Shown here: positions 1 through 64,000 of the stretch, in pieces | Layout of the letters: each line of letters starts with the position of its first letter | Position numbering within the stretch: position 1 is the stretch's first letter | Origin: a phage | Strand: one strand, 5' to 3' | Assembly (NCBI GenBank): GCA_021469345.1 | Contig: GCA_021469345.1_3049.1 | DNA length: 64,000 nt | The notes under the pieces: generated by a model | Told to the model about the DNA's origin: nothing | Seen by the model: the letters and a program-made list of their open reading frames with translations, nothing else | Database searches by the model: none | Position numbers and translations under genes: made by a program

Positions 1-84
1 TCCGGTTATGCAGTTCGCTTTAACTCTCTGACTCCGGAACAGCAGCGCGACGTTATCGCTCGTACCTTTACCGAGAGTTTGTAA
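1..84 (+). CDS. hypothetical protein, 3' end only (vs-region ORF)
   Basis: Open frame enters from window edge (...TPEQQRDVIARTFTESL); stop TAA 82-84 overlaps next ATG. Confidence 0.4.
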   Translation, partial: SGYAVRFNSLTPEQQRDVIARTFTESL

Positions 85-305
85 TGGCAAAGATAATTAT
101 TGAAGGTTCTGAAGATGTGCTAAATGCTTTCGCCGAATGGTTTAGTAATTCAGGCGAACAGCAATTTAACGAAGCATGGAACATGGGTGATATTAATGGA
201 ATTTATCCTACTACAGAAATTTCTGTTCAGGGATATGGCATTCATGAACCTATTCGTTTAGTTGAATACGATTTATGTACTGGTGAGGAAGTCAAATATG
301 ATTGA
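84..305 (+). CDS. hypothetical small protein (vs region)
   Basis: 73-aa ORF, start overlaps upstream stop (TAATG), same strand as neighbours. Confidence 0.5.
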   Translation: MAKIIIEGSEDVLNAFAEWFSNSGEQQFNEAWNMGDINGIYPTTEISVQGYGIHEPIRLVEYDLCTGEEVKYD

Positions 306-564
306 AGATATTAAAGGTTATAAGCCACATACCGACGAAAAAATCGGTAAAGTAAATGCTATTAAAGACGCTGAAGTTCGTTTAGGACTTATCTTTGATG
401 CTTTATACGATGAATTTTGGGAAGCATTTGATAGCTGTGAAGATGATGAACTCGCGAAGAATTACGCCGAAAGCCTCGATCAGTTAACTATTGCTAAAAC
501 GAAACTCAAAGAAGCCAGTATGTGGGCTTGCCGTGCAGTGTTTCAACCAGAGGAAAAATACTAA
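298..564 (+). CDS. hypothetical small protein at the vs.4 position; possible Acb2-like sponge (hypothesis)
   Basis: 88-aa ORF from ATG 298 (ATGA overlap with upstream stop); position relative to regB. Confidence 0.5.
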
Positions 565-842
565 TGGCTCAATTAAGCGCAGGGTTTGGTTATGAGTATT
601 ATACTGCCCCTCGTCGTGTATCTGTTGCTCCTAAGAAAATTCAAAGTCTTGATGACTTCCAGGAAGTAGTTCGTAACGCTTTCCAGGACTATGCACGTTA
701 TCTTAAAGAAGATTCACAGGACTGTCTCGAAGAAGATGAAATTGCTTACTATGAGCAGCGTCTTGAACAGCTCAAAAATCTACATGAGGTTCGTGCAGAA
801 GTTTCAAAGTCTATGAATAAATTGATTAGATTTAAAGAATAA
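564..842 (+). CDS. hypothetical small protein (vs.3 position)
   Basis: 92-aa ORF from ATG 564 with TAATG overlap; precedes regB promoter. Confidence 0.5.
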
Positions 843-843
843 C

Positions 844-873
844 TGTTTACTTTTCCTCTTGACTGTGGTATAA
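844..873 (+). promoter_or_regulatory. early sigma70-type promoter (GTTTAC-N18-TGGTATAAT)
   Basis: GTTTAC 844-849, extended -10 TGgTATAAT 868-873, upstream of regB RBS. Confidence 0.6.
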
Positions 874-901
874 TTTTTCTATCAGTTAAGAGGAGAATAA
901 C

Positions 902-1363
902 ATGACTATCAATACAGAAGTTTTTATCCGTCGAAATAAGCTTCGTCGTCACTTTGAGTCGGAGTTTCGTCAAATTAACAATGAGATTCGTGAGGCATCA
1001 AAAGCAGCAGGGGTCTCATCGTTTCATCTAAAATATTCTCAACATCTTCTTGATCGCGCAATTCAACGGGAGATTGATGAGACATACGTTTTTGAATTAT
1101 TCCATAAAATAAAAGACCATGTTTTAGAAGTTAATGAATTCCTGAGTATGCCTCCGCGTCCTGACATTGACGAGGATTTTATTGATGGGGTTGAATATCG
1201 TCCTGGACGTTTAGAAATCACAGATGGAAATCTTTGGCTTGGATTTACAGTTTGTAAGCCTAATGAGAAGTTCAAAAACCCGTCACTTCAATGCAGGATG
1301 GCAATTATCAATAGTCGTCGTTTACCAGGAAAGGCTTCTAAAGCAGTAATTAAAACTCAATGA
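902..1363 (+). CDS. regB: RegB site-specific endoribonuclease
   Basis: 153 aa, MTINTEVFIRRNKLRRHF..., length and sequence match remembered T4 RegB; RBS AGAGGAG. Confidence 0.9.
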   Translation: MTINTEVFIRRNKLRRHFESEFRQINNEIREASKAAGVSSFHLKYSQHLLDRAIQREIDETYVFELFHKIKDHVLEVNEFLSMPPRPDIDEDFIDGVEYRPGRLEITDGNLWLGFTVCKPNEKFKNPSLQCRMAIINSRRLPGKASKAVIKTQ

Positions 1364-1370
1364 GGTAAGC

Positions 1371-1916
1371 ATGAGAAAAGCACTACTCGCTGGTCTATTG
1401 GCCATTTCAATGATGGCACATAGCTCCGAGCATACTTTCAGTAATGTCCAACTCGATAACATGCGTTACGCATATCAATTCGGGGAACAATTTTCTAAGG
1501 ATGGAAAATATAAAACACATAAAAATATCCACAAGAGCGGATTAGGTCATATAATGGCTGCTATTTTATGGCAAGAAAGCTCTGGCGGAGTTAATTTAAA
1601 ATCTAAACCAAAGCATCACGCTTATGGAATGTTCCAAAATTATTTGCCTACTATGCGAGCAAGAGTTAAGGAACTTGGTTATAATATGACCGATGCTGAA
1701 ATAAAAAGAATGTTGAATAAACGATCCAATTCAGCTTCCTGGGCGTACATTGAACTTTCTTATTGGTTAAATATACATAAGGGCGATATAAGAAAAGCAA
1801 TATCCTCTTATAATTCGGGATGGAATGTTAAAGCTGGTTCTAAATATGCTTCTGAAGTCCTAGAAAAGGCTAATTACCTTAAAAATAATAAACTTTTGGA
1901 AATAGTAAATGACTAA
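1371..1916 (+). CDS. secreted protein Vs.1-like, possible transglycosylase-like fold
   Basis: 181 aa, N-terminal signal peptide MRKALLAGLLAISMMAHS, WQESSGG motif. Confidence 0.65.
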   Translation: MRKALLAGLLAISMMAHSSEHTFSNVQLDNMRYAYQFGEQFSKDGKYKTHKNIHKSGLGHIMAAILWQESSGGVNLKSKPKHHAYGMFQNYLPTMRARVKELGYNMTDAEIKRMLNKRSNSASWAYIELSYWLNIHKGDIRKAISSYNSGWNVKAGSKYASEVLEKANYLKNNKLLEIVND

Positions 1917-2256
1917 AATTTTGGTTTTATGTATAGGATTAATTTCATTTTCTGCTTCTGCGTCAGCAGATACATCATATACTGAAATTAGAGAATATGT
2001 AAACCGCACTGCGGCAGATTATTGTGGGAAAAATAAAGCATGCCAAGCTGAATTTGCACAGAAATTAATATATGCATATAAAGACGGAGAAAGAGATAAA
2101 TCAAGCAGATACAAAAACGATACATTATTAAAACGATATGCTAAAAAGTGGAATACCTTAGAATGTTCAGTTGCGGAGGAGAAAGATAAAGCCGCTTGTC
2201 ATTCAATGGTTGACCGTTTGGTAGATTCTTATAATCGAGGATTGAGTACTAGATGA
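1909..2256 (+). CDS. vs: Vs-like protein (valyl-tRNA synthetase modifier position), secreted
   Basis: 115 aa with signal peptide; position between vs.1 and tk.4 as in T4. Confidence 0.55.
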   Translation: MTKILVLCIGLISFSASASADTSYTEIREYVNRTAADYCGKNKACQAEFAQKLIYAYKDGERDKSSRYKNDTLLKRYAKKWNTLECSVAEEKDKAACHSMVDRLVDSYNRGLSTR

Positions 2257-2732
2257 TTGTAAAATATATCAAGGGCGATATTGTCGCCCTCTTTCTTGAA
2301 GGTAATATTATTGCGCACGGGTGCAATTGTTTTCATACAATGGGCAGTGGTGTAGCTGGTCAATTAGCAAGAGCCTATCCCAAAATTTTAGAAATAGATA
2401 AAACCACTACCGAGTACGGTTCTCGTGATAAATTAGGCGATATGTCTATTGTTTTTAAACATAAACCTAATGGTTTTGGCATATGTTATAACTTGTATAC
2501 GCAATACGAACCAGGTCCTAATCTTGATTATGGTGCTTTAGTAAACTGCATGATAGAATTAAATCTACAGGCAGAAACCCTTTTGTTTAAACCAGTAATT
2601 TACATTCCACGCATAGGTTGTGGTATTGCTGGCGGCGATTGGGATAAGGTTTCTAAATTAATCGACATGTTTACTCCTGATATTGATTTAATAGTGGTGG
2701 ATTATGAAAGTACATTACCCACATCCGTTTGA
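2253..2732 (+). CDS. macro-domain protein (ADP-ribose binding/processing), tk.4-like
   Basis: 159 aa; HGCNCF...MGSGVAGQ resembles macrodomain core. Confidence 0.65.
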   Translation: MIVKYIKGDIVALFLEGNIIAHGCNCFHTMGSGVAGQLARAYPKILEIDKTTTEYGSRDKLGDMSIVFKHKPNGFGICYNLYTQYEPGPNLDYGALVNCMIELNLQAETLLFKPVIYIPRIGCGIAGGDWDKVSKLIDMFTPDIDLIVVDYESTLPTSV

Positions 2733-2916
2733 TCCTAAAAACAAAGTGGAAATTATTCGTCAATGGGAACGCATTTGCCGTACTAAATGCCCAATTAATA
2801 GTCCACATGATGTAGATAAAGACTACATTGGAACATTCGTTGAATATACCTTTATTGATAAGAAAGGTCGTAAACAACATGTAGAAGAATATTGCTTAAA
2901 GGTTACATGGTTATGA
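2704..2916 (+). CDS. hypothetical small protein (tk.3 position)
   Basis: 70-aa ORF, overlaps neighbours at both ends. Confidence 0.45.
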   Translation: MKVHYPHPFDPKNKVEIIRQWERICRTKCPINSPHDVDKDYIGTFVEYTFIDKKGRKQHVEEYCLKVTWL

Positions 2917-3119
2917 GCCAAACTAGTATTCTTAAAAATGCCCATTGTGAAAAGTGTAAGTGGCCGGTTGTTTTTGCTTTATGCAACGATGAAATGGCTT
3001 GTGATTTCGATTATTGGTGCTATTGTTCTAATAAAGGATGTATCAATCATAAAGGTGAAGGATTTTATTCGGGATTTTATCCTTATCCAGATTTCGTTAA
3101 AGAAGGTAAACCAAAATGA
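2913..3119 (+). CDS. Cys-rich small protein (tk.2 position)
   Basis: ATG 2913 with ATGA overlap; CEKCK...CDFDYWCYC...C cysteine clusters. Confidence 0.5.
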   Translation: MSQTSILKNAHCEKCKWPVVFALCNDEMACDFDYWCYCSNKGCINHKGEGFYSGFYPYPDFVKEGKPK

Positions 3120-3289
3120 ATAGTTTTGAGTTACAATACGAAGTGTTACGTGAGCTTGATAATTTAATTGAACTCGCTGTTAATAAAGGTTTTGCCATTG
3201 GAATCGGTCAAAAAGATACTGGTCATTTAACTATGGAAATATTTAAGCAAAAGCGAATTATTTTAAAACTCCTGGAAATTAATATATGA
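3116..3289 (+). CDS. hypothetical small protein (57 aa)
   Basis: ATG 3116 overlaps upstream stop (ATGA), stop overlaps next start; below ORF-track cutoff. Confidence 0.4.
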   Translation: MNSFELQYEVLRELDNLIELAVNKGFAIGIGQKDTGHLTMEIFKQKRIILKLLEINI

Positions 3290-3471
3290 GTCTGAGTAAA
3301 GAACAAAAAGATAAATTGTTTGAGCTTATCCATGAACTTCTAGATGAGCATACAGAAGCAAACACCTTTTATGATGAATACGGCCCGTTATCTCCCGAAC
3401 AGCAGGAAGAATTTGCTGATCGGTTTGATAAGAAAGAAAATGAATTAATAACTTATGTGAATACGCTTTAA
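3286..3471 (+). CDS. hypothetical small acidic protein
   Basis: 61-aa ORF immediately upstream of tk. Confidence 0.5.
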   Translation: MSLSKEQKDKLFELIHELLDEHTEANTFYDEYGPLSPEQQEEFADRFDKKENELITYVNTL

Positions 3472-3480
3472 GAAGGTGAT

Positions 3481-4062
3481 ATGGCGAGTTTAATTTTTAC
3501 TTATGCAGCAATGAATGCTGGAAAATCTGCTTCTCTTTTGACTGCCGCACATAATTATAAAGAACGTGGAATGAGTGTATTAGTTCTTAAACCCGCTATT
3601 GATACTCGCGATTCTGTCTGTGAAGTCGTTTCTCGCATTGGAATTAAGCAGGAAGCGAATATTATTACAGATGATATGGATATTTTCGAGTTCTATAAAT
3701 GGGCTGAAGCACAAAAAGATATTCATTGTGTATTTGTAGATGAAGCTCAGTTTTTAAAAACTGAACAAGTGCATCAATTGAGCCGAATTGTTGATACATA
3801 TAATGTTCCTGTTATGGCTTATGGATTAAGGACTGATTTCGCTGGAAAATTATTTGAAGGTTCTAAAGAACTTTTGGCGATTGCAGATAAACTTATTGAA
3901 CTAAAGGCAGTTTGTCATTGCGGTAAAAAAGCGATTATGACAGCTCGATTAATGGAAGATGGAACACCAGTTAAAGAAGGTAATCAAATCTGTATTGGTG
4001 ATGAAATTTATGTTTCTTTGTGTAGAAAACATTGGAATGAATTAACTAAAAAGCTCGGTTAG
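3481..4062 (+). CDS. tk: thymidine kinase
   Basis: 193 aa; P-loop NAGKSASLL; C-terminal CxxC pairs; matches remembered T4 Tk. Confidence 0.95.
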   Translation: MASLIFTYAAMNAGKSASLLTAAHNYKERGMSVLVLKPAIDTRDSVCEVVSRIGIKQEANIITDDMDIFEFYKWAEAQKDIHCVFVDEAQFLKTEQVHQLSRIVDTYNVPVMAYGLRTDFAGKLFEGSKELLAIADKLIELKAVCHCGKKAIMTARLMEDGTPVKEGNQICIGDEIYVSLCRKHWNELTKKLG

Positions 4063-4071
4063 TGCAAAAGT

Positions 4072-4079
4072 TATAAATA
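4072..4079 (+). promoter_or_regulatory. late promoter core TATAAATA
   Basis: Exact TATAAATA 26 nt upstream of ATG 4105. Confidence 0.5.
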
Positions 4080-4104
4080 GGTTTATCTAACTAAAGGGGT
4101 ATAT

Positions 4105-4269
4105 ATGCTACAATTAACTGAAAAGCAACTTCGCAATCTTACTGTGCTTCAATTAGATGAAATTCGTAGGGAAGTTGGAAATATCATTTCAGCTTTGCGT
4201 CGAGAAGTATCACTCAACCAATCTCCGGCAGACTATACTAGATTGCGAAATTTTGAAAAATTACCTTGA
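4105..4269 (+). CDS. hypothetical small protein (rI.1 position)
   Basis: 54-aa ORF downstream of late-promoter motif. Confidence 0.45.
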
Positions 4270-4330
4270 TAAAGTTAAGGCCGTGCATCGGCATAAAGTA
4301 AATACAGGACAAAAATGATAGGAGGCCTTT

Positions 4331-4624
4331 ATGGCCTTAAAAGCAACGGCACTTTTTGCCATGCTAGGATTGTCATTTGTTTTATCTCCATCGATTGAAG
4401 CGAATGTCGATCCTCATTTTGATAAATTTATGGAATCTGGTATTAGACATGTTTATATGCTTTTTGAAAATAAAAGCGTAGAATCATCTGAACAGTTCTA
4501 TAGTTTTATGAGAACGACCTATAAAAATGACCCGTGCTCTTCTGATTTTGAATGTATAGAACGAGGCGCGGAGATGGCACAATCATACGCTAGAATTATG
4601 AACATTAAATTGGAGACTGAATGA
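4331..4624 (+). CDS. rI: lysis inhibition regulator RI (periplasmic antiholin)
   Basis: 97 aa with signal-anchor MALKATALFAMLGLSFVLSPS; position next to tk. Confidence 0.85.
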   Translation: MALKATALFAMLGLSFVLSPSIEANVDPHFDKFMESGIRHVYMLFENKSVESSEQFYSFMRTTYKNDPCSSDFECIERGAEMAQSYARIMNIKLETE

Positions 4625-5007
4625 AATTCAGCGACTTTTCACAAAGTGGAAAACCTTCAAAGGCAGATGAATACTTAGGTTTATTAATGGCTGCACAAGC
4701 TTATTTTCATTCTGCACATTTTGAAACTAAAAATTATGCTAGACACAAAGCATACGATTTTATTTTCTCCGAGTTGCCAGATTTGATTGATAAATTTGGT
4801 GAGCAATATTTGGGGTATTCTGGTAGAAAATACACACCTTCAATTCCAGATGCTAGTAAACTTCCTACCGACACAATTAAAATGATTGATCGCATACTAG
4901 ACCAATCTAACAGCATTTATAAAGAAATGCCTCCAGCCATCCAAAGCACGATAGATGATATTACTGGGATGTTTTACCAGAGTAAGTATCTTCTTTCCCT
5001 CGAATAA
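4621..5007 (+). CDS. hypothetical protein (rI.-1 position)
   Basis: 128-aa ORF, ATGA overlap with rI. Confidence 0.65.
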
Positions 5008-5011
5008 CATT

Positions 5012-5036
5012 AGTCTCCTTCGGGAGACTTTTTTCA
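5012..5036 (+). terminator. intrinsic terminator (UUCG tetraloop hairpin + T tract)
   Basis: AGTCTCC-TTCG-GGAGACT then TTTTTT. Confidence 0.65.
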
Positions 5037-5044
5037 TTTTACCG

Positions 5045-5074
5045 GTTTACTTTCCGTTTGAGCTGTGATACTAT
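5045..5074 (+). promoter_or_regulatory. early promoter (GTTTAC ... TGaTACTAT)
   Basis: GTTTAC 5045-5050, TACTAT near 5069-5074. Confidence 0.5.
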
Positions 5075-5102
5075 ACAACCATCGGATAAAGAGGAGAACA
5101 TC

Positions 5103-5291
5103 ATGAAAATTGAAGCACTTAATCAAGAAGGAAATATCTACGTCATCATTAATGGTGATTTTTTCGTCGACATGGATGAAGTTACTAGTGAAGAACTTGT
5201 AGAACTTCTTAAGAAACGTTATAATATGTGTGATGAAGTTGCAACTCATATGGCGTGTGCAATATTCTCTCTTTCATATGTGGTGGAATAA
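5103..5291 (+). CDS. hypothetical small protein
   Basis: 62 aa from ATG 5103 with RBS AGAGGAG. Confidence 0.5.
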
Positions 5292-5473
5292 TGATTAGTA
5301 TCGAACAAGCTGATAAAATTAAGGAATTGGTAGCTTTAATTCGTAAAGCAGACGAGGAGCGCATTAACTTTGCCTTATCAGGTATTGAAGAACTTGAAGC
5401 TAAAGTTGATAATGCTTTAGAAGCGTTAGATATGTTTCTTGATGAAATTATCGATCATAATACGAGAGTTTAA
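5291..5473 (+). CDS. small helical protein, member of tandem paralog set
   Basis: 60 aa; TAATG overlap; shares EQ..K..L...AK..L...IE pattern with next three ORFs. Confidence 0.5.
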   Translation: MISIEQADKIKELVALIRKADEERINFALSGIEELEAKVDNALEALDMFLDEIIDHNTRV

Positions 5474-5475
5474 TT

Positions 5476-5670
5476 ATGCTAACACGTGAACAGTTTGAAA
5501 AAATCATTAAATTAGCACGTGATATTGAAATAGATTCATACCAATTAGCAGTTGAGCATTGTGAAGGATATTCATACGATGGTATAGAATCAGCTAAAAA
5601 GGATTTGGATAAATCTAAAGCTAAGTTAGTTCAATATCTTGAAATGATTAGGTGGAACAATGAAAACTGA
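5476..5670 (+). CDS. small helical protein, paralog
   Basis: 64 aa; MLTREQFEKIIKLARD... Confidence 0.5.
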   Translation: MLTREQFEKIIKLARDIEIDSYQLAVEHCEGYSYDGIESAKKDLDKSKAKLVQYLEMIRWNNEN

Positions 5671-5833
5671 AAAGCAGATGTTTTTAATGAAGCTAATTGA
5701 AGAATATGCTAATGCAGTTTCTGACTATGAGTATTCTGCTCGGGAAAGAGGTATAGCTTTCGCCAAAGAAGAAATGAAAATCATGGTTGATGCTCACACA
5801 AAGCTTCAGAATTTTATTGAAAACGTCATTTAA
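5660..5833 (+). CDS. small helical protein, paralog
   Basis: 57 aa from ATG 5660; MKTEKQMFLMKLIEEYANAV... Confidence 0.4.
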   Translation: MKTEKQMFLMKLIEEYANAVSDYEYSARERGIAFAKEEMKIMVDAHTKLQNFIENVI

Positions 5834-5835
5834 CA

Positions 5836-5865
5836 GTTTACAAGTTGGCAAGGTTATGGTATAGT
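5836..5865 (+). promoter_or_regulatory. early promoter (GTTTAC-N18-TATAGT)
   Basis: GTTTAC 5836-5841, TGgTATAGT 5857-5865. Confidence 0.5.
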
Positions 5866-5997
5866 AATCTTGTCAACTGCCAAGGAGAAGAGAATGAAAG
5901 TTTTGTTTGTTGTGTATGTGATGATTCAATATAATTACCCAATGTTTACTTATAATCTGGTGAACAACATTATTGATATTATTCAAAGGAGTATGTA

Positions 5998-6183
5998 ATG
6001 ACAAGTGAGCAGGCTTTTAAATTAAGAGAATTAATTGAGACGTATAGTAAAGCTGTTCATACATCAACAATTATTGATGAATCAGCTTTCTCCGGACATG
6101 CTAACAAGATTAAATACAAAACTCTTATGGAAGAAGCTAAAGTAAATCTTGATTCTTATATTGAAACTTTAATTGGTGAATAA
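5998..6183 (+). CDS. small helical protein, paralog
   Basis: 61 aa; MTSEQAFKLRELIETYSKAV...; RBS AAGGAG. Confidence 0.5.
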   Translation: MTSEQAFKLRELIETYSKAVHTSTIIDESAFSGHANKIKYKTLMEEAKVNLDSYIETLIGE

Positions 6184-6184
6184 C

Positions 6185-6451
6185 ATGGGCTTTCCTAAAT
6201 TAGAAGTAGGTGATTTGGTCTTAACAAAATTATGGAATGGTGTTCAATCAGTAGAAATCTGCCAATATCGTGGAGCAACAGGTAATTTGATGTACACGAT
6301 TTATAATCCAGAAATTTTATTAGAGTGTCATTTGGAACGCTTTATAAAAGACACCGATAGTATGCCGTATAGTGTATCGATTGTACGTAAATCTGATACA
6401 AAGGAATATTCTAAAATTTTAGAACAAATTCGTGCCAATAAAAAGGATTAA
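6185..6451 (+). CDS. hypothetical protein
   Basis: 88 aa from ATG 6185 just after upstream stop. Confidence 0.5.
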   Translation: MGFPKLEVGDLVLTKLWNGVQSVEICQYRGATGNLMYTIYNPEILLECHLERFIKDTDSMPYSVSIVRKSDTKEYSKILEQIRANKKD

Positions 6452-6452
6452 T

Positions 6453-6971
6453 ATGAAACGATTAGTATTAGAAGTTAGTTCACTTTTTGGTGAATTGGCT
6501 ATAGAAAAAGTAAATAATATGTATCGTTTGACACAAGAAGACGATATGCTATATTTTACGCCTAGTGAAATCATTCATTTAACCCAAATTGAAAATCCTT
6601 ATACTGATAAAATTGTAAGCATTAATGATGAGCATAAAATTCATTTTTATTCTTCATGCCCAGGATTTAATATTGAAAGCGAGTCAATATGCTTATCAGT
6701 TATCCATTGGGATAGTTTTATAGATAAGATTAAATATTTTTATTATTCTAATGAAAGAAAACATAGTTTAAAATGGCTCAAAAATTGCAATGCTATTATT
6801 ACTAACGCTTGCAATCAGAATGATGAAACTATTTTAAATGTGTCAAAATGTTATGAAGAGGGAGATGTAGTATCTATTCGTCAAAACAATGGAGAAATTT
6901 CATTATCAAAATCAGAAGCTGAAGCTATGATTAAGTATTTAACAACCGTTACGCCTTCAATGAAAGGATAA
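6453..6971 (+). CDS. hypothetical protein
   Basis: 172 aa from ATG 6453, RBS AAGGAT. Confidence 0.5.
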   Translation: MKRLVLEVSSLFGELAIEKVNNMYRLTQEDDMLYFTPSEIIHLTQIENPYTDKIVSINDEHKIHFYSSCPGFNIESESICLSVIHWDSFIDKIKYFYYSNERKHSLKWLKNCNAIITNACNQNDETILNVSKCYEEGDVVSIRQNNGEISLSKSEAEAMIKYLTTVTPSMKG

Positions 6972-6973
6972 TT

Positions 6974-7435
6974 ATGATTATTAATGAAAACTCTTGGCAC
7001 TATAAATTATTCAAATTGTTTAACGATGAATGGCAACGACCTAAGACGCTGTGCGCATACTTTTGGTCTATTGTTATCCCTACATTTTTCGTTTCTTTTT
7101 TCGGATGTACTATACTCGTAGGTCTAACTATCATCTGCGCAGAAATCATGCAGAAATGGCTTATTTTTGGTAGTTTATGGACTCTTATTCCATCAGCATT
7201 TATACTTGCTATTTTGCTTGTTTTACTTATTATTGGTTCATTTGTTATTCCTGCACAACTGCATGAAAAATATAAAGATTATAAATGGAAAAAGGATTAT
7301 GCTTTACATGTAGAAAATATTGATAGGGCGTATAAAGGTTTACCTCCTATTCAACCCAAGAAATCTATTATCGTCGAATTTTTAAAAGCTCGTAAAGCTA
7401 AAGTATGTCCTGTTATTGAATATAAGGCTGAATGA
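6974..7435 (+). CDS. integral membrane protein (multi-TM)
   Basis: 153 aa; long hydrophobic stretches (FWSIVIPTFFVSFFGCTILVGL..., LILAILLVLLIIGSFVIPA). Confidence 0.6.
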   Translation: MIINENSWHYKLFKLFNDEWQRPKTLCAYFWSIVIPTFFVSFFGCTILVGLTIICAEIMQKWLIFGSLWTLIPSAFILAILLVLLIIGSFVIPAQLHEKYKDYKWKKDYALHVENIDRAYKGLPPIQPKKSIIVEFLKARKAKVCPVIEYKAE

Positions 7436-8445
7436 TGAAAACAGTAATGAAAAGCTATTTTGGTAGTTATCTTTATGGAACTTCTACCCCAGAATCTGAT
7501 GTAGATTTTAAAGAAATCTTTGTTCCTCCTGCTCGTGATATTCTTATTGGAAATGTTAAAGAGCACATGAGTAAAAACACTAACAACACATCATCTAAAA
7601 ACACTAAAGATGATATTGACCATGAACTATACAGTCTTAAATATTTCTTTAAATTAGCAGCAGATGGTGAAACTATAGCATTGGATATGCTTCACACTCC
7701 ACCTGAACTAGTGGTTAAATCTGATTTGCCTGATGTGTGGAAGTTTATTCAAGACAACCGTTCTCGTTTTTATACGACTAGCATGAAATCATATTTAGGA
7801 TATGTCCGCAAGCAGGCTTCTAAATACGGTGTCAAGGGTTCTCGTTTGGCTGCATTACGCGATGTATTGAAAGTAGTTAATCAAATCCCTGAGCAATGGG
7901 TTGATTACCAAGAAGACGGTTCCATTAAGCAGCGTCGTACTAAAGTTGAAGATATTAAGCATCGTCTTCCAGAAAACGAATTCTGTGAATGGGTGTTCCA
8001 TAATCATGAGAAAACAGGCCCGCAAACGTTCTACACTGTGTTGGGTCGTAAATATCAGACAACGCTTTCTCTTATTGAGCTTAAGCAGTCACTGAACAAA
8101 TTAGATGCTGAATATGGTGAACGTGCTCGTAAGGCCGAAGCCAATGAAGGCATTGACTGGAAAGCTCTGAGTCATGCTTGTCGTGGTGGACTTCAACTAT
8201 TGGAAATTTACAAAACTGGTGACTTGGTTTATCCACTTCAAGACGCTCCATTTATTCTCGACGTGAAGTTGGGTAAACATCCATTTAAAACGGTTCAAGA
8301 GTTTTTGGAAGATGTGGTTGATCAAGTAGAAGCAGCATCTACTGAAGCTTCTAAGAACGGTATGCAGCAAAAAGTAGACATGAGTTTCTGGGATGACTTC
8401 CTTGAGAAGGTGTATCTCGAAAACCATCGAAGTTATTATAAATGA
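7432..8445 (+). CDS. predicted nucleotidyltransferase (Pol-beta superfamily fold)
   Basis: 337 aa; N-terminal GS-x-YGTSTPESDVDF matches the [GS]-x9-13-D-x-[DE] NTase signature. Confidence 0.65.
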   Translation: MMKTVMKSYFGSYLYGTSTPESDVDFKEIFVPPARDILIGNVKEHMSKNTNNTSSKNTKDDIDHELYSLKYFFKLAADGETIALDMLHTPPELVVKSDLPDVWKFIQDNRSRFYTTSMKSYLGYVRKQASKYGVKGSRLAALRDVLKVVNQIPEQWVDYQEDGSIKQRRTKVEDIKHRLPENEFCEWVFHNHEKTGPQTFYTVLGRKYQTTLSLIELKQSLNKLDAEYGERARKAEANEGIDWKALSHACRGGLQLLEIYKTGDLVYPLQDAPFILDVKLGKHPFKTVQEFLEDVVDQVEAASTEASKNGMQQKVDMSFWDDFLEKVYLENHRSYYK

Positions 8446-8447
8446 TA

Positions 8448-8471
8448 GGGAGCCTTCGGGCTCCTTTTTTT
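8448..8471 (+). terminator. intrinsic terminator
   Basis: GGGAGCC-TTCG-GGCTCC hairpin then TTTTTTT. Confidence 0.65.
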
Positions 8472-8495
8472 ATTTCAAAAATTTTTCACAAAACT

Positions 8496-8525
8496 GTTTA
8501 CAAGCATAAAGCTTTATGGTACTAT
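8496..8525 (+). promoter_or_regulatory. early promoter (GTTTAC-N18-TGgTACTAT), member of repeated promoter family
   Basis: GTTTAC 8496-8501; TACTAT 8520-8525; conserved AAAATTTTTCACAAAACT upstream. Confidence 0.55.
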
Positions 8526-8561
8526 ACAACTATCAAAACAAACACTTAAACGGAAAACAAA

Positions 8562-8711
8562 ATGAAAATTACACCAATTGAAGTAAAAAAGTTGATTGAT
8601 ACAGAAGAAATTTCAGAGTGTTTTGAAAGTTTCTTAGAAGACGCAACTGAAGATAACGCGGTTTATCTTGCCCAGAAAATTATCGAAACTTATTTGGAGA
8701 AGAATCAATGA
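8562..8711 (+). CDS. hypothetical small acidic protein (49 aa)
   Basis: ATG 8562; stop overlaps next start (ATGA). Confidence 0.35.
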   Translation: MKITPIEVKKLIDTEEISECFESFLEDATEDNAVYLAQKIIETYLEKNQ

Positions 8712-8971
8712 CAGTTTACGTAGATGTTTTAATGAATCATGGATGGAAACTTCGCGGTCATCCAACTAAAAATTGTCATATGTTCACTGATGGAGATATT
8801 GAAGAGCTTCACGAAATGGCAGAAGCAATAGGAATGAAACGTTCTTGGTTTCAAGATAAACGCATTAAACATTATGACTTACACGCTCGGCGACGCCAAA
8901 AAGCTGTAGAACTTGGAGCTGTAGAAGTATCTCGTCGCGAAGCAGTAAAAATTTGGCAAACATTAAAATAA
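8708..8971 (+). CDS. hypothetical protein
   Basis: 87-aa ORF; MTVYVDVLMNHGWKLRGHPTKNCHMFTDGD... Confidence 0.55.
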   Translation: MTVYVDVLMNHGWKLRGHPTKNCHMFTDGDIEELHEMAEAIGMKRSWFQDKRIKHYDLHARRRQKAVELGAVEVSRREAVKIWQTLK

Positions 8972-8974
8972 ATT

Positions 8975-9004
8975 GTTTACAGCAGGGTAGTAGTGTGATA
9001 CTAT
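8975..9004 (+). promoter_or_regulatory. early promoter (GTTTAC-N18-TGaTACTAT)
   Basis: GTTTAC 8975-8980, TACTAT 8999-9004. Confidence 0.5.
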
Positions 9005-9040
9005 TACCCTATCAAAACAAATGTGAAATTGGAGAATAAA

Positions 9041-10009
9041 ATGAAAACTGTAACTATCAATAAGGGTATCTACTTCGGTAAAGAAATCTCTGGAACTTTT
9101 GAGCTCTTAGGTGAATGGTTCCCAGATAATGCTCCGGTAGATGCACAAGGAGATGGTAAAGTTTTTGTTGAAATTGACGGTAAACGTCGCGGTGTTTGGG
9201 TTTACAAATCAGACATTTCATATGATGGTGTAAAAGTTGAAGAAGTTAAAGAATCGTATGAAGATATGAAAACCCGCATTAATAAAAGATTTAATGTTAT
9301 GGGAATGATGACGAATGGTATTATTAATGGAAATATTCGTTCATTAATTATCTCTGGCGCAGCAGGTATTGGTAAAACGTATTCTTTAGATAAAGCTTTA
9401 AATAAAGCAAATGATAATGGATACATTGAATATAAAAGCATTAATGGTAAAATCTCTGGTATCGGTCTTTATGAACAGCTCTGGAATAATCGTGAAGAGA
9501 ATTCTGTCCTTTTGATTGATGATGTGGATGTTTTCTCTGATATGGACATTCTTAATCTTCTAAAAGCCGCTCTGGACACTGGAGAGACCCGTAAAGTCTG
9601 CTGGAGCACTGCATCTTCTTACTTAGAAGAAAAAGGCATTGACCGTGAGTTTGAATTTAAAGGAACGATTGTTTTTATCACAAACGTTGACATTGACCGC
9701 GAATTAGACCGCGGTACTAAACTTGCTCCACATTTACAAGCATTAGTGTCCCGCTCAGTTTATTTGGATTTGGGTGTTCACACCAATGAAGAAATTATGG
9801 TCAGGGTTGAAGATGTTATTCTTTCAACTGACATGATGCAAAAGCGCGGTCTTTCTGATGAAGAAACTTATAAAGCATTATCATGGATGAAAGTTAATGT
9901 TAATCGTTTACGCAATGTTTCACTGCGTACTGCTCTTTATCTTGCTGACTTTATTATGACCGACAAAAATCATTGGGAAGAAATTGCTGAAACGGTATTA
10001 TTAAAATGA
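9041..10009 (+). CDS. AAA+ family ATPase
   Basis: 322 aa from ATG 9041 (RBS GGAG); Walker A GAAGIGKT, Walker B LLIDDVD, sensor-1 like FITNVD. Confidence 0.7.
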   Translation: MKTVTINKGIYFGKEISGTFELLGEWFPDNAPVDAQGDGKVFVEIDGKRRGVWVYKSDISYDGVKVEEVKESYEDMKTRINKRFNVMGMMTNGIINGNIRSLIISGAAGIGKTYSLDKALNKANDNGYIEYKSINGKISGIGLYEQLWNNREENSVLLIDDVDVFSDMDILNLLKAALDTGETRKVCWSTASSYLEEKGIDREFEFKGTIVFITNVDIDRELDRGTKLAPHLQALVSRSVYLDLGVHTNEEIMVRVEDVILSTDMMQKRGLSDEETYKALSWMKVNVNRLRNVSLRTALYLADFIMTDKNHWEEIAETVLLK

Positions 10010-10725
10010 AAAAATATTTTACTATCTATAAAACTGAAATATTAAATTTAAAGACAGGTATTAAGAAATACTATTATGGTCGACATATAACTAATAACAT
10101 CAATGATTCGTATGTTGGTAGTGGAAATTATATAGAACGTGTAAAAGTGTCAAATGACCACATATTATCAAAAACGGTTTTAGAAGTTTTTGATAATTAT
10201 GATAAAATGGTACAAGCTGAAATATTATATATCATGGCAGGTAAATTGAAATATGGAAAAAACTGTGTTAACCTGTCATACGGGGGTGAAGGAGGAAAGG
10301 TTGCAGATGAAACTAGGATAAAATGCAAAAAGCATTCTATAAATTTATGGAAAAATCCTAATCATATACAGCATATGAAGAAAAAGATGAAAGAGGTCAC
10401 ATCCACGCCGGAAGCTAAATTAAACACTTCAATAAAAACTTCGCAACGATATAAGGACCCAGTTTTTGTTAGAAAAGTTAGTAATATTATTAAAAAGAAA
10501 CTAAGCAATCCTACAGTAAAAGAAAAGCATATTAATGGAATTAAAGCTGCAAAGCGTTCTCATTTAACTATATGGCAGTATGAAGATGAATTATTCGAGC
10601 TTTGGAAAGAAACTAAATATGGATGGAGAAAATTTACAAAGGAAGCTATAAAACACGGATATCCAAATGAACCGTATCGTAGTATGGTATCAACTTTTCA
10701 GAAAAGACATTTAGAAGAATCCTAA
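10006..10725 (+). CDS. GIY-YIG family homing endonuclease (Seg-like)
   Basis: 239 aa; N-terminal YFTIYKTEILNLKTGIKKYYYGRH...YVGSG matches GIY-x10-YIG module; basic C-terminal region. Confidence 0.75.
   Translation: MKKYFTIYKTEILNLKTGIKKYYYGRHITNNINDSYVGSGNYIERVKVSNDHILSKTVLEVFDNYDKMVQAEILYIMAGKLKYGKNCVNLSYGGEGGKVADETRIKCKKHSINLWKNPNHIQHMKKKMKEVTSTPEAKLNTSIKTSQRYKDPVFVRKVSNIIKKKLSNPTVKEKHINGIKAAKRSHLTIWQYEDELFELWKETKYGWRKFTKEAIKHGYPNEPYRSMVSTFQKRHLEES
10006..10725 (+). mobile_element. free-standing homing endonuclease gene (seg-type)
   Basis: GIY-YIG ORF embedded between accessory genes, ATGA-coupled to the upstream ATPase gene. Confidence 0.55.
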
Positions 10726-10807
10726 GACAAAAAGGCAGTTCAGAAATAGATTATATGGACTGCCATTAAAAAGATGACTAGAATTAAACTGGTAAACGGA
10801 GGTAGTG

Positions 10808-11110
10808 ATGTTATACTCAAAGGCTCGTGAAATTTACGAAACTAAAATTAAAGAAGCAGTATTTCAGTTCGCAACAACAATGCGATGGACAAATGACTGT
10901 GAGTATTCAAAAAATCATAAGAAGCCCATGGTGACAAGAAAGGCTCATATGTTAGTGTTAATAGACCGCGAGCAGATTAAAGCCCGAGAAGCCCTCCAGA
11001 ATCATAAAAAGGCTGCCTTTGAATGGTTTATGGATAACACTGCTCCTGAGACTAAGAAAGCAGTAAGCGCATGGTTCAGTGGAAAAAATTGCGAAAGAAG
11101 TTTCTTTTAG
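10808..11110 (+). CDS. hypothetical protein
   Basis: 100 aa from ATG 10808, RBS GGAGG. Confidence 0.5.
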   Translation: MLYSKAREIYETKIKEAVFQFATTMRWTNDCEYSKNHKKPMVTRKAHMLVLIDREQIKAREALQNHKKAAFEWFMDNTAPETKKAVSAWFSGKNCERSFF

Positions 11111-11112
11111 TG

Positions 11113-11142
11113 GTTTACAAGACTGTTCCTCTGTGGTACTAT
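11113..11142 (+). promoter_or_regulatory. early promoter (GTTTAC-N18-TGgTACTAT)
   Basis: GTTTAC 11113-11118; TACTAT 11137-11142; shares GGTACTATACAACTATCAAC with other copies. Confidence 0.55.
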
Positions 11143-11170
11143 ACAACTATCAACTACGGAGGAACACAAA

Positions 11171-11443
11171 ATGAACGCTAAAGATATTTTCAACCTGGTA
11201 AATTACAACGATGGTAAATTTAAATCTGAAGCACAAAGCAAGTTCTTTAATGACATCTCAATCGGAGGTGAAATCACTGTTGATGGAGGACAAATTTACA
11301 AATCCCGTTGGAATTGGATCGTTATTATCGATGAGATTGGTATTGTAGAAATTTATAAAAATACGAAAATCGTGCATTACACTGGTCTCGTGATACTAAC
11401 GAACAGTACAAAAAGGATAAAGCATCTAAATTATCTCGTGTAA
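11171..11443 (+). CDS. hypothetical protein
   Basis: 90-aa ORF, RBS GGAGGA. Confidence 0.5.
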   Translation: MNAKDIFNLVNYNDGKFKSEAQSKFFNDISIGGEITVDGGQIYKSRWNWIVIIDEIGIVEIYKNTKIVHYTGLVILTNSTKRIKHLNYLV

Positions 11444-11478
11444 CTCAAGAAGATATTGAGTTCATCAAGAAAGATATT

Positions 11479-11694
11479 TTGATGTATGATAACTTAATTG
11501 CTGAAGAGCAAGCTGTTATTGATAAATTTGATGAGATTAAAGCTTCTCGTGAAATTCCTGATTTTATGAAAGAATCAGTAAATGAACGATACACTCTCAT
11601 TTCAGAGCGTATTGAAACTTACAAAAAGCAAAGAGCTGAACGCCAAAATACTCTTCGGAAGTTTGAAGAACGGTTAAAGACGGTACTCGCATAA
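11479..11694 (+). CDS. hypothetical small protein
   Basis: 71-aa ORF. Confidence 0.45.
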   Translation: MMYDNLIAEEQAVIDKFDEIKASREIPDFMKESVNERYTLISERIETYKKQRAERQNTLRKFEERLKTVLA

Positions 11695-11749
11695 CCGCTT
11701 TATACCAAGGATGGTATAATGGTTCTAAGCCCTTTTAACTGAGATTATT

Positions 11750-11989
11750 ATGAAACAGTTGATAATTAAAAGATTGAATTTATTGATATGTTGTTTATGT
11801 ATAGTAATTGCATATGGTTATTACGCAATTAATGATTATATGCATTATAAAGATTATGATGTTACTGTAGTTAAACCCTTACAGGAACTCAAGGAAAGGG
11901 GTCTAGTTTATCGTTTATTGCTGTATATGAACTCAAAGACGGTTATAGATTTAGCGAATATATTTCGCCAGAGATGTATTCTTCAATAG
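11750..11989 (+). CDS. small membrane protein
   Basis: 79 aa, hydrophobic N-terminus LLICCLCIVIAYGYYAI. Confidence 0.4.
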   Translation: MKQLIIKRLNLLICCLCIVIAYGYYAINDYMHYKDYDVTVVKPLQELKERGLVYRLLLYMNSKTVIDLANIFRQRCILQ

Positions 11990-12156
11990 AAAAAGGTGAT
12001 AATATTACTGTAAGTTTACGTCCTTTCGACGTAAAACAGACATTGTTTGATAATATTGTTTGGTTCTTTGGAATGGTATTAGTTCAATCTATATGTGGTG
12101 CTTATATAGTCTGTTCCATCTTATTCTGTATATTTAGTAAAATTGAAATTGAGTGA
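11974..12156 (+). CDS. small membrane protein (possibly frameshifted continuation of previous ORF)
   Basis: 60 aa, TM segment VWFFGMVLVQSICGAYIVCSILFCIF; overlaps previous ORF in another frame. Confidence 0.35.
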   Translation: MYSSIEKGDNITVSLRPFDVKQTLFDNIVWFFGMVLVQSICGAYIVCSILFCIFSKIEIE

Positions 12157-12163
12157 GGAAAAT

Positions 12164-13051
12164 ATGTCAGTAGTAATTAATAATGTCAATGCAGTAATTA
12201 AATCTTTAGTTAATAAAAAATCAAATGAATGGACTGTACTTCAACACGACGAGTCAGATAAATTTTTTCATAAATTTAACCCAGTACTAAATTTAAATGT
12301 TATTGATAAAGATGTTCACGCCGAAATTTTAGATAAGTTTAAAGTTGATATTGGATTTGGATTAGAAAAACATTTACAACGAACAAACGGGTCTGGAATG
12401 CTTTTATCTAATCGCATTATGAAAGCCCTTAATAAAATTGGAGCATTGTCTCGTATTAACGCGAGTGAAATCCTTCGTAATTATAATAAAGGATATGACC
12501 TTTATGGTCGACTAATGCCGAAATTATCATTTGACCAAATGATCGCAGATTTGTGGGAAAATCAACGACGATTATTAGCATTAGGCGCTCGATTGGCTAA
12601 AGGTCTAGATAAACAAATGATTTTTAAAACTAATAATACAGAAGACCTTAAATGCTTTAAATTTAGCACTCGTGGAGATGATTATTACGTCAGAGCTCAC
12701 TCTACAGATTATGCTAATATGGGTCATCATCTCTGTTTAGCTTTTGAAGTTTTAAAAGAAGCCGGAACATTAGAATATGTGTCTGGTGCAAAATGCCCTA
12801 TTGGTTCAAGTTGTATTTTAATTTATCGCCCGGATGAATCCAGTTCAACTAAATTGCCTACAAAACCTGTACCAGTTCGCAGTAACGAAAAACATTCTGA
12901 ACAAATTGATTATTTTAATAAGCAAATTGAAGAGCTGAATATTTCTATTCAACAATATGACGATGAAATTTTCAGACTATCTGGACTGAGTAGTAAAGCT
13001 AAATCTGAGCGTGAAAAGTTAATTAAAATTGTTGATTTACTTAAATCTTAA
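12164..13051 (+). CDS. paralog 1 of four tandem proteins with C-terminal coiled coil
   Basis: 295 aa from ATG 12164 (RBS GAGGAA); C-terminal heptad-like EELNISIQQYDDEIFRL... Confidence 0.6.
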   Translation: MSVVINNVNAVIKSLVNKKSNEWTVLQHDESDKFFHKFNPVLNLNVIDKDVHAEILDKFKVDIGFGLEKHLQRTNGSGMLLSNRIMKALNKIGALSRINASEILRNYNKGYDLYGRLMPKLSFDQMIADLWENQRRLLALGARLAKGLDKQMIFKTNNTEDLKCFKFSTRGDDYYVRAHSTDYANMGHHLCLAFEVLKEAGTLEYVSGAKCPIGSSCILIYRPDESSSTKLPTKPVPVRSNEKHSEQIDYFNKQIEELNISIQQYDDEIFRLSGLSSKAKSEREKLIKIVDLLKS

Positions 13052-13059
13052 GGAACACT

Positions 13060-14088
13060 ATGAAAACTCGTTCTCAAATTGAAGATATGGTTCGTAATGC
13101 CAGTTATACTCGTGATGTTATGACATTTTTGTGTGAAAATAATTTAGACCCTGATAAAGTTAATCGTGTTATTCATCACTTTAAGTATACGAATAGCAGT
13201 GAATGGGTGCGTAATTTTAGTAAAGCAGGGTATATTACACAAATGACTGCTCGTGAACAGCTCACCGATTTCTGTAAAACTATTGATTATAAAAATCCTT
13301 TGATTGTTCAAGGCGTTGGTCAGAGTAAGGTTGATTTATCAACAGGATTTTTTAATCCAAATCATTATCGTCTTGAATGGAGATTTATTGCTCTATTCCG
13401 TAAACAATTAAAGCAAATTTTGTCTACTGCTAGTCGATTAAAAGGTTCTGATATTAACTTAAAGAATCTGAAATTTGATGGTTATACTCTTCAGATGGAA
13501 GTAAGACCGTTAAAAGAAAATAATAGAACTGCACGAATTAGCTTTAAGCCTAATACAAAAAATTCTCTTTCAATTTGTGAATGCCTTAAATCACAGTTGA
13601 CAGAAGCATTTAAGTATATGGATGTTGTTGCTGCTGTTCAATCTAAGATTTTACCTCGTTTTGAGCGAAATTGGGAACATACAACAACGTATGAACTTGA
13701 TATGATCGTTTCATTTAAATACGATTTTTTGAGAAAGGACGAAGTCACGCAAGAGAAAAAGCAGGAAGTACAAGATAACTTAAATTTAAATTTATCTAAT
13801 TACTTATCAAACGATCCTAAATTTTGGATGTATAGTTCAGGTAATAAAGATGCATGGAAATTCAATAAAGTGAATTTTCTTCCTATTGAAAATCCGAGTC
13901 TTAAACCTGTTGAAAAATGGCACGCGGATGCGATTGAGAAGTCCCTTAAGGCAGTAGATGATGAACTCGTTAAAGCGACCAATGAAGTGCTAAAAGCTGA
14001 AAAGGTGTTAGAACAAGCTCAGTCAAGGGTTCAAAATCTGACAAAGCAACGTTCTAAACTGAACAATGCACTAAATGCACTAAACTAG
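13060..14088 (+). CDS. paralog 2 of four tandem proteins with C-terminal coiled coil
   Basis: 342 aa; FRKQLKQILSTASRLKG resembles FRSFTKQILKSASKLCYG of the next gene. Confidence 0.6.
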   Translation: MKTRSQIEDMVRNASYTRDVMTFLCENNLDPDKVNRVIHHFKYTNSSEWVRNFSKAGYITQMTAREQLTDFCKTIDYKNPLIVQGVGQSKVDLSTGFFNPNHYRLEWRFIALFRKQLKQILSTASRLKGSDINLKNLKFDGYTLQMEVRPLKENNRTARISFKPNTKNSLSICECLKSQLTEAFKYMDVVAAVQSKILPRFERNWEHTTTYELDMIVSFKYDFLRKDEVTQEKKQEVQDNLNLNLSNYLSNDPKFWMYSSGNKDAWKFNKVNFLPIENPSLKPVEKWHADAIEKSLKAVDDELVKATNEVLKAEKVLEQAQSRVQNLTKQRSKLNNALNALN

Positions 14089-14117
14089 TTTACTTTGCCA
14101 CAAGGATGTGGTATAAT
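14088..14117 (+). promoter_or_regulatory. early promoter (GTTTAC-N18-TGGTATAAT)
   Basis: GTTTAC 14088-14093, TATAAT 14112-14117; near-identical to the promoter at 59522. Confidence 0.6.
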
Positions 14118-14145
14118 GTTCTTACTTTCTACTGAGGAGATTAAT

Positions 14146-15147
14146 ATGACTCGTAACGAATATATCAAATCATTCAATAGAGTTATTGATGATAAAGCTA
14201 TACCGATGTTTGGCCAAAATAGCGTTCTTTCTATTATCAATCAATGGCTCAATAGTGTTGATGCAGGTATTGTTTCTTCTACTAAATTTATTCATGAAAT
14301 TCGTAAAATTTCTAGCCGTGTAGATAAAGATCTTATCAAGAAAACCTTTAAAGAGTCTCGTCTTCTTTCATATTTGGTTAATCGGGATATTCTTGGTAAT
14401 TTTGGGAAAGAAATTAAACGAACCAAAGATGTAGTAGGATACAATTGGTTCGGTGATGTTAATACTTATCATCTTAATACTAAAGAAGACCCTGAGAATA
14501 TTTTTACTCGTCGTTGGGTTAGTGAATTTAGGAGTTTTACGAAGCAAATTCTAAAATCAGCTTCTAAATTATGTTATGGCGATTATCGTCAAATTCATCC
14601 TTTAGCTGATGATATGATTATAGCAGAAGAATATGAACTTGATAAAAACAAAGTAGCTATTTTTATTAATTACAGATTTTTTACACCAGAAACTAACCAA
14701 AAGAACATTAATAAATTTTTCTCAATTGCTAGCACTATAACTCGTCAATTAGAGACCGCATTACTTTGTATGGAAACAGTAGAAAATATTCATACTTATC
14801 CTTTTAAGAATATATGCGGTTGGGAAGGATATAAACTCGTAATTAGCCTTCGTGAAGTGAAATGTGCTTATTCACCTACTGATAAAGAAATTTACCAACA
14901 AAAATGCGAAGAAATTGTGAATACTCCTAAAGAAGAAACTACCCTTGAGGAACTAATGGAATGTCTTGATGATTCGCCTGAACCGGTAGAAATTCGTCCA
15001 GAAGTTATTGCATTAGAAAAAGCTTATAAAGAAGCTCTAGAAATTTCTAATAAAGCACAGAAAGAATATGAGAAGGCTAAAAGGATTTGGGAAGAATCTG
15101 TCAATCGCTTGGATCGTCTTGAACAAGCTTTACAATTAATTAAGTAA
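14146..15147 (+). CDS. paralog 3 of four tandem proteins with C-terminal coiled coil
   Basis: 333 aa from ATG 14146 (RBS GAGGAG). Confidence 0.6.
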   Translation: MTRNEYIKSFNRVIDDKAIPMFGQNSVLSIINQWLNSVDAGIVSSTKFIHEIRKISSRVDKDLIKKTFKESRLLSYLVNRDILGNFGKEIKRTKDVVGYNWFGDVNTYHLNTKEDPENIFTRRWVSEFRSFTKQILKSASKLCYGDYRQIHPLADDMIIAEEYELDKNKVAIFINYRFFTPETNQKNINKFFSIASTITRQLETALLCMETVENIHTYPFKNICGWEGYKLVISLREVKCAYSPTDKEIYQQKCEEIVNTPKEETTLEELMECLDDSPEPVEIRPEVIALEKAYKEALEISNKAQKEYEKAKRIWEESVNRLDRLEQALQLIK

Positions 15148-15199
15148 TTTAAAGCCAAGGATGGCTCGGAGTATAAACTATTAACCAAGTGAGAAGAAC

Positions 15200-16132
15200 A
15201 TGAAAACTCGTAAACATTATATTGATTATTTTGACAGTCTTATTACTAAACACCGTAATTATCAGATCGGGCACAGAGCAGTAATCAATAATATTCTTCG
15301 TGATTTCCTTCAATATGTTGGTCAGGAAAATCATATCTGTAAAGATACTCAAAACGCTTATTCTCATTCGTTAGGCAATTTGCTTGAATGGTTTAAACGT
15401 TCTCGTATGTTATCTTCTACTGTAGCTCGTGATAACATTAAAAACTTTATGAAACCGAGCTTTATTAAATCTGTGACATCTAAAACCGATTTGGTTGAAT
15501 TTACTATTATTAACGATGTTAAAAAGACTCATTTAGCTGATTGGTTATCTACCATTCCTGAAACTAAATTTGCTGATAAATTTGCTTGTGAATTCAATAA
15601 ACAAGTTAATATGCTTTTTAAACATTCATGTAAATTATTCACAGGCGGCGATGATCGTACAAATAAAGTTCATGTTAAAGATTGGGTTACTGCAGTGTTC
15701 AAACCAACTGGTAATGGTAACGCATCATTATCAATTGATATCCAGGTTCCTTATTACTACTCACGTAATCTCGGTACTATGAAAGCCGAAGAAATTAATA
15801 AGCGCAACAAAACCGTTCGTTCTCTGTCTTATAAACTTCGCATGATGTTACAGACTATGGATGTTGTTGAAATGTTCGACGAAACCGAAGATAACGGTTC
15901 AATGTTATATAGTTCTCGTACCCGAATTAAGTTGAAGAACCCTAACGAGTATAAACTTAAGACTATTAAAGAACCTAAAGTAGAAAAGGTTGATAACTTG
16001 AGCGAAGAACGTGAATATCTCAATTCTCGTTTGATTGAAGTTGAAGCCCAAATTGCAGAACACACCAAATTGTTAAAAGCTCTTAATGCAAAAGCAAATG
16101 GTTTACGTAATGCTATTGAGGTATTGAAATGA
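15200..16132 (+). CDS. paralog 4 of four tandem proteins with C-terminal coiled coil
   Basis: 310 aa; C-terminal [42 protein letters not shown]. Confidence 0.6.
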   Translation: MKTRKHYIDYFDSLITKHRNYQIGHRAVINNILRDFLQYVGQENHICKDTQNAYSHSLGNLLEWFKRSRMLSSTVARDNIKNFMKPSFIKSVTSKTDLVEFTIINDVKKTHLADWLSTIPETKFADKFACEFNKQVNMLFKHSCKLFTGGDDRTNKVHVKDWVTAVFKPTGNGNASLSIDIQVPYYYSRNLGTMKAEEINKRNKTVRSLSYKLRMMLQTMDVVEMFDETEDNGSMLYSSRTRIKLKNPNEYKLKTIKEPKVEKVDNLSEEREYLNSRLIEVEAQIAEHTKLLKALNAKANGLRNAIEVLK

Positions 16133-16443
16133 AAAAGCGTCTATTAGAAGACATTGCAGCTTCAAGTAATTCCAGTTTAATTAAAATTATTATGGCCGGT
16201 GAAGAAGACGATTTGGAAATGCGTGGAAAGATTCATGGTTGTGATGATTATAGCCCTCCTGTTAATTGGGATTCTGTAATGGTCATGGTTAAACGTCGCG
16301 AAAGGGCTTCTAAAAACGTTCCTAATTGTCCTGAATGCGGTACTGAACAGGTACAATTAGTTCATTGGCAGACTAGTAATCTTCGTTATAAATGTCGCCA
16401 TTGTAAACACCGATTTGACCGAGAAGAAAATGACCAAGCGTAA
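16129..16443 (+). CDS. zinc-ribbon protein
   Basis: 104 aa; CPECG...(x19)...CRHCKH four-Cys ribbon. Confidence 0.55.
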
Positions 16444-16672
16444 AGAATATATGGAGGCTGCTGAAAAGGCAGTCCGTGAATTAGCAATAGCTTATTATAA
16501 TGAACATGGTAAATTTCCTGATAGATATAGCGTGCTTAAATCTGCTTTAACTCGTTCATATAAAAATATGCTATCAGAAGTAAGTGATATTATATACAAA
16601 CATAAAGAACAAACGGGCCAAAGTCTTGATTACGACGAGACTTTTAAACAAGTACTAGGAATTAAGGAATAA
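16430..16672 (+). CDS. hypothetical small protein
   Basis: ORF in-frame from TTG 16415; first ATG 16430; start uncertain. Confidence 0.45.
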
Positions 16673-16673
16673 T

Positions 16674-16937
16674 ATGTTTAAAGTATATGGTTATGATAGC
16701 AACATCCACAAATGCGTGTATTGCGATAATGCAAAACGTCTCTTGACTGTGAAGAAACAGCCGTTTGAATTTATCAACATTATGCCGGAAAAAGGTGTTT
16801 TTGATGATGAGAAAATTGCTGAGCTTCTGACTAAACTAGGTCGTGATACTCAAATCGGCTTAACAATGCCTCAGGTATTTGCTCCTGATGGAAGTCATAT
16901 TGGTGGATTTGACCAATTGCGGGAATACTTTAAATGA
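16674..16937 (+). CDS. nrdC: thioredoxin/glutaredoxin NrdC
   Basis: 87 aa, MFKVYGYDSNIHKCVYCDNAKRLL..., CVYC active site; matches remembered T4 NrdC. Confidence 0.95.
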   Translation: MFKVYGYDSNIHKCVYCDNAKRLLTVKKQPFEFINIMPEKGVFDDEKIAELLTKLGRDTQIGLTMPQVFAPDGSHIGGFDQLREYFK

Positions 16938-17149
16938 TGCTCGAAGGAACTGATTATATCCATGATTATCGTGGAAGCGCGGTATATGTAGGTGATGAAG
17001 TTGCAGTTTACTATGGGTATGGAGCTTTGATGACAGCTAAGGTTATTCAAATTAAAAATAACCGTGCTAAACTTGAAGTTTATTATTCTAATGGCGAAAA
17101 GTCTATTTCTAAGTGGAAATATGGCGATTGTATGGTTAAACTGGGGTAA
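16934..17149 (+). CDS. hypothetical small protein
   Basis: 71-aa ORF with ATGA overlap to nrdC. Confidence 0.5.
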   Translation: MMLEGTDYIHDYRGSAVYVGDEVAVYYGYGALMTAKVIQIKNNRAKLEVYYSNGEKSISKWKYGDCMVKLG

Positions 17150-17151
17150 AT

Positions 17152-17322
17152 ATGATTTACGATATTAATGTAGCAAGAACTCCATTAATGGTTACTATTC
17201 CAGCTGAAGAATTAGATCGTCTTCAGAAAATTGAAGAACTTCTTTGGGAAATTGAATCTGATTTGCCATCAGGACTAGAATCCTGGATTGATTATGAAGA
17301 ACTTAATAAGCTTCGGGGTTAA
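17152..17322 (+). CDS. hypothetical small acidic protein (56 aa)
   Basis: ATG 17152 right after upstream stop. Confidence 0.4.
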   Translation: MIYDINVARTPLMVTIPAEELDRLQKIEELLWEIESDLPSGLESWIDYEELNKLRG

Positions 17323-17461
17323 ACCCTGGTGGGCGGTTAGATGGGAAACTGTAGAGCCAGAGCCGGAAGAACCGGTTTACACTGATGAAGAAACAGTATA
17401 TAATGAACCTACAATAAATGACTTAATTGATATGGAGATGGGACATGATTACAGTAGATAA
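17294..17461 (+). CDS. hypothetical small acidic/Pro-rich ORF
   Basis: ATG 17294 in third frame, overlaps both neighbours; weak RBS. Confidence 0.25.
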   Translation: MKNLISFGVKPWWAVRWETVEPEPEEPVYTDEETVYNEPTINDLIDMEMGHDYSR

Positions 17462-17930
17462 GTGGTTTAGAATTAATCGTGCTGATACAGGGCTGTGTAA
17501 TTACTGGCCGGAACTTAGTGCAGGTACTGTCTTTAAGGTTCGTGAACTTGCAAAAGAATGTGAAGATGATATAGAGCCTGATACTGGAATTATTGAAATT
17601 GAACTTTCCGACGGAAAGATTATTAACATCTATGATAAGCCAATTACGTATTGGTGCTTGTGGAATACTGAATCAGTCGCAACTGGCGAAATTGAAGAAG
17701 TCGTAGAACGAGTTGATCAAGCTATTCATAAACCTAAAGCCGATTTTCAAGGTGAACGTATTTCATACGCATTAGCTAAATTAGCTGCACAAGAAAATAA
17801 CGATGGCTATGAAGGTAACCTGATGCAAGCTGCCGCAGAGTACATTGAATGGCTTGAAACTCAAATTTCTTTTTCTGACCAAAAGATTCGGCAATATAAG
17901 CGATTGAATCAAATGTTTTACAATACTTGA
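17445..17930 (+). CDS. pin: Pin-like protein (host Lon protease inhibitor position)
   Basis: 161 aa from ATG 17445; length and position between nrdC and 49 as in T4. Confidence 0.6.
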   Translation: MITVDKWFRINRADTGLCNYWPELSAGTVFKVRELAKECEDDIEPDTGIIEIELSDGKIINIYDKPITYWCLWNTESVATGEIEEVVERVDQAIHKPKADFQGERISYALAKLAAQENNDGYEGNLMQAAAEYIEWLETQISFSDQKIRQYKRLNQMFYNT

Positions 17931-17941
17931 AAATAATAAAT

Positions 17942-17966
17942 ACCCTTATCTATTTAAGGTAAGGGT
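17942..17966 (+). promoter_or_regulatory. hairpin overlapping the gene 49 Shine-Dalgarno region (terminator and/or translational control)
   Basis: ACCCTTA...TAAGGGT inverted repeat; AAGG of the second arm is the only SD-like element before ATG 17972. Confidence 0.5.
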
Positions 17967-17971
17967 TTATT

Positions 17972-18445
17972 ATGTTATTGACTGGCAAATTATATAAAGA
18001 AGAAAAACAGAAATTTTATGATGCACAAAATGGTAAATGCTTAATTTGCCAACGAGAACTAAATCCTGACGTTCAAGCTAATCACCTCGACCATGACCAT
18101 GAATTAAATGGACCAAAAGCAGGAAAGGTGCGTGGATTGCTTTGTAATCTCTGCAATGCCGCAGAAGGTCAAATGAAGCATAAATTTAATCGTTCTGGCT
18201 TAAAGGGACAAGGTGTTGATTATCTTGAATGGTTAGAAAATTTACTTACTTATTTAAAATCCGATTACACCCAAAATAATATTCACCCTAACTTCGTTGG
18301 AGATAAATCAAAGGAATTTTCTCGTTTAGGAAAAGAGGAAATGATGGCTGAGATGCTTCAAAGAGGATTTGAATATAATGAATCTGACACCAAAACACAA
18401 TTAATAGCTTCATTTAAGAAGCAGCTTAGAAAGAGTTTAAAATGA
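17972..18445 (+). CDS. 49: endonuclease VII (Holliday junction resolvase)
   Basis: 157 aa; Cys cluster CLICQ...C...CNLCN; matches remembered T4 gp49. Confidence 0.95.
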   Translation: MLLTGKLYKEEKQKFYDAQNGKCLICQRELNPDVQANHLDHDHELNGPKAGKVRGLLCNLCNAAEGQMKHKFNRSGLKGQGVDYLEWLENLLTYLKSDYTQNNIHPNFVGDKSKEFSRLGKEEMMAEMLQRGFEYNESDTKTQLIASFKKQLRKSLK

Positions 18446-20259
18446 CAATTGAAAAAGAAATTGAAGGATTGATTCATAAAACTAATAAAGACCTTTTAAA
18501 CGAGAATGCTAATAAAGATTCTCGTGTTTTTCCAACTCAACGGGACCTTATGGCTGGTATTGTGTCTAAACACATTGCCAAAAATATGGTCCCGTCTTTT
18601 ATTATGAAAGCACATGAAAGCGGAATTATCCATTTCCACGATATTGATTATTCCCCTGCTCTTCCATTTACTAATTGTTGTTTAGTAGATTTAAAAGGAA
18701 TGCTTGAGAACGGGTTTAAGCTCGGTAATGCACAGATTGAAACTCCTAAATCAATTGGCGTTGCTACTGCAATTATGACACAAATTACTGCACAGGTTGC
18801 TTCCCATCAATACGGCGGAACGACTTTTGCTAATGTAGATAAAGTACTTTCTCCTTATGTTAAACGCACCTATGCAAAACATATTGAGGATGCAGAAAAA
18901 TGGCAAATCGCTGATGCGTTGAATTATGCTCAATCTAAAACAGAAAAAGACGTATACGATGCATTCCAAGCTTATGAATATGAAGTAAATACTCTCTTTA
19001 GTTCAAACGGACAAACGCCTTTTGTAACAATTACATTTGGTACGGGAACTGACTGGACTGAACGAATGATTCAGAAAGCAATTCTGAAAAATCGTATTAA
19101 AGGCCTTGGTCGCGATGGGATAACTCCTATTTTCCCTAAGCTTGTTATGTTCGTTGAAGAAGGTGTTAATCTTTATAAAGACGATCCAAACTATGATATT
19201 AAGCAGCTTGCTCTAGAGTGTGCAAGCAAAAGGATGTATCCTGATATTATTTCAGCTAAGAACAATAAAGCTATCACTGGTTCATCTATTCCTGTTTCTC
19301 CGATGGGATGCCGTAGTTTCTTGAGCGTATGGAAAGATTCGACTGGTAATGAAATTCTTGATGGACGTAATAATCTTGGTGTTGTAACATTGAATCTTCC
19401 TCGCATCGCGTTAGATTCTTATATTGGAACACAGTTCAATGAACAGAAATTTATCGAATTGTTTAATGAACGAATGGATTTATGTTTTGAAGCTTTGATG
19501 TGTAGAATTAGTTCCTTAAAAGGAGTTAAAGCGACTGTTGCTCCTATTCTTTACCAAGAAGGTGCATTCGGGGTTCGTCTTAAACCTGATGACGACATAA
19601 TTGAGTTATTTAAAAACGGTAGAAGTTCAGTGTCCCTAGGATACATTGGTATTCACGAATTGAATATTCTTGTCGGTCGTGATATTGGACGAGAAATTTT
19701 AACTAAAATGAATGCTCATCTTAAACAGTGGACTGAAAGAACTGGGTTTGCTTTTAGTTTGTATTCTACTCCTGCTGAAAACCTGTGCTATCGCTTCTGT
19801 AAACTTGATACCGAAAAATATGGAAGTGTAAAAGATGTTACCGATAAAGGCTGGTACACTAACAGTTTCCATGTTTCAGTAGAAGAAAATATCACTCCAT
19901 TTGAAAAGATTTCTCGCGAAGCACCGTATCATTTCATTGCAACAGGCGGTCACATTTCTTATGTTGAACTTCCTGATATGAAAAATAACCTAAAAGGTCT
20001 TGAGGCTGTATGGGATTATGCTGCACAACATTTAGATTATTTTGGTGTTAACATGCCGGTAGATAAGTGTTTTACGTGCGGAAGTACTCATGAAATGACT
20101 CCTACTGAAAATGGATTTGTTTGTTCTATCTGTGGAGAAACTGATCCTAAAAAGATGAACACAATAAGAAGAACATGTGGTTATTTGGGAAATCCGAACG
20201 AACGCGGATTTAATCTCGGCAAAAATAAAGAAATCATGCATAGGGTTAAACACCAATGA
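18442..20259 (+). CDS. nrdD: anaerobic ribonucleoside-triphosphate reductase, uninterrupted
   Basis: 605-aa continuous ORF; C-terminal Cys-rich tail and glycyl-radical region; no intron insertion. Confidence 0.95.
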   Translation: MTIEKEIEGLIHKTNKDLLNENANKDSRVFPTQRDLMAGIVSKHIAKNMVPSFIMKAHESGIIHFHDIDYSPALPFTNCCLVDLKGMLENGFKLGNAQIETPKSIGVATAIMTQITAQVASHQYGGTTFANVDKVLSPYVKRTYAKHIEDAEKWQIADALNYAQSKTEKDVYDAFQAYEYEVNTLFSSNGQTPFVTITFGTGTDWTERMIQKAILKNRIKGLGRDGITPIFPKLVMFVEEGVNLYKDDPNYDIKQLALECASKRMYPDIISAKNNKAITGSSIPVSPMGCRSFLSVWKDSTGNEILDGRNNLGVVTLNLPRIALDSYIGTQFNEQKFIELFNERMDLCFEALMCRISSLKGVKATVAPILYQEGAFGVRLKPDDDIIELFKNGRSSVSLGYIGIHELNILVGRDIGREILTKMNAHLKQWTERTGFAFSLYSTPAENLCYRFCKLDTEKYGSVKDVTDKGWYTNSFHVSVEENITPFEKISREAPYHFIATGGHISYVELPDMKNNLKGLEAVWDYAAQHLDYFGVNMPVDKCFTCGSTHEMTPTENGFVCSICGETDPKKMNTIRRTCGYLGNPNERGFNLGKNKEIMHRVKHQ

Positions 20260-20726
20260 ATTATGATAGATTTTATCCTTGCGATTTTGTGAATGGCCCT
20301 GGATGCAGGGTCGTTCTTTTCGTTACAGGTTGTTTGCATAAATGCGAAGGGTGTTATAATAAATCAACATGGAATGCTAGAAATGGCGTTCCATTCACTG
20401 GTGAAACACTGGAACAATTAATTGAATGTTTGAATAATGATTATATAGAAGGATTAACTATAACTGGAGGAGACCCTCTCTATCCTGATAACCGAGATGT
20501 TGTTCATTGCATTGTTCAAACAGTAAAAAATCTTTATCCCAATAAAAGCATTTGGTTGTGGACAGGATATAAATTTGAAGATATTAAACAACTAGAAATG
20601 CTTAAATATGTTGATGTTATTATTGATGGGAAGTATGAGAAAAATCTTCCGACTAAAAAGCTGTGGCGAGGATCAGATAATCAGCGACTTTGGTCAAATA
20701 CCGATGGGGTGTGGACACATGATTAA
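20256..20726 (+). CDS. nrdG: anaerobic RNR activating protein (radical SAM)
   Basis: 156 aa; CxxxCxxC-like cluster CLHKCEGCYN; ATGA overlap with nrdD. Confidence 0.9.
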   Translation: MNYDRFYPCDFVNGPGCRVVLFVTGCLHKCEGCYNKSTWNARNGVPFTGETLEQLIECLNNDYIEGLTITGGDPLYPDNRDVVHCIVQTVKNLYPNKSIWLWTGYKFEDIKQLEMLKYVDVIIDGKYEKNLPTKKLWRGSDNQRLWSNTDGVWTHD

Positions 20727-20841
20727 ATTGAATTACATTATGGATACTATAAATGATATGATTTTTCATTTTGGTCCAGAATTTTATTCCCAATATAGTT
20801 TAGTGCTTATCAATGCTTGGTTAATCAATTAAGGGTAAAAT

Positions 20842-21057
20842 ATGTATAAATTTCGTAAAGGTTTAGCTGATTTTCTTACAACTGTAACATTCTTTCTGTT
20901 TATGGCAGTTGGAGCTATTTTCCTTATTCCTTTTATTGCTATATTTTTCGTGATTAGCTTAATTTCTCCAGAAAAAGGCTTATCTTCTAGTGAGTTTAAT
21001 GAGCGTCTGGATAAAATTACTAACAAGCTGAATGCTGTTCTTGATAAAAAGGCTTAA
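20842..21057 (+). CDS. small membrane protein
   Basis: 71 aa; TM helix FFLFMAVGAIFLIPFIAIFFVISLI. Confidence 0.5.
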   Translation: MYKFRKGLADFLTTVTFFLFMAVGAIFLIPFIAIFFVISLISPEKGLSSSEFNERLDKITNKLNAVLDKKA

Positions 21058-21059
21058 TT

Positions 21060-21371
21060 ATGATTAGTTTTGAGCGGTATGTAGTAGAGAGTTGGAATGG
21101 TTTTGATATGTTCGGTAATGACTATTATTTCTATGAATGTAGTCTGAACCCAAGCTTCTGGGCTGGACGTGAACAAGACCTCGAAGAAATCAACGCTCGT
21201 GCCGATTTGTTAGGTGAACTGCCTACTACTTATTTCACCTTTGATGAATCCGGCTTCGTTATCCAGGTTTATTTTCCTGAAGAAAACTCTGGTGAGGATT
21301 CTGTTAACCCGCCATACTGGGCTTATCAAGGAATTATTTCTCGTGGAACAAAACTCGAACTTAAAGAATAA
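21060..21371 (+). CDS. hypothetical acidic protein
   Basis: 103-aa ORF. Confidence 0.5.
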   Translation: MISFERYVVESWNGFDMFGNDYYFYECSLNPSFWAGREQDLEEINARADLLGELPTTYFTFDESGFVIQVYFPEENSGEDSVNPPYWAYQGIISRGTKLELKE

Positions 21372-21372
21372 G

Positions 21373-21666
21373 ATTGAAATCTATGGCATCCCCGAAGAAG
21401 TAGGTCGTTGTCCTGGATGTCAATCAGTTACAAAACTTCTAAAGGAGCTCAATGCTCCTTTTACTTTCTATAAAGTTCTTACAAATAACGGTAAGATTGA
21501 GTATGATCGTCCACTGATTGTATCTCTTGCTAAACGCGCTGGATTCACATCTCTTAACATTCGTTATCCAGTCATTTTCATTAATGATTCCAGACAAAAG
21601 AACATTAAACACTTCAAAGAAACCCTCATTTCACTTGGATATGATAGAGATATCATAGAAGACTAA
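21373..21666 (+). CDS. glutaredoxin/NrdH-like redoxin with non-canonical or missing start codon
   Basis: KIEIYGIPEEVGRCPGCQ... with CPGC motif; no ATG/GTG/TTG between upstream stop and this N-terminus; tentative start at ATT 21373. Confidence 0.45.
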   Translation: MEIYGIPEEVGRCPGCQSVTKLLKELNAPFTFYKVLTNNGKIEYDRPLIVSLAKRAGFTSLNIRYPVIFINDSRQKNIKHFKETLISLGYDRDIIED

Positions 21667-21668
21667 GA

Positions 21669-21692
21669 TGGGCCCTCTGGGCCTTTCTTTCT
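21669..21692 (+). terminator. intrinsic terminator
   Basis: GGCCC-TCT-GGGCC hairpin then T-rich run. Confidence 0.5.
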
Positions 21693-21764
21693 TACATTCT
21701 GTATATTACCATTCTAAGCTATCGTTCCCTTCTTATCATTCCCTAAAATATTTTTCACAAAGTT

Positions 21765-21794
21765 GTTTACAACAAGTTCAAACCGTGGTATTAT
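21765..21794 (+). promoter_or_regulatory. early promoter (GTTTAC-N18-TGGTATTAT)
   Basis: GTTTAC 21765-21770; TATTAT 21789-21794. Confidence 0.5.
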
Positions 21795-21824
21795 TAACAT
21801 ATGAATTGCCTTTGAGGAATTGAT

Positions 21825-22001
21825 ATGGTTGATAAAGAGATTAAAAGGGATCAGTATTATCGTGTTAACGGACATATCGTTATTGTTACAGCAGTCGATG
21901 ATTTAGATGTTCATTATACTGTGATTAAATGGAACAAACGCATGATTTGTGATCGTGCTGTATTTAGTTCAGTTGCTAAGGAAATTAAACTCCATGGGTA
22001 A
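21825..22001 (+). CDS. hypothetical small protein (58 aa)
   Basis: ATG 21825 with RBS GAGGAA. Confidence 0.4.
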   Translation: MVDKEIKRDQYYRVNGHIVIVTAVDDLDVHYTVIKWNKRMICDRAVFSSVAKEIKLHG

Positions 22002-22287
22002 AACGTATCGTCGTAAAGACTTGAAAGTTCGTGATTATGACTATTTCGGAAAGCGTAAAGCTCCTGATGGGGTAAGTCATAAAGATATGGTTGAAAACAT
22101 TTTTCGCTCAGATAAATGGCGTAGAATGAAAGGTATTGATTCAGAAGTTAAAGATGAGCTAAATCGTCAATTACGCGGTGAAGTAAGAAAGTTGAAAAAA
22201 TCAGTTTACATTGACGATGATTTTGATTATAATACTTCTCAACGAGTTGCTAAACGTAAATCAAACGAGTGTTATCGTTATAGCTGA
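21994..22287 (+). CDS. hypothetical basic protein
   Basis: 97 aa from ATG 21994 overlapping upstream stop. Confidence 0.5.
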   Translation: MGKTYRRKDLKVRDYDYFGKRKAPDGVSHKDMVENIFRSDKWRRMKGIDSEVKDELNRQLRGEVRKLKKSVYIDDDFDYNTSQRVAKRKSNECYRYS

Positions 22288-22294
22288 GGAAAAT

Positions 22295-22426
22295 ATGAAT
22301 ATCAAACGAATGCTTTTTAAGCAGGGGTTATATACTTTAAATGTTACTCCAAAAGGCGATACAACTAAGTGGTCAGTAAATGACTGGATTAAATTTATTG
22401 ATGAAAATGGTAATTGGGAAATTTAA
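22295..22426 (+). CDS. hypothetical small protein (43 aa)
   Basis: ATG 22295 with RBS GAGGAAAA. Confidence 0.35.
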   Translation: MNIKRMLFKQGLYTLNVTPKGDTTKWSVNDWIKFIDENGNWEI

Positions 22427-22627
22427 ATGAATCCTGAATCTAAATTATCGCAGCGAATTGCTGAAGAACGCGCCAAATTTTTCCAGAACATGAAACACAA
22501 TGGTATTGAGGATGAAGTTTTTCTAAATTGGTTCTGGAATAATAAGTATGCAGCATGTGAAGGAGCTTTGTCATTGTCAGTCGCAATGATGTACGAAGGC
22601 TGGAAGGGTGCCAAAAAGTTTAGCTAA
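22427..22627 (+). CDS. hypothetical small protein
   Basis: 66-aa ORF followed by terminator. Confidence 0.45.
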   Translation: MNPESKLSQRIAEERAKFFQNMKHNGIEDEVFLNWFWNNKYAACEGALSLSVAMMYEGWKGAKKFS

Positions 22628-22646
22628 GGGCTTCGGCCCTTTTTTT
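22628..22646 (+). terminator. intrinsic terminator GGGCUUCGGCCC + U tract
   Basis: GGGCTTCGGCCC then TTTTTTT. Confidence 0.7.
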
Positions 22647-22681
22647 GGATAATAAAATTTTAACGTAATTGAGGATAATGT

Positions 22682-23008
22682 ATGACTATTCAAATTAAAA
22701 ACGTCATTAATTCTTACGCATATGATAAAGTAGTTTCTTTGCTAGAAAAAGGCGATATTGTAACTCCTCAAATTTTGGATAAATGGGAAAAAGAGCTTCA
22801 TCAGATGATGAAACAGAATGATCAGAAGATTGGACGCAATACTGTCCGTGAATTGTTGGTTCAATATATCTTGTCAGAATTTGATGTTAAAGCTTTTGGT
22901 GTAGAATCTAAAGCTTATCAAAAGCATGAAATTTCCGATAAAACTATTCGTCGCATGAAAAATCAACGCAAGAAAAAATTTGCAGACCTGAAAATTACTA
23001 AGGTATAA
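22682..23008 (+). CDS. hypothetical protein
   Basis: 108-aa ORF. Confidence 0.55.
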   Translation: MTIQIKNVINSYAYDKVVSLLEKGDIVTPQILDKWEKELHQMMKQNDQKIGRNTVRELLVQYILSEFDVKAFGVESKAYQKHEISDKTIRRMKNQRKKKFADLKITKV

Positions 23009-23010
23009 TT

Positions 23011-23226
23011 ATGAACGAAGCTCTTATTAACGATTTGCGTCTTGCTGGATATGAAGTAAATACAAATGGCATTGGTTTAACTCAAATTGAAGGAAATGGA
23101 TTCATCCTTGAGTATGAATTTAGCCAATGGTGGTTATATGCCAATTATGGCGAATTGATTGAATATGTTGACCAATTTGATTCACTAGATGCAGCTCTTG
23201 AAGCGGCTAAGTTGATGAATGTATGA
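23011..23226 (+). CDS. hypothetical small acidic protein
   Basis: 71-aa ORF. Confidence 0.5.
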   Translation: MNEALINDLRLAGYEVNTNGIGLTQIEGNGFILEYEFSQWWLYANYGELIEYVDQFDSLDAALEAAKLMNV

Positions 23227-23492
23227 AATTAATTAATATTTCTATTGCTATTGAAAATTTTGGTATTTTCTATGTTGACCAATACATGAAAATTTCATTT
23301 TTCCCAAATAAAACTGGTGTTGGATATTGGGAAAGCCATGTTTCTGAATTAACTGGAAGTAAATATTCTAATACCCATAAAAAGTTTTTAGACTTTTTAT
23401 ATCGCGCTGATATTAATGATCATTACATAGATATTCATGAATTTAAAAAGATGATGGAGAAAGTATTCCAAGCATACTGTTTACTTAGATAA
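23223..23492 (+). CDS. hypothetical protein
   Basis: 89-aa ORF. Confidence 0.5.
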   Translation: MKLINISIAIENFGIFYVDQYMKISFFPNKTGVGYWESHVSELTGSKYSNTHKKFLDFLYRADINDHYIDIHEFKKMMEKVFQAYCLLR

Positions 23493-23570
23493 CTGATATC
23501 CTCTATGCTTTAAGATAGATCTTCAAATATTATGATATAATAGATCTATGAATTGAGCTAAGAGGTGAAA

Positions 23571-24128
23571 ATGTCAGAAACTAAGCCTAAATATAATTAC
23601 GTAAACAATAAAGAGCTTTTACAAGCTATTATTGATTGGAAAACAGAATTAGCAAATAATAAAGACCCAAATAAAGTAGTTCGTCAGAATGATACTATCG
23701 GATTAGCCATTATGCTTATTGCAGAAGGCTTATCTAAACGTTTCAACTTTTCAGGATACACCCAGTCTTGGAAACAAGAAATGATTGCAGATGGTATAGA
23801 AGCTTCTATTAAGGGGCTTCATAATTTTGATGAAACGAAATATAAAAACCCACATGCGTATATAACTCAAGCTTGTTTTAATGCATTCGTCCAACGTATT
23901 AAAAAAGAACGTAAGGAAGTTGCAAAGAAATATAGTTACTTCGTTCACAATGTCTATGACAGCCGTGACGACGATATGGTTGCGTTAGTAGATGAAACTT
24001 TTATTCAAGACATCTACGATAAAATGACGCATTACGAAGAATCAACCTATAGAACACCGGGGGCTGAAAAGAAAAGTGTTGTAGACGATTCTCCTAGTTT
24101 GGATTTTTTATATGAGGCTAACGATTAA
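23571..24128 (+). CDS. 55: late-transcription sigma factor gp55
   Basis: 185 aa from ATG 23571 (RBS AGAGGTGA); [20 protein letters not shown]... matches remembered T4 gp55. Confidence 0.95.
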
Positions 24129-24330
24129 CCTCTCCGGATTCTTGGAAGAAATACCTGAAGTTGAAGCTATTCCCTATTTACTTAAAATGTATCTCAGGGA
24201 AGTTTTAGCTCTTGACATTGATATTGATCCAGAAAATCCGTATGATACCGCTTTTAAATCTAATGGTGTAGAATTAAACTATCGGTATCATTTAACAGAT
24301 GATGATTTTTATTTTATATTAGAGAAATAA
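24112..24330 (+). CDS. hypothetical small acidic protein
   Basis: 72-aa ORF overlapping the end of gene 55. Confidence 0.45.
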
Positions 24331-24331
24331 T

Positions 24332-24649
24332 ATGACTGATAAACCCGAAATTAATGATGAAGTGGAAAAGCTTATTTCTTCTATTGAAGAAAAGAACCGT
24401 CTTGAAGCAGAAAGAAAAGCAAATAAGTTATTGTCTAAAAACAAACGCGAACTGAACCGTCTTTATAAACACGCTCAGATTGCAGCTGAAAACAATAATT
24501 TTGCTCAATACGAATATGCTATCAAGAAAAGTCGGGATATTCTAAAACAGCCATATAATGATGAACTCATTAGTATTCTTTGGAAGACTACTAGATCACA
24601 GATTGAGGATATGATTGATGCTTACACACGTAAAATTCAAGCGTCTTAA
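24332..24649 (+). CDS. hypothetical protein
   Basis: 105-aa ORF. Confidence 0.5.
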   Translation: MTDKPEINDEVEKLISSIEEKNRLEAERKANKLLSKNKRELNRLYKHAQIAAENNNFAQYEYAIKKSRDILKQPYNDELISILWKTTRSQIEDMIDAYTRKIQAS

Positions 24650-24821
24650 AATTAATGCAGGATTTACTGAATCTTTGAATGGTCATCTTTGTGTGAAAAT
24701 TTCTGAAAAAGAATACCATGATAGTTCAATTAAAGAAGTTAATCCTCCTATTGTAAGAGCAGACCCTAATATGAAAGTGTGGGTTGATTCTTATCAAGTC
24801 AAAAAATGGTGGCAACTGTGA
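24618..24821 (+). CDS. hypothetical small protein
   Basis: 67 aa from ATG 24618; overlaps upstream ORF. Confidence 0.35.
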   Translation: MLTHVKFKRLKINAGFTESLNGHLCVKISEKEYHDSSIKEVNPPIVRADPNMKVWVDSYQVKKWWQL

Positions 24822-24997
24822 AAGATGAACACCAGACTTCTGAAATAGATTATAATAAAATTCGTTCCTCTAGAGAGGAAATGATGAGACGCTTTAAAGA
24901 GTCTCATGATAAAGCTAAAGCAGAAGGAACTATAACATATAAGCGCATAAAATTTAGAAGCTCTAATGAGCCTCTGTATGGTGTATTATGTGGATAG
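24806..24997 (+). CDS. hypothetical small protein
   Basis: 63-aa ORF. Confidence 0.4.
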   Translation: MVATVKDEHQTSEIDYNKIRSSREEMMRRFKESHDKAKAEGTITYKRIKFRSSNEPLYGVLCG

Positions 24998-25014
24998 GAG
25001 CTTCGGCTCCTATA
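24995..25014 (+). terminator. stem-loop (UUCG tetraloop), probable terminator
   Basis: ATAGGAGC-TTCG-GCTCCTAT. Confidence 0.45.
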
Positions 25015-25063
25015 TTGCTTTATAAATTTTTGGTAAAATAAACCAAAACAATGAGGATATTAA

Positions 25064-26266
25064 ATGAAAGTATGTATTTTTATGGCTCGAGGTCTTGAAG
25101 GTTGCGGTGTAACTAAATTTTCTCTTGAGCAGCGTGATTGGTTTATTAAAAATGGTCATGAAGTAACTTTGGTTTATGCTAAAGATAAATCATTTACCCG
25201 TAATTGCGCGCATGATTATAAATCATTTTCAATTCCGGTTTTATTGGCAAAAGAATACGATAAAACACTTAAGCTGGTAAATGATTGTGATATTCTAGTT
25301 ATCAATTCAGTTCCTGCTACTTCAGTTGAAGAAGACACTATTAATAACTATAAAAAAATTATTGATAACATTAAGCCTTCGGTTCGTGTTGTAGTTTATC
25401 AGCATGACCATTCTTCTCTTTCTTTGCGTCGAAATTTGGGATTAGAAGAAACTGTTCGTCGAGCTGATGTTATTTTTAGCCATTCTGATAATGGTGATTT
25501 TAATAAAGTTTTAATGAAAGAATGGTATCCGGAAACTGTTTCTTTGTTTGATGATATTGAAGAAGCACCGACCGTATATAACTTTCAGCCTCCTATGGAT
25601 ATTGCGAAGGTTCGATCAACCTACTGGAAAGATGTTTCTGAAATTAACATGAATATCAACCGTTGGATTGGTCGTACTACTACATGGAAAGGTTTTTATC
25701 AGATGTTTGATTTTCACGAAAAACATCTTAAACCCGCAGGACTAAGTACTATTATGGAAGGTCTGGAACGTTCTCCAGCGTTCATTCCTATTAAAGAAAA
25801 AGGAATTCCATACGAGTATTATCGTCTTCATCAAGTAGACCAAATTAAAATTGCTCCTAATTTGCCAACGCAAATTCTTGACCGTTATGTAAATAGCGAA
25901 ATGCTTGAACGCATGAGTAAATCCGGATTTGGTTATCAGTTGAGTAAGTTGGATAAAAAATATCTACAGCGCTCTTTAGAATATACTCATCTCGAGCTTG
26001 GTGCATGTGGAACAATTCCGGTATTTTGGAAATCTACTGGCGAAAATTTAAAATTCCGTGTTGATAATACTCCGTTAATTTCACATGATAGCGGTATCGT
26101 TTGGTTTGATGAAAATGACATGGAATCAACATTTGAACGTATTAAAGAACTGTCATCTGACCGAGCTCTTTATGACCGTGAACGTGAAAAAGCATATGAA
26201 TTTTTGTATCAGCATCAAGATTCAAGCTTCTGCTTTAAAGAACAGTTTGACATTATTACAAAATAA
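25064..26266 (+). CDS. a-gt: DNA alpha-glucosyltransferase
   Basis: 400 aa; MKVCIFMARGLEGCGVTKF...; matches remembered T4 alpha-gt along its length. Confidence 0.95.
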   Translation: MKVCIFMARGLEGCGVTKFSLEQRDWFIKNGHEVTLVYAKDKSFTRNCAHDYKSFSIPVLLAKEYDKTLKLVNDCDILVINSVPATSVEEDTINNYKKIIDNIKPSVRVVVYQHDHSSLSLRRNLGLEETVRRADVIFSHSDNGDFNKVLMKEWYPETVSLFDDIEEAPTVYNFQPPMDIAKVRSTYWKDVSEINMNINRWIGRTTTWKGFYQMFDFHEKHLKPAGLSTIMEGLERSPAFIPIKEKGIPYEYYRLHQVDQIKIAPNLPTQILDRYVNSEMLERMSKSGFGYQLSKLDKKYLQRSLEYTHLELGACGTIPVFWKSTGENLKFRVDNTPLISHDSGIVWFDENDMESTFERIKELSSDRALYDREREKAYEFLYQHQDSSFCFKEQFDIITK

Positions 26267-26267
26267 A

Positions 26268-26284
26268 GGGCTTCGGCCCTTTAG
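26268..26284 (+). terminator. intrinsic terminator GGGCUUCGGCCC
   Basis: GGGCTTCGGCCC then TTTAGCTTT. Confidence 0.6.
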
Positions 26285-26307
26285 CTTTATACGGAGTTTG
26301 ATATAAT
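26283..26307 (+). promoter_or_regulatory. putative middle promoter (MotA-box-like aGCTTTA + TATAAT)
   Basis: AGCTTTA 26283-26289, 12-nt spacer, TATAAT 26302-26307. Confidence 0.4.
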
Positions 26308-26446
26308 GATATTTCTTGGATATGTGATACTTTTTCTAGCGTTTTATTTGTTCACCAGAGCATGTTGGATTGGGTTCTTTAGCACTCCAGATGGATTTAT
26401 TTCAATAATTTTATTTTGCATTTCAATGACGGTTCTTGATATATGA
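26306..26446 (+). CDS. small hydrophobic protein (47.1 position)
   Basis: 46 aa, two hydrophobic segments; stop overlaps gene 47 start. Confidence 0.35.
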   Translation: MIFLGYVILFLAFYLFTRACWIGFFSTPDGFISIILFCISMTVLDI

Positions 26447-27462
26447 AAATTTTAAATTTAGGTGATTGGCATTTAGGCGTTAAAGCTGATGATGAGTGGA
26501 TTCGCGGTATTCAAATTGATGGAATTAAGCAAGCGATAGAATATTCTAAGAAAAATGGAATTACGGTATGGATTCAATATGGTGATATTTTTGATGTGCG
26601 AAAAGCAATCACACATAAAACTATGGAGTTTGCCCGTGAAATAGTTCAAATGCTTGATGACGCTGGAATCACATTACATACTATTGTAGGAAATCACGAT
26701 CTCCACTACAAAAATGTAATGCATCCAAATGCTTCTACTGAGCTTTTGGCTAAATATCCTAATGTTAAAGTATATGATAAGCCTACTACAGTAGATTTTG
26801 ACGGATGTTTAATTGATTTAATTCCGTGGATGTGCGAAGAAAATACTGGTGAAATTCTTGAACATATCAAAACTTCATCTGCTTCTTTTTGTGTTGGTCA
26901 CTGGGAACTGAATGGATTTTATTTTTATAAAGGAATGAAATCTCACGGTCTTGAACCTGATTTCCTTAAGACTTATAAAGAGGTGTGGTCTGGTCACTTC
27001 CATACTATCTCTGAGGCTGCTAACGTTAGATATATTGGGACACCATGGACACTAACTGCAGGTGACGAGAATGACCCTCGCGGGTTCTGGATGTTTGATA
27101 CAGAAACAGAACGAATGGAATTTATTCCAAACAATACTACCTGGCATCGTAGAATTCATTATCCATTTAAAGGAAAAATTGACTATAAAGATTTTACAAA
27201 TCTATCAGTACGTGTTATAGTAACTGAGGTAGACAAAAATCTGACGAAGTTCGAATCTGAACTAGAAAAAGTTGTGCATTCATTACGAGTTGTGTCAAAG
27301 ATTGATAACTCTGTCGAGTCAGATGACAGTGAAGAAGTTGAAGTTCAATCGCTTCAGACGTTGATGGAAGAATACATTAATGCAATTCCAGACATCACTG
27401 ATTCTGATCGCGAAGCACTTATTCAATATGCAAATCAGTTATATGTAGAGGCAACACAATGA
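26443..27462 (+). CDS. 47: recombination endonuclease subunit gp47 (Mre11-like)
   Basis: 339 aa; phosphoesterase motifs DWH, GDIFD, GNHD. Confidence 0.95.
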   Translation: MKILNLGDWHLGVKADDEWIRGIQIDGIKQAIEYSKKNGITVWIQYGDIFDVRKAITHKTMEFAREIVQMLDDAGITLHTIVGNHDLHYKNVMHPNASTELLAKYPNVKVYDKPTTVDFDGCLIDLIPWMCEENTGEILEHIKTSSASFCVGHWELNGFYFYKGMKSHGLEPDFLKTYKEVWSGHFHTISEAANVRYIGTPWTLTAGDENDPRGFWMFDTETERMEFIPNNTTWHRRIHYPFKGKIDYKDFTNLSVRVIVTEVDKNLTKFESELEKVVHSLRVVSKIDNSVESDDSEEVEVQSLQTLMEEYINAIPDITDSDREALIQYANQLYVEATQ

Positions 27463-27722
27463 CTTTTGATGAATTTAAAAATGTTATGATGAGTCAGCAT
27501 TTTGAATGCGAAGTAAAAGATGATATTGGACATAAAGAAATTATTGAATATTGGTTTGAACCACTAGAAGTTGAAGATAATTGTATTAAAAAGGTTACAG
27601 TCTGCACTGACTGGGCAGTATCTTTTAACTTCAACATTTTAGATAATGACACACCTAAATCATTGCGAGATATGGCCGTATCTTGTATTAAGGATGCATA
27701 CTGTGAAGTTTTCGACATTTGA
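27459..27722 (+). CDS. hypothetical protein
   Basis: 87-aa ORF between 47 and 46. Confidence 0.5.
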   Translation: MTFDEFKNVMMSQHFECEVKDDIGHKEIIEYWFEPLEVEDNCIKKVTVCTDWAVSFNFNILDNDTPKSLRDMAVSCIKDAYCEVFDI

Positions 27723-27909
27723 TATTAATGATGAATTCATAGCAAACATTGATTACACCGAAGAAGATTCTAGATATGTTGGAATAATTTATATTACATC
27801 AAAAACAGCACAAGGTGTTGTTTGCATGGCTGAATTTGATGAATACTTTTTAGATTATGATGATATGATAGAATGGTCTAAAAGATACATTAAAAGGAAT
27901 CTTTTGTGA
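27694..27909 (+). CDS. hypothetical small protein
   Basis: 71 aa from ATG 27694 (RBS AAGGA). Confidence 0.45.
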   Translation: MHTVKFSTFDINDEFIANIDYTEEDSRYVGIIYITSKTAQGVVCMAEFDEYFLDYDDMIEWSKRYIKRNLL

Positions 27910-29588
27910 AGAATTTTAAACTAAACCGAGTTAGGTATCAAAATATAATGTCAGTAGGTGGAAATCCTATTGACATTCAATTAGATAAGGTTCAAAAAAC
28001 TCTTATTACTGGACGAAATGGCGGTGGTAAGTCTACTATGTTAGAAGCCATCACATTTGGGCTTTTTGGTAAACCATTTCGTGACGTAAAGAAAGGCCAA
28101 TTAATAAACAGTACAAATAAGAAAGAACTTTTAGTTGAACTGTGGATGGAATATGATGAGAAAAAGTACTATATCAAAAGAGGACAAAAACCGAACGTTT
28201 TCGAAATCACCGTTAACGGTACACGTCTTAATGAATCTGCCAGCAGTAAAGATTTCCAAGCAGAATTTGAACAGCTTATCGGAATGTCATATGCCAGTTT
28301 CAAGCAGATTGTTGTCCTTGGTACAGCAGGGTATACCCCTTTCATGGGTTTGTCGACCCCTGCGCGAAGAAAGCTTGTGGAAGACCTGCTCGAGGTAGGA
28401 ACATTAGCTGAAATGGATAAGCTTAATAAAGCACTAATACGTGAATTAAATTCACAAAACCAAGTGCTTGATGTTAAAAAAGATAGTATTATCCAACAAA
28501 TTAAAATATATAATGATAATGTTGAACGCCAGAAAAAATTAACGGGTGACAACCTTACTCGTCTGCAAAATATGTATGATGATTTGGCAAAAGAAGCTAG
28601 AACGCTAAAATCGGAAATAGAAGAAGCTAATGAAAGATTAGTTAATATTGTTTTAGACGAAGACCCGACTGATGCATTTAATAAAATCGGTCAAGAAGCA
28701 GTTTTAATTAAATCAAAAATTGACTCGTATAATAAAGTCATTAATATGTATCACGAAGGTGGATTATGTCCAACCTGTTTGTCACAATTAAGTTCCGGTG
28801 ATAAAGTTGTTTCTAAAATTAAAGATAAAGTTTCTGAATGTACGCATTCATTTGAACAGCTTTCAACACACCGTGATAATTTAAAAGTTCTTGTTGATGA
28901 ATACCGAGATAATATTAAAACCCAGCAGTCGTTGGCAAATGATATTCGCAATAAAAAGCAATCTCTAATCACGACGGTAGATAAAGCTAAAAAAGTTAAA
29001 GCAGCTATAGAAAAAGCATCATCTGAGTTTATTGACCATGCTGATGAAATAGCACTGCTTCAAGAAGAACTTGATAAAATTGTTAAGACAAAAACTAATT
29101 TAGTAATGGAAAAATACCATAGAGGAATTTTGACTGATATGCTCAAAGATTCTGGTATTAAAGGCGCTATTATTAAAAAGTACATTCCATTATTTAATAA
29201 GCAGATTAACCATTATCTTAAAATAATGGAAGCGGATTATGTGTTTACATTAGATGAAGAATTTAATGAGACAATTAAATCCCGTGGTCGTGAAGATTTT
29301 AGTTATGCTTCATTTAGTGAAGGTGAAAAAGCACGAATTGATATTGCTCTTTTATTTACTTGGCGTGATATTGCTTCTATTGTATCTGGTGTTAGTATTA
29401 GTACATTAATACTCGATGAAGTGTTTGATGGGTCATTTGATGCCGAAGGTATTAAAGGTGTAGCTAATATTATAAATTCAATGAAAAACACTAATGTTTT
29501 TATAATTTCGCATAAAGACCATGACCCACAAGAGTATGGTCAGCATCTTCAAATGAAGAAAGTTGGTCGATTTACTGTAATGGTTTAA
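27906..29588 (+). CDS. 46: recombination endonuclease subunit gp46 (Rad50/SbcC-like ATPase)
   Basis: 560 aa; Walker A GRNGGGKST, central coiled coil with CPTC hook, C-terminal signature/Walker B LILDEVFD; GTG start. Confidence 0.95.
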   Translation: MKNFKLNRVRYQNIMSVGGNPIDIQLDKVQKTLITGRNGGGKSTMLEAITFGLFGKPFRDVKKGQLINSTNKKELLVELWMEYDEKKYYIKRGQKPNVFEITVNGTRLNESASSKDFQAEFEQLIGMSYASFKQIVVLGTAGYTPFMGLSTPARRKLVEDLLEVGTLAEMDKLNKALIRELNSQNQVLDVKKDSIIQQIKIYNDNVERQKKLTGDNLTRLQNMYDDLAKEARTLKSEIEEANERLVNIVLDEDPTDAFNKIGQEAVLIKSKIDSYNKVINMYHEGGLCPTCLSQLSSGDKVVSKIKDKVSECTHSFEQLSTHRDNLKVLVDEYRDNIKTQQSLANDIRNKKQSLITTVDKAKKVKAAIEKASSEFIDHADEIALLQEELDKIVKTKTNLVMEKYHRGILTDMLKDSGIKGAIIKKYIPLFNKQINHYLKIMEADYVFTLDEEFNETIKSRGREDFSYASFSEGEKARIDIALLFTWRDIASIVSGVSISTLILDEVFDGSFDAEGIKGVANIINSMKNTNVFIISHKDHDPQEYGQHLQMKKVGRFTVMV

Positions 29589-29643
29589 TTTATAAGAGAT
29601 TATGCTTTAATTTATTAGAGTATAATCTCTGTGGAGGAAAAAC

Positions 29644-29832
29644 ATGGAATATTCAACTGGACAACATCTATTAACTATTCCTGAAATAAAACGATATATT
29701 CTGAGAAATAATTTTTCTAATGAAGAGCATATAGTTACTGAATCTATGCTTAAGAATGCATTTAAATCAGAATATACGAAAATAATGTCCAACAGAAATG
29801 AAGCTTGGACTGTTACTGATTATTATGACTAA
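29644..29832 (+). CDS. hypothetical small protein
   Basis: 62 aa, RBS GGAGGAAAA. Confidence 0.5.
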   Translation: MEYSTGQHLLTIPEIKRYILRNNFSNEEHIVTESMLKNAFKSEYTKIMSNRNEAWTVTDYYD

Positions 29833-29841
29833 AGGTGTATT

Positions 29842-30231
29842 ATGACTAAAATTACTGTGAATTATACTGTTGATGTAAAAGATATTCAGCCAAAACACGT
29901 GCGTTCTGAATCAAATCCACAAAACCAAAATAAAATTCGTCGCGCATGGGTTTTGTCTCTTTCTGATAACGCAATGGAAGTTATTCAGAACAAAATTAAA
30001 TCTGCACCTGCTCGTCATGCGTATTATGAAGCTATCGATCGTGAAGTAAGTAATAAATGGATTGAACTAATGCGCAAACATACTACAGAATCCCTAAACG
30101 CCGGTGCTAAATTTATTATGACTTCATGCGGTGAACGTTTAGAAGATGAATATTGCGGTAATGCAGATGAACGTCTAATTGCTGCTGCTCAAATTGTTGC
30201 GAAAACAATTGCGGCTGATTTTAATCGTTAA
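29842..30231 (+). CDS. rpbA: RNA polymerase-binding protein RpbA
   Basis: 129 aa; position between 46 and 45. Confidence 0.8.
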
Positions 30232-30286
30232 TTGCTTTATTAAATTAGTTATAAAATTAAATCTCATTTGAATTGAAGGAAATTAC

Positions 30287-30973
30287 ATGAAACTGTCTAA
30301 AGATACTACTGCTCTGCTGAAAAATTTCGCTACTATTAACTCTGGCATTATGCTTAAATCCGGTCAATTTATTATGACTCGCGCGGTTAATGGTACAACT
30401 TATGCAGAAGCAAATATTTCTGACACTATTGATTTTGATGTAGCAATTTACGATTTGAACGGTTTTCTCGGTATTCTGTCTCTAGTTAATGATGATGCAG
30501 AAATTTCGCAATCAGAAGATGGAAATATCAAAATTGCAGATGCTCGCTCAACAATTTTTTGGCCAGCAGCCGATCCGAGTACAGTAGTTGCTCCTAATAA
30601 ACCAATTCCATTCCCGGTAGCATCTGTTGTTACTGAAATTAAAGCTGAAGACCTTCAACAGCTGTTGCGTGTATCTCGTGGTCTGCAAATTGATACAATT
30701 GCTATCACAGTAAAAGAAGGTAAAATCGTAATTAACGGTTTTAATAAAGTAGAAGATTCTGCTTTGACCCGTGTTAAATATTCTTTGACTCTTGGTGATT
30801 ATGATGGTGAAAATACATTTAATTTCATTATCAATATGGCAAATATGAAAATGCAACCAGGAAATTATAAACTTCTGCTCTGGGCAAAAGGTAAACAAGG
30901 TGCTGCTAAATTTGAAGGTGAACATGCGAATTATGTAGTAGCTCTTGAAGCTGATTCTACCCACGATTTTTAA
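30287..30973 (+). CDS. 45: sliding clamp gp45
   Basis: 228 aa; MKLSKDTTALLKNFATINSGIMLKSGQFIMTRA... Confidence 0.95.
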   Translation: MKLSKDTTALLKNFATINSGIMLKSGQFIMTRAVNGTTYAEANISDTIDFDVAIYDLNGFLGILSLVNDDAEISQSEDGNIKIADARSTIFWPAADPSTVVAPNKPIPFPVASVVTEIKAEDLQQLLRVSRGLQIDTIAITVKEGKIVINGFNKVEDSALTRVKYSLTLGDYDGENTFNFIINMANMKMQPGNYKLLLWAKGKQGAAKFEGEHANYVVALEADSTHDF

Positions 30974-30977
30974 TAGA

Positions 30978-30992
30978 GGGCTTCGGCCCTTT
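30978..30992 (+). terminator. intrinsic terminator GGGCUUCGGCCC
   Basis: GGGCTTCGGCCC then TTTATAATTT. Confidence 0.55.
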
Positions 30993-31024
30993 ATAATTTA
31001 CACTAAAACTTGAATGAGGAAATT

Positions 31025-31984
31025 ATGATTACTGTAAATGAAAAAGAACACATTCTTGAACAGAAATATCGTCCATCTACTATCGATGAATGTATTCTTC
31101 CCGCCTTTGATAAAGAAACCTTTAAATCTATTACAAGTAAAGGTAAGATTCCACATATTATTCTTCATTCTCCTTCTCCAGGAACAGGTAAAACAACTGT
31201 AGCGAAAGCATTGTGTCATGATGTAAATGCTGATATGATGTTTGTGAATGGGTCAGATTGTAAAATTGATTTCGTTCGTGGTCCTTTGACTAATTTTGCT
31301 AGTGCAGCTTCATTTGATGGTCGTCAAAAAGTAATCGTTATTGATGAATTTGACCGCTCAGGATTAGCAGAGTCTCAGCGACATCTTCGTTCCTTTATGG
31401 AAGCTTATAGTTCAAACTGTAGTATTATTATTACTGCTAACAATATTGATGGTATTATTAAACCACTTCAGTCACGTTGCCGAGTTATTACATTCGGTCA
31501 ACCAACTGATGAAGATAAAATTGAAATGATGAAGCAGATGATTCGTCGATTGACTGAAATCTGCAAGCATGAAGGAATTGCTATAGCTGATATGAAAGTT
31601 GTAGCAGCTTTGGTTAAAAAGAATTTTCCTGATTTTCGTAAAACTATTGGCGAGCTCGATAGTTATTCATCTAAAGGTGTTTTGGATGCTGGTATTTTAT
31701 CACTGGTTACTAACGATCGTGGTGCTATTGATGATGTTCTTGAGTCTCTCAAAAATAAAGATGTTAAACAACTCAGAGCTTTAGCACCAAAATATGCAGC
31801 CGATTATTCGTGGTTCGTGGGTAAACTTGCAGAAGAAATCTATTCACGTGTAACTCCACAGAGTATTATTCGTATGTACGAAATTGTCGGCGAAAATAAT
31901 CAGTATCATGGTATTGCAGCTAATACTGAATTGCATCTAGCTTATCTTTTCATTCAGTTAGCATGTGAAATGCAGTGGAAGTGA
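31025..31984 (+). CDS. 44: clamp loader large subunit gp44 (AAA+)
   Basis: 319 aa from ATG 31025; Walker A SPGTGKTT, Walker B IVIDEFD. Confidence 0.95.
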
Positions 31985-31985
31985 T

Positions 31986-32549
31986 ATGAGCTTATTTGAA
32001 GATGATATTCAATTAAACGAGCATCAAATTGCTTGGTATTCAAAAGATTGGACAGCTGTCCAATCCGCTGCTGATTCTTTTAAAGAAAAAGCTGAAAATG
32101 AGTTTTTTGAAATAATTGGAGCTATTAATAATAAAACTAAATGCTCTATTGCTCAAAAAGATTATTCAAAATTCATGGTTGAAAATGCATTATCACAATT
32201 TCCAGAGTGCATGCCAGCTGTATATGCTATGAATTTAATCGGTTCTGGATTAAGTGATGAAGCTCATTTTAATTATCTGATGGCTGCAGTTCCTCGTGGT
32301 AAAAGATATGGTAAATGGGCAAAACTGGTTGAAGATTCTACCGAAGTATTGATTATTAAGTTACTTGCTAAACGGTATCAAGTTAACATAAATGATGCAA
32401 TTAACTATAAATCAATTCTTACTAAAAATGGAAAACTACCTTTAGTATTAAAAGAACTAAAAGGTTTAGTCACGGATGATTTTTTGAAAGAAGTGACTAA
32501 GAACGTAAAAGAACAGAAACAACTCAAAAAACTAGCATTGGAATGGTAA
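31986..32549 (+). CDS. 62: clamp loader small subunit gp62
   Basis: 187 aa from ATG 31986 overlapping gene 44 stop. Confidence 0.9.
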
Positions 32550-32550
32550 A

Positions 32551-32919
32551 ATGATTGAAATTACTCTTAAAAAACCTGAAGATTTTCTGAAAGTAAAAGA
32601 AACTCTGACTCGTATGGGAATTGCTAATAATAAAGATAAAGTTCTGTATCAGTCCTGTCATATTCTCCAGAAAAAAGGACTATACTATATCGTTCATTTT
32701 AAAGAAATGCTTCGTATGGATGGTCGCCAGGTTGAAATGACAGAAGAAGATGAAGTTCGTCGTGATTCGATTGCATGGCTGTTAGAAGATTGGGGACTGA
32801 TTGAAATCGCTCCCGGTCAAAGAACTTTTATGAAAGATTTAACTAATAACTTCCGAGTTATTTCTTTTAAGCAAAAACATGAATGGAAACTCGTTCCTAA
32901 ATATACGATTGGTAATTAA
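32551..32919 (+). CDS. regA: translational repressor RegA
   Basis: 122 aa; MIEITLKKPEDFLKVKETLTRMGIANN... Confidence 0.9.
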   Translation: MIEITLKKPEDFLKVKETLTRMGIANNKDKVLYQSCHILQKKGLYYIVHFKEMLRMDGRQVEMTEEDEVRRDSIAWLLEDWGLIEIAPGQRTFMKDLTNNFRVISFKQKHEWKLVPKYTIGN

Positions 32920-32923
32920 GCAA

Positions 32924-32945
32924 GGGGCTTCGGCCCCTTATTTGG
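32924..32945 (+). terminator. intrinsic terminator GGGGCUUCGGCCCC
   Basis: GGGGCTTCGGCCCC then TTATTTGG. Confidence 0.6.
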
Positions 32946-32997
32946 AGTATAATATATCAAGAGCCTAATAACTCGGGCTATAAACTAAGGAATATCT

Positions 32998-35694
32998 ATG
33001 AAAGAATTTTATATCTCTATTGAAACAGTCGGAAATAACATTGTTGAACGTTATATTGATGAAAACGGAAAGGAACGTACTCGTGAAGTAGAATATCTTC
33101 CGACTATGTTTAGGCATTGTAAGGAAGAGTCAAAGTACAAAGACATCTATGGTAAAAACTGTGCTCCTCAAAAATTTCCATCAATGAAAGATGCTCGAGA
33201 TTGGATGAAGCGAATGGAAGACATCGGTCTCGAAGCTCTCGGTATGAACGATTTTAAACTCGCTTATATCAGTGATACATACGGTTCAGAAATTGTTTAT
33301 GACCGAAAATTTGTTCGTGTAGCTAACTGTGACATTGAGGTTACTGGTGATAAATTTCCTGACCCAATGAAAGCTGAATATGAAATTGATGCTATCACTC
33401 ATTACGATTCAATTGATGATCGTTTTTATGTTTTCGACCTTTTGAATTCAATGTACGGTTCAGTATCAAAATGGGATGCAAAGTTAGCTGCTAAGCTTGA
33501 CTGTGAAGGTGGTGATGAAGTTCCTCAAGAAATTCTTGACCGAGTAATTTATATGCCATTCGATAATGAGCGTGATATGCTCATGGAATATATTAATCTT
33601 TGGGAACAGAAACGACCTGCTATTTTTACTGGTTGGAATATTGAGGGATTTGACGTTCCGTATATCATGAATCGCGTTAAAATGGTTCTCGGTGAACGTA
33701 GTATGAAACGTTTCTCTCCAATCGGTCGAGTAAAATCTAAACTAATTCAAAATATGTACGGTAGCAAAGAAATTTATTCTATTGATGGCGTATCTATTCT
33801 TGATTATTTAGATTTGTACAAGAAATTCGCTTTTACTAATTTGCCGTCATTCTCTTTGGAATCAGTTGCTCAACATGAAACCAAAAAAGGTAAATTACCG
33901 TATGATGGTCCTATTAATAAACTTCGTGAGACTAATCATCAACGATACATTAGTTATAACATCATTGACGTAGAATCAGTTCAAGCAATTGATAAAATCC
34001 GCGGGTTTATCGATCTAGTTTTAAGTATGTCTTATTACGCTAAAATGCCTTTTTCTGGTGTAATGAGTCCTATTAAAACTTGGGATGCTATTATTTTTAA
34101 CTCATTGAAAGGTGAACATAAGGTTATTCCTCAACAAGGTTCGCACGTTAAACAAAGTTTTCCAGGTGCATTTGTGTTTGAACCTAAACCAATTGCTCGT
34201 CGATACATTATGAGTTTTGACTTAACGTCTCTGTATCCTAGCATTATTCGTCAGGTTAACATTAGTCCTGAGACTATTCGTGGTCAGTTTAAAGTTCATC
34301 CAATTCATGAATATATCGCAGGAACAGCTCCTAAACCGAGTGATGAATATTCTTGTTCTCCGAATGGATGGATGTATGATAAGCATCAAGAAGGTATCAT
34401 TCCAAAGGAAATCGCTAAAGTATTTTTCCAGCGTAAAGATTGGAAAAAGAAAATGTTCGCCGAAGAAATGAATGCCGAAGCTATTAAAAAGATTATTATG
34501 AAAGGTGCAGGGTCTTGCTCAACTAAACCAGAAGTTGAACGATATGTTAAGTTCAATGATGATTTCTTAAACGAATTATCAAATTACACCGAATCTGTTC
34601 TTAATAGTCTGATCGAAGAATGTGAAAAAGCAGCTACACTTGCTAACACAAATCAGCTAAACCGTAAAATTCTTATCAACAGTCTTTATGGTGCTCTTGG
34701 TAATATTCATTTCCGTTACTATGATTTGCGAAATGCTACTGCTATCACAATTTTTGGTCAAGTTGGTATTCAGTGGATTGCTCGTAAAATTAATGAATAT
34801 CTGAATAAAGTATGCGGAACTAATGGCGAAGATTTCATCGCAGCAGGTGATACTGATTCGGTATATGTTTGTGTAGATAAAGTTATTGAAAAAGTTGGTC
34901 TTGGCCGATTCAAAGAGCAGAACGATTTAGTTGAATTCATGAATCAGTTCGGTAAGAAAAAGATGGAACCTATGATTGATGTTGCATATCGTGAGTTATG
35001 TGATTATATGAATAACCGCGAGCATCTGATGCATATGGACCGTGAAGCTATTTCTTGTCCTCCGCTTGGTTCAAAGGGCGTTGGTGGATTTTGGAAAGCG
35101 AAAAAGCGTTATGCTCTAAACGTTTATGATATGGAAGATAAGCGATTTGCTGAACCACATCTAAAAATCATGGGTATGGAAACTCAGCAGAGTTCAACAC
35201 CAAAAGCAGTACAAGAAGCTCTCGAAGAAAGTATTCGTCGTATTCTTCAGGAAGGCGAAGAGTCTGTCCAAGAATACTATAAGAACTTTGAGAAAGAATA
35301 CCGTCAACTTGACTATAAAGTTATTGCTGAAGTAAAAACCGCGAACGATATAGCGAAATATGACGATAAAGGTTGGCCAGGGTTTAAATGCCCGTTCCAT
35401 ATTCGTGGGGTGCTAACTTATCGTCGAGCTGTTAGCGGTCTGGGTGTAGCTCCAATTTTGGATGGAAATAAGGTAATGGTTCTTCCGTTACGTGAGGGAA
35501 ATCCATTTGGTGACAAGTGCATTGCTTGGCCATCAGGTACGGAACTTCCAAAAGAAATTCGTTCTGACGTACTATCTTGGATTGACTACTCAACTTTGTT
35601 CCAAAAATCGTTTGTTAAACCGCTTGCGGGCATGTGTGAATCGGCAGGTATGGACTATGAGGAAAAAGCTTCGTTAGACTTCCTGTTTGGCTGA
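32998..35694 (+). CDS. 43: DNA polymerase gp43 (family B)
   Basis: 898 aa; exonuclease motifs, polymerase motifs LYPSII and GDTDS. Confidence 0.97.
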   Translation: MKEFYISIETVGNNIVERYIDENGKERTREVEYLPTMFRHCKEESKYKDIYGKNCAPQKFPSMKDARDWMKRMEDIGLEALGMNDFKLAYISDTYGSEIVYDRKFVRVANCDIEVTGDKFPDPMKAEYEIDAITHYDSIDDRFYVFDLLNSMYGSVSKWDAKLAAKLDCEGGDEVPQEILDRVIYMPFDNERDMLMEYINLWEQKRPAIFTGWNIEGFDVPYIMNRVKMVLGERSMKRFSPIGRVKSKLIQNMYGSKEIYSIDGVSILDYLDLYKKFAFTNLPSFSLESVAQHETKKGKLPYDGPINKLRETNHQRYISYNIIDVESVQAIDKIRGFIDLVLSMSYYAKMPFSGVMSPIKTWDAIIFNSLKGEHKVIPQQGSHVKQSFPGAFVFEPKPIARRYIMSFDLTSLYPSIIRQVNISPETIRGQFKVHPIHEYIAGTAPKPSDEYSCSPNGWMYDKHQEGIIPKEIAKVFFQRKDWKKKMFAEEMNAEAIKKIIMKGAGSCSTKPEVERYVKFNDDFLNELSNYTESVLNSLIEECEKAATLANTNQLNRKILINSLYGALGNIHFRYYDLRNATAITIFGQVGIQWIARKINEYLNKVCGTNGEDFIAAGDTDSVYVCVDKVIEKVGLGRFKEQNDLVEFMNQFGKKKMEPMIDVAYRELCDYMNNREHLMHMDREAISCPPLGSKGVGGFWKAKKRYALNVYDMEDKRFAEPHLKIMGMETQQSSTPKAVQEALEESIRRILQEGEESVQEYYKNFEKEYRQLDYKVIAEVKTANDIAKYDDKGWPGFKCPFHIRGVLTYRRAVSGLGVAPILDGNKVMVLPLREGNPFGDKCIAWPSGTELPKEIRSDVLSWIDYSTLFQKSFVKPLAGMCESAGMDYEEKASLDFLFG

Positions 35695-35707
35695 TAGAAT
35701 AAATCTA

Positions 35708-35728
35708 GGGACCTCCGGGTCCCTTTTT
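35708..35728 (+). terminator. intrinsic terminator
   Basis: GGGACC-TCCG-GGTCCC then TTTTT. Confidence 0.7.
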
Positions 35729-35810
35729 CATACAAGTAATATAAATCTATACTTAGGAAAAATAGATGATTCTAGGTCCTGTAAATTCATTAAAATTTTT
35801 TCACAAAACT

Positions 35811-35840
35811 GTTTACATCCCCGTTCTTCCATGGTACTAT
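35811..35840 (+). promoter_or_regulatory. early promoter (GTTTAC-N18-TGgTACTAT), master copy of repeated promoter
   Basis: GTTTAC 35811-35816; TACTAT 35835-35840; upstream AAAATTTTTTCACAAAACT. Confidence 0.6.
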
Positions 35841-35874
35841 ACAACTATCAACTGATACGGATTTGGAGAATGAA

Positions 35875-36255
35875 ATGAAAATCGCTATTTTGGTTATTGC
35901 ATTAGGTCTTACTGGTTGTGTAGCTCAAGGACCAGTAGTAAATCAGTCTGATGTAGGAAAAATTGTAAACTGTTCAAGCAAATTTTATAATCCTAATGTC
36001 AAGTGTTATAAAGAAGCTCCAAAGCAAACAGTAGAACAAATGCAGGCGAATTTTGACGAAGCTATTCGTCCAGATGAATCTGCTCAAGCATATCGTAATT
36101 CTGATGTAATTACACGCAAAGAAAAAATTGAAAACTACTGCGCCGAAATTTGGGCTAATTGGGCTAATAATTATCAATGGCGTACTGGTAAAAATGCTCC
36201 GATGGAGTATGTAGTGAATTCTTATAATTCATGCGTAAAAAATTTGACTAAGTGA
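35875..36255 (+). CDS. lipoprotein (imm.1 position)
   Basis: 126 aa from ATG 35875; signal peptide with lipobox LTGC. Confidence 0.6.
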   Translation: MKIAILVIALGLTGCVAQGPVVNQSDVGKIVNCSSKFYNPNVKCYKEAPKQTVEQMQANFDEAIRPDESAQAYRNSDVITRKEKIENYCAEIWANWANNYQWRTGKNAPMEYVVNSYNSCVKNLTK

Positions 36256-36262
36256 GGAAAAC

Positions 36263-36514
36263 ATGGAAACTTTAGTAGCAGGTTCAATTTTTATGGTTTT
36301 AGTTTCAGGTGTGTTGGCTATTATTATATACATGCTTCCATGGTTTATCGCCTTGATGCGTGGGTCAAAATCGACAGTAGGAATCTTTTTCACATCTTTA
36401 CTGTTTAACTGGTCAATTATTGGTTGGTTTATTACATTTATTTGGTCAATTGCAGGTGAAACTAAAAAGTCTGCACAACCAAATCAAGTAATTATCATCA
36501 GAGAGAAGGAATGA
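36263..36514 (+). CDS. imm: superinfection immunity membrane protein Imm
   Basis: 83 aa, two TM helices; size and position between 43 and 42. Confidence 0.8.
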   Translation: METLVAGSIFMVLVSGVLAIIIYMLPWFIALMRGSKSTVGIFFTSLLFNWSIIGWFITFIWSIAGETKKSAQPNQVIIIREKE

Positions 36515-36660
36515 AAAGCAAAATTATAACAGTGTTGCTTTTAATCTTGATGATTATAATAAGTATATACTATAGTGTAACGGTTCCTCTTATGATTCCA
36601 ACTATTATTTTAGGTTGGGGTTTATTACTGTTACAAGTTAAATATGAATGTATCAATTGA
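36511..36660 (+). CDS. small membrane protein (49 aa)
   Basis: ATG 36511 overlaps imm stop; strongly hydrophobic. Confidence 0.4.
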   Translation: MKSKIITVLLLILMIIISIYYSVTVPLMIPTIILGWGLLLLQVKYECIN

Positions 36661-36667
36661 GGTTTAA

Positions 36668-37408
36668 ATGATTAGTGACTCTATGACAGTTGAAGAAATC
36701 CGTCTTCGTTTGGGGCTTGCATTAAAAGAAAAAGATTTCGTAGTTGATAAAACCGGTGTTAAAACTATTGAAATTATTGGCGCATCATTTGTAGCAGATG
36801 AACCGTTTATTTTTGGCGCTCTTAATGATGAATACATTCAGCGTGAACTTGAATGGTACAAGTCTCAAAGTCTGTTTGTTAAAGATATTCCAGGTGAAAC
36901 ACCAAAGATTTGGCAGCAGGTAGCATCTTCTAAAGGCGAAATTAACTCGAATTATGGCTGGGCTATTTGGTCAGAAGATAACTATGCCCAGTATGATATG
37001 TGTTTAGCTGAACTTGGTCAAAATCCTGATTCTCGACGTGGTATCATGATTTATACTCGTCCATCCATGCAATTTGACTACAATAAAGATGGTATGTCAG
37101 ATTTCATGTGTACTAATACAGTACAGTACCTGATTCGTGATAAAAAAGTCAATGCAGTAGTAAGCATGCGCTCAAATGACGTGGTCTTCGGATTCCGTAA
37201 TGATTATGCATGGCAAAAATACGTATTAGATAAATTAGTATCTGATTTGAATGCCGGCGATTCAACTCGTCAGTATAAAGCAGGTTCTATTATATGGAAT
37301 GTTGGAAGTCTTCATGTATATTCTCGTCATTTTTACTTGGTTGATCATTGGTGGAATACTGGCGAAACTCATATTGTGAAAAAAGATTATAACGGTGAGT
37401 GGAAATGA
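36668..37408 (+). CDS. 42: dCMP hydroxymethylase gp42
   Basis: 246 aa; thymidylate-synthase-like fold; matches remembered T4 gp42. Confidence 0.95.
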   Translation: MISDSMTVEEIRLRLGLALKEKDFVVDKTGVKTIEIIGASFVADEPFIFGALNDEYIQRELEWYKSQSLFVKDIPGETPKIWQQVASSKGEINSNYGWAIWSEDNYAQYDMCLAELGQNPDSRRGIMIYTRPSMQFDYNKDGMSDFMCTNTVQYLIRDKKVNAVVSMRSNDVVFGFRNDYAWQKYVLDKLVSDLNAGDSTRQYKAGSIIWNVGSLHVYSRHFYLVDHWWNTGETHIVKKDYNGEWK

Positions 37409-38247
37409 TTCAATTCGTAATTCCAAGCTATCAGCGTGTTGGGGCAGTTTCTGCCCTTGATATGTTTCCAACTGATTATGAACCTCATATTGTAGTGCGT
37501 GAACACGAAGAAAAAGCTTATTATGATGCCTATGGGTCTAAAGCTAAAATTGTAACTATTCCTGATGATGTAAACGGAATTGCCGGTACTCGTAAAGCAA
37601 TTACTGATATGTATGCAGGTCAACGAATCTGGATGATTGACGATGATACTACTATTCGTATGAGTTCAATGCGAAAAAGAGATGATCGTCGTTGCGTAGA
37701 TAAAGTCAATCAATTAACCCGTGAACAATTCTACGAATTGATTCAATACGTTGAAGATGCTATGGATTGCGGGTATTATCATGGTCATGCTCGTCTACCT
37801 ATTTTTAAAATTACTTCATCTTGGGGTAATTATCGTGAAAATTCATATGGATTCACGAATACATGGTATGACCTTGGAAAACTTACGACAGAACAAATTG
37901 GGTATGGAAAAATTGATTTGTGCGAAGATATGTATGCATTTCTCAATTTAATTAATCAAGGTTATCCGCATTTGGCTTTGTTCAAATATCTGGTTGTATC
38001 TGGAAAAGCACAAGCTCCTGGCGGGTGTAGTTCAATTCGTAGTAATTCTAAACATAATAGAGCGCTTGAGCAAATCAATAGAGAGTTTCCAGAGCAAGCT
38101 CGTTGGAAAACATCGAATATTGAAAAACGAAAATCGTTGGGTGAAGAAGACGAGCCATTAAAGGTTCTTCGCATGTGTGTTTCGCGTAAAGAAAAATCAG
38201 AAGCATTTCATAAGTTTAATGCTATTCATCCAATAGCAGTTGATTAA
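37399..38247 (+). CDS. glycosyltransferase (GT-A like, DxD) at the beta-gt locus; possibly a beta-alpha glucosyltransferase as in T2/T6
   Basis: 282 aa; IWMIDDDTT acidic motif; not alignable by eye to T4 beta-gt (351 aa, MKIAIINMGNN...); locus is about 0.2 kb shorter. Confidence 0.65.
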   Translation: MEMIQFVIPSYQRVGAVSALDMFPTDYEPHIVVREHEEKAYYDAYGSKAKIVTIPDDVNGIAGTRKAITDMYAGQRIWMIDDDTTIRMSSMRKRDDRRCVDKVNQLTREQFYELIQYVEDAMDCGYYHGHARLPIFKITSSWGNYRENSYGFTNTWYDLGKLTTEQIGYGKIDLCEDMYAFLNLINQGYPHLALFKYLVVSGKAQAPGGCSSIRSNSKHNRALEQINREFPEQARWKTSNIEKRKSLGEEDEPLKVLRMCVSRKEKSEAFHKFNAIHPIAVD

Positions 38248-38302
38248 TGCCTAAATTTATTGTGTTATAATTACTCTATCTTTAACCAGTGAGGAAAATA
38301 TA

Positions 38303-38359
38303 ATGATGCCTATGGAAAAAATGAATGTCTATTGCAGATTTAAAATCCCGTTTGATTAA
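38303..38359 (+). other. 18-codon upstream ORF overlapping the uvsX start
   Basis: Strong SD GAGGAAAATATA + ATG 38303, out of frame with uvsX, ends TAA 38357-38359. Confidence 0.3.
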
Positions 38360-39506
38360 AGCTTCCACTTCTAAAATGACTGCTGAACTGACTACATCTA
38401 AATTCTTTAATGAAAAGGATGTAATCCGTACAAAAATTCCAATGCTCAATATCGCTATTTCAGGTGCGATTGACGGTGGTATGCAGTCTGGTTTAACTAT
38501 TTTCGCAGGGCCTTCTAAACACTTTAAATCAAATATGTCTTTGACTATGGTTGCGGCATATTTGAACAAATATCCTGACGCGGTTTGTCTATTCTATGAT
38601 AGTGAATTTGGTATTACTCCAGCTTATTTGCGATCCATGGGAGTTGACCCGGAACGAGTAATTCATACGCCAATTCAGTCAGTTGAACAGCTGAAAATTG
38701 ATATGGTGAACCAGCTTGAAGCTATTGAGCGCGGTGAAAAAGTCATTGTATTCATCGACTCAATCGGTAATATGGCTTCTAAGAAAGAAACTGAAGATGC
38801 CTTGAATGAAAAATCTGTGGCAGATATGACTCGTGCTAAATCACTGAAGTCATTATTCCGTATTGTTACTCCTTATTTTAGTATTAAAAACATTCCATGT
38901 GTTGCGGTTAACCACACAATTGAAACAATTGAAATGTTTAGTAAAACCGTGATGACAGGTGGTACAGGCGTAATGTATTCGGCTGATACCGTATTCATTA
39001 TCGGTAAGCGTCAGATTAAAGATGGTTCTGATCTTCAGGGGTATCAATTTGTTCTAAATGTAGAAAAATCTCGTACCGTTAAAGAAAAAAGTAAATTCTT
39101 TATTGATGTTAAATTTGATGGTGGTATCGATCCTTATTCTGGATTGTTAGATATGGCTCTAGAATTAGGATTTGTAGTAAAACCTAAAAATGGCTGGTAT
39201 GCTCGTGAATTTCTTGATGAAGAAACCGGCGAGATGATTCGCGAAGAAAAATCTTGGCGTGCAAAAGATACCAATTGCACTACATTCTGGGGTCCTTTAT
39301 TTAAGCATCAACCATTCCGAGATGCTATTAAACGTGCTTATCAGTTAGGTGCTATTGATAGTAATGAAATTGTTGAAGCTGAAGTTGATGAATTGATTAA
39401 CTCAAAAGTTGAAAAATTTAAATCTCCAGAAAGTAAAAGTAAATCAGCAGCTGATTTAGAAACTGACCTCGAGCAGTTAAGTGATATGGAAGAATTTAAT
39501 GAATAA
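38325..39506 (+). CDS. uvsX: recombinase UvsX (RecA-like)
   Basis: 393 aa; Walker A GPSKHFKS; N-terminus MSIADLKSRLIK vs remembered T4 MSDLKSRLIK. Confidence 0.95.
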   Translation: MSIADLKSRLIKASTSKMTAELTTSKFFNEKDVIRTKIPMLNIAISGAIDGGMQSGLTIFAGPSKHFKSNMSLTMVAAYLNKYPDAVCLFYDSEFGITPAYLRSMGVDPERVIHTPIQSVEQLKIDMVNQLEAIERGEKVIVFIDSIGNMASKKETEDALNEKSVADMTRAKSLKSLFRIVTPYFSIKNIPCVAVNHTIETIEMFSKTVMTGGTGVMYSADTVFIIGKRQIKDGSDLQGYQFVLNVEKSRTVKEKSKFFIDVKFDGGIDPYSGLLDMALELGFVVKPKNGWYAREFLDEETGEMIREEKSWRAKDTNCTTFWGPLFKHQPFRDAIKRAYQLGAIDSNEIVEAEVDELINSKVEKFKSPESKSKSAADLETDLEQLSDMEEFNE

Positions 39507-39843
39507 AGATGATTTAGACTTAGATCTAGAAATTATCGATGAATCCCCCTCTTCGGAGGGGGAAGAAGAAAGAAAAGAACGTCTTTTTAATGAGTCTCTT
39601 AAGATAATTAAATCTGCCATGGAAAATGTTATCCAGGAGATTGTCATTAAACTAGAAGATGGTTCTACACACATTGTGTATGTGACAAAATTAGATTGGG
39701 TTGATGGAAAAGTCGTAATGGACTTTGTTGTTCTTGACCAAGAAAGAAAAGCTGAGTTAGCTCCTCATGTAGAAAAATGTATTACAATGCAACTACAAGA
39801 TGCATTTAATAAAAGGTCAAAGAAAAAGTTTAAATTCTTTTAA
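39499..39843 (+). CDS. 40: head vertex assembly protein gp40
   Basis: 114 aa from ATG 39499 (RBS GGAAG); position between uvsX and 41. Confidence 0.7.
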   Translation: MNKDDLDLDLEIIDESPSSEGEEERKERLFNESLKIIKSAMENVIQEIVIKLEDGSTHIVYVTKLDWVDGKVVMDFVVLDQERKAELAPHVEKCITMQLQDAFNKRSKKKFKFF

Positions 39844-39852
39844 GGAGTAAGT

Positions 39853-41280
39853 GTGGTAGAAATTATTCTTTCTCATCTTATATTTGATCAAGCTTATTTT
39901 TCAAAAGTTTGGCCATATATGGATTCAGAATATTTTGAAAGTGGTCCAGCTAAAAATACGTTCAAATTAATTAAATCTCATGTTAATGAGTATCATAGCG
40001 TTCCATCTATTAATGCGTTAAATGTTGCATTAGAAAATAGTTCATTTACTGAAACAGAATATTCTGGTGTAAAAACACTTATTTCAAAACTAGCTGATTC
40101 TCCGGAAGACCACAGCTGGTTAGTAAAAGAAACAGAAAAATATGTTCAGCAAAGGGCGATGTTTAATGCTACGTCTAAAATAATCGAAATTCAAACTAAT
40201 GCTGAGCTTCCTCCGGAAAAACGAAATAAGAAAATGCCGGATGTTGGTGCTATTCCTGACATTATGCGTCAAGCATTATCAATTTCATTTGATAGCTACG
40301 TTGGTCATGATTGGATGGATGACTACGAAGCACGTTGGCTATCTTATATGAATAAAGCTCGTAAGGTTCCATTTAAACTCAGAATTCTAAACAAAATTAC
40401 TAAAGGCGGAGCTGAGACTGGAACGCTGAACGTTTTAATGGCTGGCGTTAACGTTGGTAAATCATTAGGACTTTGTTCATTAGCAGCAGATTATTTGCAG
40501 CTTGGTCATAACGTTCTTTATATCTCCATGGAAATGGCAGAAGAAGTCTGTGCTAAGCGTATTGACGCTAATATGCTTGATGTTTCTCTTGATGACATTG
40601 ATGATGGACATATTTCTTACGCTGAGTATAAAGGAAAAATGGAAAAATGGCGTGAGAAATCTACTCTCGGTCGTTTAATTGTTAAACAGTATCCTACTGG
40701 TGGAGCAGATGCTAATACATTTCGATCACTTTTAAACGAATTGAAGCTCAAAAAGAATTTTGTTCCAACAATCATTATTGTCGACTATCTAGGTATTTGT
40801 AAATCTTGCCGCATTAGAGTTTATTCAGAAAATAGTTACACAACTGTTAAAGCTATTGCAGAGGAATTGCGGGCTCTGGCTGTTGAAACCGAAACTGTTC
40901 TTTGGACTGCAGCGCAGGTTGGTAAACAAGCTTGGGATTCTTCCGATGTTAACATGAGCGATATTGCAGAATCTGCCGGTCTTCCAGCGACAGCCGATTT
41001 TATGCTTGCGGTCATTGAAACCGAGGAGCTAGCAGCTGCTGAACAACAACTCATTAAGCAAATCAAATCACGATATGGTGATAAGAACAAATGGAATAAG
41101 TTTTTGATGGGTGTTCAAAAAGGAAATCAGAAATGGGTAGAAATTGAACAAGATTCTACTCCAACTGGAGTGAGTGAAGTAGCAGGTTCACAACAGATTC
41201 AGGCTGAGCAGAATCGCTATCAAAGAAACGAATCGACTCGAGCTCAGTTAGATGCTTTGGCAAATGAATTAAAATTTTAG
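39853..41280 (+). CDS. 41: replicative DNA helicase gp41 (DnaB-like)
   Basis: 475 aa, GTG start after RBS TAAGGAG; Walker A GVNVGKS. Confidence 0.95.
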   Translation: MVEIILSHLIFDQAYFSKVWPYMDSEYFESGPAKNTFKLIKSHVNEYHSVPSINALNVALENSSFTETEYSGVKTLISKLADSPEDHSWLVKETEKYVQQRAMFNATSKIIEIQTNAELPPEKRNKKMPDVGAIPDIMRQALSISFDSYVGHDWMDDYEARWLSYMNKARKVPFKLRILNKITKGGAETGTLNVLMAGVNVGKSLGLCSLAADYLQLGHNVLYISMEMAEEVCAKRIDANMLDVSLDDIDDGHISYAEYKGKMEKWREKSTLGRLIVKQYPTGGADANTFRSLLNELKLKKNFVPTIIIVDYLGICKSCRIRVYSENSYTTVKAIAEELRALAVETETVLWTAAQVGKQAWDSSDVNMSDIAESAGLPATADFMLAVIETEELAAAEQQLIKQIKSRYGDKNKWNKFLMGVQKGNQKWVEIEQDSTPTGVSEVAGSQQIQAEQNRYQRNESTRAQLDALANELKF

Positions 41281-41309
41281 TTTACAAGCTGACGAGACTA
41301 TGGTATAGT
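41280..41309 (+). promoter_or_regulatory. early promoter (GTTTAC-N18-TGGTATAGT)
   Basis: GTTTAC 41280-41285 overlapping gene 41 stop; TATAGT 41304-41309. Confidence 0.55.
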
Positions 41310-41338
41310 AGTCTTGTTGGTTAAATGAGGAGATTTTT

Positions 41339-41521
41339 ATGGAATTGGTAAAGGTAGTTTTTATGGGGTGGTTTAAGAATGAAAGCATGTTTACTAAAGA
41401 AATCACAATGATGAAAGATGACGTTCAATGGGCTACTACTCAATATGCTGAAGTTAATAAAGCATTAGTTAAAGCTTTCATTGATGACAAGAAAGTATGT
41501 GAAGTGGATTGCCGAGGATAA
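41339..41521 (+). CDS. dmd: Dmd antitoxin (inhibitor of RnlA/LsoA RNase toxins)
   Basis: 60 aa; size and position immediately after gene 41. Confidence 0.8.
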   Translation: MELVKVVFMGWFKNESMFTKEITMMKDDVQWATTQYAEVNKALVKAFIDDKKVCEVDCRG

Positions 41522-41522
41522 T

Positions 41523-41780
41523 ATGCATATTGTTTTATTTAAACCTACACCGTATAACATCAGGAAAAATACTCAATTCAAAGCACTTATTGCAGATACG
41601 TGGGAATTGGTGTTAGATATTCCACCAGAAGAAAGTCCTCCATCTGGTCGAGTGGAATTTATTAAGTTTGCTGTACGTCCTACGAAACGACAGATTCGTC
41701 AGTGTAAAAGGTATTTTCGTAAGATCGTTAAGCTAGAGAAACAGTTTGTAACATGTGATTACGCAAAAGTTTTAAAATAA
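41523..41780 (+). CDS. small basic protein at the 61.4 position (TifA-like, putative RNA-binding toxin-antitoxin inhibitor)
   Basis: 85 aa from ATG 41523; Lys/Arg-rich; adjacent to dmd. Confidence 0.55.
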   Translation: MHIVLFKPTPYNIRKNTQFKALIADTWELVLDIPPEESPPSGRVEFIKFAVRPTKRQIRQCKRYFRKIVKLEKQFVTCDYAKVLK

Positions 41781-41782
41781 CT

Positions 41783-41812
41783 GTTTACTTTTATTGGAAA
41801 TTGAGATACTAT
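41783..41812 (+). promoter_or_regulatory. early promoter (GTTTAC-N18-TACTAT)
   Basis: GTTTAC 41783-41788, TACTAT 41807-41812. Confidence 0.5.
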
Positions 41813-41841
41813 ATAAACATAAACTACTGAGGAGATTAATC

Positions 41842-42135
41842 ATGAAAAAATTTATCTTTGCTACAATTTTTGCTTTGGCTTCTTGTGCTGCTCAGCCTGC
41901 TATGGCAGGTTATGATAAAGATTTGTGCGAATGGTCTATGACTGCGGATCAGACTGAGGTTGAAACTCAAATTGAAGCAGATATTATGAATATCGTTGAG
42001 CGCGATCGTCCTGAAATGAAAGCTGAAGTGCAAAAACAACTTAAGTCTGGTGGTGTAATGCAGTATAATTATGTTCTGTATTGCGATAAAAACTTTAATA
42101 ACAAAAATATCGTAACCGAAATCACAGGTGAATAA
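41842..42135 (+). CDS. sp: Spackle periplasmic protein (superinfection exclusion)
   Basis: 97 aa from ATG 41842 (RBS GAGGAG); signal peptide MKKFIFATIFALASCAAQPAMA. Confidence 0.8.
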   Translation: MKKFIFATIFALASCAAQPAMAGYDKDLCEWSMTADQTEVETQIEADIMNIVERDRPEMKAEVQKQLKSGGVMQYNYVLYCDKNFNNKNIVTEITGE

Positions 42136-42136
42136 T

Positions 42137-42769
42137 ATGATTTATTATATGCACAAAAATCCACCGTTTAAATACGGTAAATTTCCTGATGCACAATGTT
42201 ATAATATAACGCCTGATGAAAATAACCGTGGATATCTTATTGGCACAATTTTTGTAATTGTTAAAGATAACGAAATCGTTGCCTGGGCAGATTTTAAAGG
42301 TACAACACATGATGTTAATCCGGTGCCTTTCACATATTACAATATAATGGATTTGGCATATGATTATAATTGGTTTAATCATGACAATTTAGTTCATATT
42401 GAAGGCGTAGGATTTGACATCTCTTATTCTAGTTATTCGTTGTGCCCTATGAGCCGAGCTTATAAAGAGCCTGAATATTTTTCATTTCGTCGGCGTGTAG
42501 ACTTTAAACGCAGTACAGAGTATGTCGGTGGAATCTTTGTTAAAGATAATCGAATTACTCGCATTATTTATCCTTTGGGCTTTGGTCAAAAAGATATTGA
42601 TGTTGATTTAGACTTTACTGAAAACAGCATTAATCATATTGCTTCTGTGTATTTTGATATTGATCACAAAATTGTAATATGTGGATATGAATTACCATCC
42701 GAAAAACAGTCTAAAGTAAATGTTTCTATTGATGACCAAATTTTTAATGCTTTTATGAATAGAGGTTAA
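42137..42769 (+). CDS. hypothetical protein at the 61.2 position (AdfA-like, reported anti-DarTG factor)
   Basis: 210 aa from ATG 42137; positional correspondence only. Confidence 0.55.
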   Translation: MIYYMHKNPPFKYGKFPDAQCYNITPDENNRGYLIGTIFVIVKDNEIVAWADFKGTTHDVNPVPFTYYNIMDLAYDYNWFNHDNLVHIEGVGFDISYSSYSLCPMSRAYKEPEYFSFRRRVDFKRSTEYVGGIFVKDNRITRIIYPLGFGQKDIDVDLDFTENSINHIASVYFDIDHKIVICGYELPSEKQSKVNVSIDDQIFNAFMNRG

Positions 42770-42770
42770 T

Positions 42771-42935
42771 ATGAAAACATTTAAAGAATTTATCAAAGAA
42801 GATATGGTCGCTGGAGATTCAGGTGGTAATCCTGAAAATATCTCTACTGGAACAACATCAGGTGCTGTAGTAAATAAAGGTCCTGAACAGATTCCTAAAA
42901 AGAAAAAAGAGGAATCTAAAGAAAAAGAAGAGTAA
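42771..42935 (+). CDS. hypothetical small Lys/Glu-rich protein (61.1 position)
   Basis: 54 aa from ATG 42771. Confidence 0.4.
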   Translation: MKTFKEFIKEDMVAGDSGGNPENISTGTTSGAVVNKGPEQIPKKKKEESKEKEE

Positions 42936-42937
42936 AA

Positions 42938-43966
42938 ATGTCATCAATACCTTGGATTGATAATGAGTTTGCATACCGTGCATTAGCTCATTTACCTAAA
43001 TTCACACAAGTAAATAATAGTTCAACTTTTAAATTGCGGTTTAGATGCCCAGTGTGTGGAGATTCAAAAACCGACCAAAATAAAGCCCGTGGATGGTATT
43101 ATGGTGATAATAATGAAGGAAATATTCATTGTTATAACTGTAACTATCATGCACCAATCGGAATATATTTAAAGGAGTTTGAACCTGATTTATATCGTGA
43201 GTATATCTTTGAAATAAGAAAAGAAAAAGGTAAAAGTCGTCCAGTAGAAAAACCTAAAGAACTTCCTAAACAACCTGAGAAGAAAATAATTAAATCTCTT
43301 CCGTCATGTGTTCGATTAGATAAACTGGCGGAAGACCATGCAATTATAAAATATATAAAAGCTCGTTGTATTCCAAAGGATAAATGGAAATATCTTTGGT
43401 TTACAACTGAATGGCCTAAATTAGTTAATAGCATAGCACCGGGAACATATAAAAAGGAAATACCTGAGCCTCGTCTTGTTATTCCAATTTATAATGCTAA
43501 TGGAAAAGCTGAGTCTTTTCAAGGACGTGCATTAAAGAAAGATGCTCCTCAAAAATATATCACCATCAAAGCTTATCCTGAGGCAACAAAAATCTATGGA
43601 GTCGAACGAGTTAAAGATGGTGATGTATATGTTCTAGAAGGACCTATAGATTCACTTTTTATTGAAAATGGTATAGCTATTACGGGCGGTCAATTAGACC
43701 TAGAAGTTGTTCCATTTAAAGATAGACGTGTGTGGGTTTTAGATAATGAACCTCGTCATCCTGACACTATTAAGCGAATGACTAAATTAGTTGATGCAGG
43801 AGAAAGGGTTATGTTTTGGGATAAATCTCCCTGGAAATCAAAAGATGTTAATGATATGATTAGAAAGGAAGGTGCAACCCCTGAACAAATTATGGAATAT
43901 ATGAAAAATAATATTGCCCAGGGGTTAATGGCTAAAATGCGGTTATCTAAATATGCTAAGATTTAA
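42938..43966 (+). CDS. 61: DNA primase gp61
   Basis: 342 aa; N-terminal zinc ribbon CPVCGDS...CYNC; TOPRIM-like core. Confidence 0.95.
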   Translation: MSSIPWIDNEFAYRALAHLPKFTQVNNSSTFKLRFRCPVCGDSKTDQNKARGWYYGDNNEGNIHCYNCNYHAPIGIYLKEFEPDLYREYIFEIRKEKGKSRPVEKPKELPKQPEKKIIKSLPSCVRLDKLAEDHAIIKYIKARCIPKDKWKYLWFTTEWPKLVNSIAPGTYKKEIPEPRLVIPIYNANGKAESFQGRALKKDAPQKYITIKAYPEATKIYGVERVKDGDVYVLEGPIDSLFIENGIAITGGQLDLEVVPFKDRRVWVLDNEPRHPDTIKRMTKLVDAGERVMFWDKSPWKSKDVNDMIRKEGATPEQIMEYMKNNIAQGLMAKMRLSKYAKI

Positions 43967-44163
43967 ATTAACCCAACTAAAGCAAATGCTAAATCTACAA
44001 ATGTATCAAGAGTAACTACTGGAATACTAACGCCATGAGCAATAGCAACTGGCGATAAAACAAAATTCCAAAGTAAAATTCCTACCATAGCAGAAATAGT
44101 AAAAGCTATACGCTTTTTATTACCTTTGATGGCATTAACAAGTGCCATTAATTTTTGTACCAT
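43963..44163 (-). CDS. small membrane protein, only minus-strand gene in the window
   Basis: 66 aa; minus-strand RBS AAAGGAGG 4 nt before ATG; two hydrophobic segments; stop overlaps gene 61 stop convergently. Confidence 0.5.
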   Translation of the reverse strand: MVQKLMALVNAIKGNKKRIAFTISAMVGILLWNFVLSPVAIAHGVSIPVVTLDTFVDLAFALVGLI

Positions 44164-44265
44164 ATGTCCTCCTTTAAATTAATATTTATCGCAAAACGTG
44201 TTAGTATTACTATCAAATACATATGATGAAGAATTGTATAATTCGTTTTTTGCTGCAATAAATGA

Positions 44266-45054
<789 letters not shown>

Positions 45055-45114
45055 TTGCTTACATACTCAAATGATATAATTATTTAACTTATTAATGAAT
45101 TGAAAGGAAAACTA

Positions 45115-45633
45115 ATGGCTCACTTTAATGAATGTGCTCATTTGATCAAAGGTGTTGATAAAGCAAATCGTGCATATGCTGAGAATATTATGCACAATAT
45201 TGACCCACTGCAGGTTATGCTTGATATGCAGCGGCATTTACAGATTCGTTTGGCTAATGATAAACCAGAAACAAATCGTCATCCCGATTCACTTGAAACT
45301 GCAGGAGAAGTTCTTGCTTGGCTGCGAAACCAAGACGATTATATCGCAGACGAAACTCGCGAGTTATATACTTCTCTTGGCGGTATGAGTAATGGCGAAA
45401 AAGAAGCTTCTGCTGTATGGAAACCTTGGAAGAAACGTTATTCTGAAATGCAATCCAAGAAAATTCAAGATTTATCTCCTGAAGATCAGCTTGAAATTAA
45501 ATTTGAACTGATTGACCAATTTCACTTTTTCATGAATAAATTTATTGCTCTTGGAATGTCAGCTGAAGAAATCTTTAAACTTTATTATCTGAAAAATGCC
45601 GAGAACTTTGCTCGTCAGGACCGAGGTTATTAA
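45115..45633 (+). CDS. 56: dCTP pyrophosphatase gp56
   Basis: 172 aa from ATG 45115 (RBS AAAGGA); MAHFNECAHLIKG... Confidence 0.85.
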   Translation: MAHFNECAHLIKGVDKANRAYAENIMHNIDPLQVMLDMQRHLQIRLANDKPETNRHPDSLETAGEVLAWLRNQDDYIADETRELYTSLGGMSNGEKEASAVWKPWKKRYSEMQSKKIQDLSPEDQLEIKFELIDQFHFFMNKFIALGMSAEEIFKLYYLKNAENFARQDRGY

Positions 45634-45833
45634 TGGCTCGTTTAAATAAACGCCAGCTCAAGAAAGCCCATAAGAAACGTATTGACCAGCTATTTAAAGA
45701 TTATAACAAGGAGCTCGTATGTGAGCTCTTATCTAATCAGCTTCGTATGGTTGATTGGATTGTAGAAAAAGGTCCTGACGAAATTTTTGTCAGTGAAGAA
45801 GCCTTAAAATTAATTATAGAGCATTCAAAATGA
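45633..45833 (+). CDS. hypothetical small basic protein
   Basis: 66-aa ORF, TAATG overlap with gene 56. Confidence 0.5.
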   Translation: MARLNKRQLKKAHKKRIDQLFKDYNKELVCELLSNQLRMVDWIVEKGPDEIFVSEEALKLIIEHSK

Positions 45834-46003
45834 AAATATCCAAAGAAGAATTTATTAGACGTCAAAAAGCTTTAATTAATTTACATGAGTGGTATGCTTA
45901 TCAACTTAAAGTAGATAGCTCTAACATAAATGCTGTAATGGCTTTATATAAACAAATTCAAGATGAGCATGAATTCCTGGCACAAGTTTTCATTGAAGAT
46001 TGA
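45830..46003 (+). CDS. hypothetical small protein (57 aa)
   Basis: ATG 45830 with ATGA overlap. Confidence 0.4.
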   Translation: MKISKEEFIRRQKALINLHEWYAYQLKVDSSNINAVMALYKQIQDEHEFLAQVFIED

Positions 46004-46011
46004 TATAAATA
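46004..46011 (+). promoter_or_regulatory. late promoter core TATAAATA upstream of soc
   Basis: Exact TATAAATA about 30 nt upstream of soc ATG. Confidence 0.55.
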
Positions 46012-46042
46012 CACCTGTAATTAAACAATAAAGGAGTTTATT

Positions 46043-46279
46043 ATGGGTGGTTTCGTTAATATAAAGACCTTTACTCATCCAGCAGGTGAAGGCAAAGAAG
46101 TTAAAGGTATGGAAGTTTCTGTTCCGTTTGAAATCTATTCTAACGAGCATCGTATTGCAGATTCTCATTATCAGACCTTTCCTTCTGAAAAGGCAGCATA
46201 TTCTACTGTAGTTTCTGATGCAGCTGACTGGAAAACTAAGAATGCTGCAATGTTTACGCCTACAGCAATAGGTGGTTAA
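46043..46279 (+). CDS. soc: small outer capsid protein Soc
   Basis: 78 aa; YQTFPSEKAAYSTV shared with remembered T4 Soc; RBS AAGGAG; late promoter upstream. Confidence 0.75.
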   Translation: MGGFVNIKTFTHPAGEGKEVKGMEVSVPFEIYSNEHRIADSHYQTFPSEKAAYSTVVSDAADWKTKNAAMFTPTAIGG

Positions 46280-46287
46280 TAATTCAA

Positions 46288-46311
46288 GGACTCCTTCGGG
46301 AGTCCTTTTTT
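46288..46311 (+). terminator. intrinsic terminator
   Basis: GGACTCC-TTCG-GGAGTCC then TTTTTT. Confidence 0.7.
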
Positions 46312-46320
46312 CATTTTATG

Positions 46321-46350
46321 GTTTACATATCAAAATGAGTATGGTATAAT
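46321..46350 (+). promoter_or_regulatory. early promoter (GTTTAC-N18-TGGTATAAT)
   Basis: GTTTAC 46321-46326; TATAAT 46345-46350. Confidence 0.6.
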
Positions 46351-46376
46351 AGAATTATCTTATAGAGGAGAGCACT

Positions 46377-46583
46377 ATGTTAAATCGTTGGATTAAACCG
46401 AATGAAGATTTAGATATTATCATTTCACGACATGTAATGAAGAAATATGAACTACAACCATGGTCTACAGAAGTTGTTGTGCATTCATTTATGATGTACG
46501 CAGATGGTTCTGTCGAATTTAATGCAGAGATTCGATATGATTATGGTGAAAAGCAAGTCGAATTCAAAAGAGGCTTTTTGTGA
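46377..46583 (+). CDS. hypothetical small protein
   Basis: 68 aa, RBS AGAGGAGAG. Confidence 0.5.
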   Translation: MLNRWIKPNEDLDIIISRHVMKKYELQPWSTEVVVHSFMMYADGSVEFNAEIRYDYGEKQVEFKRGFL

Positions 46584-46921
46584 TGTTTATCTTTAATTGG
46601 TTTAAAAGTTTCTTTACGGATTTTTTCTCTACAGTTCCTGGGGAAGGTGTAGTTCCTATTTCAAATGACTACCTTCCTTTAACTGTAGTTGAGTATGTTT
46701 ATATGGGAGATGGAACAGTAGAAGCAGTTACTATGACTTATGAAGAAGCCCAGGAATATTATAAAAATCCTTGGCGCTGGTCAACACCTACATCATCTAA
46801 TACGCAGAATACACAGTCTAGTTCTGATTCATATGATACTAATGTTCCTGTTCATGTATGGACTGGCGATTCATGTGGAAGTTCTTGTGATTCTAGTTGT
46901 TCATCTACATCTTGTGATTGA
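46580..46921 (+). CDS. hypothetical protein with Ser/Cys-rich C-terminal tail
   Basis: 113 aa; C-terminus [18 protein letters not shown]. Confidence 0.5.
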
Positions 46922-46929
46922 GGAAAATT

Positions 46930-47415
46930 ATGGAAGCGATTTTGTTTGAAATGTATATTAGCAGTAATAGTTTGTCGTTTGCTAAAGACGTTCCAATTAC
47001 CGTAGCAGTAATGATTGATAAGGGTTATTGTGACCCAATGTATCTCGTAGAAAATTTTGTTTCAATGCCAGTTCCAGAAGATGCTGAAATAAAACTTAAA
47101 AAGATTGGTATTATTGAAACTGTACCAAATATTCCGTTTAGAGCAATTGAAGCATTTACTAAATCCGAATACATTAATGTTAGCGCAGAACAATATAATG
47201 ATAAACCTTTATCTTTTTATTCGTACGATTCAGTATATAGTTGGAAAATAGATAAAGGAAATAAATTTATAATTGTGGACGAAGATGCTTTATCATACTT
47301 TATTTCTTCTGTATGGAATAGTTTACATCCAAATTTGCTAAAAATTCATGAATTTGATGATGCTCCTACTGTTGTTTTAGGTAAAACAAATGAAAGTTCT
47401 GAAGAAAATGCTTGA
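46930..47415 (+). CDS. hypothetical protein
   Basis: 161 aa from ATG 46930 (RBS GAGGAAAA). Confidence 0.5.
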
Positions 47416-47593
47416 ATGGTTCAATAGACCAAACTCAATGTATATTGATGACGGTTGGGTTGAACAGGCAAATAAAGAAATGCAGAACGAATCAGAAGAA
47501 TGGATGAAATCAATGATTAGTGCTGAGAAAGAAAAGAAATTAGAGCGCTCAGCGCTTAGATTGATGAGAGACATCTATGGAGATAAATCATGA
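47390..47593 (+). CDS. hypothetical small protein
   Basis: 67-aa ORF. Confidence 0.4.
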
Positions 47594-47754
47594 ACAGATA
47601 TATGACGCTAGAAGAGGCTAAAGCTAAAGCAAATGAAGCAATGGATTTGCTTCTTAAAATTGGCAGTAAAATGATGGAAGAAAATGAGAAATATATCCAG
47701 GAAAACAAAATTCCTGACGGTCCATTAGTAGGCAAAAGGAAATCACATGATTGA
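47590..47754 (+). CDS. hypothetical small protein (54 aa)
   Basis: ATG 47590 with ATGA overlap at both ends. Confidence 0.35.
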
Positions 47755-48217
47755 AGTAGCAAAACACTATTCAATAGAATTTATGTCTAAAGAAGGTAAA
47801 TCAGTAAATACACTTGATAAAAAGTGCTCATTAATTATTCCTTTAGCAGAAAATCCGGATCTTTTAATTAAAGATATAAAAGAAAGAAAATATCCAGAAA
47901 ATATTATTCTAATTATAAAGCATACTGAAGATATTTTGCAGAATACTGATTCACCGTTTTCTTCTTCTGAAGCTTTAACTATTAAAGGCTATAAAAGAGC
48001 CCATGAATATGGTCTTTTTGACATGTTTGAAGACGATAAAGTTAAATTAGCGAGTCAACCTTCTAAAAGTAAAACATTCATTATTGAAGATATTAAAGAT
48101 ATAAATGCATTTGTTAGGATGGTCTGGGCTCATTTTGATGTTGGACTACGCTGGAGAATGTCCGAAGAAGAAAGAAAGATCATTGAAACTAATCGTAAAT
48201 TTGGTTTTTATCGCTAG
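47747..48217 (+). CDS. hypothetical protein (mrh position)
   Basis: 156-aa ORF upstream of modB. Confidence 0.5.
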
Positions 48218-48225
48218 GAATTAAT

Positions 48226-48408
48226 ATGGATTTATTTGAGATGTTAGAAGATAATCATTCTACGAATAACCAGAATGATTCTAGTGATTATAAGAAAGAA
48301 TACCGTATAGTATTACAGAATTATGGAATTGAAGCCCCAGATGCTCTTCTAGAAGAACTAGCTTCATACCATCTTGACCCTCCGCCCTGGGCTCCCTGGG
48401 CAAAATAA
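48226..48408 (+). CDS. hypothetical small acidic protein
   Basis: 60-aa ORF. Confidence 0.45.
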   Translation: MDLFEMLEDNHSTNNQNDSSDYKKEYRIVLQNYGIEAPDALLEELASYHLDPPPWAPWAK

Positions 48409-48418
48409 TTCAAAAAGT

Positions 48419-48449
48419 TGTTTACTTTCCTTTCTAACGATGATATGAT
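48419..48449 (+). promoter_or_regulatory. early promoter (GTTTAC ... TATGAT)
   Basis: GTTTAC 48419-48424; -10 like element 48443-48449. Confidence 0.45.
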
Positions 48450-48475
48450 AGCTTCTGAAGTATACGGAGGCTATC

Positions 48476-49099
48476 ATGATTATTAATCTTGCAGATGTTG
48501 AACAGTTATCTATAAAAGCTGAAAGCGTTGATTTTCAATATGATATGTATAAAAAAGTCTGTGAAAAATTTACTGACTTTGAGCAATCTGTTCTTTGGCA
48601 ATGTATGGAAGCCAAAAAGAATGAAGCTCTTCATCGGCAATTGAATAAAATCATTAAAAAGCATTTAACTAAATCGCCTTATCAGTTATATCGTGGTATA
48701 TCAAAATCAACAGAAGAACTTATTAAAGATTTACAAGTTGGAGAAGTGTTTTCAACGAACAGAGTAGATTCATTTACTACTAGTTTGCACACAGCATGTG
48801 GTTTTTCTTATGTTGAATATTCCACTGAAATAATATTTCGCTTAAAAACTGATAAAGCTTTTAATTATTCTGACCATATCAGCGATATTATACTTTCTTC
48901 TCCTAATACTGAGTTCAAGTACACGTATGAAGATACTGATGGGCTAGATTCAGAGCGTACTGATAACTTAATGATGATTGTGCGTGAACAAGAATGGATG
49001 ATTCCAATTGGAAAGTATAAAATAACTTCTATTTCAAAAGAAAAATTACACGATTCATTTGGAACATTTAAAGTTTATGATATTGAGGTAGTTGAATGA
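48476..49099 (+). CDS. modB: ADP-ribosyltransferase ModB
   Basis: 207 aa; R (YRG), S-x-S and E (QEWMIP) catalytic triad pattern. Confidence 0.8.
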   Translation: MIINLADVEQLSIKAESVDFQYDMYKKVCEKFTDFEQSVLWQCMEAKKNEALHRQLNKIIKKHLTKSPYQLYRGISKSTEELIKDLQVGEVFSTNRVDSFTTSLHTACGFSYVEYSTEIIFRLKTDKAFNYSDHISDIILSSPNTEFKYTYEDTDGLDSERTDNLMMIVREQEWMIPIGKYKITSISKEKLHDSFGTFKVYDIEVVE

Positions 49100-49698
49100 A
49101 ATACTCAGTAATGCAACTAAAAGATTTTAAAATAAAATCAATGGATGCATCGGTGCGTGCTTCTATTCGTGAAGAATTACTTTCTGAAGGGTTTAATTTA
49201 TCTGAAATTGAACTTTTAATTCATTGTATTACTAATAAGCCAGATGACCATACTTGGTTAAATGAAATAATCAAATCTCGTTTGGTTCCAAACGATAAAC
49301 CTCTTTGGAGAGGTGTTCCAGCTGAGACTAAGCAGGTGTTAAATCAAGGAATTGATATTATTACATTTGATAAAGTCGTATCAGCTTCATATGATAAAAA
49401 TATAGCTCTACATTTTGCTTCCGGTTTAGAGTATAACACACAAGTTATTTTTGAATTCAAAGCTCCCATGGTATTCAATTTCCAGGAGTATGCTATAAAA
49501 GCTCTACGCTGTAAAGAATACAATCCAAACTTTAAGTTTCCGGATAGCCATCGTTATCGTAATATGGAATTAGTTTCAGATGAACAAGAAGTAATGATAC
49601 CAGCTGGAAGTGTATTTAGAATTGCAGATAGATATGAGTACAAAAAGTATTCAACATATACTATCTATACTCTTGATTTTGAAGGATTTAATCTATAA
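49096..49698 (+). CDS. modA: ADP-ribosyltransferase ModA
   Basis: 200 aa; LWRG, SAS, EQEVMIP motifs; paralog of modB. Confidence 0.8.
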   Translation: MKYSVMQLKDFKIKSMDASVRASIREELLSEGFNLSEIELLIHCITNKPDDHTWLNEIIKSRLVPNDKPLWRGVPAETKQVLNQGIDIITFDKVVSASYDKNIALHFASGLEYNTQVIFEFKAPMVFNFQEYAIKALRCKEYNPNFKFPDSHRYRNMELVSDEQEVMIPAGSVFRIADRYEYKKYSTYTIYTLDFEGFNL

Positions 49699-49755
49699 TG
49701 GAAGGACTTAGATTCATTATACCATGAAATTTTTAAAGCATTTTTACATAAAGTT

Positions 49756-49785
49756 GTTTACAATCTGAAGTAAAAATGTTATAGT
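49756..49785 (+). promoter_or_regulatory. early promoter (GTTTAC-N18-TATAGT)
   Basis: GTTTAC 49756-49761; TATAGT 49780-49785. Confidence 0.5.
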
Positions 49786-49821
49786 ATAAGTAGTTAACCG
49801 TCCGTAAGATGTGAGAAAAAT

Positions 49822-50571
49822 ATGAAACTGTCTAATAATCAAATTCGTAAAATTAAACGTCGTTTAGAGCATACTCAGGCATCTGCCAAAAGACGTTCTA
49901 AAGATTTTAACTTAGACTTCAATTACATTAAGAACATTTTAGATCAGAAAGTTTGCGCTTACTCGGGTGAATCTTTCAATAACTCTGTTGAAGGTGAGAA
50001 ATTATCCTTAGAACGTTTTAATAACGATATCGGCTACATTAAAGGTAATGTTATCCCAGTTAAGAAAAAATATAACACGGCTCGTTCTGATTTAACATTA
50101 GAAGAACTTATTGAGAAACGTGATGCCATTGCAAGACGTATCGCTAATCCTTCTGCCCGTAAAGTAGAGAAACTTAATCTCGACGAGAAGAAGTGGGCCC
50201 AAATTAAAAAGGTTTATGGCACTATTTTAAAAATCCGAGCAAAACGTGAAAATCGTGTTAAGCATATGGCGAACATGATGAAAAATCAACCTTTATCTAA
50301 CGAATCTAAACTTAAAATTGTTGCTTTGAAAGCACGCATTAATGGCTCACATCAAGCAGAAGGTCATGAACTTACTAAACTCAACGTTCTTCTTAAAGGC
50401 TCTGACTGGAAAACTAAAACTAAATTAACTAACGCTGAATCGCTTTTCGAAACATATGATAAAGTTATCCAAGGTCTGCAACGTTTTGAAAAGATTGGTT
50501 TCATTGGTAAATTAAAATTGAAACGTGGCTTACCACTTAGCGCATCATTATTCCAACTGATTAAAGGTTAA
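49822..50571 (+). CDS. srd: Srd-like protein (sigma-related)
   Basis: 249 aa; position between modA and dda. Confidence 0.65.
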   Translation: MKLSNNQIRKIKRRLEHTQASAKRRSKDFNLDFNYIKNILDQKVCAYSGESFNNSVEGEKLSLERFNNDIGYIKGNVIPVKKKYNTARSDLTLEELIEKRDAIARRIANPSARKVEKLNLDEKKWAQIKKVYGTILKIRAKRENRVKHMANMMKNQPLSNESKLKIVALKARINGSHQAEGHELTKLNVLLKGSDWKTKTKLTNAESLFETYDKVIQGLQRFEKIGFIGKLKLKRGLPLSASLFQLIKG

Positions 50572-50573
50572 TT

Positions 50574-50885
50574 ATGGTTTATGTATATGCAATAGTTTAT
50601 CGAGATATGGAAGGATTTACTGTCCCGGTTCCACTTGATGAGCATCGTCCTGCAGTATTTTTTAGAAAGGATATTGCAGATAAAGTTTTCGATACTTTGA
50701 AAACGCAGTATAAAACAGATTTAAAAATGGGAGTTCTAAGAATGGTCGAAACTCCGCGTAAGTTCTGGTTTAATAAGCTTGAAATGAAACACGTTAAACT
50801 AGATGCGGAGACACAAAGATTATATCAGCGAATTTTAGATACTGGGCGTATTGTTAGTATTCCAATTGCAGGGACTTTCCGATGA
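50574..50885 (+). CDS. hypothetical protein (dda.1 position)
   Basis: 103-aa ORF. Confidence 0.55.
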   Translation: MVYVYAIVYRDMEGFTVPVPLDEHRPAVFFRKDIADKVFDTLKTQYKTDLKMGVLRMVETPRKFWFNKLEMKHVKLDAETQRLYQRILDTGRIVSIPIAGTFR

Positions 50886-52201
50886 CATTTGATGATTTGA
50901 CAGAAGGCCAGAAAAATGCCTTTAACATTGTTATGAAGGCTATTAAAGAAAAGAAACATCATGTAACTATTAATGGACCTGCCGGTACCGGTAAGACTAC
51001 TCTTACTAAGTTCATCATTGAAGCTTTAATATCTACGGGTGAAACTGGTATTATTTTAGCAGCTCCTACGCATGCGGCTAAAAAGATTCTTTCAAAACTA
51101 TCAGGGAAAGAAGCGAGTACTATTCACAGTATTCTTAAAATTAACCCAGTTACGTATGAAGAAAACGTTCTTTTTGAACAGAAGGAAGTGCCAGATTTAG
51201 CTAAATGTAGGGTATTAATCTGCGACGAAGTGTCAATGTATGATAGAAAGCTATTTAAAATTCTGCTTTCAACTATCCCGCCGTGGTGTACTATAATTGG
51301 AATAGGTGATAATAAGCAAATTAGACCTGTTGATCCAGGAGAAAACACTGCTTATATTAGTCCATTCTTTACACATAAAGATTTTTATCAGTGTGAACTC
51401 ACTGAAGTTAAACGCAGTAATGCTCCTATTATTGATGTAGCTACTGACGTTCGTAACGGTAAGTGGATTTATGATAAAATTGTTGACGGGCATGGAGTAC
51501 GTGGATTTACTGGTGATACCGCTTTACGTGATTTTATGGTAAATTATTTTTCAATCGTCAAATCTCTAGATGATTTGTTTGAAAATCGCGTAATGGCATT
51601 TACGAATAAATCTGTTGATAAGTTAAATAGCATTATTCGTAAAAAGATTTTTGAAACTGATAAAGATTTTATTGTCGGTGAAATTATTGTAATGCAGGAA
51701 CCATTAATTAAAACATATAAAATTGATGGAAAGCCTGTGTCAGAAATTATTTTTAATAACGGACAGTTAGTTCGTATTATAGAAGCAGAGTATACATCAA
51801 CCTTTGTTAAAGCTCGTGGTGTTCCTGGAGAATATCTAATTCGTCATTGGGATTTAACAGTAGAAACTTACGGCGATGATGAATATTATCGTGAAAAGAT
51901 TAAAATAATTTCATCTGATGAAGAACTGTATAAGTTTAACCTATTTTTAGGTAAAACGGCAGAAACTTATAAAAATTGGAACAAAGGCGGAAAAGCTCCG
52001 TGGAGTGATTTTTGGGATGCTAAATCACAGTTTAGTAAAGTGAAAGCACTTCCTGCATCAACATTCCATAAAGCTCAGGGCATGTCTGTAGACCGTGCTT
52101 TCATTTATACGCCTTGTATTCATTATGCAGATGCTGAATTGGCCCAACAACTTCTTTATGTTGGTGTTACCCGTGGTCGTTATGATGTATTTTATGTATG
52201 A
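50882..52201 (+). CDS. dda: DNA helicase Dda (SF1B)
   Basis: 439 aa; Walker A GPAGTGKTT, Walker B LICDEVSM. Confidence 0.95.
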   Translation: MTFDDLTEGQKNAFNIVMKAIKEKKHHVTINGPAGTGKTTLTKFIIEALISTGETGIILAAPTHAAKKILSKLSGKEASTIHSILKINPVTYEENVLFEQKEVPDLAKCRVLICDEVSMYDRKLFKILLSTIPPWCTIIGIGDNKQIRPVDPGENTAYISPFFTHKDFYQCELTEVKRSNAPIIDVATDVRNGKWIYDKIVDGHGVRGFTGDTALRDFMVNYFSIVKSLDDLFENRVMAFTNKSVDKLNSIIRKKIFETDKDFIVGEIIVMQEPLIKTYKIDGKPVSEIIFNNGQLVRIIEAEYTSTFVKARGVPGEYLIRHWDLTVETYGDDEYYREKIKIISSDEELYKFNLFLGKTAETYKNWNKGGKAPWSDFWDAKSQFSKVKALPASTFHKAQGMSVDRAFIYTPCIHYADAELAQQLLYVGVTRGRYDVFYV

Positions 52202-52222
52202 TTAAATTTGAGGAAGCTATTC

Positions 52223-52468
52223 ATGGAAATAACTAAAGATCAGTTTTATCTTCTTCAGGATAAAGTAAGCGAAATTTATGAAATTGCTTATAGCAAAAAT
52301 CGTGAAACTGTAAAAATAGAATCTAGTAAGTTGAGGCTTCAATTAGAAGAAATTGAACGAGATTTAATTGCGTTAGAATTCTTTTGTGGTGAAGTGAAAA
52401 CTGTTACAATTAATGATTATGTTTTAGGCGAAATTAGCTATCTTTATGAGGCGATTATTAATGATTGA
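52223..52468 (+). CDS. small helical protein (dexA.2 position)
   Basis: 81 aa from ATG 52223 (RBS GAGGAAG); paralog of next ORF. Confidence 0.5.
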   Translation: MEITKDQFYLLQDKVSEIYEIAYSKNRETVKIESSKLRLQLEEIERDLIALEFFCGEVKTVTINDYVLGEISYLYEAIIND

Positions 52469-52703
52469 GTTGAGTTGGTACCAGTTTAAATCTCTTATGA
52501 CAAATGTTAAAGCTGTCATTGAAGAAAATCCAGGTCCTGAAAATATTACTATTCGCGAAAAAGCTTTAAAGATAGTATACAGTCTTGAAGAGATACAAAA
52601 AGATATTGAATCTATGGCAAAATTTATTGACGAGCCTATTAATAAAGTTTATATCCAAGACTATACTGTAGGTCAAATTCGCGATTTAGCAAGGAAAATT
52701 TAA
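52461..52703 (+). CDS. small helical protein (dexA.1 position)
   Basis: 80 aa from ATG 52461. Confidence 0.5.
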   Translation: MIELSWYQFKSLMTNVKAVIEENPGPENITIREKALKIVYSLEEIQKDIESMAKFIDEPINKVYIQDYTVGQIRDLARKI

Positions 52704-53386
52704 TGTTTGATTTTATTATAGATTTTGAAACAATGGGAAGCGGTGAAAAGGCAGCTGTTATTGATTTGGCTGTTATTGCCTTTGACCCTAATCCAGAAGT
52801 AGTTGAAACATTCGATGAACTAGTTTCACGTGGCATTAAAATCAAATTTGATTTAAAAAGCCAAAAAGGACATCGTCTTTTTACTAAAAGCACTATCGAA
52901 TGGTGGAAGAATCAATCCCCTGAAGCTCGAAAAAATATTGCACCATCAGATGAAGATGTAAGCATCATTGATGGTATTGCAAAATTTAATGATTACATCA
53001 ATGCACATAATATCGATCCTTGGAAATCTCAGGGTTGGTGTCGTGGAATGTCGTTTGATTTTCCAATTTTAGTCGATCTCATTCGCGATATTCAACGTCT
53101 TAATGGCGTTTCTGAGAATGAGCTTGATACATTTAAGTTAGAACCGTGTAAATTTTGGAATCAGCGTGATATTCGTACCAGAATTGAAGCACTTCTGCTT
53201 GTTCGTGATATGACCACGTGTCCTCTTCCAAAAGGAACCTTAGATGGATTTGTTGCGCATAATTCTATTCATGACTGTGCGAAAGACATCCTGATGATGA
53301 AGTATGCTTTGCGATACGCTATGGGTCTTGAAGATGCTCCATCAGAGGAAGAGTGCGATCCTCTATCTCTTCCAACAAAACGATAA
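52703..53386 (+). CDS. dexA: exonuclease A (DEDD family)
   Basis: 227 aa; N-terminal DFETMG acidic exonuclease motif. Confidence 0.9.
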   Translation: MFDFIIDFETMGSGEKAAVIDLAVIAFDPNPEVVETFDELVSRGIKIKFDLKSQKGHRLFTKSTIEWWKNQSPEARKNIAPSDEDVSIIDGIAKFNDYINAHNIDPWKSQGWCRGMSFDFPILVDLIRDIQRLNGVSENELDTFKLEPCKFWNQRDIRTRIEALLLVRDMTTCPLPKGTLDGFVAHNSIHDCAKDILMMKYALRYAMGLEDAPSEEECDPLSLPTKR

Positions 53387-53392
53387 AAAGTT

Positions 53393-53422
53393 GTTTACTT
53401 CCTCAGTTAGTTGTGGTATTAT
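53393..53422 (+). promoter_or_regulatory. early promoter (GTTTAC-N18-TGGTATTAT)
   Basis: GTTTAC 53393-53398; TATTAT 53417-53422. Confidence 0.5.
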
Positions 53423-53449
53423 AACACCATAGCTACTGAGGATAATAAA

Positions 53450-53950
53450 ATGAAAATTTATCGTGTTGAATCATCGTTTAGTATTCTTAATTATGAAGAT
53501 GCTATAACAATACGTCGAAATCTTTGTGTTCAAATAACGCCGTACAGGAGTATAATAGATTCATGGAGCGAAGAGTGGCTATTACACGTAGGTTATGACA
53601 GACCTAATTTTATGCATCATAGCGATAATAATAAAAGAATTCCTTTACCACACGAAGATAAACTATTAGTTAAAAACGCTAATAAAGTAATTAATACTAA
53701 GTTCAAGAAAGATTATGTTGGAGTAGAATATCATATTCCAGGATGGTTTATAGGTCTTTATCATTTTGCTTTCGCTAGCGAATATGATATGATGAGATGG
53801 TTCACGCGAGAAGAGCGGGAAGAATTATCTTCTAAAGGATTTTATCTCGCTGTATACGAAGTTCCTGAAGATGAAGTTATCATTGGTGGGCACCAAGTAA
53901 TGTTCCGCAAATCGCATGCTGAATTAAAAGGCTTTATTACTTTAGATTAA
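53450..53950 (+). CDS. hypothetical protein (motB-region)
   Basis: 166 aa from ATG 53450 (RBS GAGGATAA). Confidence 0.55.
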   Translation: MKIYRVESSFSILNYEDAITIRRNLCVQITPYRSIIDSWSEEWLLHVGYDRPNFMHHSDNNKRIPLPHEDKLLVKNANKVINTKFKKDYVGVEYHIPGWFIGLYHFAFASEYDMMRWFTREEREELSSKGFYLAVYEVPEDEVIIGGHQVMFRKSHAELKGFITLD

Positions 53951-53960
53951 AGAGAAAATC

Positions 53961-54398
53961 ATGATTAAAAATAATGCTGTTTATCAATTGAAAAAATTTG
54001 ATGAAATTAAGAATTTTTCGGTACTGTCTAATACAGCTCATAATAAGTTTTGTGAACTTCTTGGTTTAACTGGCGGATATCCTTTTACTGTTATTAGTGT
54101 TAATAGCGGAATTCTTATCGATATGATGTATATTGAAATTAGAAACTATTATGGAATGGTATCACCGCTTATTATTTATGAAAAAGATTTTAGTCTATTG
54201 ACAGAAATTGAAAAACCTGAAGATCCAACTGATCTACTGTGTAAGGCAGTTTATATTCGTCGTCCATTCGCGAATCCTGTGGGTGGATGGGTGACTGATC
54301 AGTGGATTGAAGATGGTGTTGAACTTCTGAACGTAGTTCATGCTGGAGAGTACTCTGTAGTTCCTCGCAGCGCAGTGATTAATGTTCGTGTAAGCTAG
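53961..54398 (+). CDS. hypothetical protein, paralog of the following gene
   Basis: 145 aa; C-terminal DQWIEDGVELLNVVHAGEYSVVP. Confidence 0.55.
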   Translation: MIKNNAVYQLKKFDEIKNFSVLSNTAHNKFCELLGLTGGYPFTVISVNSGILIDMMYIEIRNYYGMVSPLIIYEKDFSLLTEIEKPEDPTDLLCKAVYIRRPFANPVGGWVTDQWIEDGVELLNVVHAGEYSVVPRSAVINVRVS

Positions 54399-54427
54399 TT
54401 TACAAACTCTTGGGACCAGAGTATAAT
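54398..54427 (+). promoter_or_regulatory. early promoter (GTTTAC-N18-TATAAT)
   Basis: GTTTAC 54398-54403; TATAAT 54422-54427. Confidence 0.55.
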
Positions 54428-54471
54428 GGTCCCGTGGAGTATAAAATCTTTTTAACAAGTGAGAGATAACT

Positions 54472-54969
54472 ATGATTATTAATATTGGTGAATTAGCTCG
54501 TGTATCTGATAAATCCCGTTCTAAAGCAGCAGGAAAATTGGTCGAAATTGTAAGCATTCAGCTTAAACACGGCGTTAAAGATGAAGATTCTGAAGTAAAA
54601 GTGCGTATCATTCCTAAAGATGGAAAGTCTAAACCTCAGTTTGGTTATGTTCGCGCGAAATTTCTTGAATCTGCGTTTTTGAAAGCTGTTCCCGCTAAAG
54701 GAATTGAAACGATTGATACTTCGCATGTAGGTGTAGACTTTAAGTGGAAACTCGGTCAGGCTATTAAGTTCATTGCTCCTTATGAATTCGAATTTACCGA
54801 AGATGAGGAAGGGGTTGTTCAAAAACATCGTACTCGTGCTATGTGTGCATACATTACCGATCAATGGGTAGAAGATGGCGTTAAGTTGTACAACGCGGTA
54901 TTTTTAGGAACATACAAAGTCATTCCTGAAAGTTGGATTAAACACTATAGCAAAGCTCGCTGTGCATAA
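54472..54969 (+). CDS. hypothetical protein (MotB-like position), paralog of previous gene
   Basis: 165 aa; C-terminal DQWVEDGVKLYNAVFLGTYKVIP. Confidence 0.55.
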   Translation: MIINIGELARVSDKSRSKAAGKLVEIVSIQLKHGVKDEDSEVKVRIIPKDGKSKPQFGYVRAKFLESAFLKAVPAKGIETIDTSHVGVDFKWKLGQAIKFIAPYEFEFTEDEEGVVQKHRTRAMCAYITDQWVEDGVKLYNAVFLGTYKVIPESWIKHYSKARCA

Positions 54970-54974
54970 AGTTT

Positions 54975-55095
54975 AAAATTTTTTCATAAAACTATATACA
55001 TCAGTAGTTGATTATGGTACTATATCAATATCAACTACTGATACAGAAAACAACTTGGAGAATAAAATGGAAATTCGCCAAAGGTGCTGATACTC
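54975..55095 (+). repeat. degenerate copy of the early promoter plus 5' gene segment found at 35792-35895
   Basis: Shared AAAATTTTTTCA, TATGGTACTATA, ATCAACT, TTGGAGAATaAAATGgAAATtCGC; -35 hexamer mutated; residual ORF is 7 codons. Confidence 0.5.
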
Positions 55096-55140
55096 TTCTG
55101 AAACGCATCGCTCCAATGTTTAATTAATGAGGAAATTGTA

Positions 55141-55356
55141 ATGAAACGTAAAATTGTTCAGAACTGCACTAATGATGAATTTGAAGATGTATTATTTGAT
55201 CCAAATTTGGTAGTAGTTCAAAAGGAACATACTAGCAAGTTTACTCACTTGACTTCGGTTTATGTGTATGAGAAAGTCGGTGATAAACAGCCAATTTACG
55301 GTGTATTTCGTGAAATTACTGAAGATGGCACAACTTACTGGAAGGAAATTTATTAA
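55141..55356 (+). CDS. cef: Cef-like protein (modifier of suppressor tRNAs position)
   Basis: 71 aa; size and position. Confidence 0.55.
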
Positions 55357-55775
55357 TGGCTATTAAATTTGAAGTTAATAAATGGTATCAATTTAAAAAT
55401 AAACAAGCTCAAGAAAATTTTATTAAAGACCATACTGATAACGGAATCTATGCACGACGTTTAGGTATGGAGCCTTTTAAAATTTTAGATGCTGATTATC
55501 TTGGGCGTCCTACTAAAATTATGACATCCATAGGTGTGCTCAAACGTTGTGCCGGTGGTGATATCCTTGACGAAAACTTTATCTGGCTCTCTACTAACGA
55601 AGCTGGGTTCTTTGATGAAGTTGAAAATCCATATCAGGCTGCTGAAGAACAAGAGCAGGAAGAGCAAGAACAAATAGAAGATTTCACAGAATTCCCGGTA
55701 ATGAAAGTTACTATTGAAAATAATGAACAAGCATGGTCCTTGTATCAAATGTTGAAAGCCCACTTTAAGGAATAA
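55356..55775 (+). CDS. goF: GoF/ComC-alpha-like protein
   Basis: 139 aa; acidic [10 protein letters not shown] tract; position before 39. Confidence 0.55.
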
Positions 55776-55777
55776 TT

Positions 55778-55954
55778 ATGCCTCTTTATGATTATAAATG
55801 TCAATCCAAAGACTGCGCAAAAGAATACGAAAAAATCAAGAAAATTTCTGAAATGGATACTGATGTATGTCCTGATTGTCATCGGATTGCTATTCGGTTA
55901 GTTTCCGCTCCTAAGCATGTGAATGGTGGTTTTTACGACTTACTTAAAGGGTAA
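55778..55954 (+). CDS. FmdB-type zinc-ribbon small protein
   Basis: 58 aa; MPLYDYKCQSKDC...CPDCH. Confidence 0.45.
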   Translation: MPLYDYKCQSKDCAKEYEKIKKISEMDTDVCPDCHRIAIRLVSAPKHVNGGFYDLLKG

Positions 55955-55956
55955 TT

Positions 55957-56328
55957 ATGTTTAAAATCGGTAAGAAATATCGTATTCGCGAAGGCGAAGA
56001 AAAGAAATATCTAATGTCTGCTATTTATAGGAATGGTTCTATTAATGCTGTAATATCTACAAGCGAATTTATCGTTGAAGATATGAAAGGTAATAATGTT
56101 ACAATGATTAGTACAGCATCTGGAAATGATGGAAAAATTCTTCACAGTTTTCAGAGTAATGTTCTAATTTATGATGAAGAATTTGACCTATTCGAAGAAG
56201 TTACAGAAGATTTTGATTTTGAATGCACCATCACTATGAAATCTGGCGACCCTCTTTCTTTTACAGTTAAAGATGAAAGAAGCCGTTTGAGAATTATTAG
56301 TCTTCTTCAAGCCATTAAATTTAAGTGA
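55957..56328 (+). CDS. hypothetical protein
   Basis: 123-aa ORF. Confidence 0.5.
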   Translation: MFKIGKKYRIREGEEKKYLMSAIYRNGSINAVISTSEFIVEDMKGNNVTMISTASGNDGKILHSFQSNVLIYDEEFDLFEEVTEDFDFECTITMKSGDPLSFTVKDERSRLRIISLLQAIKFK

Positions 56329-56594
56329 AAATTATGAAATATGTTAATCGTTCTATCGCGGCATTAGTATTAACAGTATCTTTAGTAGGATGTACTGATG
56401 CTGATAATGCAACCAAAGTTTTGTCTTCAAGCGGTTTTACTAATATTGAAATCACTGGATATAATTGGTTCGGTTGCTCTGAAAATGATTTCCAACATAC
56501 TGGATTTCGTGCTATTGGACCTACCGGGCAGAAAGTAGAAGGAACAGTATGTTCTGGGCTGTTCTTTAAGGATTCAACTATCCGTTTTAAATAA
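56325..56594 (+). CDS. putative lipoprotein
   Basis: 89 aa; signal peptide with lipobox LVGC. Confidence 0.5.
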   Translation: MKIMKYVNRSIAALVLTVSLVGCTDADNATKVLSSSGFTNIEITGYNWFGCSENDFQHTGFRAIGPTGQKVEGTVCSGLFFKDSTIRFK

Positions 56595-56595
56595 A

Positions 56596-56610
56596 GGCCT
56601 TCGGGCCTTT
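56596..56610 (+). terminator. intrinsic terminator GGCCUUCGGGCC
   Basis: GGCCTTCGGGCC then TTTAGCTTT. Confidence 0.55.
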
Positions 56611-56635
56611 AGCTTTATGATTATTGGAGTATAAT
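56611..56635 (+). promoter_or_regulatory. putative middle promoter (MotA-box-like aGCTTTA + TATAAT)
   Basis: AGCTTTA 56611-56617, 12-nt spacer, TATAAT 56630-56635. Confidence 0.4.
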
Positions 56636-56662
56636 ATTCCCGAAACCAAACGAGGATAAGTG

Positions 56663-58213
56663 ATGATTAAGAATGAAATTAAAATTCTGAGCGATATTGA
56701 ACATATCAAAAAGCGTAGCGGCATGTATATTGGCTCTTCTGCTAATGAAATGCATGAGCGCTTTCTGTTTGGTAAATGGGAAAGTGTTCAGTATGTACCT
56801 GGTCTTGTTAAGCTTATTGATGAAATTATCGATAACTCAGTAGATGAAGGTATTCGTACTAAGTTTAAATTCGCAAATAAAATTAATGTTACTATTAAAA
56901 ACAATCAAGTAACAGTTGAAGATAACGGTCGTGGTATTCCACAAGCGATGGTTAAAACACCTACTGGTGAAGAAATTCCTGGCCCTGTTGCTGCATGGAC
57001 TATTCCAAAAGCAGGTGGTAACTTCGGTGATGATAAAGAGCGCGTCACTGGCGGTATGAACGGTGTTGGTTCTAGTTTAACTAATATTTTTTCTGTGATG
57101 TTTGTCGGTGAAACTGGCGACGGTCAAAATAATATTGTAGTTCGTTGTTCAAACGGCATGGAAAATAAATCGTGGGAAGATATTCCTGGAAAATGGAAAG
57201 GAACTCGTGTTACTTTCATTCCTGATTTTATGTCATTTGAAACTAATGAGCTGTCCCAAGTTTATCTTGACATTACACTAGATCGTCTCCAGACACTTGC
57301 TGTTGTTTATCCTGATATTCAATTTACCTTTAATGGTAAAAAGGTTCAGGGCAATTTTAAGAAATATGCACGACAGTATGATGAACATGCTATCGTTCAA
57401 GAACAAGAAAATTGTTCTATTGCGGTTGGTCGTTCACCGGATGGTTTTCGTCAGTTGACGTACGTCAATAACATTCATACTAAGAATGGTGGCCATCACA
57501 TTGACTGTGTTATGGATGATATTTGTGAAGACCTTATTCCACAAATCAAACGCAAGTTCAAAATTGATGTAACTAAAGCGCGTGTTAAAGAATGTTTGAC
57601 TATCGTTATGTTTGTTCGTGATATGAAAAACATGCGATTTGATTCTCAAACTAAAGAGCGTTTGACTTCTCCATTTGGTGAAATCCGTAGTCATATTCAA
57701 CTTGATGCTAAAAAGATTTCACGTGCTATTCTAAATAATGAAGCGATTTTGATGCCGATTATTGAAGCTGCACTAGCTCGTAAATTGGCGGCAGAAAAAG
57801 CAGCAGAAACTAAAGCAGCTAAAAAGGCTTCTAAAGCTAAGGTTCATAAACATATTAAAGCGAATCTTTGCGGTAAAGATGCTGACACTACTCTTTTCTT
57901 GACTGAGGGTGATTCTGCTATCGGATATCTTATTGATGTTCGTGATAAAGAACTTCATGGTGGTTATCCATTACGTGGTAAAGTTCTTAACAGCTGGGGT
58001 ATGTCATATGCTGATATGCTTAAAAACAAAGAACTGTTTGATATTTGCGCAATCACTGGATTAGTTCTCGGTGAAAAGGCGTTTGAAGAAAAAGAAGATG
58101 GCGAGTGGTTTACTTTCGAACTAAATGGCGATACAATTATCGTAAATGAAAATGATGAAGTACAGATTAATGGTAAATGGATAACAGTAGGTGAATTACG
58201 AAAAAATCTATAA
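56663..58213 (+). CDS. 39: DNA topoisomerase II large subunit gp39 (GyrB-like ATPase)
   Basis: 516 aa from ATG 56663; GHKL ATPase motifs; ends where the mobA insertion begins. Confidence 0.95.
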   Translation: MIKNEIKILSDIEHIKKRSGMYIGSSANEMHERFLFGKWESVQYVPGLVKLIDEIIDNSVDEGIRTKFKFANKINVTIKNNQVTVEDNGRGIPQAMVKTPTGEEIPGPVAAWTIPKAGGNFGDDKERVTGGMNGVGSSLTNIFSVMFVGETGDGQNNIVVRCSNGMENKSWEDIPGKWKGTRVTFIPDFMSFETNELSQVYLDITLDRLQTLAVVYPDIQFTFNGKKVQGNFKKYARQYDEHAIVQEQENCSIAVGRSPDGFRQLTYVNNIHTKNGGHHIDCVMDDICEDLIPQIKRKFKIDVTKARVKECLTIVMFVRDMKNMRFDSQTKERLTSPFGEIRSHIQLDAKKISRAILNNEAILMPIIEAALARKLAAEKAAETKAAKKASKAKVHKHIKANLCGKDADTTLFLTEGDSAIGYLIDVRDKELHGGYPLRGKVLNSWGMSYADMLKNKELFDICAITGLVLGEKAFEEKEDGEWFTFELNGDTIIVNENDEVQINGKWITVGELRKNL

Positions 58214-59009
58214 TGACTTAATAGTGCGGGGTAAAACCCGCGTTTCTAAATTTAAGGGTGAAATTCATCATATCCTTCCAAGATCAATGGGAGGTTCTGA
58301 TGATAAAGAAAATTTGGTGAAACTGACTTTTCGTGAACACTTTTTAGCACATTTTCTACTATATAAAATTCATCGTAATCGTGAAATGGCATATGCGATG
58401 AATAGAATGTTAAACACTGAAAAATATTTACGTTCTAGTAAATTATATGAAATTGCTAGAATTTACCATCAAAGAGCAGTATCTGAATGGTCAAAAAACT
58501 TTATGAAAGATAAAGTTTTAATGAGAAGTATTAAATCGGGTAAATGCGCCTTATTAATTAAAGGATCATTTAACTCAAAGGAATGGTGCGGTGTTAATAA
58601 AGGTGTTAAGCTTCCTGGAATTAAAGGCATGACATGCTTTAAAAATGAAAAAGGCGAAGTTTTTCGTCTTCATGTTAATGATCCACGCATTAAAGCTGAA
58701 AAATTAGTTGGTATTGGAAATACTGTTGCTGCTACTGCAAAAGCAGCTGAACTTGAAAAAGCGAAACCATGGTATAATAAATCAGCGACAAATCCAGAGG
58801 CTGTAAAATTAATACCAAATTTATATGAATGGTACGTCACGAAATATGACCCCGATCATTATAAACGAACGGGAGTTGCTAAATGGAAATCAGTTAATAA
58901 TATAACTGTGAATTCAAAATTATTCGGCCGAGCATTTAATGAATTTAAACGCGGTTGGATTCCTGATGAAAAGTTCTATGAGGTGTATAATGAAATTTGT
59001 AAAAATTGA
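58191..59009 (+). CDS. mobA: HNH homing endonuclease MobA
   Basis: 272 aa; GEIHHILPRSMGGSDDKENLVKLTFREHFLAH HNH motif; GTG start overlapping gene 39 end. Confidence 0.8.
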   Translation: MNYEKIYNDLIVRGKTRVSKFKGEIHHILPRSMGGSDDKENLVKLTFREHFLAHFLLYKIHRNREMAYAMNRMLNTEKYLRSSKLYEIARIYHQRAVSEWSKNFMKDKVLMRSIKSGKCALLIKGSFNSKEWCGVNKGVKLPGIKGMTCFKNEKGEVFRLHVNDPRIKAEKLVGIGNTVAATAKAAELEKAKPWYNKSATNPEAVKLIPNLYEWYVTKYDPDHYKRTGVAKWKSVNNITVNSKLFGRAFNEFKRGWIPDEKFYEVYNEICKN

Positions 59010-59522
59010 TTCTTCTAGCGTTGATATGAAAAAATATAAATTGCAGAACAATGTTCGTCGTTCTATTAAATCCTCTTCAATGAACTATGCTAATGTCGCT
59101 ATTATGACAGACGCAGATCACGATGGATAGCCTTCGGGCTATCTATAGAAATACCTCATAATTAAGAGATTATTGGATTAGGTTCTATTTATCCTTCTCT
59201 GCTCGGATTTTTTAGTAATTGGCCAGAATTGTTTGAGCAAGGACGAATTCGCTTTGTCAAAACTCCTGTAATCATCGCTCAGGTCGGTAAAAAACAAGAA
59301 TGGTTTTATACAGTCGCTGAATATGAGAGTGCCAAAGATGCTCTACCTAAACATAGCATCCGTTATATTAAAGGACTTGGCTCTTTGGAAAAATCTGAAT
59401 ATCGTGAGATGATTCAAAATCCAGTATATGATGTTGTTAAACTTCCTGAGAACTGGAAAGAGCTTTTTGAAATGCTCATGGGAGATAACGCTGACCTTCG
59501 TAAAGAATGGATGAGCCAGTAG
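58990..59522 (+). CDS. 60: DNA topoisomerase II subunit gp60, translated with a 50-nt ribosomal bypass (coding gap 59128-59177)
   Basis: MKFVKIDSSS...DADHDG, take-off GGA 59125-59127, UAG, hairpin; landing GGA 59175-59177, then LGSIYPSLLGFF... in frame to stop 59520-59522. Confidence 0.85.
59128..59177 (+). other. translational bypass (hop) element, 50-nt untranslated coding gap
   Basis: GAT GGA TAG CCTTCGGGCTATCTATAG...ATTATT GGA TTA; matching GGA codons 50 nt apart; stem-loop at the take-off site. Confidence 0.85.
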
Positions 59523-59551
59523 TTTACTTTACCACAAGGATGTGGTATAAT
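59522..59551 (+). promoter_or_regulatory. early promoter (GTTTAC-N18-TGGTATAAT)
   Basis: GTTTAC 59522-59527; TATAAT 59546-59551. Confidence 0.6.
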
Positions 59552-59576
59552 TAATTGGGCAAATGAGGATATTGAA

Positions 59577-59780
59577 ATGAAATCATATAAAGTAAATTTA
59601 GAACTTTTTGATAAAGCAGTTCATCGAGAATATAGAATCATTCAACGCTTTTTCGATATGGGAGAAGCCGAAGAATTTAAAAACCGCTTTAAGGATATTA
59701 GAGATAAAATTCAATCCGACACCGCAACTAAAGATGAACTACTAGAAGTTGCTGAAGTTATTAAGCGTAATATGAATTAA
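59577..59780 (+). CDS. hypothetical small protein (rIIA.1 position)
   Basis: 67 aa, RBS GAGGATATTGAA. Confidence 0.5.
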
Positions 59781-59790
59781 TGAGGAAATT

Positions 59791-61968
59791 ATGATTATCA
59801 CCACTGAAAAAGAAACAATTCTTGGTAATGGTTCTAAATCAAAAGCATTTAGCATCACAGCATCTCCTAAAGTATTTAAAATTCTGTCATCTGATTTGTA
59901 TACAAACAAAATTCGCGCAGTAGTCCGTGAATTGATTACTAACATGATTGATGCCCATGCACTCAATGGAAATCCTGAAAAATTTATCATACAAGTTCCT
60001 GGACGTTTAGATCCACGATTTGTTTGTCGAGATTTTGGTCCGGGTATGAGTGATTTTGATATTCAGGGTGATGATAATTCTCCTGGTCTGTATAATTCAT
60101 ACTTCAGTTCATCTAAGGCTGAATCTAATGATTTCATTGGCGGATTTGGTTTAGGTTCTAAATCTCCATTTAGTTATACTGATACATTTAGTATTACTTC
60201 GTATCATAAAGGTGAAATTCGTGGTTATGTAGCTTACATGGATGGCGATGGCCCACAGATTAAACCTACATTCGTAAAAGAAATGGGTCCAGATGATAAA
60301 ACTGGTATTGAAATCGTAGTTCCAGTTGAAGAAAAAGACTTTAGAAACTTTGCTTATGAAGTTTCTTATATCATGCGACCATTCAAAGATTTGGCTATCA
60401 TTAATGGCCTTGACCGCGAAATTGATTATTTTCCGGATTTTGATGACTATTACGGTGTAAATCCAGAAAGATACTGGCCTGATCGTGGTGGATTATATGC
60501 TATCTACGGCGGTATTGTTTATCCTATCGATGGTGTTATTAGAGACCGTAACTGGTTAAGCATTCGCAATGAAGTGAATTACATTAAGTTTCCAATGGGT
60601 TCACTGGATATTGCTCCATCTCGCGAGGCTCTTTCACTGGATGATCGTACTCGTAAAAATATCATTGAACGAGTTAAAGAACTCAGTGAGAAAGCATTTA
60701 ATGAAGATGTAAAACGATTTAAAGAATCTACATCTCCTCGTCACACATATCGTGAATTGATGAAGATGAGGTATTCTGCTCGAGATTATATGATTAGTAA
60801 TTCAGTCAAATTCACGACTAAAAATCTGTCATATAAGAAGATGCAGAGCATGTTTGAACCTGACAGTAAGTTATGCAATGCAGGAGTTGTGTATGAAGTA
60901 AATCTTGACCCTCGGCTGAAACGTATTAAGCAAAGCCATGAAACTTCAGCCGTTGCATCAAGCTATCGTCTGTTTGGTATTAATACAACAAAAATTAATA
61001 TCGTTATTGATGATATTAAAAATCGTGTTAATATTGTCCGTGGATTAGCACGTGCGTTAGATGATAGTGAATTTAATAATACTTTAAATATTCATCACAA
61101 TGAGCGTCTTCTGTTTATTAACCCAGAAGTAGAATCGCAGATTGATTTGCTTCCTGATATTATGGCAATGTTTGAAAGTGATGAAGTTAACATTCATTAT
61201 TTGTCAGAAATCGAAGCTTTAGTTAAAAGCTATATTCCAAAGGTAGTTAAAAGTAAAGCTCCTCGTCCTAAAGCTGCTACAGCATTTAAATTTGAAATTA
61301 AAGATGGGCGATGGGAAAAAGAGGAACTATTTACACTTACGTCAGAAGCAGATGAAATTACTGGTTATGTAGCGTATATGCATCGTTCTGATATTTTCTC
61401 TATGGATGGTACTACATCTCTTTGTCATCCATCTATGAATATTTTGATTCGTATGGCTAATCTTATTGGCATTAATGAATTTTATGTTATTCGTCCGCTT
61501 TTACAGAAAAAGGTAAAAGAGCTTGGTCAGTGCCAATGTATTTTTGAAGCTTTGCGTGATTTATATGTAGATGCTTTTGATGATGTAGATTATGATAAGT
61601 ATGTAGGTTATTCAAGTTCAGCTAAACGATATATTGATAAAATTATCAAGTATCCTGAGTTAGATTTTATGATGAAGTACTTCAGTGTAGATGAAGTTTC
61701 TGAAGAATATATACGACTCGCTAATATGGTTAGTTCATTACAGGGTGTATATTTTAATGGTGGAAGAGATACCATCGGTCATGACATCTGGACAGTAACT
61801 AATCTTTTTGATGTATTATCAAATAATGCTTCAAAAAACAGTGATAAAATGGTTGCTGAGTTTACCAAGAAATTCCGTATTGTTTCCGACTTCATCGGTT
61901 ATCGCAGCTCTTTAAGTGATGATGAAGTTTCCCAAATCGCTAAAACTATGAAGGCCCTTGCGGCCTAA
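59791..61968 (+). CDS. rIIA: rIIA protein (membrane-associated, GHKL ATPase-like N-terminus)
   Basis: 725 aa; size, N-terminal ATPase-like motifs and position match T4 rIIA. Confidence 0.95.
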
Positions 61969-61979
61969 TAAGGAAAATT

Positions 61980-62918
61980 ATGTACAATATTAAATGCCTG
62001 ACCAAAAACGAACAAGCTGAAATTGTTAAGCTGTATTCAAGTGGTAATTACACCCAACAGGAATTGGCTGATTGGCAAGGTGTATCAGTTGACACAATCC
62101 GTCGTGTTTTGAAAAATGCTGAAGAAGCTAAACGCCCTAAAGTTACTATTAGCGGTGATATTACAGTTAAAGTTAATAGCGATGCAGTTATTGCTCCAGT
62201 TGCTAAATCTGACATTATTTGGAATGCATCTAAAAAATTCATTTCAATTACTGTTGACGGTGTAACTTATAACGCAACTCCTAATACTCATTCAAACTTC
62301 CAGGAAATTCTTAATCTGCTTGTAGCGGATAAGCTGGAAGAAGCTGCGCAAAAAATTAATGTTCGTCGCGCTGTTGAAAAATATATTTCCGGCGATGTTC
62401 GAATTGAAGGTGGAAGCTTGTTCTATCAAAATATCGAATTGCGGTCCGGTTTGGTTGATCGTATTCTCGATTCGATGGAAAAAGGTGAAAACTTTGAATT
62501 TTATTTTCCGTTCTTGGAAAATCTGTTGGAAAACCCAAGCCAAAAAGCGGTATCTCGACTCTTTGATTTCTTGGTAGCAAACGATATTGAAATTACAGAA
62601 GATGGTTACTTCTATGCTTGGAAAGTAGTTCGTGACAACTACTTTGACTGTCACTCAAACACCTTTGATAACAGTCCTGGTAAAGTAGTTAAAATGCCGC
62701 GTACTCGTGTGAATGACGATGATACACAAACTTGTTCTCGTGGTCTGCATGTGTGTTCTAAATCTTATATTCGTCACTTTGGCAGTTCAACCAGCCGAGT
62801 TGTAAAAGTTAAAGTACATCCGCGTGATGTAGTATCAATTCCGATTGATTACAACGATGCTAAAATGCGTACCTGCCAATACGAAGTAGTTGAAGACGTT
62901 ACTGAACAATTTAAATAA
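61980..62918 (+). CDS. rIIB: rIIB protein
   Basis: 312 aa immediately downstream of rIIA. Confidence 0.95.
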   Translation: MYNIKCLTKNEQAEIVKLYSSGNYTQQELADWQGVSVDTIRRVLKNAEEAKRPKVTISGDITVKVNSDAVIAPVAKSDIIWNASKKFISITVDGVTYNATPNTHSNFQEILNLLVADKLEEAAQKINVRRAVEKYISGDVRIEGGSLFYQNIELRSGLVDRILDSMEKGENFEFYFPFLENLLENPSQKAVSRLFDFLVANDIEITEDGYFYAWKVVRDNYFDCHSNTFDNSPGKVVKMPRTRVNDDDTQTCSRGLHVCSKSYIRHFGSSTSRVVKVKVHPRDVVSIPIDYNDAKMRTCQYEVVEDVTEQFK

Positions 62919-62933
62919 GGGCTTCGGCCCTTA
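62919..62933 (+). terminator. stem-loop GGGCUUCGGCCC, probable terminator
   Basis: GGGCTTCGGCCC then TTATCATATT. Confidence 0.5.
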
Positions 62934-62950
62934 TCATATTAAGGAAAATT

Positions 62951-63145
62951 ATGTTAGGTTATCAAGCACGAGTAAAAGAAGAATACGATCAATTAATGCT
63001 CAAAATTAATGCACTGAGCAAATTTTTAGAAAGCACAAAGTTTCTAACAGTTAATGCAGTTGAGCAAGAACTTCTACTTTCACAGTTCATCTCAATGAAA
63101 TCTTATGCTGAGTGTCTAGAGAAAAGAATTGCACAATTCAAATAA
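62951..63145 (+). CDS. hypothetical small protein
   Basis: 64 aa, RBS AAGGAAAA. Confidence 0.5.
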   Translation: MLGYQARVKEEYDQLMLKINALSKFLESTKFLTVNAVEQELLLSQFISMKSYAECLEKRIAQFK

Positions 63146-63150
63146 AATAA

Positions 63151-63170
63151 GGGCTTCGGCCCTTTTGTTT
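63151..63170 (+). terminator. intrinsic terminator GGGCUUCGGCCC + U tract
   Basis: GGGCTTCGGCCC then TTTTGTTTT. Confidence 0.65.
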
Positions 63171-63182
63171 TAAGGAAAAATT

Positions 63183-63512
63183 ATGATTTATTGTATGAAT
63201 ATCGGTGATTCCGACATAAAAGAGATTAAACTGCACGGAAATCATCACGCTAATATTGTGTACTGTAATAAATTTGAGTTTGGTCACGAAAAACTTGGGT
63301 TTCTTTACTGTAATGATGTTATAGTCATGGATAAAAAGGAGCTCGATGAACTTGACCGTGAGTCTTTAGATGAAAATGACCGAATTTATTACGGCACTCT
63401 TAAAGTATATAACGCTTATCTCAGCGGCAAAAAGGAAAGTCTAAATGCAGAAAACGAATCCGGGTTTACAGAGACTATTTCAGATTCCGACATTTACCCT
63501 ATCGAACAGTGA
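63183..63512 (+). CDS. hypothetical acidic protein
   Basis: 109-aa ORF. Confidence 0.5.
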   Translation: MIYCMNIGDSDIKEIKLHGNHHANIVYCNKFEFGHEKLGFLYCNDVIVMDKKELDELDRESLDENDRIYYGTLKVYNAYLSGKKESLNAENESGFTETISDSDIYPIEQ

Positions 63513-63525
63513 CTTGACTAGTGAA

Positions 63526-64000
63526 ATGAAGGTCAAAATTGCTGATACAGCAAGATACTCTTTAAAACAAAACCCGAACCAGGATAAAGCAGAAGTTATC
63601 GAAAGATGTCGTATCGCTGTGTACGCAGAATTTTTTGTAGCAGATTGGCTAAGCGGGTATGTTAACAAAGGCCAAGAGGACGTTAATGACCCGTATACAT
63701 ACGCATGGGATGTATTGGCGCATCCAAGATACTGCGGGCTTCGTGTAGAAGTTAAGACACATCAAACTGACTCACGTTGGATTTCTGTAACAACAGGATG
63801 CAGCGGAGAGTATCCATATGGTTCTGGAATAAATCTAGGGCCCATTCTGAATCATCAGATCGCTGACTGTATAATTATATTCAACACTAAAGAAATTCAC
63901 CCAGGTGTCATCCAGTACACTCCGAAGTTCATCGGTGATAGAGAAGACCTTCGTAAGGTTGTAAGAAAAAGCAACTACAACGGATGGTATCTTTCCATTT
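63526..64000 (+). CDS. hypothetical protein, 5' part only; DenB (endonuclease IV)-like by position
   Basis: Open frame from ATG 63526 runs to window end (MKVKIADTARYSLKQNP...); lies downstream of rIIB. Confidence 0.4.
   Translation, partial: MKVKIADTARYSLKQNPNQDKAEVIERCRIAVYAEFFVADWLSGYVNKGQEDVNDPYTYAWDVLAHPRYCGLRVEVKTHQTDSRWISVTTGCSGEYPYGSGINLGPILNHQIADCIIIFNTKEIHPGVIQYTPKFIGDREDLRKVVRKSNYNGWYLSI

Follow-up and report, generated by a model that had tools for sequence, protein, structure and literature searches.

The T4-type dmd–tifA–sp–adfA–61.1 locus between the helicase and primase genes of a phage genome

Gene content and transcription of the locus

The stretch of DNA analysed here, hereafter the window, comprises 64,000 nucleotides of a phage contig (GCA_021469345.1_3049.1). 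Between gene 41, which encodes the replicative helicase (39853–41280, + strand; 473 of 475 residues identical to T4 gp41), and gene 61, which encodes the primase (42938–43966, + strand; 337/342 identical to T4 gp61), five tightly packed plus-strand ORFs exactly fill positions 41339–42935 in both the ORF listing and the raw sequence, the very coordinates at which a first-pass annotation of this DNA had placed five small genes. In order, they are dmd (gene 61.5; 41339–41521, 60 aa), tifA (gene 61.4; 41523–41780, 85 aa), sp (gene 61.3; 41842–42135, 97 aa), adfA (gene 61.2; 42137–42769, 210 aa) and gene 61.1 (42771–42935, 54 aa), all on the + strand. The intervals from dmd through to gene 61 measure 1, 61, 1, 1 and 2 nt, and the sole 61-nt gap, between tifA and sp, is the site of a promoter. 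The 85-aa tifA frame opens with an ATG that has a GAGGA Shine–Dalgarno sequence ahead of it and lies 1 nt past the dmd stop.

In global alignments with the T4 products, Dmd is 100%, TifA 94%, Spackle 95%, AdfA 80% and gp61.1 98% identical. Four of the five proteins match Pfam families, namely Dmd (PF17587, 1.6e-46), DUF7279 (PF23945, 8.8e-20, for TifA), T4_Spackle (PF25676, 3.5e-45) and AdfA (PF23813, 1.4e-137), and each of the five has a PHROG family match (7e-34 to 1.6e-136), although none is matched by NCBIfam. Hundreds of Tequatrovirus genomes are 95–97% identical to the region at the DNA level, and synteny extends to T4, RB51, RB69 and 14 further loci. Judged by these comparisons, the five ORFs are genuine genes rather than chance ORFs, and all five are orthologues of T4 genes. 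The alignments to the T4 61.1–61.5 products proposed as a check thus found similarity throughout, including for TifA and AdfA, whose dissimilarity would have counted against the first-pass annotation; these two names, originally given by position, are now confirmed by sequence and agree with published usage, in which 61.4 is tifA and 61.2 is adfA (PMC9391042). Minus-strand ORFs of 86, 67 and 45 aa within the block, lacking any PHROG match, were set aside as spurious, and Rfam searched over 41000–44400 at E up to 0.1 returned no family. With a probability of roughly 0.9, we regard the region as the Tequatrovirus (T4-type) dmd–tifA–sp–adfA–61.1 locus, a compact early block between the helicase and primase genes.

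Two sigma-70 early promoters would transcribe the whole five-gene block. The first, P1 (41281–41309, + strand; TTTACA-17 nt-TATAGT with an upstream TG), serves dmd and tifA; it is the top promoter-like site in the scan (10/12 with the TG), carries a G before the hexamer that completes the T4 early GTTTACA box, and has hexamers identical in T4, RB51 and L009. For the T4 dmd–61.4 operon, transcription from an early promoter ahead of dmd has been described (PMC9391042). The second, P2 (41784–41812, + strand; TTTACT-17 nt-TACTAT), serves sp, adfA and 61.1, with transcription probably continuing into gene 61. It matches the consensus at 8/12 positions, under the scan threshold, and its hexamers and 17-nt spacing are kept in T4, RB51, L009 and the distant JS98, where the spacer sequence itself has diverged. 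The T4 RNAs of sp, 61.2 and 61.1 are classed as early, and dmd, 61.4, sp and 61.2 fall into both the early RNA and the early protein classes (PMC9697503 supplement). The idea that the five genes follow gene 41 under their own early promoters therefore holds as regards the presence of early promoters, but not as one promoter per gene, since two serve all five.

Toxin inhibitors, Spackle and the mosaic adfA gene

Experiments in T4 or RB69 have established what four of the five products do (PMC9391042, PMC10853763, PMC7677548, PMC11257639). Because the products are orthologous (80–100% identity), the same mechanisms as in T4 and RB69 are expected here, the activity of the present alleles being what we infer. 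The Dmd-like antitoxin proposed by the first-pass annotation is identical to T4 Dmd at 60 of 60 residues, spans positions 1–60 of 60 in the Pfam model, and matches the PDB chain 5hy3_B, ‘Antitoxin Dmd’ (1.8e-37). [quoted passage not shown]

The small basic protein at the TifA position (pI 10.0) is identical to T4 gp61.4/TifA at 80 of its 85 residues, scores 70.8 bits against DUF7279 (cut-off 24.5 bits) and matches phrog_2375 (7.9e-37); a PDB search retrieved no relative of either TifA or AdfA. TifA, a basic protein that binds RNA, inhibits the endoribonuclease ToxN by locking it into an inactive ribonucleoprotein complex, and RNA binding by the RB69 protein needs the central basic cluster K55, R56 and R59 (PMC10853763). 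Residues 51–62 of the present protein read VRPTKRQIRQCK, with K55, R56 and R59 as in RB69, and by orthology it would bind ToxN together with RNA, holding the toxin inactive. Residue 41 is Ser here, Phe in T4 and His in RB69. The substitution F41S strengthens ToxN binding, co-precipitation, rescue and inhibition alike (PMC10853763), and wild-type T4 TifA overcomes only chromosomal toxIN, not plasmid-borne toxIN (PMC9391042). Ser41 therefore predicts that this phage resists plasmid-borne toxIN better than T4 does; Thu1/R2, another phage with Ser41, plates well on hosts with plasmid toxIN.

The third product was rightly called periplasmic Spackle: it is identical to T4 Spackle at 92 of 97 residues and matches PDB 6x6o (2.1e-60), and the alignment with the mature chain 7cn6 begins at residue 23, past the AMA signal-peptide site. 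Spackle inhibits, in the periplasm, the gp5 tail lysozyme of superinfecting T-even phages (PMC7677548), and its orthologue here would be secreted to the same compartment and inhibit the gp5 lysozyme of rivals. The island is thus functionally mixed, as Spackle targets rival phages and not host defences.

The 210-aa protein at the 61.2 position is AdfA, matching the Pfam profile with 456 bits (residues 1–210 on profile positions 1–211) and phrog_3781 at 1.6e-136. Its identity to T4 AdfA (169/211) is unevenly distributed: residues 1–70 are identical to RB51 at 70 of 70 positions, whereas residues 71–210 follow T4 at 137 of 140. At the DNA level, identity to T4 collapses in a mosaic patch (42100–42340, + strand) that covers the 3′ end of sp and approximately the first 65 adfA codons, falling to 52–63% within 42100–42299 as against 96–100% on either side. 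The AdfA N-terminus is dimorphic across the phage collection, where 255 records have the form seen in the window and 232 that of T4, with 0 intermediate. Two sharp alleles at approximately equal frequency are what would be expected if the N-terminus sets target specificity.

In RB69 AdfA, the substitution R164H permits binding and neutralisation of DarT1, a DNA ADP-ribosyltransferase (PMC11257639). The present protein carries His at the equivalent position, its own residue 167 (NSINHIAS, compared with Arg164 in the RB69 motif NINRIAS), and from the combination of an RB69/RB51-type N-terminus with this His164 equivalent, DarT1 neutralisation appears at least as likely as for T4 AdfA. By orthology, AdfA here would bind DarT1; protection against DarTG is doubtful even in T4, where deletion of adfA gives no phenotype against DarTG1, even without adfN (PMC11257639). 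As that deletion is phenotype-free against DarTG1, the real target of AdfA may be another DarT. An AdfA-paralogue cassette common in relatives is absent from the window. The cassettes swapped in the slot between sp and 61.1 all retain one 14-residue C-terminal tail, SIDDQIFNAFMNRG.

The expectation that lineage-specific inhibitors would be found here fits the cassettes of the sp–61.1 slot, which differ among phages, and the extra island genes in RB69 and JS98. The same variability raises the question of whether the block is an island at all. It is possible, though we lean against it, that it is a recombination-tolerant gap between essential replication genes that has collected unrelated small early genes: dmd, tifA and adfA acting against toxins, sp acting in exclusion of other phages, and 61.1 encoding a capsid- or assembly-related peptide. 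Lineage-variable contents in RB69, RB51-type and JS98-type phages, the sharp mosaic patch at the adfA 5′ end and the resemblance of gp61.1 to the major capsid protein gp23 all point that way. However, TA-system toxins are the targets of three of the five gene products, dmd, tifA and sp stand in this order even in JS98, despite protein identities of only 47–69%, and the shared early promoters provide co-regulation at the time when defences act. As a description of the whole, the label of a counter-defence and exclusion island, applied by the first-pass annotation, fits the anti-toxin genes and the exclusion gene but perhaps not gp61.1, which is conserved and resembles a capsid segment.

A conserved peptide with capsid-like features

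Gene 61.1 encodes a product identical to T4 gp61.1 at 53 of 54 residues (phrog_1823, 6.8e-34). It was correctly noted as Lys/Glu-rich, its C-terminal end reading KKKKEESKEKEE. The protein, short and probably disordered, opens with MKTFKEFIKE, a leader like a capsid targeting sequence (CTS); next comes a stretch similar to gp23 around its cleavage junction and N-fist, and then the Lys/Glu tail. It is the most conserved of the set, at approximately 80% identity to JS98 as compared with 47–69% for its neighbours. The family has approximately 20 invariant residues, and its core is kept in 1,509 phage records, from phages whose hosts range from Escherichia to Aeromonas, Acinetobacter and Vibrio. 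Such conservation is far greater than that of typical anti-defence genes. A literature search for gp61.1 function found no paper, and Pfam, searched at E up to 10, gave no match for any family member.

One way to account for the gene is as a translated leader ORF coupled to the primase gene, its peptide having little function of its own. Only 2 nt separate the 61.1 stop from the ATG of gene 61, whose Shine–Dalgarno sequence is weak, and at every locus examined 61.1 is the direct upstream neighbour of the primase gene. We nevertheless think this improbable, as the invariant residues and the core conserved across phages argue for selection on the peptide sequence itself.

The gp61.1 leader matches MKTYQEFIAE, the CTS of the T4 internal proteins (IPs) IPII and IPIII, at 7 of 10 positions, and for the IPIII CTS encapsidation of a GFP fusion has been assayed; IPI begins MKTFKEF, and the first 22 nt of 61.1 are identical to the start of ipI. 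The critical positions of the CTS are residues 4 and 7 for targeting and residues 8 and 10 for processing (PMC9026906), and the gp61.1 leader is compatible at all four (aromatic 4, Phe 7, Ile/Leu 8, Glu 10). Across six frames of the 153.5 kb T4 sequence examined, a relaxed leader pattern combined with an ORF of at least 30 aa finds only ipII, ipIII and 61.1, and in JS98 the strict pattern picks five IP-type ORFs. The following segment resembles gp23 residues 57–93 (BLASTP, 17/37 identical, E 4e-9 pairwise; hhalign probability 92%, E 6e-7; PDB-wide phmmer to 6uzc, E 0.0039), in register with the LTE65|A66 cleavage site. Of 40 family clusters, 37 have a hydrophobic-x-Glu motif ahead of the core, in short and long architectures alike, and ‘major capsid domain-containing protein’ is the name that some family members bear in databases. 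Searched library-wide, the family profile matched 51 clusters and no full-length capsid protein, and because of this the gp23 similarity is a matter of pairwise, profile–profile and PDB-scale statistics only.

From these sequence features, our best guess is that gp61.1 is a prohead-directed, gp21-processed peptide derived from the gp23 N-terminus, and not a toxin inhibitor. In its explicit form, which we put forward tentatively and with the odds against it, gp61.1 would be a prohead-targeted substrate of the gp21 protease, its leader a CTS cut after Glu10. It is similarly conceivable, at no better odds, that the resulting 44-aa product mimics the gp23* N-fist with a basic/acidic tail and is packaged and injected or plays a role in head maturation. 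The corresponding prediction, to be taken with the same caution, is a semi-tryptic peptide DMVAGDSGGNPENISTGTTSGAVVNK with Asp11 at its N-terminus (DMVAGDSGG...). In keeping with this reading, the T4 IP genes likewise have only early-type promoters nearby. Neither a late promoter (TATAAATA) nor a MotA box was found near 61.1, which is uninformative, given that the T4 IP genes also lack them within 200 nt.

Several observations weigh against prohead targeting. The predicted mature gp61.1 is acidic (pI 5.0), whereas T4 IPs are highly basic (PMC8442874), and in this gp61.1 departs from the IPs. The JS98 homologue begins MKSFKEVMNE, with Val at targeting position 7, while the JS98 IPs keep MKTY.EF[IL].E with Phe 7; RB69-type homologues have no N-terminal leader; and the library-wide search, as noted, retrieved no full-length capsid protein. 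In addition, gp61.1 has no protein-level class in the T4 time-course proteome (PMC9697503 supplement) and is absent from the supplementary files examined for one paper discussing T4 head-protein processing. Co-variation of the 61.1 leader with the IP leaders of the same phage was considered separately and is not seen in JS98.

A broader proposal, which we hold to be more doubtful still, is that 61.1 might be a fourth T4-type CTS gene, the family constituting a widespread Straboviridae group of small proteins in which a prohead-protease site (hydrophobic-x-Glu) stands ahead of a free-standing N-fist that serves in N-fist docking, injection or as a decoy. If gp61.1 does enter the prohead and is cut by gp21, its product could occupy the N-fist docking sites of the capsid or be packaged and injected. 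Alternatively, host systems that sense new capsid protein could be its target, with the peptide serving as a decoy; CmdTAC, which senses newly made gp23, is an example of such a system. The Gol peptide of gp23, which activates the Lit protease, comprises approximately residues 93–122, just downstream of the stretch that gp61.1 resembles.

Comparison with known systems

The island as a whole is already known. The T4 region has been proposed as one that ‘may be an anti-TA island’ (Srikant et al. 2022, eLife, PMC9391042), and the anti-toxin character of the locus was published between 2012 and 2024. The likeness of gp61.1 to a CTS and to gp23, as seen in sequence, is the one point that may possibly be new; the leader together with the N-fist-like segment gives an inexpensive, testable way into the function of an uncharacterised conserved T4 gene. 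For T4-like therapeutic phages, TifA Ser41 and a His164-type AdfA can be read directly from sequence and lend themselves to host-range prediction.

T4 and the window agree in gene order, orientation, flanking genes (41 and 61) and both promoters. The T4 locus differs in that AdfA residues 1–70 and the last 6 residues of Spackle belong in the window to the other allele class (45% identity there), in having Phe41 rather than Ser41 in TifA, and in a few other substitutions. The RB51/RB32-type locus has the identical AdfA N-terminal type (70/70) and the same Dmd, Sp and 61.1 as the window, but in RB51 an additional gene of 357 bp, RB32ORF033c (phrog_4122), lies between adfA and 61.1, its product being paralogous to the C-terminal half of AdfA; T4, PE37 and the window are alike without this cassette.

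In RB69 (Mosigvirus), the order of the window recurs, from dmd, tifA, sp and adfA to a homologue of 61.1, with an AdfA N-terminus of the same type (59/70); the AdfA(R164H) validated by experiment and the stronger TifA both derive from this locus. RB69 differs in its native Arg164, the non-neutralising AdfA allele, in a shorter TifA with His41, in imm and imm.1 (superinfection immunity) and four extra ORFs inside the block, and in a 61.1 homologue of 92 aa that has no CTS-like leader. In JS98-type phages, phrog_8539 replaces adfA and a second DUF7279 gene has been added. The T4 internal proteins, finally, share with gp61.1 the leader MKT[YF]xEFIxE, ending in the gp21 cleavage motif, and an upstream early-type promoter; gp61.1 is much smaller, its predicted mature part is acidic, and that part appears N-fist-like, after gp23, rather than IP-like.

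The island between helicase and primase

The phage of the window is a T4-type Tequatrovirus, and five small plus-strand genes lie between gene 41 (helicase, ending at 41280) and gene 61 (primase, starting at 42938), exactly at 41339–42935 as the first-pass annotation had placed them: dmd (41339–41521, 60 aa), tifA (41523–41780, 85 aa), sp (41842–42135, 97 aa), adfA (42137–42769, 210 aa) and 61.1 (42771–42935, 54 aa), with successive gaps of 1, 61, 1, 1 and 2 nt. These ORFs are real genes; all five proteins match a PHROG family and four match Pfam (Dmd, 1.6e-46; DUF7279, 8.8e-20; T4_Spackle, 3.5e-45; AdfA, 1.4e-137). Minus-strand ORFs within the island have no PHROG match, and an Rfam search of the region found no family. 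In the T4 record the genes follow one another in this order too, there on the minus strand (41, dmd, 61.4, sp, 61.2, 61.1, 61), and in global alignments identity to the T4 proteins is 60/60 for Dmd (100%), 92/97 for Spackle (95%), 53/54 for gp61.1 (98%), 473/475 for gp41 (99.6%) and 337/342 for gp61 (98.5%). The labels TifA and AdfA, first given by position, hold up on pairwise alignment, the 85-aa protein being identical to T4 gp61.4 at 80/85 residues (94%) and the 210-aa protein to gp61.2 at 169/211 (80%). Within the phage collection, island and flanks share 95–97% DNA identity with hundreds of Escherichia, Shigella and Yersinia phage genomes, none identical to the window over this stretch.

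The genes had also been credited with their own early promoters. Such promoters are present, yet as two for five genes rather than one each. P1 (41281–41309, plus strand; TTTACA-17-TATAGT with TG), upstream of dmd, is the one strong early-type promoter that the scan found. P2 (41784–41812, plus strand; TTTACT-17-TACTAT), in the gap before sp, scores only 8/12; we nonetheless take it as real, since its hexamers and spacing are kept in T4, RB51 and distant JS98, where the spacer itself has diverged. The scan found no terminator-like site inside the island. In T4, dmd, 61.4, sp and 61.2 are early both as RNA and as protein; 61.1 is early as RNA, its protein having been left unclassified (PMC9697503 supplement). 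Beyond the island, a 66-aa hydrophobic ORF (43963–44163, minus strand) is convergent with gene 61 and extends over the stop codon of that gene. The ORF has a match to phrog_2024 (5e-31; RB32ORF030w in the RB51 annotation), is intact in T4 too, yet is not annotated in NC_000866, and contains a plus-strand terminator-like hairpin (44126–44151).

Alleles of the counter-defence genes

By orthology with the literature, Dmd, TifA, Spackle and AdfA would act here as they do elsewhere: Dmd on the toxins RnlA and LsoA (PMC9391042), TifA on ToxN, Spackle on the gp5 lysozyme of superinfecting T-even phages (PMC7677548) and AdfA on DarT1. A PDB search matched a Dmd chain in entry 5hy3. Spackle, an early periplasmic protein, has a signal peptide in the window, and its mature part aligns to solved chains from residue 23. 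TifA, whose action on ToxN requires RNA binding (PMC10853763), has its RNA-binding residues K55, R56 and R59 intact and differs from T4 at five positions, F41S among them. Ser41 has arisen in experimental evolution and is the natural residue of Thu1/R2, a phage that, with one tifA copy, is able to plate on toxIN hosts; F41S markedly raises ToxN inhibition and co-precipitation (PMC10853763).

AdfA is a chimera, its N-terminus being of RB51 type and its C-terminus of T4 type: residues 1–70 are identical to RB51 at 70/70 positions versus 32/71 for T4, and residues 71–210 to T4 at 137/140 versus 124/140 for RB51. DNA identity to T4 is 52–63% in 42100–42299 and 96–100% in the flanks, delineating a sharp mosaic patch (42100–42340, plus strand) over the 3′ end of sp and the first ~65 adfA codons. 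Across the phage collection the N-terminus forms two discrete classes (255 window-type versus 232 T4-type records) without intermediates. AdfA neutralises the DarT1 ADP-ribosyltransferase by associating with the toxin, and RB69 AdfA needs R164H (PMC11257639); the window protein has His at the equivalent position. Deleting adfA from T4 gives no DarTG1 phenotype (PMC11257639) because AdfN (gp30.3) does that job, so that the natural target of AdfA may be another DarT.

Gene 61.1 and its likeness to capsid proteins

No Pfam family matches gp61.1, and a literature search for it gave nothing. Its residues 1–10, MKTFKEFIKE, closely match MKTYQEFIAE, which serves IPII and IPIII, two internal proteins of T4, as capsid targeting sequence (CTS); the first seven are those of IPI, and the first 22 nt of 61.1 and ipI are identical. 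In a CTS, residues 4 and 7 mainly determine targeting, and residues 8 and 10 processing (PMC9026906; PMC8442874); at all four, gp61.1 is compatible. The leader pattern is specific: across six frames of 153.5 kb of T4, the only ORFs of 30 aa or more that begin with even its relaxed form are ipII, ipIII and 61.1, and its strict form finds five IP-type ORFs in a 50-kb JS98 segment (L023, NC_010105). An unannotated 97-aa ORF of JS98, starting MKTYQEFIKE (about 22263–22553 of the segment, minus strand; about 72263–72553 of the record), sits in the trna.4–57B gap, where T4 has ipI, and probably encodes an internal protein; CTS-type leaders also head orf114 and orf135 of JS98, both annotated as hypothetical.

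Residues 2–38 of gp61.1 further align with residues 57–93 of the T4 major capsid protein gp23 (46% identity, BLASTP E 4e-9; hhalign 92%; PDB search E 0.0039), in register with LTE65|A66, the site at which gp23 is cleaved during maturation, and spanning the N-terminal ~25 residues of mature gp23*. These form the "N-fist", which after expansion touches four adjacent subunits (PMC9958956). In databases, some copies bear the automatic name "major capsid domain-containing protein". Members of the family are present in 1,509 phage records, phages of Klebsiella, Aeromonas, Acinetobacter and Vibrio among them, and make up 51 of the clusters formed at 50% identity from a library of 1.8 billion proteins, in short (50–70 aa) and long forms (90–250 aa, module at the C-terminus). 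In 37/40 clusters a hydrophobic-x-Glu motif, the form of the cleavage site of the prohead protease gp21, lies 0–2 residues ahead of the core MVAGDSGG. Long forms (P0019–P0032 and others) have a conserved ~100-aa N-terminal domain (W..A.K.GIID..G.L.K.P.T..EK.AY..FH) preceding this junction and the N-fist-like module. Identity to JS98 is about 80% for gp61.1 versus 47–69% for TifA, Dmd, gp61, gp41 and Sp, a conservation that is atypical for a fast-evolving inhibitor.

Considering the leader, the gp23 likeness and the large conserved family, we propose that gp61.1 would be a peptide directed to the prohead and processed there by protease, more probably than an inhibitor of toxins. Against a prohead destination stand the unclassified protein in the T4 proteome (PMC9697503 supplement), the acidity of the predicted mature peptide, unlike the IPs, the JS98 61.1 leader, which has diverged at a targeting position whereas those of JS98's own IPs have not, the leaderless RB69-type homologues, and a library-wide search with the family that retrieved no full-length capsid protein. 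As gp23-sensing systems exist, for example CmdTAC (PMC11618068), a decoy role is conceivable, if purely speculative.

The cassette slot and the proposed anti-toxin island

Fourteen related loci from viral contigs, together with RB51 and RB69, have a stable frame (dmd-tifA-sp ... 61.1-61) with variable contents, in support of the earlier expectation that lineage-specific inhibitors reside here. The slot between sp and 61.1 holds adfA (phrog_3781), phrog_4122 (RB32ORF033c, 118 aa, a paralogue of the AdfA C-terminal half), phrog_8539 (a 145-aa family) or combinations; the window has adfA alone. Otherwise different, the three families have in common a 14-residue C-terminal tail, S[IV]DDQIFNAFMNRG, found in the window at the 3′ end of adfA (42728–42769, plus strand) and also in loci L002, L009 and L015–L022. 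Synonymous differences are seen in its DNA, so that selection acts on the peptide itself; the final codons double as the Shine-Dalgarno/ribosome-binding site of the following gene.

The first-pass interpretation of the island is correct but not new. Genes 61.4 and 61.2 have been renamed tifA and adfA, and Srikant et al. (2022) proposed that the region "may be an anti-TA island", its other genes being candidate antitoxins (PMC9391042); locus and concept were both already known. Useful additions are predictions at the level of alleles (Ser41 in TifA, a chimeric AdfA of the His164 type, no paralogue cassette) and the proposed role of gp61.1. Unlike the island here, the RB69 block contains imm, imm.1 and four extra ORFs, and JS98-type phages (L016–L022) carry between slot and 61.1, at about 3047–3268, a second gene of the TifA family DUF7279 (73 aa, phrog_3272, Pfam 5.8e-20), whose product shares 32–39% identity with TifA of the window and could act as a further inhibitor of RNase toxins.

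What the first reader, a model, noticed from the sequence alone, without database searches (positions are those of the whole stretch)
43963..44163. Only opposite-strand gene in 64 kb: a small membrane protein between primase and dam
Every other credible gene is on the + strand. This 66-aa minus-strand ORF has a near-consensus SD (AAAGGAGG) 4 nt before its ATG and two hydrophobic segments. Its stop codon overlaps the gene 61 stop convergently, and the 110-bp region upstream of it is a divergent intergenic region shared with dam. Small membrane proteins in this configuration are often immunity, exclusion or holin-like factors.
Basis: seen in the sequence. Interest (0 to 1): 0.55.

Follow-up and report, generated by a model that had tools for sequence, protein, structure and literature searches.

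The report
Late small membrane gene beside primase
The minus-strand ORF is a real, conserved T4-family gene (called dam.1 in one T4 annotation, missing from the T4 reference) that most likely makes a small inner-membrane protein late in infection; it is already catalogued, and nobody knows what it does.

Summary
The 66-codon ORF at 43963-44163 (-) has AAAGGAGG 4 nt before its ATG. Its stop overlaps the gene 61 stop (TTAA). It fills the only sizeable gap in + strand coding.

The window is a Tequatrovirus. The same ORF is intact in T4, unannotated in the T4 RefSeq but named dam.1 in T4T, and belongs to PHROG 2024 (function unknown).

It is a real gene. dN/dS is about 0.15. Essentially every Tequatrovirus record carries it. 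Divergent homologues (33-68% identity) occupy the same position, convergent with primase, in eight Tevenvirinae genera. Outgroups, where gene 56 follows 61 directly, lack it.

A T4 late-promoter box (GATAAATA, 44183-44190) lies 19 nt upstream of the ATG. TAAATA recurs 12-22 nt upstream in 12 of 13 loci although the flanks differ. T4 early and middle transcription uses only the other strand. It is therefore almost certainly a late gene, which argues against an Imm/Sp-type early exclusion role.

Family-wide there is one solid transmembrane helix, a basic N-terminus and a K/R-poor C-tail. The conserved block (WNF..P.A...G..LP....D/E) sits at the periplasmic face.

There is no significant match to holins or any characterised family. 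Function is unknown; my inference is a late envelope or lysis accessory factor.

The parts
43963..44163 (-). CDS, 66 aa. Orthologue of T4T dam.1 (unannotated in the T4 RefSeq) and member of PHROG 2024.
   Evidence: ORF listing. 95% identical ORF in T4. Named dam.1 in HM137666. phrog_2024 E=5.4e-31 over the full length. dN/dS about 0.15. Found in 696 phage records.
44168..44175 (-). Shine-Dalgarno AAAGGAGG, 4 nt before the ATG.
   Evidence: Read directly from the sequence. GGAGG or AGGAG with a 5-9 nt gap is found in all 13 loci compared.
44183..44190 (-). T4-type late-promoter box GATAAATA (consensus TATAAATA, positions -13 to -6). The predicted start site is near 44177, giving a leader of about 14 nt.
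   Evidence: ATAAATA occurs only 8 times in 128 kb of the window (both strands), against 17-29 expected per strand. The three + strand copies precede rI.-1/rI, gene 49 and soc. TAAATA lies 12-22 nt upstream of the ATG in 12 of 13 loci from 8 genera, in otherwise unrelated flanks. Position -13 is the least conserved position of the box (PMC2988020; PMC1524935). The start-site position is inferred.
44110..44163 (-). Codons 1-18: basic N-terminal region (5 K/R, no D/E), predicted cytoplasmic. Its sequence is poorly conserved across genera.
   Evidence: Charge counts and the positive-inside rule. Conservation 0.40. AF2 helix 2-12.
44038..44109 (-). Codons 19-42: the one robust transmembrane helix. 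It ends in SPVAIA, an AXA-type motif.
   Evidence: Hessa-scale sum +0.7 here and -2.4 to +3.7 in homologues. AF2 helix 16-42. Small residues at -3 and -1 in most homologues (alignment).
44005..44070 (-). Codons 32-53: the family signature W-N-[FY]-x-x-x-P-x-A-x-x-x-G-x-x-L-P-x-x-x-x-[DE]. This covers the outer half of the helix and the juxtamembrane loop.
   Evidence: Alignment of 20 diverse homologues. Mean top-residue fraction is 0.61 here against 0.31-0.40 elsewhere. W32, N33, P38, A40, G44 and P48 are 85% or more conserved.
43966..44037 (-). Codons 43-66: K/R-free C-terminal tail with two Asp residues and a short helix (52-63). It is predicted to be periplasmic or interfacial and is marginal as a second transmembrane segment.
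43963..43966 (.). TTAA: the overlapping, convergent stop codons of gene 61 and the small ORF.
   Evidence: The overlap is not conserved elsewhere: 14-24 nt overlap, a 9-18 nt gap, or about 200 nt in other genera.
44126..44156 (+). Terminator-like hairpin plus T-run on the primase strand, lying inside codons 3-13 of the small ORF. It is the probable end of gene 61 transcripts.
   Evidence: Scan. Annotated 'terminator' in phage fPS-90. Present in Tequatrovirus only and not conserved in other genera.
44179..44207 (+). Candidate early promoter for dam (-35 TTAATA at 44179-44184, 17-nt spacer, -10 TAGTAT at 44202-44207). It sits back to back with the late box and overlaps it by 2 nt.
   Evidence: Annotated as 'pot. 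promoter P(E) 17.40' in the T4 record X01416 and mapped onto the window by alignment. It matches 8 of 12 consensus positions, below the scan threshold.
42938..43966 (+). Context: gene 61 (DNA primase), the invariant convergent neighbour.
44275..45054 (+). Context: dam, a variable divergent neighbour. In relatives it is absent, displaced or replaced.

Best explanation
This is the window's copy of a Tevenvirinae-specific gene (T4T 'dam.1', PHROG 2024), inserted between primase gene 61 and gene 56.

Shown:
- It is protein-coding and under purifying selection.
- It keeps its position, convergent with primase, in eight genera while the genes on its other side change.

Strongly inferred (about 0.85):
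- It is transcribed only late, from its own gp55-type late promoter (GATAAATA, 19 nt before the ATG).
- The mRNA is short-leadered and carries a strong ribosome-binding site.

Inferred (about 0.7 for membrane insertion, about 0.5 for this exact topology):
- The product inserts into the inner membrane with its basic N-terminus in the cytoplasm.
- It has one transmembrane helix (residues 19-42).
- A roughly 24-residue acidic, K/R-free tail lies on the periplasmic side.
- The helix-tail junction carries the only strongly conserved block.

Most likely mode of action (inference only, about 0.3):
- The conserved outer-leaflet/juxtamembrane block binds a larger envelope protein, such as the phage lysis or lysis-inhibition machinery or a host inner-membrane protein.
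- The protein would then modulate envelope events at the end of infection rather than form a pore itself.
For: Coding:
- dN/dS is 0.145, with variable sites by codon position 7/2/12.
- 503 records carry the ORF at 80% identity or more, against 502 records with a T4-type primase at 95% or more.
- Homologues at 33-68% identity keep the same position in Mosig-, Gapriver-, Dhaka-, Kanagawa-, Jiaoda-, Gelderland- and Moonvirus.
- In Muldoon-, Krisch-, Slopek-, Pseudoteven- and Lazarusvirus the gene after primase (gene 56 in all but Lazarusvirus, where it is an unnamed ORF) follows within 7-36 nt. In Biquartavirus the gap is only 143 nt. The gene has no room there.

Late expression:
- The ATAAATA heptamer is depleted 5-8 fold in the window.
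- All three + strand copies precede rI.-1/rI, 49 and soc. soc and 49 are documented as late-translated from promoters just upstream of their ribosome-binding sites (PMC3014915).
- TAAATA lies 12-22 nt upstream of the ATG in 12 of 13 loci, with a per-locus chance of 1-4%.
- Three different upstream contexts within Tequatrovirus each keep NATAAATA.
- T4 early and middle transcripts all have the opposite polarity (PMC2988020).

Membrane and topology.

Family: phrog_2024 E=5e-31, and all distant relatives also fall in phrog_2024.
Against: - I have no direct transcript or protein evidence. The one T4 dRNA-seq start-site table I found is not held as text.
- The box has G at -13, and the activity of variant late promoters in vivo is unquantified.
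- One lineage (L008) has only TATTAATA.
- The topology rests on a crude hydrophobicity sum and an AF2 model of moderate confidence (pLDDT 73).
- In this window's protein the tail is hydrophobic enough that a helical hairpin cannot be excluded.
- The functional guess has no homology support. Decades of T4 rapid-lysis (r) mutant screens did not, to my knowledge, map a locus here, which argues against a major lysis-inhibition role.
Confidence: 0.7

Rival explanations
1. The first 42 residues are a Sec signal peptide (or a releasable SAR-type anchor, as in T4 RI). Signal peptidase I would cut after A-I-A42 and release a 24-residue hydrophobic acidic peptide (HGVSIPVVTLDTFVDLAFALVGLI) at the periplasmic face. 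That peptide, not a bitopic protein, would be the active species.
For: - There is a basic n-region.
- Pro lies at -5 and small residues at -3/-1 (P38, A40, A42). The aligned columns are A at -3 in 15 of 20 homologues and A, S or T at -1 in 18 of 20 (alignment).
- The conserved block straddles this site.
- T4 RI has a similar 'FVLSPSIEA' end to its SAR domain.
Against: - The hydrophobic stretch (about 18-24 residues) is long for a cleaved signal and typical of an anchor.
- Thr at -1 in 6 homologues is a poor cleavage residue.
- AF2 models one continuous helix 16-42.
- The RI resemblance vanishes at profile level (hhalign probability 0.15%).
- No signal-peptide predictor was available.
Confidence: 0.15
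2. It is a true holin or pinholin (or a dedicated antiholin) that sets lysis time.
For: - It is small, membrane-embedded and probably late.
- One homologue carries the automated UniProt name 'Holin'.
- There are weak sub-threshold hits of distant homologues to phrog_11161 (E=0.012-0.065) and PF11351 (E=0.08-0.1).
Against: - It lacks the charged C-terminal cytoplasmic domain.
- No hit reaches significance.
- It is not linked to e, t or the spanin genes.
- T4-type phages already have holin T, antiholins RI and RIII, and spanins.
- To my knowledge no r locus maps here.
Confidence: 0.08
3. It is an early superinfection-immunity or exclusion factor like Imm or Sp.
For: It is a small membrane protein, and Imm and Sp are encoded in the same 64 kb region.
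Against: - It has the wrong polarity for T4 early or middle transcription.
- No conserved sigma-70 or MotA-type promoter lies upstream.
- A conserved late box lies upstream.
- There is no Pfam, PHROG or PADLOC similarity to Imm, Sp or defence families.
Confidence: 0.06
4. The main function lies in the RNA. The late transcript runs antisense into gene 61, and the 3' UTR of the 61 mRNA covers the ORF. The locus would then regulate primase or dam expression, with coding secondary or absent.
For: - The genes are convergent and overlap.
- The gene 61 terminator lies inside the ORF.
- No minus-strand terminator was found for 2.4 kb downstream of the ORF.
- T4 is known to transcribe both strands at some sites at different times.
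Against: - The substitution pattern is codon-phased and amino-acid conservation persists at 33-55% identity, where the nucleotide sequence is not alignable.
- The strong ribosome-binding site is conserved.
- The overlap and the embedded terminator are not conserved across genera.
Confidence: 0.04

Closest known systems
T4T gene dam.1 (ADJ39749.1) / PHROG phrog_2024 (unknown function)
   Same: It is the same gene. Identity to the T4 ORF is 95%, with the same position and orientation between 61 and dam. It matches the PHROG over its full length at E=5e-31.
   Different: Nothing of substance. The window copy differs from T4 by A25T, V35I and S46N. The family has no assigned function, and no held paper mentions dam.1.
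T4 late genes embedded in the early region (soc, 49, rI)
   Same: A (T/N)ATAAATA box lies 20-35 nt before a strong ribosome-binding site and ATG, inside a block of early genes.
   Different: Those three lie on the early strand and are also crossed by early read-through transcripts. This gene is on the opposite strand, so it can only be reached from its own promoter. Its box has G at -13.
T4 RI antiholin (SAR-domain protein)
   Same: Both are small envelope proteins with an N-in, C-out hydrophobic N-terminal segment that ends in FVLSP-x-(I/A)-x-A. rI also has a late-promoter box upstream.
   Different: There is no homology at profile level (hhalign probability 0.15%). RI has a 70-residue folded periplasmic domain, whereas this protein has a 24-residue tail.
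Class II/III holins and pinholins (for example S21, T7 gp17.5, T4 T)
   Same: Size class, membrane location and probable late expression.
   Different: It has no charged C-terminal domain, no significant family match and no linkage to lysis genes.
Bacterial small regulatory membrane proteins (AcrZ, MgrB, MgtS type)
   Same: A single-pass protein of 50-70 aa whose conserved part is the helix and juxtamembrane region, suggesting action by binding a larger membrane protein. This is an analogy from my own knowledge, not a test.
   Different: There is no sequence relationship. This protein is phage-encoded and its target is unknown.

Membership tests
PHROG phrog_2024 / T4T dam.1 | Significant full-length profile match | tested here: met
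   E=5.4e-31, residues 2-66 against profile positions 1-65 of 65.
PHROG phrog_2024 / T4T dam.1 | Syntenic position: convergent with, and immediately 3' of, primase gene 61 | tested here: met
   Window, T4/T4T and seven further genera.
T4 late genes (gp55/gp33/gp45-dependent) | [quoted passage not shown] | tested here: met
   GATAAATA at 44183-44190, a 7 of 8 match with the mismatch at the variable -13 position. Conserved across genera.
T4 late genes (gp55/gp33/gp45-dependent) | Transcript appears only after replication starts and depends on gp55 | not testable with these tools
   Needs strand-specific RNA data. The published T4 dRNA-seq start-site table is not held as text.
Holins | At least one transmembrane domain in a small protein | tested here: met
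   One robust transmembrane segment, residues 19-42.
Holins | Hydrophilic, highly charged C-terminal cytoplasmic domain | tested here: not met
   The C-terminal 24 residues have no K/R and end in LVGLI. The charge cluster is N-terminal.
Holins | Significant similarity to a described holin family | tested here: not met
   The window protein has no Pfam hit at E<=1 and only phrog_2024. Distant homologues give only sub-threshold hits. Foldseek and PDB searches return nothing.
Holins | Hole formation or lethality on expression; control of lysis timing | not testable with these tools
   Requires an experiment.
T4 Imm / Sp superinfection exclusion | Early expression from the early strand | tested here: not met
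   The ORF is on the strand never used by T4 early or middle transcription, and it has a late box upstream.
T4 Imm / Sp superinfection exclusion | Sequence membership (for example PF25676 T4_Spackle, the Imm family) | tested here: not met
   No Pfam, NCBIfam or PADLOC hits.
Sec signal peptide / SAR domain proteins | Basic n-region, hydrophobic core, helix breaker and small residues at -3/-1 | tested here: inconclusive
   The motif S-P-V-A-I-A|H is present and largely conserved. The hydrophobic core of 18-24 residues is anchor-like. No dedicated predictor was available.
Type I toxin-antitoxin-like small hydrophobic peptide | Dedicated cis-antisense RNA controlling a toxic peptide | tested here: inconclusive
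   The gene 61 3' UTR overlaps the ORF in Tequatrovirus, but this arrangement is not conserved in other genera. Toxicity is untested.

The most novel reading that the evidence does not exclude
A Tevenvirinae-wide envelope factor made only late has been overlooked in the T4 reference annotation. It could be an uncleaved anchor or a signal-peptidase-released 24-residue peptide. It would act at the periplasmic face on the lysis or lysis-inhibition apparatus (holin T / RI / spanin) or on a host envelope protein. That would add a new component to a classical and still incompletely explained system.
Probability: 0.12. Interest if true: 0.6.

Novelty: already known. Interest (0 to 1): 0.3.

Why it matters
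T4 is the reference phage, yet its RefSeq and GenBank master records, and the JS98 RefSeq, omit this gene. Omics studies mapped to those annotations cannot see it.

The protein has no K/R after residue 18. Trypsin would therefore leave one 48-residue hydrophobic peptide, so shotgun proteomics would probably miss it too.

The gene is kept in essentially every member of eight genera. A function at the end of infection is therefore likely to matter to the phage. It is an easy target: 200 bp with its own promoter and no overlap with essential coding sequence beyond 4 nt.

As a genome-scan finding it is ordinary. It is a catalogued hypothetical gene, not a new kind of element.

Tried and rejected
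1. Homology to a characterised family. Pfam, NCBIfam, PADLOC, PDB sequence search, Foldseek against PDB and BFVD, and an exhaustive profile search of 1.84 billion representatives returned only 50-70 aa family members, all in phrog_2024. The afdb50 library was unavailable.
2. Relationship to the T4 RI SAR domain. The pairwise hit was E=0.01 over 20 hydrophobic residues, but profile-profile probability was 0.15%. Rejected.
3. The terminator embedded in the ORF as a conserved feature. It occurs in Tequatrovirus only.
4. A T4 mutant clone (OL964745) that appears to frameshift the ORF. The same stretch has several 2-4 nt AT-type deletions, which also break dam. I judged these to be assembly errors and uninformative.
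5. Literature. No held paper mentions dam.1, and searches for T4 ribosome profiling or small-protein work found nothing relevant. The T4 dRNA-seq preprint reports 150 phage start sites including 22 antisense, but its table is not held as text. Miller et al. 2003 is not held.
6. A sigma-70-type promoter for the ORF. None reaches the scan threshold upstream of the ATG.
7. IMG/VR gave only 5 loci, too few to add diversity.

Full report
**What is there**

The window is a Tequatrovirus (T4-like) genome segment whose + strand corresponds to the T4 complement strand. Gene 61 (primase, 42938-43966) and dam (44275-45054) are 98-99% identical to their T4 counterparts.

The reported ORF is real at 43963-44163 on the minus strand. 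It encodes 66 aa. AAAGGAGG lies 4 nt before the ATG. Its stop codon overlaps the gene 61 stop through the palindrome TTAA. An 111-bp spacer separates it from dam.

It occupies the only internal stretch of more than about 170 bp that lacks a + strand ORF of at least 40 aa. None of the ten longest other minus-strand ORFs matches a phage protein family. The single caveat is a 28-aa ORF at 21714-21800 (-), identical to the hypothetical T4 gene 55.7 and also opposite-strand.

**It is a gene, and it is already catalogued**

- The same ORF is intact in T4 (95% identity). It is absent from the T4 master records NC_000866 and AF158101, but the T4T record calls it dam.1, 'hypothetical protein'.
- It matches PHROG phrog_2024, of unknown function, over its full length at E=5e-31. 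It has no Pfam, NCBIfam or PADLOC hit.
- Among eleven Tequatrovirus copies the variable sites fall 7/2/12 by codon position. Pooled pN/pS is 0.145 and the amino-acid changes are conservative.
- tblastn finds it in 696 phage records. Of these, 503 are at 80% identity or more, which matches the 502 records with a T4-type primase at 95% or more.
- Homologues at 33-68% identity lie in the same place, convergent with primase, in Mosigvirus, Gaprivervirus, Dhakavirus (unannotated in JS98), Kanagawavirus, Jiaodavirus, Gelderlandvirus, Moonvirus and in metagenomic contigs.
- The neighbour on the other side varies: dam, an extra 186-aa ORF, a homing endonuclease, a MazG-like gene, or gene 56.
- In Muldoon-, Krisch-, Slopek-, Pseudoteven- and Lazarusvirus the next + strand gene starts 7-36 nt after primase. 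It is gene 56 in all but Lazarusvirus, where it is an unnamed ORF. In an Aeromonas Biquartavirus the gap is 143 nt. The gene is therefore an acquisition of the Tevenvirinae at the 61/56 junction.
- An exhaustive profile search of 1.84 billion representative proteins found only 15 clusters, all 50-70 aa and all in phrog_2024.

**When it is expressed**

GATAAATA lies 19 nt upstream of the ATG. This is the T4 late-promoter box TATAAATA with a change at -13, which is the least conserved position. Nine of the 50 listed T4 late promoters have A there, and -13 is poorly conserved in T4 relatives (PMC2988020; PMC1524935).

The heptamer ATAAATA is strongly avoided in this early region. It occurs 3 times on the + strand and 5 times on the - strand, against 25-29 and 17-23 expected. 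All three + strand copies sit just upstream of rI.-1/rI, gene 49 and soc. soc and 49 are known to be translated from late promoters placed immediately before their ribosome-binding sites (PMC3014915). Late expression of rI is from my own knowledge.

Across 13 loci from eight genera, TAAATA lies 12-22 nt before the ATG in 12 of them, and ATAAATA in 10. The chance per locus is 1-4%, and a GGAG-type Shine-Dalgarno is always present. The surrounding sequences are not alignable between genera. Even within Tequatrovirus three different upstream contexts each keep NATAAATA.

[quoted passage not shown] I found no direct transcript evidence.

The late box abuts a candidate early promoter for dam on the other strand, overlapping its -35 element by 2 nt.

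A terminator-like hairpin for gene 61 transcripts lies inside codons 3-13 of the ORF. It is specific to Tequatrovirus.

**What the protein looks like**

- AF2 (pLDDT 73) gives helices 2-12, 16-42 and 52-63.
- Family-wide there is one robust transmembrane segment, an N-terminal flank with 4-7 K/R, and a C-terminal tail with at most one K/R (none in the window protein) and 1-2 acidic residues. The second hydrophobic stretch is unfavourable for insertion (+5 to +12 kcal/mol on a crude Hessa sum).
- By the positive-inside rule the likely topology is N-in, C-out.
- In a 20-sequence alignment the N-terminus and the inner half of the helix vary. The block W-N-[FY]-x3-P-x-A-x3-G-x2-L-P-x4-[DE] (residues 32-53) is conserved. 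The functional surface therefore faces the periplasmic leaflet, which argues against a cytoplasmic role such as head assembly.
- The end of the helix (S-P-V-A-I-A|H) also fits a signal-peptidase I site in most homologues. Cleavage releasing a 24-residue peptide, or SAR-like behaviour, remains open.
- A superficial resemblance to the RI SAR domain is not supported at profile level.

**Function**

No characterised relative exists by sequence or fold. The 'Holin' label on one homologue is an automated name. The protein lacks the charged C-terminal domain of holins, and holin-family hits are sub-threshold.

An early immunity or exclusion role conflicts with the strand and the promoter. My best inference, at about 0.3, is an accessory factor that binds a larger envelope protein late in infection. 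The lysis and lysis-inhibition machinery is the most obvious candidate. Against a major role there, classical r-mutant screens did not, to my knowledge, find a locus here.

**Verdict**

The object is an already catalogued, uncharacterised gene family. What this analysis adds is the case for late expression, the Tevenvirinae-restricted origin at the 61/56 junction, and the location of the conserved surface.

Noticed in passing
window 21714-21800 (-): A 28-aa ORF (MLIIPRFELVVNNFVKNILGNDKKGTIA) identical to the hypothetical T4 gene 55.7. It is the only other annotated opposite-strand ORF in the first 49 kb of the corresponding T4 region. It has only a weak ribosome-binding site and no late box in the 40 nt upstream.
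   Followed up: partly
window, whole; + strand 4073, 17936, 46005; - strand 59192, 56028, 54179, 44189, 42571: The late-promoter heptamer ATAAATA is depleted 5-8 fold on both strands. The three + strand copies precede rI.-1/rI, gene 49 and soc. Four minus-strand copies lie inside + strand genes with no ribosome-binding site or conserved ORF downstream, and could start late antisense RNAs.
   Followed up: partly
L017 (phage VR20) 1400-1600: A second copy of the family (the JS98/Kanagawavirus-like subtype, MGTIFYQIWKL...) lies directly after the first copy, between it and primase. It is apparently frameshifted. The family thus has two subtypes that can occur in tandem.
   Followed up: partly
window 44164-44274 and the equivalent region in L001, L002, L003, L015: The far side of the small gene is an insertion hotspot within Tequatrovirus. 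dam may be adjacent (window, T4, Manna). A 186-aa ORF may be inserted before dam (JB75, U115). A homing endonuclease may take the place of dam (fPS-90). The sequence breakpoints fall just upstream of the late box.
   Followed up: partly
L023 (JS98 RefSeq) 1474-1668; T4 NC_000866 17738-17938: The gene is intact but unannotated in two RefSeq genomes that are widely used as references.
   Followed up: yes
window 44126-44156 (+): A terminator-like hairpin for the primase transcript is embedded in the 5' coding part of the convergent gene. The 61 mRNA 3' UTR is therefore antisense to nearly the whole small ORF.
   Followed up: partly
window 42128-42769 (+): The gene 61.2 homologue is 213 aa here and 208 aa in T4, but only 118 aa in phages Manna and JB75. 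This indicates size variation in that hypothetical gene among close relatives.
   Followed up: no
L027 (T4 mutant clone OL964745) 301-890: Several 2-4 nt deletions in AT-rich runs break both dam and the small ORF in this deposited assembly. They look like assembly errors rather than biology.
   Followed up: partly

Follow-up and report, generated by a model that had tools for sequence, protein, structure and literature searches.

What does the short interval between motB and cef contain, and is it related to the start of a gene elsewhere in the same genome? This question was raised by a stretch of phage DNA of 64,000 nucleotides (hereafter the window), which comes from a T4-like myovirus (Tequatrovirus) with its early genes on the + strand. 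The open reading frame (ORF) list and the matching records gave the gene order motB.2 (53411-53950), motB.1 (53961-54398), motB (54472-54969; 165 aa, annotated as motB in the matching records), cef (55141-55356; 71 aa, phrog_1354) and goF (55356-55775, the next gene after cef), all on the + strand. The motB-cef spacer measures 171 bp, and cef, which has its own Shine-Dalgarno (SD) sequence, GAGG, at about 55129-55132, is the first intact gene behind the promoter predicted in the spacer. The T4 reference record holds only CDS features at this place and has no annotated feature within the spacer. The original prediction regarded the region as a decayed duplicate of the promoter and 5' end of a lipoprotein gene at 35.9 kb. 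That gene is imm.1, which lies directly 3' of the DNA polymerase gene 43 and 5' of imm. Our analysis points to another answer: with a probability of roughly 0.8, the spacer holds one early-promoter/stem-loop cassette of the PeSL type (combining an AT-rich stretch, an early promoter of the sigma-70 type and a stem-loop with the SD and ATG of the following ORF; PMC2839356) and, after it, what is left of a small gene.

The motB stop codon (TAA, 54967-54969) lies directly 5' of the promoter cassette and is adjoined by the AT-rich block AAAGTTTAAAATTTTTTCATAAAACT; the AT-rich stretch of a PeSL likewise begins after the stop codon of the upstream gene (PMC2839356; PMC4122927). An A/T-rich UP-type block, AAAATTTTTTCATAAAACT, was located at 54975-54993 on the + strand, about -56 to -38 from the predicted +1, with exact or near copies at 35792 and 8477. 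The -35 region (54994-55000, + strand), as read from the sequence, has ATATAC at 54994-54999 where the promoter family has GTTTAC. The replacement of GTTTAC that had been proposed was thus confirmed, and ATATAC is the poorer match to the consensus. In the sigma-70 register, the -35 hexamer is TATACA, which agrees with TTGACA at 4/6 positions and stands 17 bp from the -10. The extended -10 (55015-55023, + strand) consists of TGG at 55015-55017 followed by TACTAT at 55018-55023, and fits TAYWAT with N17 spacing (PMC4122927). The predicted transcription start on the + strand, an A at 55030 placed by spacing only, lies 7 nt after the -10. This base is also the first of a hairpin's 3' arm and maps to T4 coordinate 6594 on the minus strand.

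The UP-type A/T block, the TGn and the correctly spaced -10 of a T4 early promoter, as defined previously (PMC2988021), are therefore all present in the cassette. The GTTTAC-type -35 is replaced by ATATAC, and all 17 comparison promoters, which had been picked from matches within one mismatch of GTTTAC, read GTTTAC exactly. Moreover, the hexamers upstream of cef scored 8/12 against TTGACA/TATAAT, and the promoter was not called by a generic sigma-70 scan, a miss that neither confirms nor excludes a promoter. These results suggested that promoter activity at this site would depend on the TGn and UP blocks. T4 early promoters are built of UP, -35, TGn and -10 elements with a consensus that extends beyond the hexamers, and the combination of TGn, -10 and UP is a sufficient promoter architecture (PMC2988021). 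A reading of the -35 variant as a MotA box (middle promoter) or as a late promoter was rejected by eye, as TGCTT is missing near -30 and TATAAATA is missing as well. No mapped promoter or transcription start site upstream of cef in T4 was found in the accessible literature.

The cassette was compared with its sister 5' of imm.1 (35792-35882, + strand). The latter consists of a UP block, GTTTAC at 35811-35816, TGG and TACTAT, the leader ATCAACTGATACGGA and an SD/ATG block ending in ATGAAAAT (35875-35882), and is fused directly to imm.1 in the window. Every block said to be shared upstream of cef and imm.1 was present at its place, namely the UP block AAAATTTTTTCA(Y)AAAACT (54975-54993 and 35792-35810), the block TATGGTACTATA with TACTAT at 55018-55023 and 35835-35840 and TGG before each, ATCAACT 3' of the -10 in both cassettes, and the SD/ATG block TTGGAGAAT(A/G)AAATG (55055-55069 and 35863-35877). 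A global alignment of the two cassettes gave 84 identical bases among 104 aligned, with 16 gap columns. The likeness went beyond chance. The 15-mer SD block had 5 matches at no more than 2 mismatches against 0.85 expected, and the 19-mer UP block had 4 matches at no more than 3 mismatches against 0.60 expected. To see whether it also exceeds the family consensus, 18 strong early promoters of the form GTTTAC-N17-TAnnnT, most of them with TGn, were taken from the window and compared in all 153 pairs; the imm.1/cef pair ranked 1st by gapped local score (72, with the next pair at 63 and a median of 22). In the ungapped comparison it ranked 2nd, with 54/90 versus 60/90 for the pair of 8520 with 35835. 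Between -35 and -10 no relationship is seen, the two spacers agreeing at 4/14 positions and ranking 80th among the 153 pairs.

The two cassettes are thus specifically related, as proposed, and the T4 imm.1 leader carries ATCAACTACTGATAC, as the copy upstream of cef does. Their likeness is not exclusive to the pair, since most of the shared blocks recur in the sister promoters at 8520, 8999 and 11137. The UP block is also found at 8477, the -10 to +7 block TGGTACTATACAACTATCAAC at 8520 and 11137, and the exact SD/ATG 15-mer TTGGAGAATAAAATG at 9029. Furthermore, the core of the T4 imm.1 promoter is about 42/45 identical to the 11137 cassette of the window, and the cassettes are mosaic. Given the extended consensus of T4 early promoters (PMC2988021), the imm.1 and cef cassettes are to be seen as close members of a repeated cassette family. 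Judged by these alignments, their likeness is family resemblance among recombining paralogous cassettes and not the copy of an imm.1 gene start.

The nature of the 7-codon frame was resolved by comparison with relatives. The segment at 55055-55090 (+ strand) comprises GGAG at 55057-55060, an ATG at 55067 and the frame MEIRQRC, which stops after seven codons, as originally reported, at TGA (55088-55090). GGAG and ATG at the 3' end of the cassette correspond to the SD and start codon of a PeSL. When phage genomes were searched with the spacer by BLAST, many relatives proved to carry about 210 extra bases and an annotated small gene here. T2 has an intact 89-aa ORF (270 nt) between motB and cef, whose whole length matches PHROG 3720. 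Colinearity of the window and T4 with T2 extends to ATGGAAA and resumes at AAATTCGC. In a three-way alignment of the window, T4T and T2, the interior of the T2 ORF lacked 209 bp in the window and 208 bp in T4, which has one more A. The deletion junction falls in an A-run at 55071-55073. The left flank in T2 is ATGGAAAA|CTT and the right flank is GTAAAA|TTCGC, indicating that the deletion sits in a 4-nt AAAA direct repeat (microhomology). Both endpoints are inside the ORF, some 40 nt beyond the predicted +1.

Behind the junction, a 3' remnant of the gene was recognized at 55071-55127 (+ strand). It comprises the last 18 codons, KFAKGADTLLKRIAPMFN, and the stop codon, in a frame that differs from that of the ATG at 55067, and it is colinear with the C-terminus of the T2 ORF, KFAKGAATLLKRIAPLFN. 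The window has therefore kept the ATG with two to three codons and the last 18 codons, mutually out of frame. As in a pseudogene, the 5' and 3' ends are colinear with an intact homologue and the reading frame is broken. The ATG at 55067 is the start of the deleted PHROG 3720 gene and reads out of frame into the gene's own 3' end, and the bases after it (AAATTCGCCAAAGGT...) are the last 57 bases of the T2 89-aa ORF. These findings contradicted the claim that a gene 5' end had been duplicated from imm.1. imm.1 belongs to PHROG 1754 and the 89-aa ORF to PHROG 3720, and homology to imm.1 does not follow the ATG. On the evidence of the alignment, the 7-codon ORF is the junction of an internally deleted PHROG 3720 gene and not an imm.1 start. 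The corresponding mini-ORF of T4 (T4 6557-6522) reads MENSLKVLILF.

The distribution of the gene supported this assignment. By tblastn, a full-length ORF at 90% identity or more was present in 261 of the 536 records holding the spacer, and the PHROG 3720 gene is intact in about half of the sequenced Tequatroviruses. A homologue at about 41% identity occurs in some 140 T4-like phages of Klebsiella and Raoultella, and the surviving C-terminus (KFAKGADTLLKRIAPMFN) is conserved in the Klebsiella-phage homologue. Among nine deleted genomes, the junction is the same to within 1 nt (GGA-AATT, GGAAAATT and GGATAATT), which fits one old deletion followed by drift. Three states of the motB-cef interval were found, namely an intact ORF, an internal deletion and, in PYps14T, a precise SD-to-SD excision.

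A 39-aa ORF with a TTG or ATG start (55008-55127), recorded as a hypothetical protein in ELT1, FT and fPS-2, was considered and rejected as a gene, because it starts within the -10 region, upstream of the predicted +1, without an SD, and because its frame is broken in T4-type junctions by the additional A. The 37-39-aa 'hypothetical protein' that some records list here is unlikely to be real.

A perfect 13-bp inverted repeat was found around the -10 at 55000-55042 (+ strand), with arms ATCAGTAGTTGAT (55000-55012) and ATCAACTACTGAT (55030-55042) and a 17-nt loop. The loop contains TGG and the -10 hexamer, the 5' arm is the -35/-10 spacer and the 3' arm starts at the predicted +1; the stem can form only in RNA reading through from upstream. 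The RNA fold has an energy of -20.2 kcal/mol, with a z-score of -4.8 against dinucleotide shuffles and -7.5 against mononucleotide shuffles, and the cassette thus has the stable stem-loop in or beside the promoter that belongs to a PeSL. The set of 18 early promoters includes 8 with strong hairpins that span the -10, and a ninth promoter, at 48444, has a strong hairpin that leaves the -10 unenclosed. Against background windows, ten of the 18 had a fold at the 5th percentile or lower. Moreover, hairpins spanning the -10 were present at 7/8 scorable cef promoters of divergent phages (z from -4.0 to -6.0), with different stem sequences. When seven of these promoters (L020-L028) were placed in a common register, 78.9% of cells paired, versus 31-49% with the partner slid, and four pairs of these stems change on both sides. 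A protein operator is an unlikely explanation of the inverted repeat, because the stem sequence differs by promoter and genus with pairing kept. At other promoters, the + strand has G.U pairs, a sign of the sense RNA.

The same hairpin is annotated as a rho-independent terminator in phage ASO78A. It resembles one in forming a strong stem-loop, 30 nt past the stop of the gene before it; unlike one, it has an A/T-rich stem with few G-C pairs and a 17-nt loop (with a small inner stem), and it is followed by ACAGAAAAC with no U-tract. A terminator scan found 0 terminator-like sites in 54300-55500. The terminator reading was therefore rejected, and for the same reasons an attenuator role of the hairpin stays a proposal. 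A search of 54700-55400 with Rfam covariance models gave no match at E up to 1.

The conservation of the cassette was assessed in 15 phages. Of the 73 columns that span the UP block, promoter and hairpin, only one varied, by a change of run length in an A/T run, and no substitutions were seen, including in the hairpin at 55000-55042. In the flanks (motB end, leader, remnant and cef start), 29/220 columns varied (Fisher p = 0.003 versus the promoter region). The ATATAC -35 is identical in T2, T4 and 12 other phages. The -35, the spacer and the -10 are the same in T2-type phages with an intact ORF, indicating that the -35 variant did not arise as decay of this copy after the deletion. PST and U115 have a mutated form, GAAG, of the dead ORF's SD. 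PYps14T has lost the remnant altogether, its cassette being fused SD-to-SD with the cef start. Furthermore, divergent T4-like phages, found through the cef protein, have a GTTTAC-N17-TAnnnT promoter directly 5' of cef. The invariance in 15 phages, the PYps14T fusion and the promoter at the same place in other genera together suggested that the cef-upstream promoter probably serves cef, in support of the earlier proposal that it may still drive this gene.

These results bear on the other explanations of the locus. The view that the imm.1 promoter and the first imm.1 codons were duplicated here and then decayed, leaving a scar of promoter-mediated recombination, is consistent with imm.1/cef being the best-scoring cassette pair in the window, with ATCAACTACTGATAC being common to the T4 imm.1 leader and the cef-upstream leader, and with the resemblance of ATGAAAATCGC in imm.1 to ATGGAAATTCGC upstream of cef. 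Recombination mediated by PeSL cassettes is also documented (PMC4122927; PMC2839356), with crossovers mapped between the -10 and the ATG (PMC2839356), and recombination is visible at both loci here. At cef, it is seen in the SD-to-SD fusion of PYps14T. At imm.1, Kha5h and about 300 other records have a 78-aa ORF (PHROG 4189) between an imm.1-type leader and imm.1, and the window and T4 are without this ORF and show a precise join at the repeated octamer ATGAAAAT, giving two states of the 43-imm.1 interval. Cassette-mediated exchange is thus real at both loci. A decayed duplicate is nevertheless improbable. Its ORF part is contradicted by the bases after the ATG, which continue the T2 ORF's own 3' end, so that the likeness of ATGGAAATTCGC to ATGAAAATCGC is coincidental, an accident of the junction. 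The 7-codon frame does mark a genuine scar, but the endpoints lie within the ORF at AAAA, about 40 nt past the predicted start, and not in the promoter, and it is therefore the product of an ordinary microhomology deletion and not of a promoter-mediated exchange. The -35 variant, the spacer and the hairpin are unchanged in phages with an intact ORF, the spacers of the two cassettes are unrelated, and the imm.1 cassette is no closer to the one upstream of cef than to those at 8520 and 11137. The opposite order of events, in which the window and T4 show the original state and the leader received the T2-type 89-aa ORF later, by insertion, is hardly credible. More distant genera do have the promoter directly 5' of cef with no ORF between, and the Klebsiella-phage homologue lies in a different neighbourhood, suggesting that the ORF was probably inserted at some earlier time. 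The window, however, keeps the ATG and first codons of the ORF as well as its last 18 codons, out of frame, and insertion cannot make such an empty site; the retained C-terminal residues are, moreover, conserved in the 41%-identical homologue.

It might also be supposed that the promoter is dead, that all transcription of cef and goF comes by read-through, either from the motB promoter (-10 at 54422) or from a site still further 5', and that the conserved element is the RNA hairpin, as a processing or stability signal. This supposition would agree with the sub-consensus -35, the hexamer score of 8/12 and the miss by the generic scan. Read-through is expected at a hairpin without a U-tract, and conservation of the hairpin alone could account for the invariance of 55000-55042. 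The UP block and the -35 region (54975-55000), however, lie outside the hairpin and are also invariant, and the combination of TGn, -10 and UP found here is sufficient in architecture (PMC2988021). Full GTTTAC-N17-TAnnnT promoters stand at the same position in every divergent relative, and PYps14T has deleted everything between promoter and cef and retained the promoter. We consider a dead promoter unlikely.

We favour the reading of the spacer as a PeSL-type cassette with a gene remnant. As the comparison shows, the T4/window lineage has lost about 208-209 internal bp of the PHROG 3720 gene at the AAAA microhomology. For the function of the cassette, the following course of events can be proposed. 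Immediately after infection, host sigma-70 RNA polymerase would start at about 55030, and transcription from there would continue into cef, goF and the 39.x genes, with the mini-ORF as a passive leftover within a 111-nt leader. Read-through transcripts from the motB promoter would carry both hairpin arms and fold. We speculated that the hairpin enclosing the -10 is a selected device by which the choice of start site would decide how the message folds, a tentative idea that we regard as possible and rather doubtful. Under it, read-through RNA with both arms would be attenuated, processed or translationally masked, and RNA initiated at the enclosed promoter would have the first base of the 3' arm as its 5' end and remain open. 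The design recurs at about half of the window's early promoters and, with turnover of the stem sequence, at the cef promoter of several T4-like genera. If true, the device would therefore be a general means of insulating early-gene modules in Tequatroviruses. It would be a modest extension of PeSL ideas, as the PeSL papers place the T4/PST stem-loops upstream of the promoter. The recurring -10 hairpin could help in the study of differences between read-through and promoter-proximal early transcripts.

The preferred reading explains an unannotated spacer of T4-type genomes as promoter, hairpin and gene remnant. One locus in three states offers a clean example of the gain and loss of a small accessory gene behind T-even early-promoter cassettes; beyond annotation hygiene, the importance is slight.

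Known T4 genes provide a comparison for the hairpin. The ribosome-binding sites of e, soc, 49 and I-TevI are buried in a hairpin on long transcripts and are free on transcripts starting inside the hairpin, and these cases involve late or middle promoters. The cef cassette is alike in that its promoter lies inside the hairpin and both arms would be present only in read-through RNA, and its own transcript would likewise start with the 3' arm. At cef, no ribosome-binding site is sequestered, because 14 nt separate the 3' arm (55030-55042) from the SD; the promoters at 869, 11137, 53417 and 48444 of the window have the SD within the 3' arm.

As a promoter, the cassette resembles the T4 early promoters, with their 'uber' UP/-35/TGn/-10 structure, in its UP-type A/T block and TGn (PMC2988021). 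It differs from them in having ATATAC instead of GTTTAC, which is nearly universal among them. Further early-promoter traits that it shares are the TACTAT -10, the conserved ATCAA around +1 and the GGAG SD of many early genes.

The closest likeness in overall layout is to the PeSLs. As in those of T4-like phages, the cef cassette is intergenic, starts AT-rich at a stop codon, has a predicted early promoter with N17 spacing and an SD/ATG at its 3' end, and exists in mosaic, near-identical copies in the genome. PeSLs are repeated through hyperplastic regions, where close relatives differ by small ORFs (PMC2839356; PMC4122927). The cef cassette, with family copies at 8520, 8999, 11137 and 35835, is likewise sited where close relatives gain or lose a small ORF. 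Against the T4/PST consensus TTTACW-N17-TAYWAT (PMC4122927), TACTAT fits and the spacer is 17 bp, and TATACA differs from TTTACW at one position. The PeSL stem acted as a strong attenuator in a reporter and has been interpreted as attenuating or insulating upstream transcription or as stabilising the upstream mRNA (PMC2839356; PMC4122927). In T4 and PST, the stem-loop was described upstream of the promoter (PMC4122927), in contrast to the cef cassette, where it encloses the -10. PeSL stem-loops are most often found between -35 and -10 or overlapping the -10 (PMC2839356), and the position at cef is thus among the two commonest in RB49/phi1. The scar at the cef locus, the 7-codon ORF, differs from PeSL-PeSL recombination in its origin by microhomology deletion within an ORF. 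The element upstream of cef accordingly belongs to a kind described before, in which a T4 early promoter/PeSL precedes an accessory gene, here one with an internal deletion.

In the Yersinia phage PYps14T (locus L012, 161-270, equivalent to window 55043-55145), no remnant of the internally deleted PHROG 3720 ORF is left in the motB-cef spacer, and cef is joined directly to the promoter cassette, SD-to-SD (TTGGAGAAT followed by GTAATGAAAC). This fusion is a third state of the motB-cef locus. The only type of variation found in the promoter region upstream of cef was a change in run length, as in the T4-derived genome T4_ev240, where the T-run of the UP block has grown to 13 T (L011, equivalent of window 54975-54985). 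Public records annotate the spacer inconsistently: ELT1, FT and fPS-2 carry a 37-aa "hypothetical protein" over the promoter and the remnant (115-228 in L005, L006 and L008; window 55014-55127), which is probably spurious, and ASO78A has the hairpin as a rho-independent terminator (L007 102-152; window 55001-55051).

Among the strong early promoters of the window, roughly half carry a strong hairpin, with z values from -3.4 to -7.5 relative to shuffled sequence, namely those with the -10 element at 869, 5860, 8999, 11137, 41304, 48444, 53417, 54422 and 55018. At eight of these nine promoters the -10 lies in the hairpin loop and the 3' arm starts near +1; the exception is 48444, where the SD is paired with the -10 region in the stem. 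Moreover, the Shine-Dalgarno sequence is located inside the 3' arm at 869, 11137, 53417 and 48444, so that the ribosome-binding site would be masked on read-through transcripts. Separately, the early promoters at 5015-5045 and 46291-46321 share an upstream terminator-like hairpin and UP block (CTCCTTCGGGAG.C.TTTTTTCATTTTA), and they are of the PeSL class having the stem-loop upstream of the promoter.

At the 43-imm.1 junction, a 78-aa ORF (PHROG 4189), with a signal-peptide-like N-terminus, lies between the promoter/leader and imm.1 in ~300 of ~524 Tequatrovirus records (for example, Kha5h, L004 476-712). The window and T4 owe their lack of this ORF to an exact join at the repeated octamer ATGAAAAT (window 35863-35882), which has placed imm.1 behind the leader and SD of the PHROG 4189 ORF. 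The T4 imm.1 promoter core (GTTTACAAGACTGTTCTTCCATGGTACTATACAACTATCAACTAC) is unlike the imm.1 spacer of the window and is ~42/45 identical to the window 11137 cassette in the nrdC.x region (L031 ~27000-27110, minus strand, versus window 11110-11160). This mosaicism suggests that cassettes have exchanged sequence with one another.

Two other early promoters of the window, 14088-14117 and 59522-59551, lie 45 kb apart and match at 33/34 positions from -35 to -10 (TAGTTTACTTT[G/A]CCACAAGGATGTGGTATAAT); by sequence, they are a further paralogous cassette pair. Downstream of goF, the 39.2/39.1 region (window 55778-56594) contains a 58-aa ORF (CxxC...CxxC), a 123-aa ORF and a lipoprotein-like 89-aa ORF (MKIMKYVNRSIAALVLTVSLVGC), three in all. 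Its coding content exceeds the annotated 39.2 and 39.1 of T4, marking the region as another variable spot.

A 41%-identical homologue of the ORF deleted at motB-cef occurs in Klebsiella phage 15882-3-1 (L030 800-891), in another gene neighbourhood without adjoining motB or cef. It also has a cassette of the same style in front (AAAATTTTTGCACAAAGTTGTTTAC ... TACTAT ... ATCAAAAC ... GGAGAATAAAATG), an arrangement that fits the promoter and ORF travelling together as a moving module.
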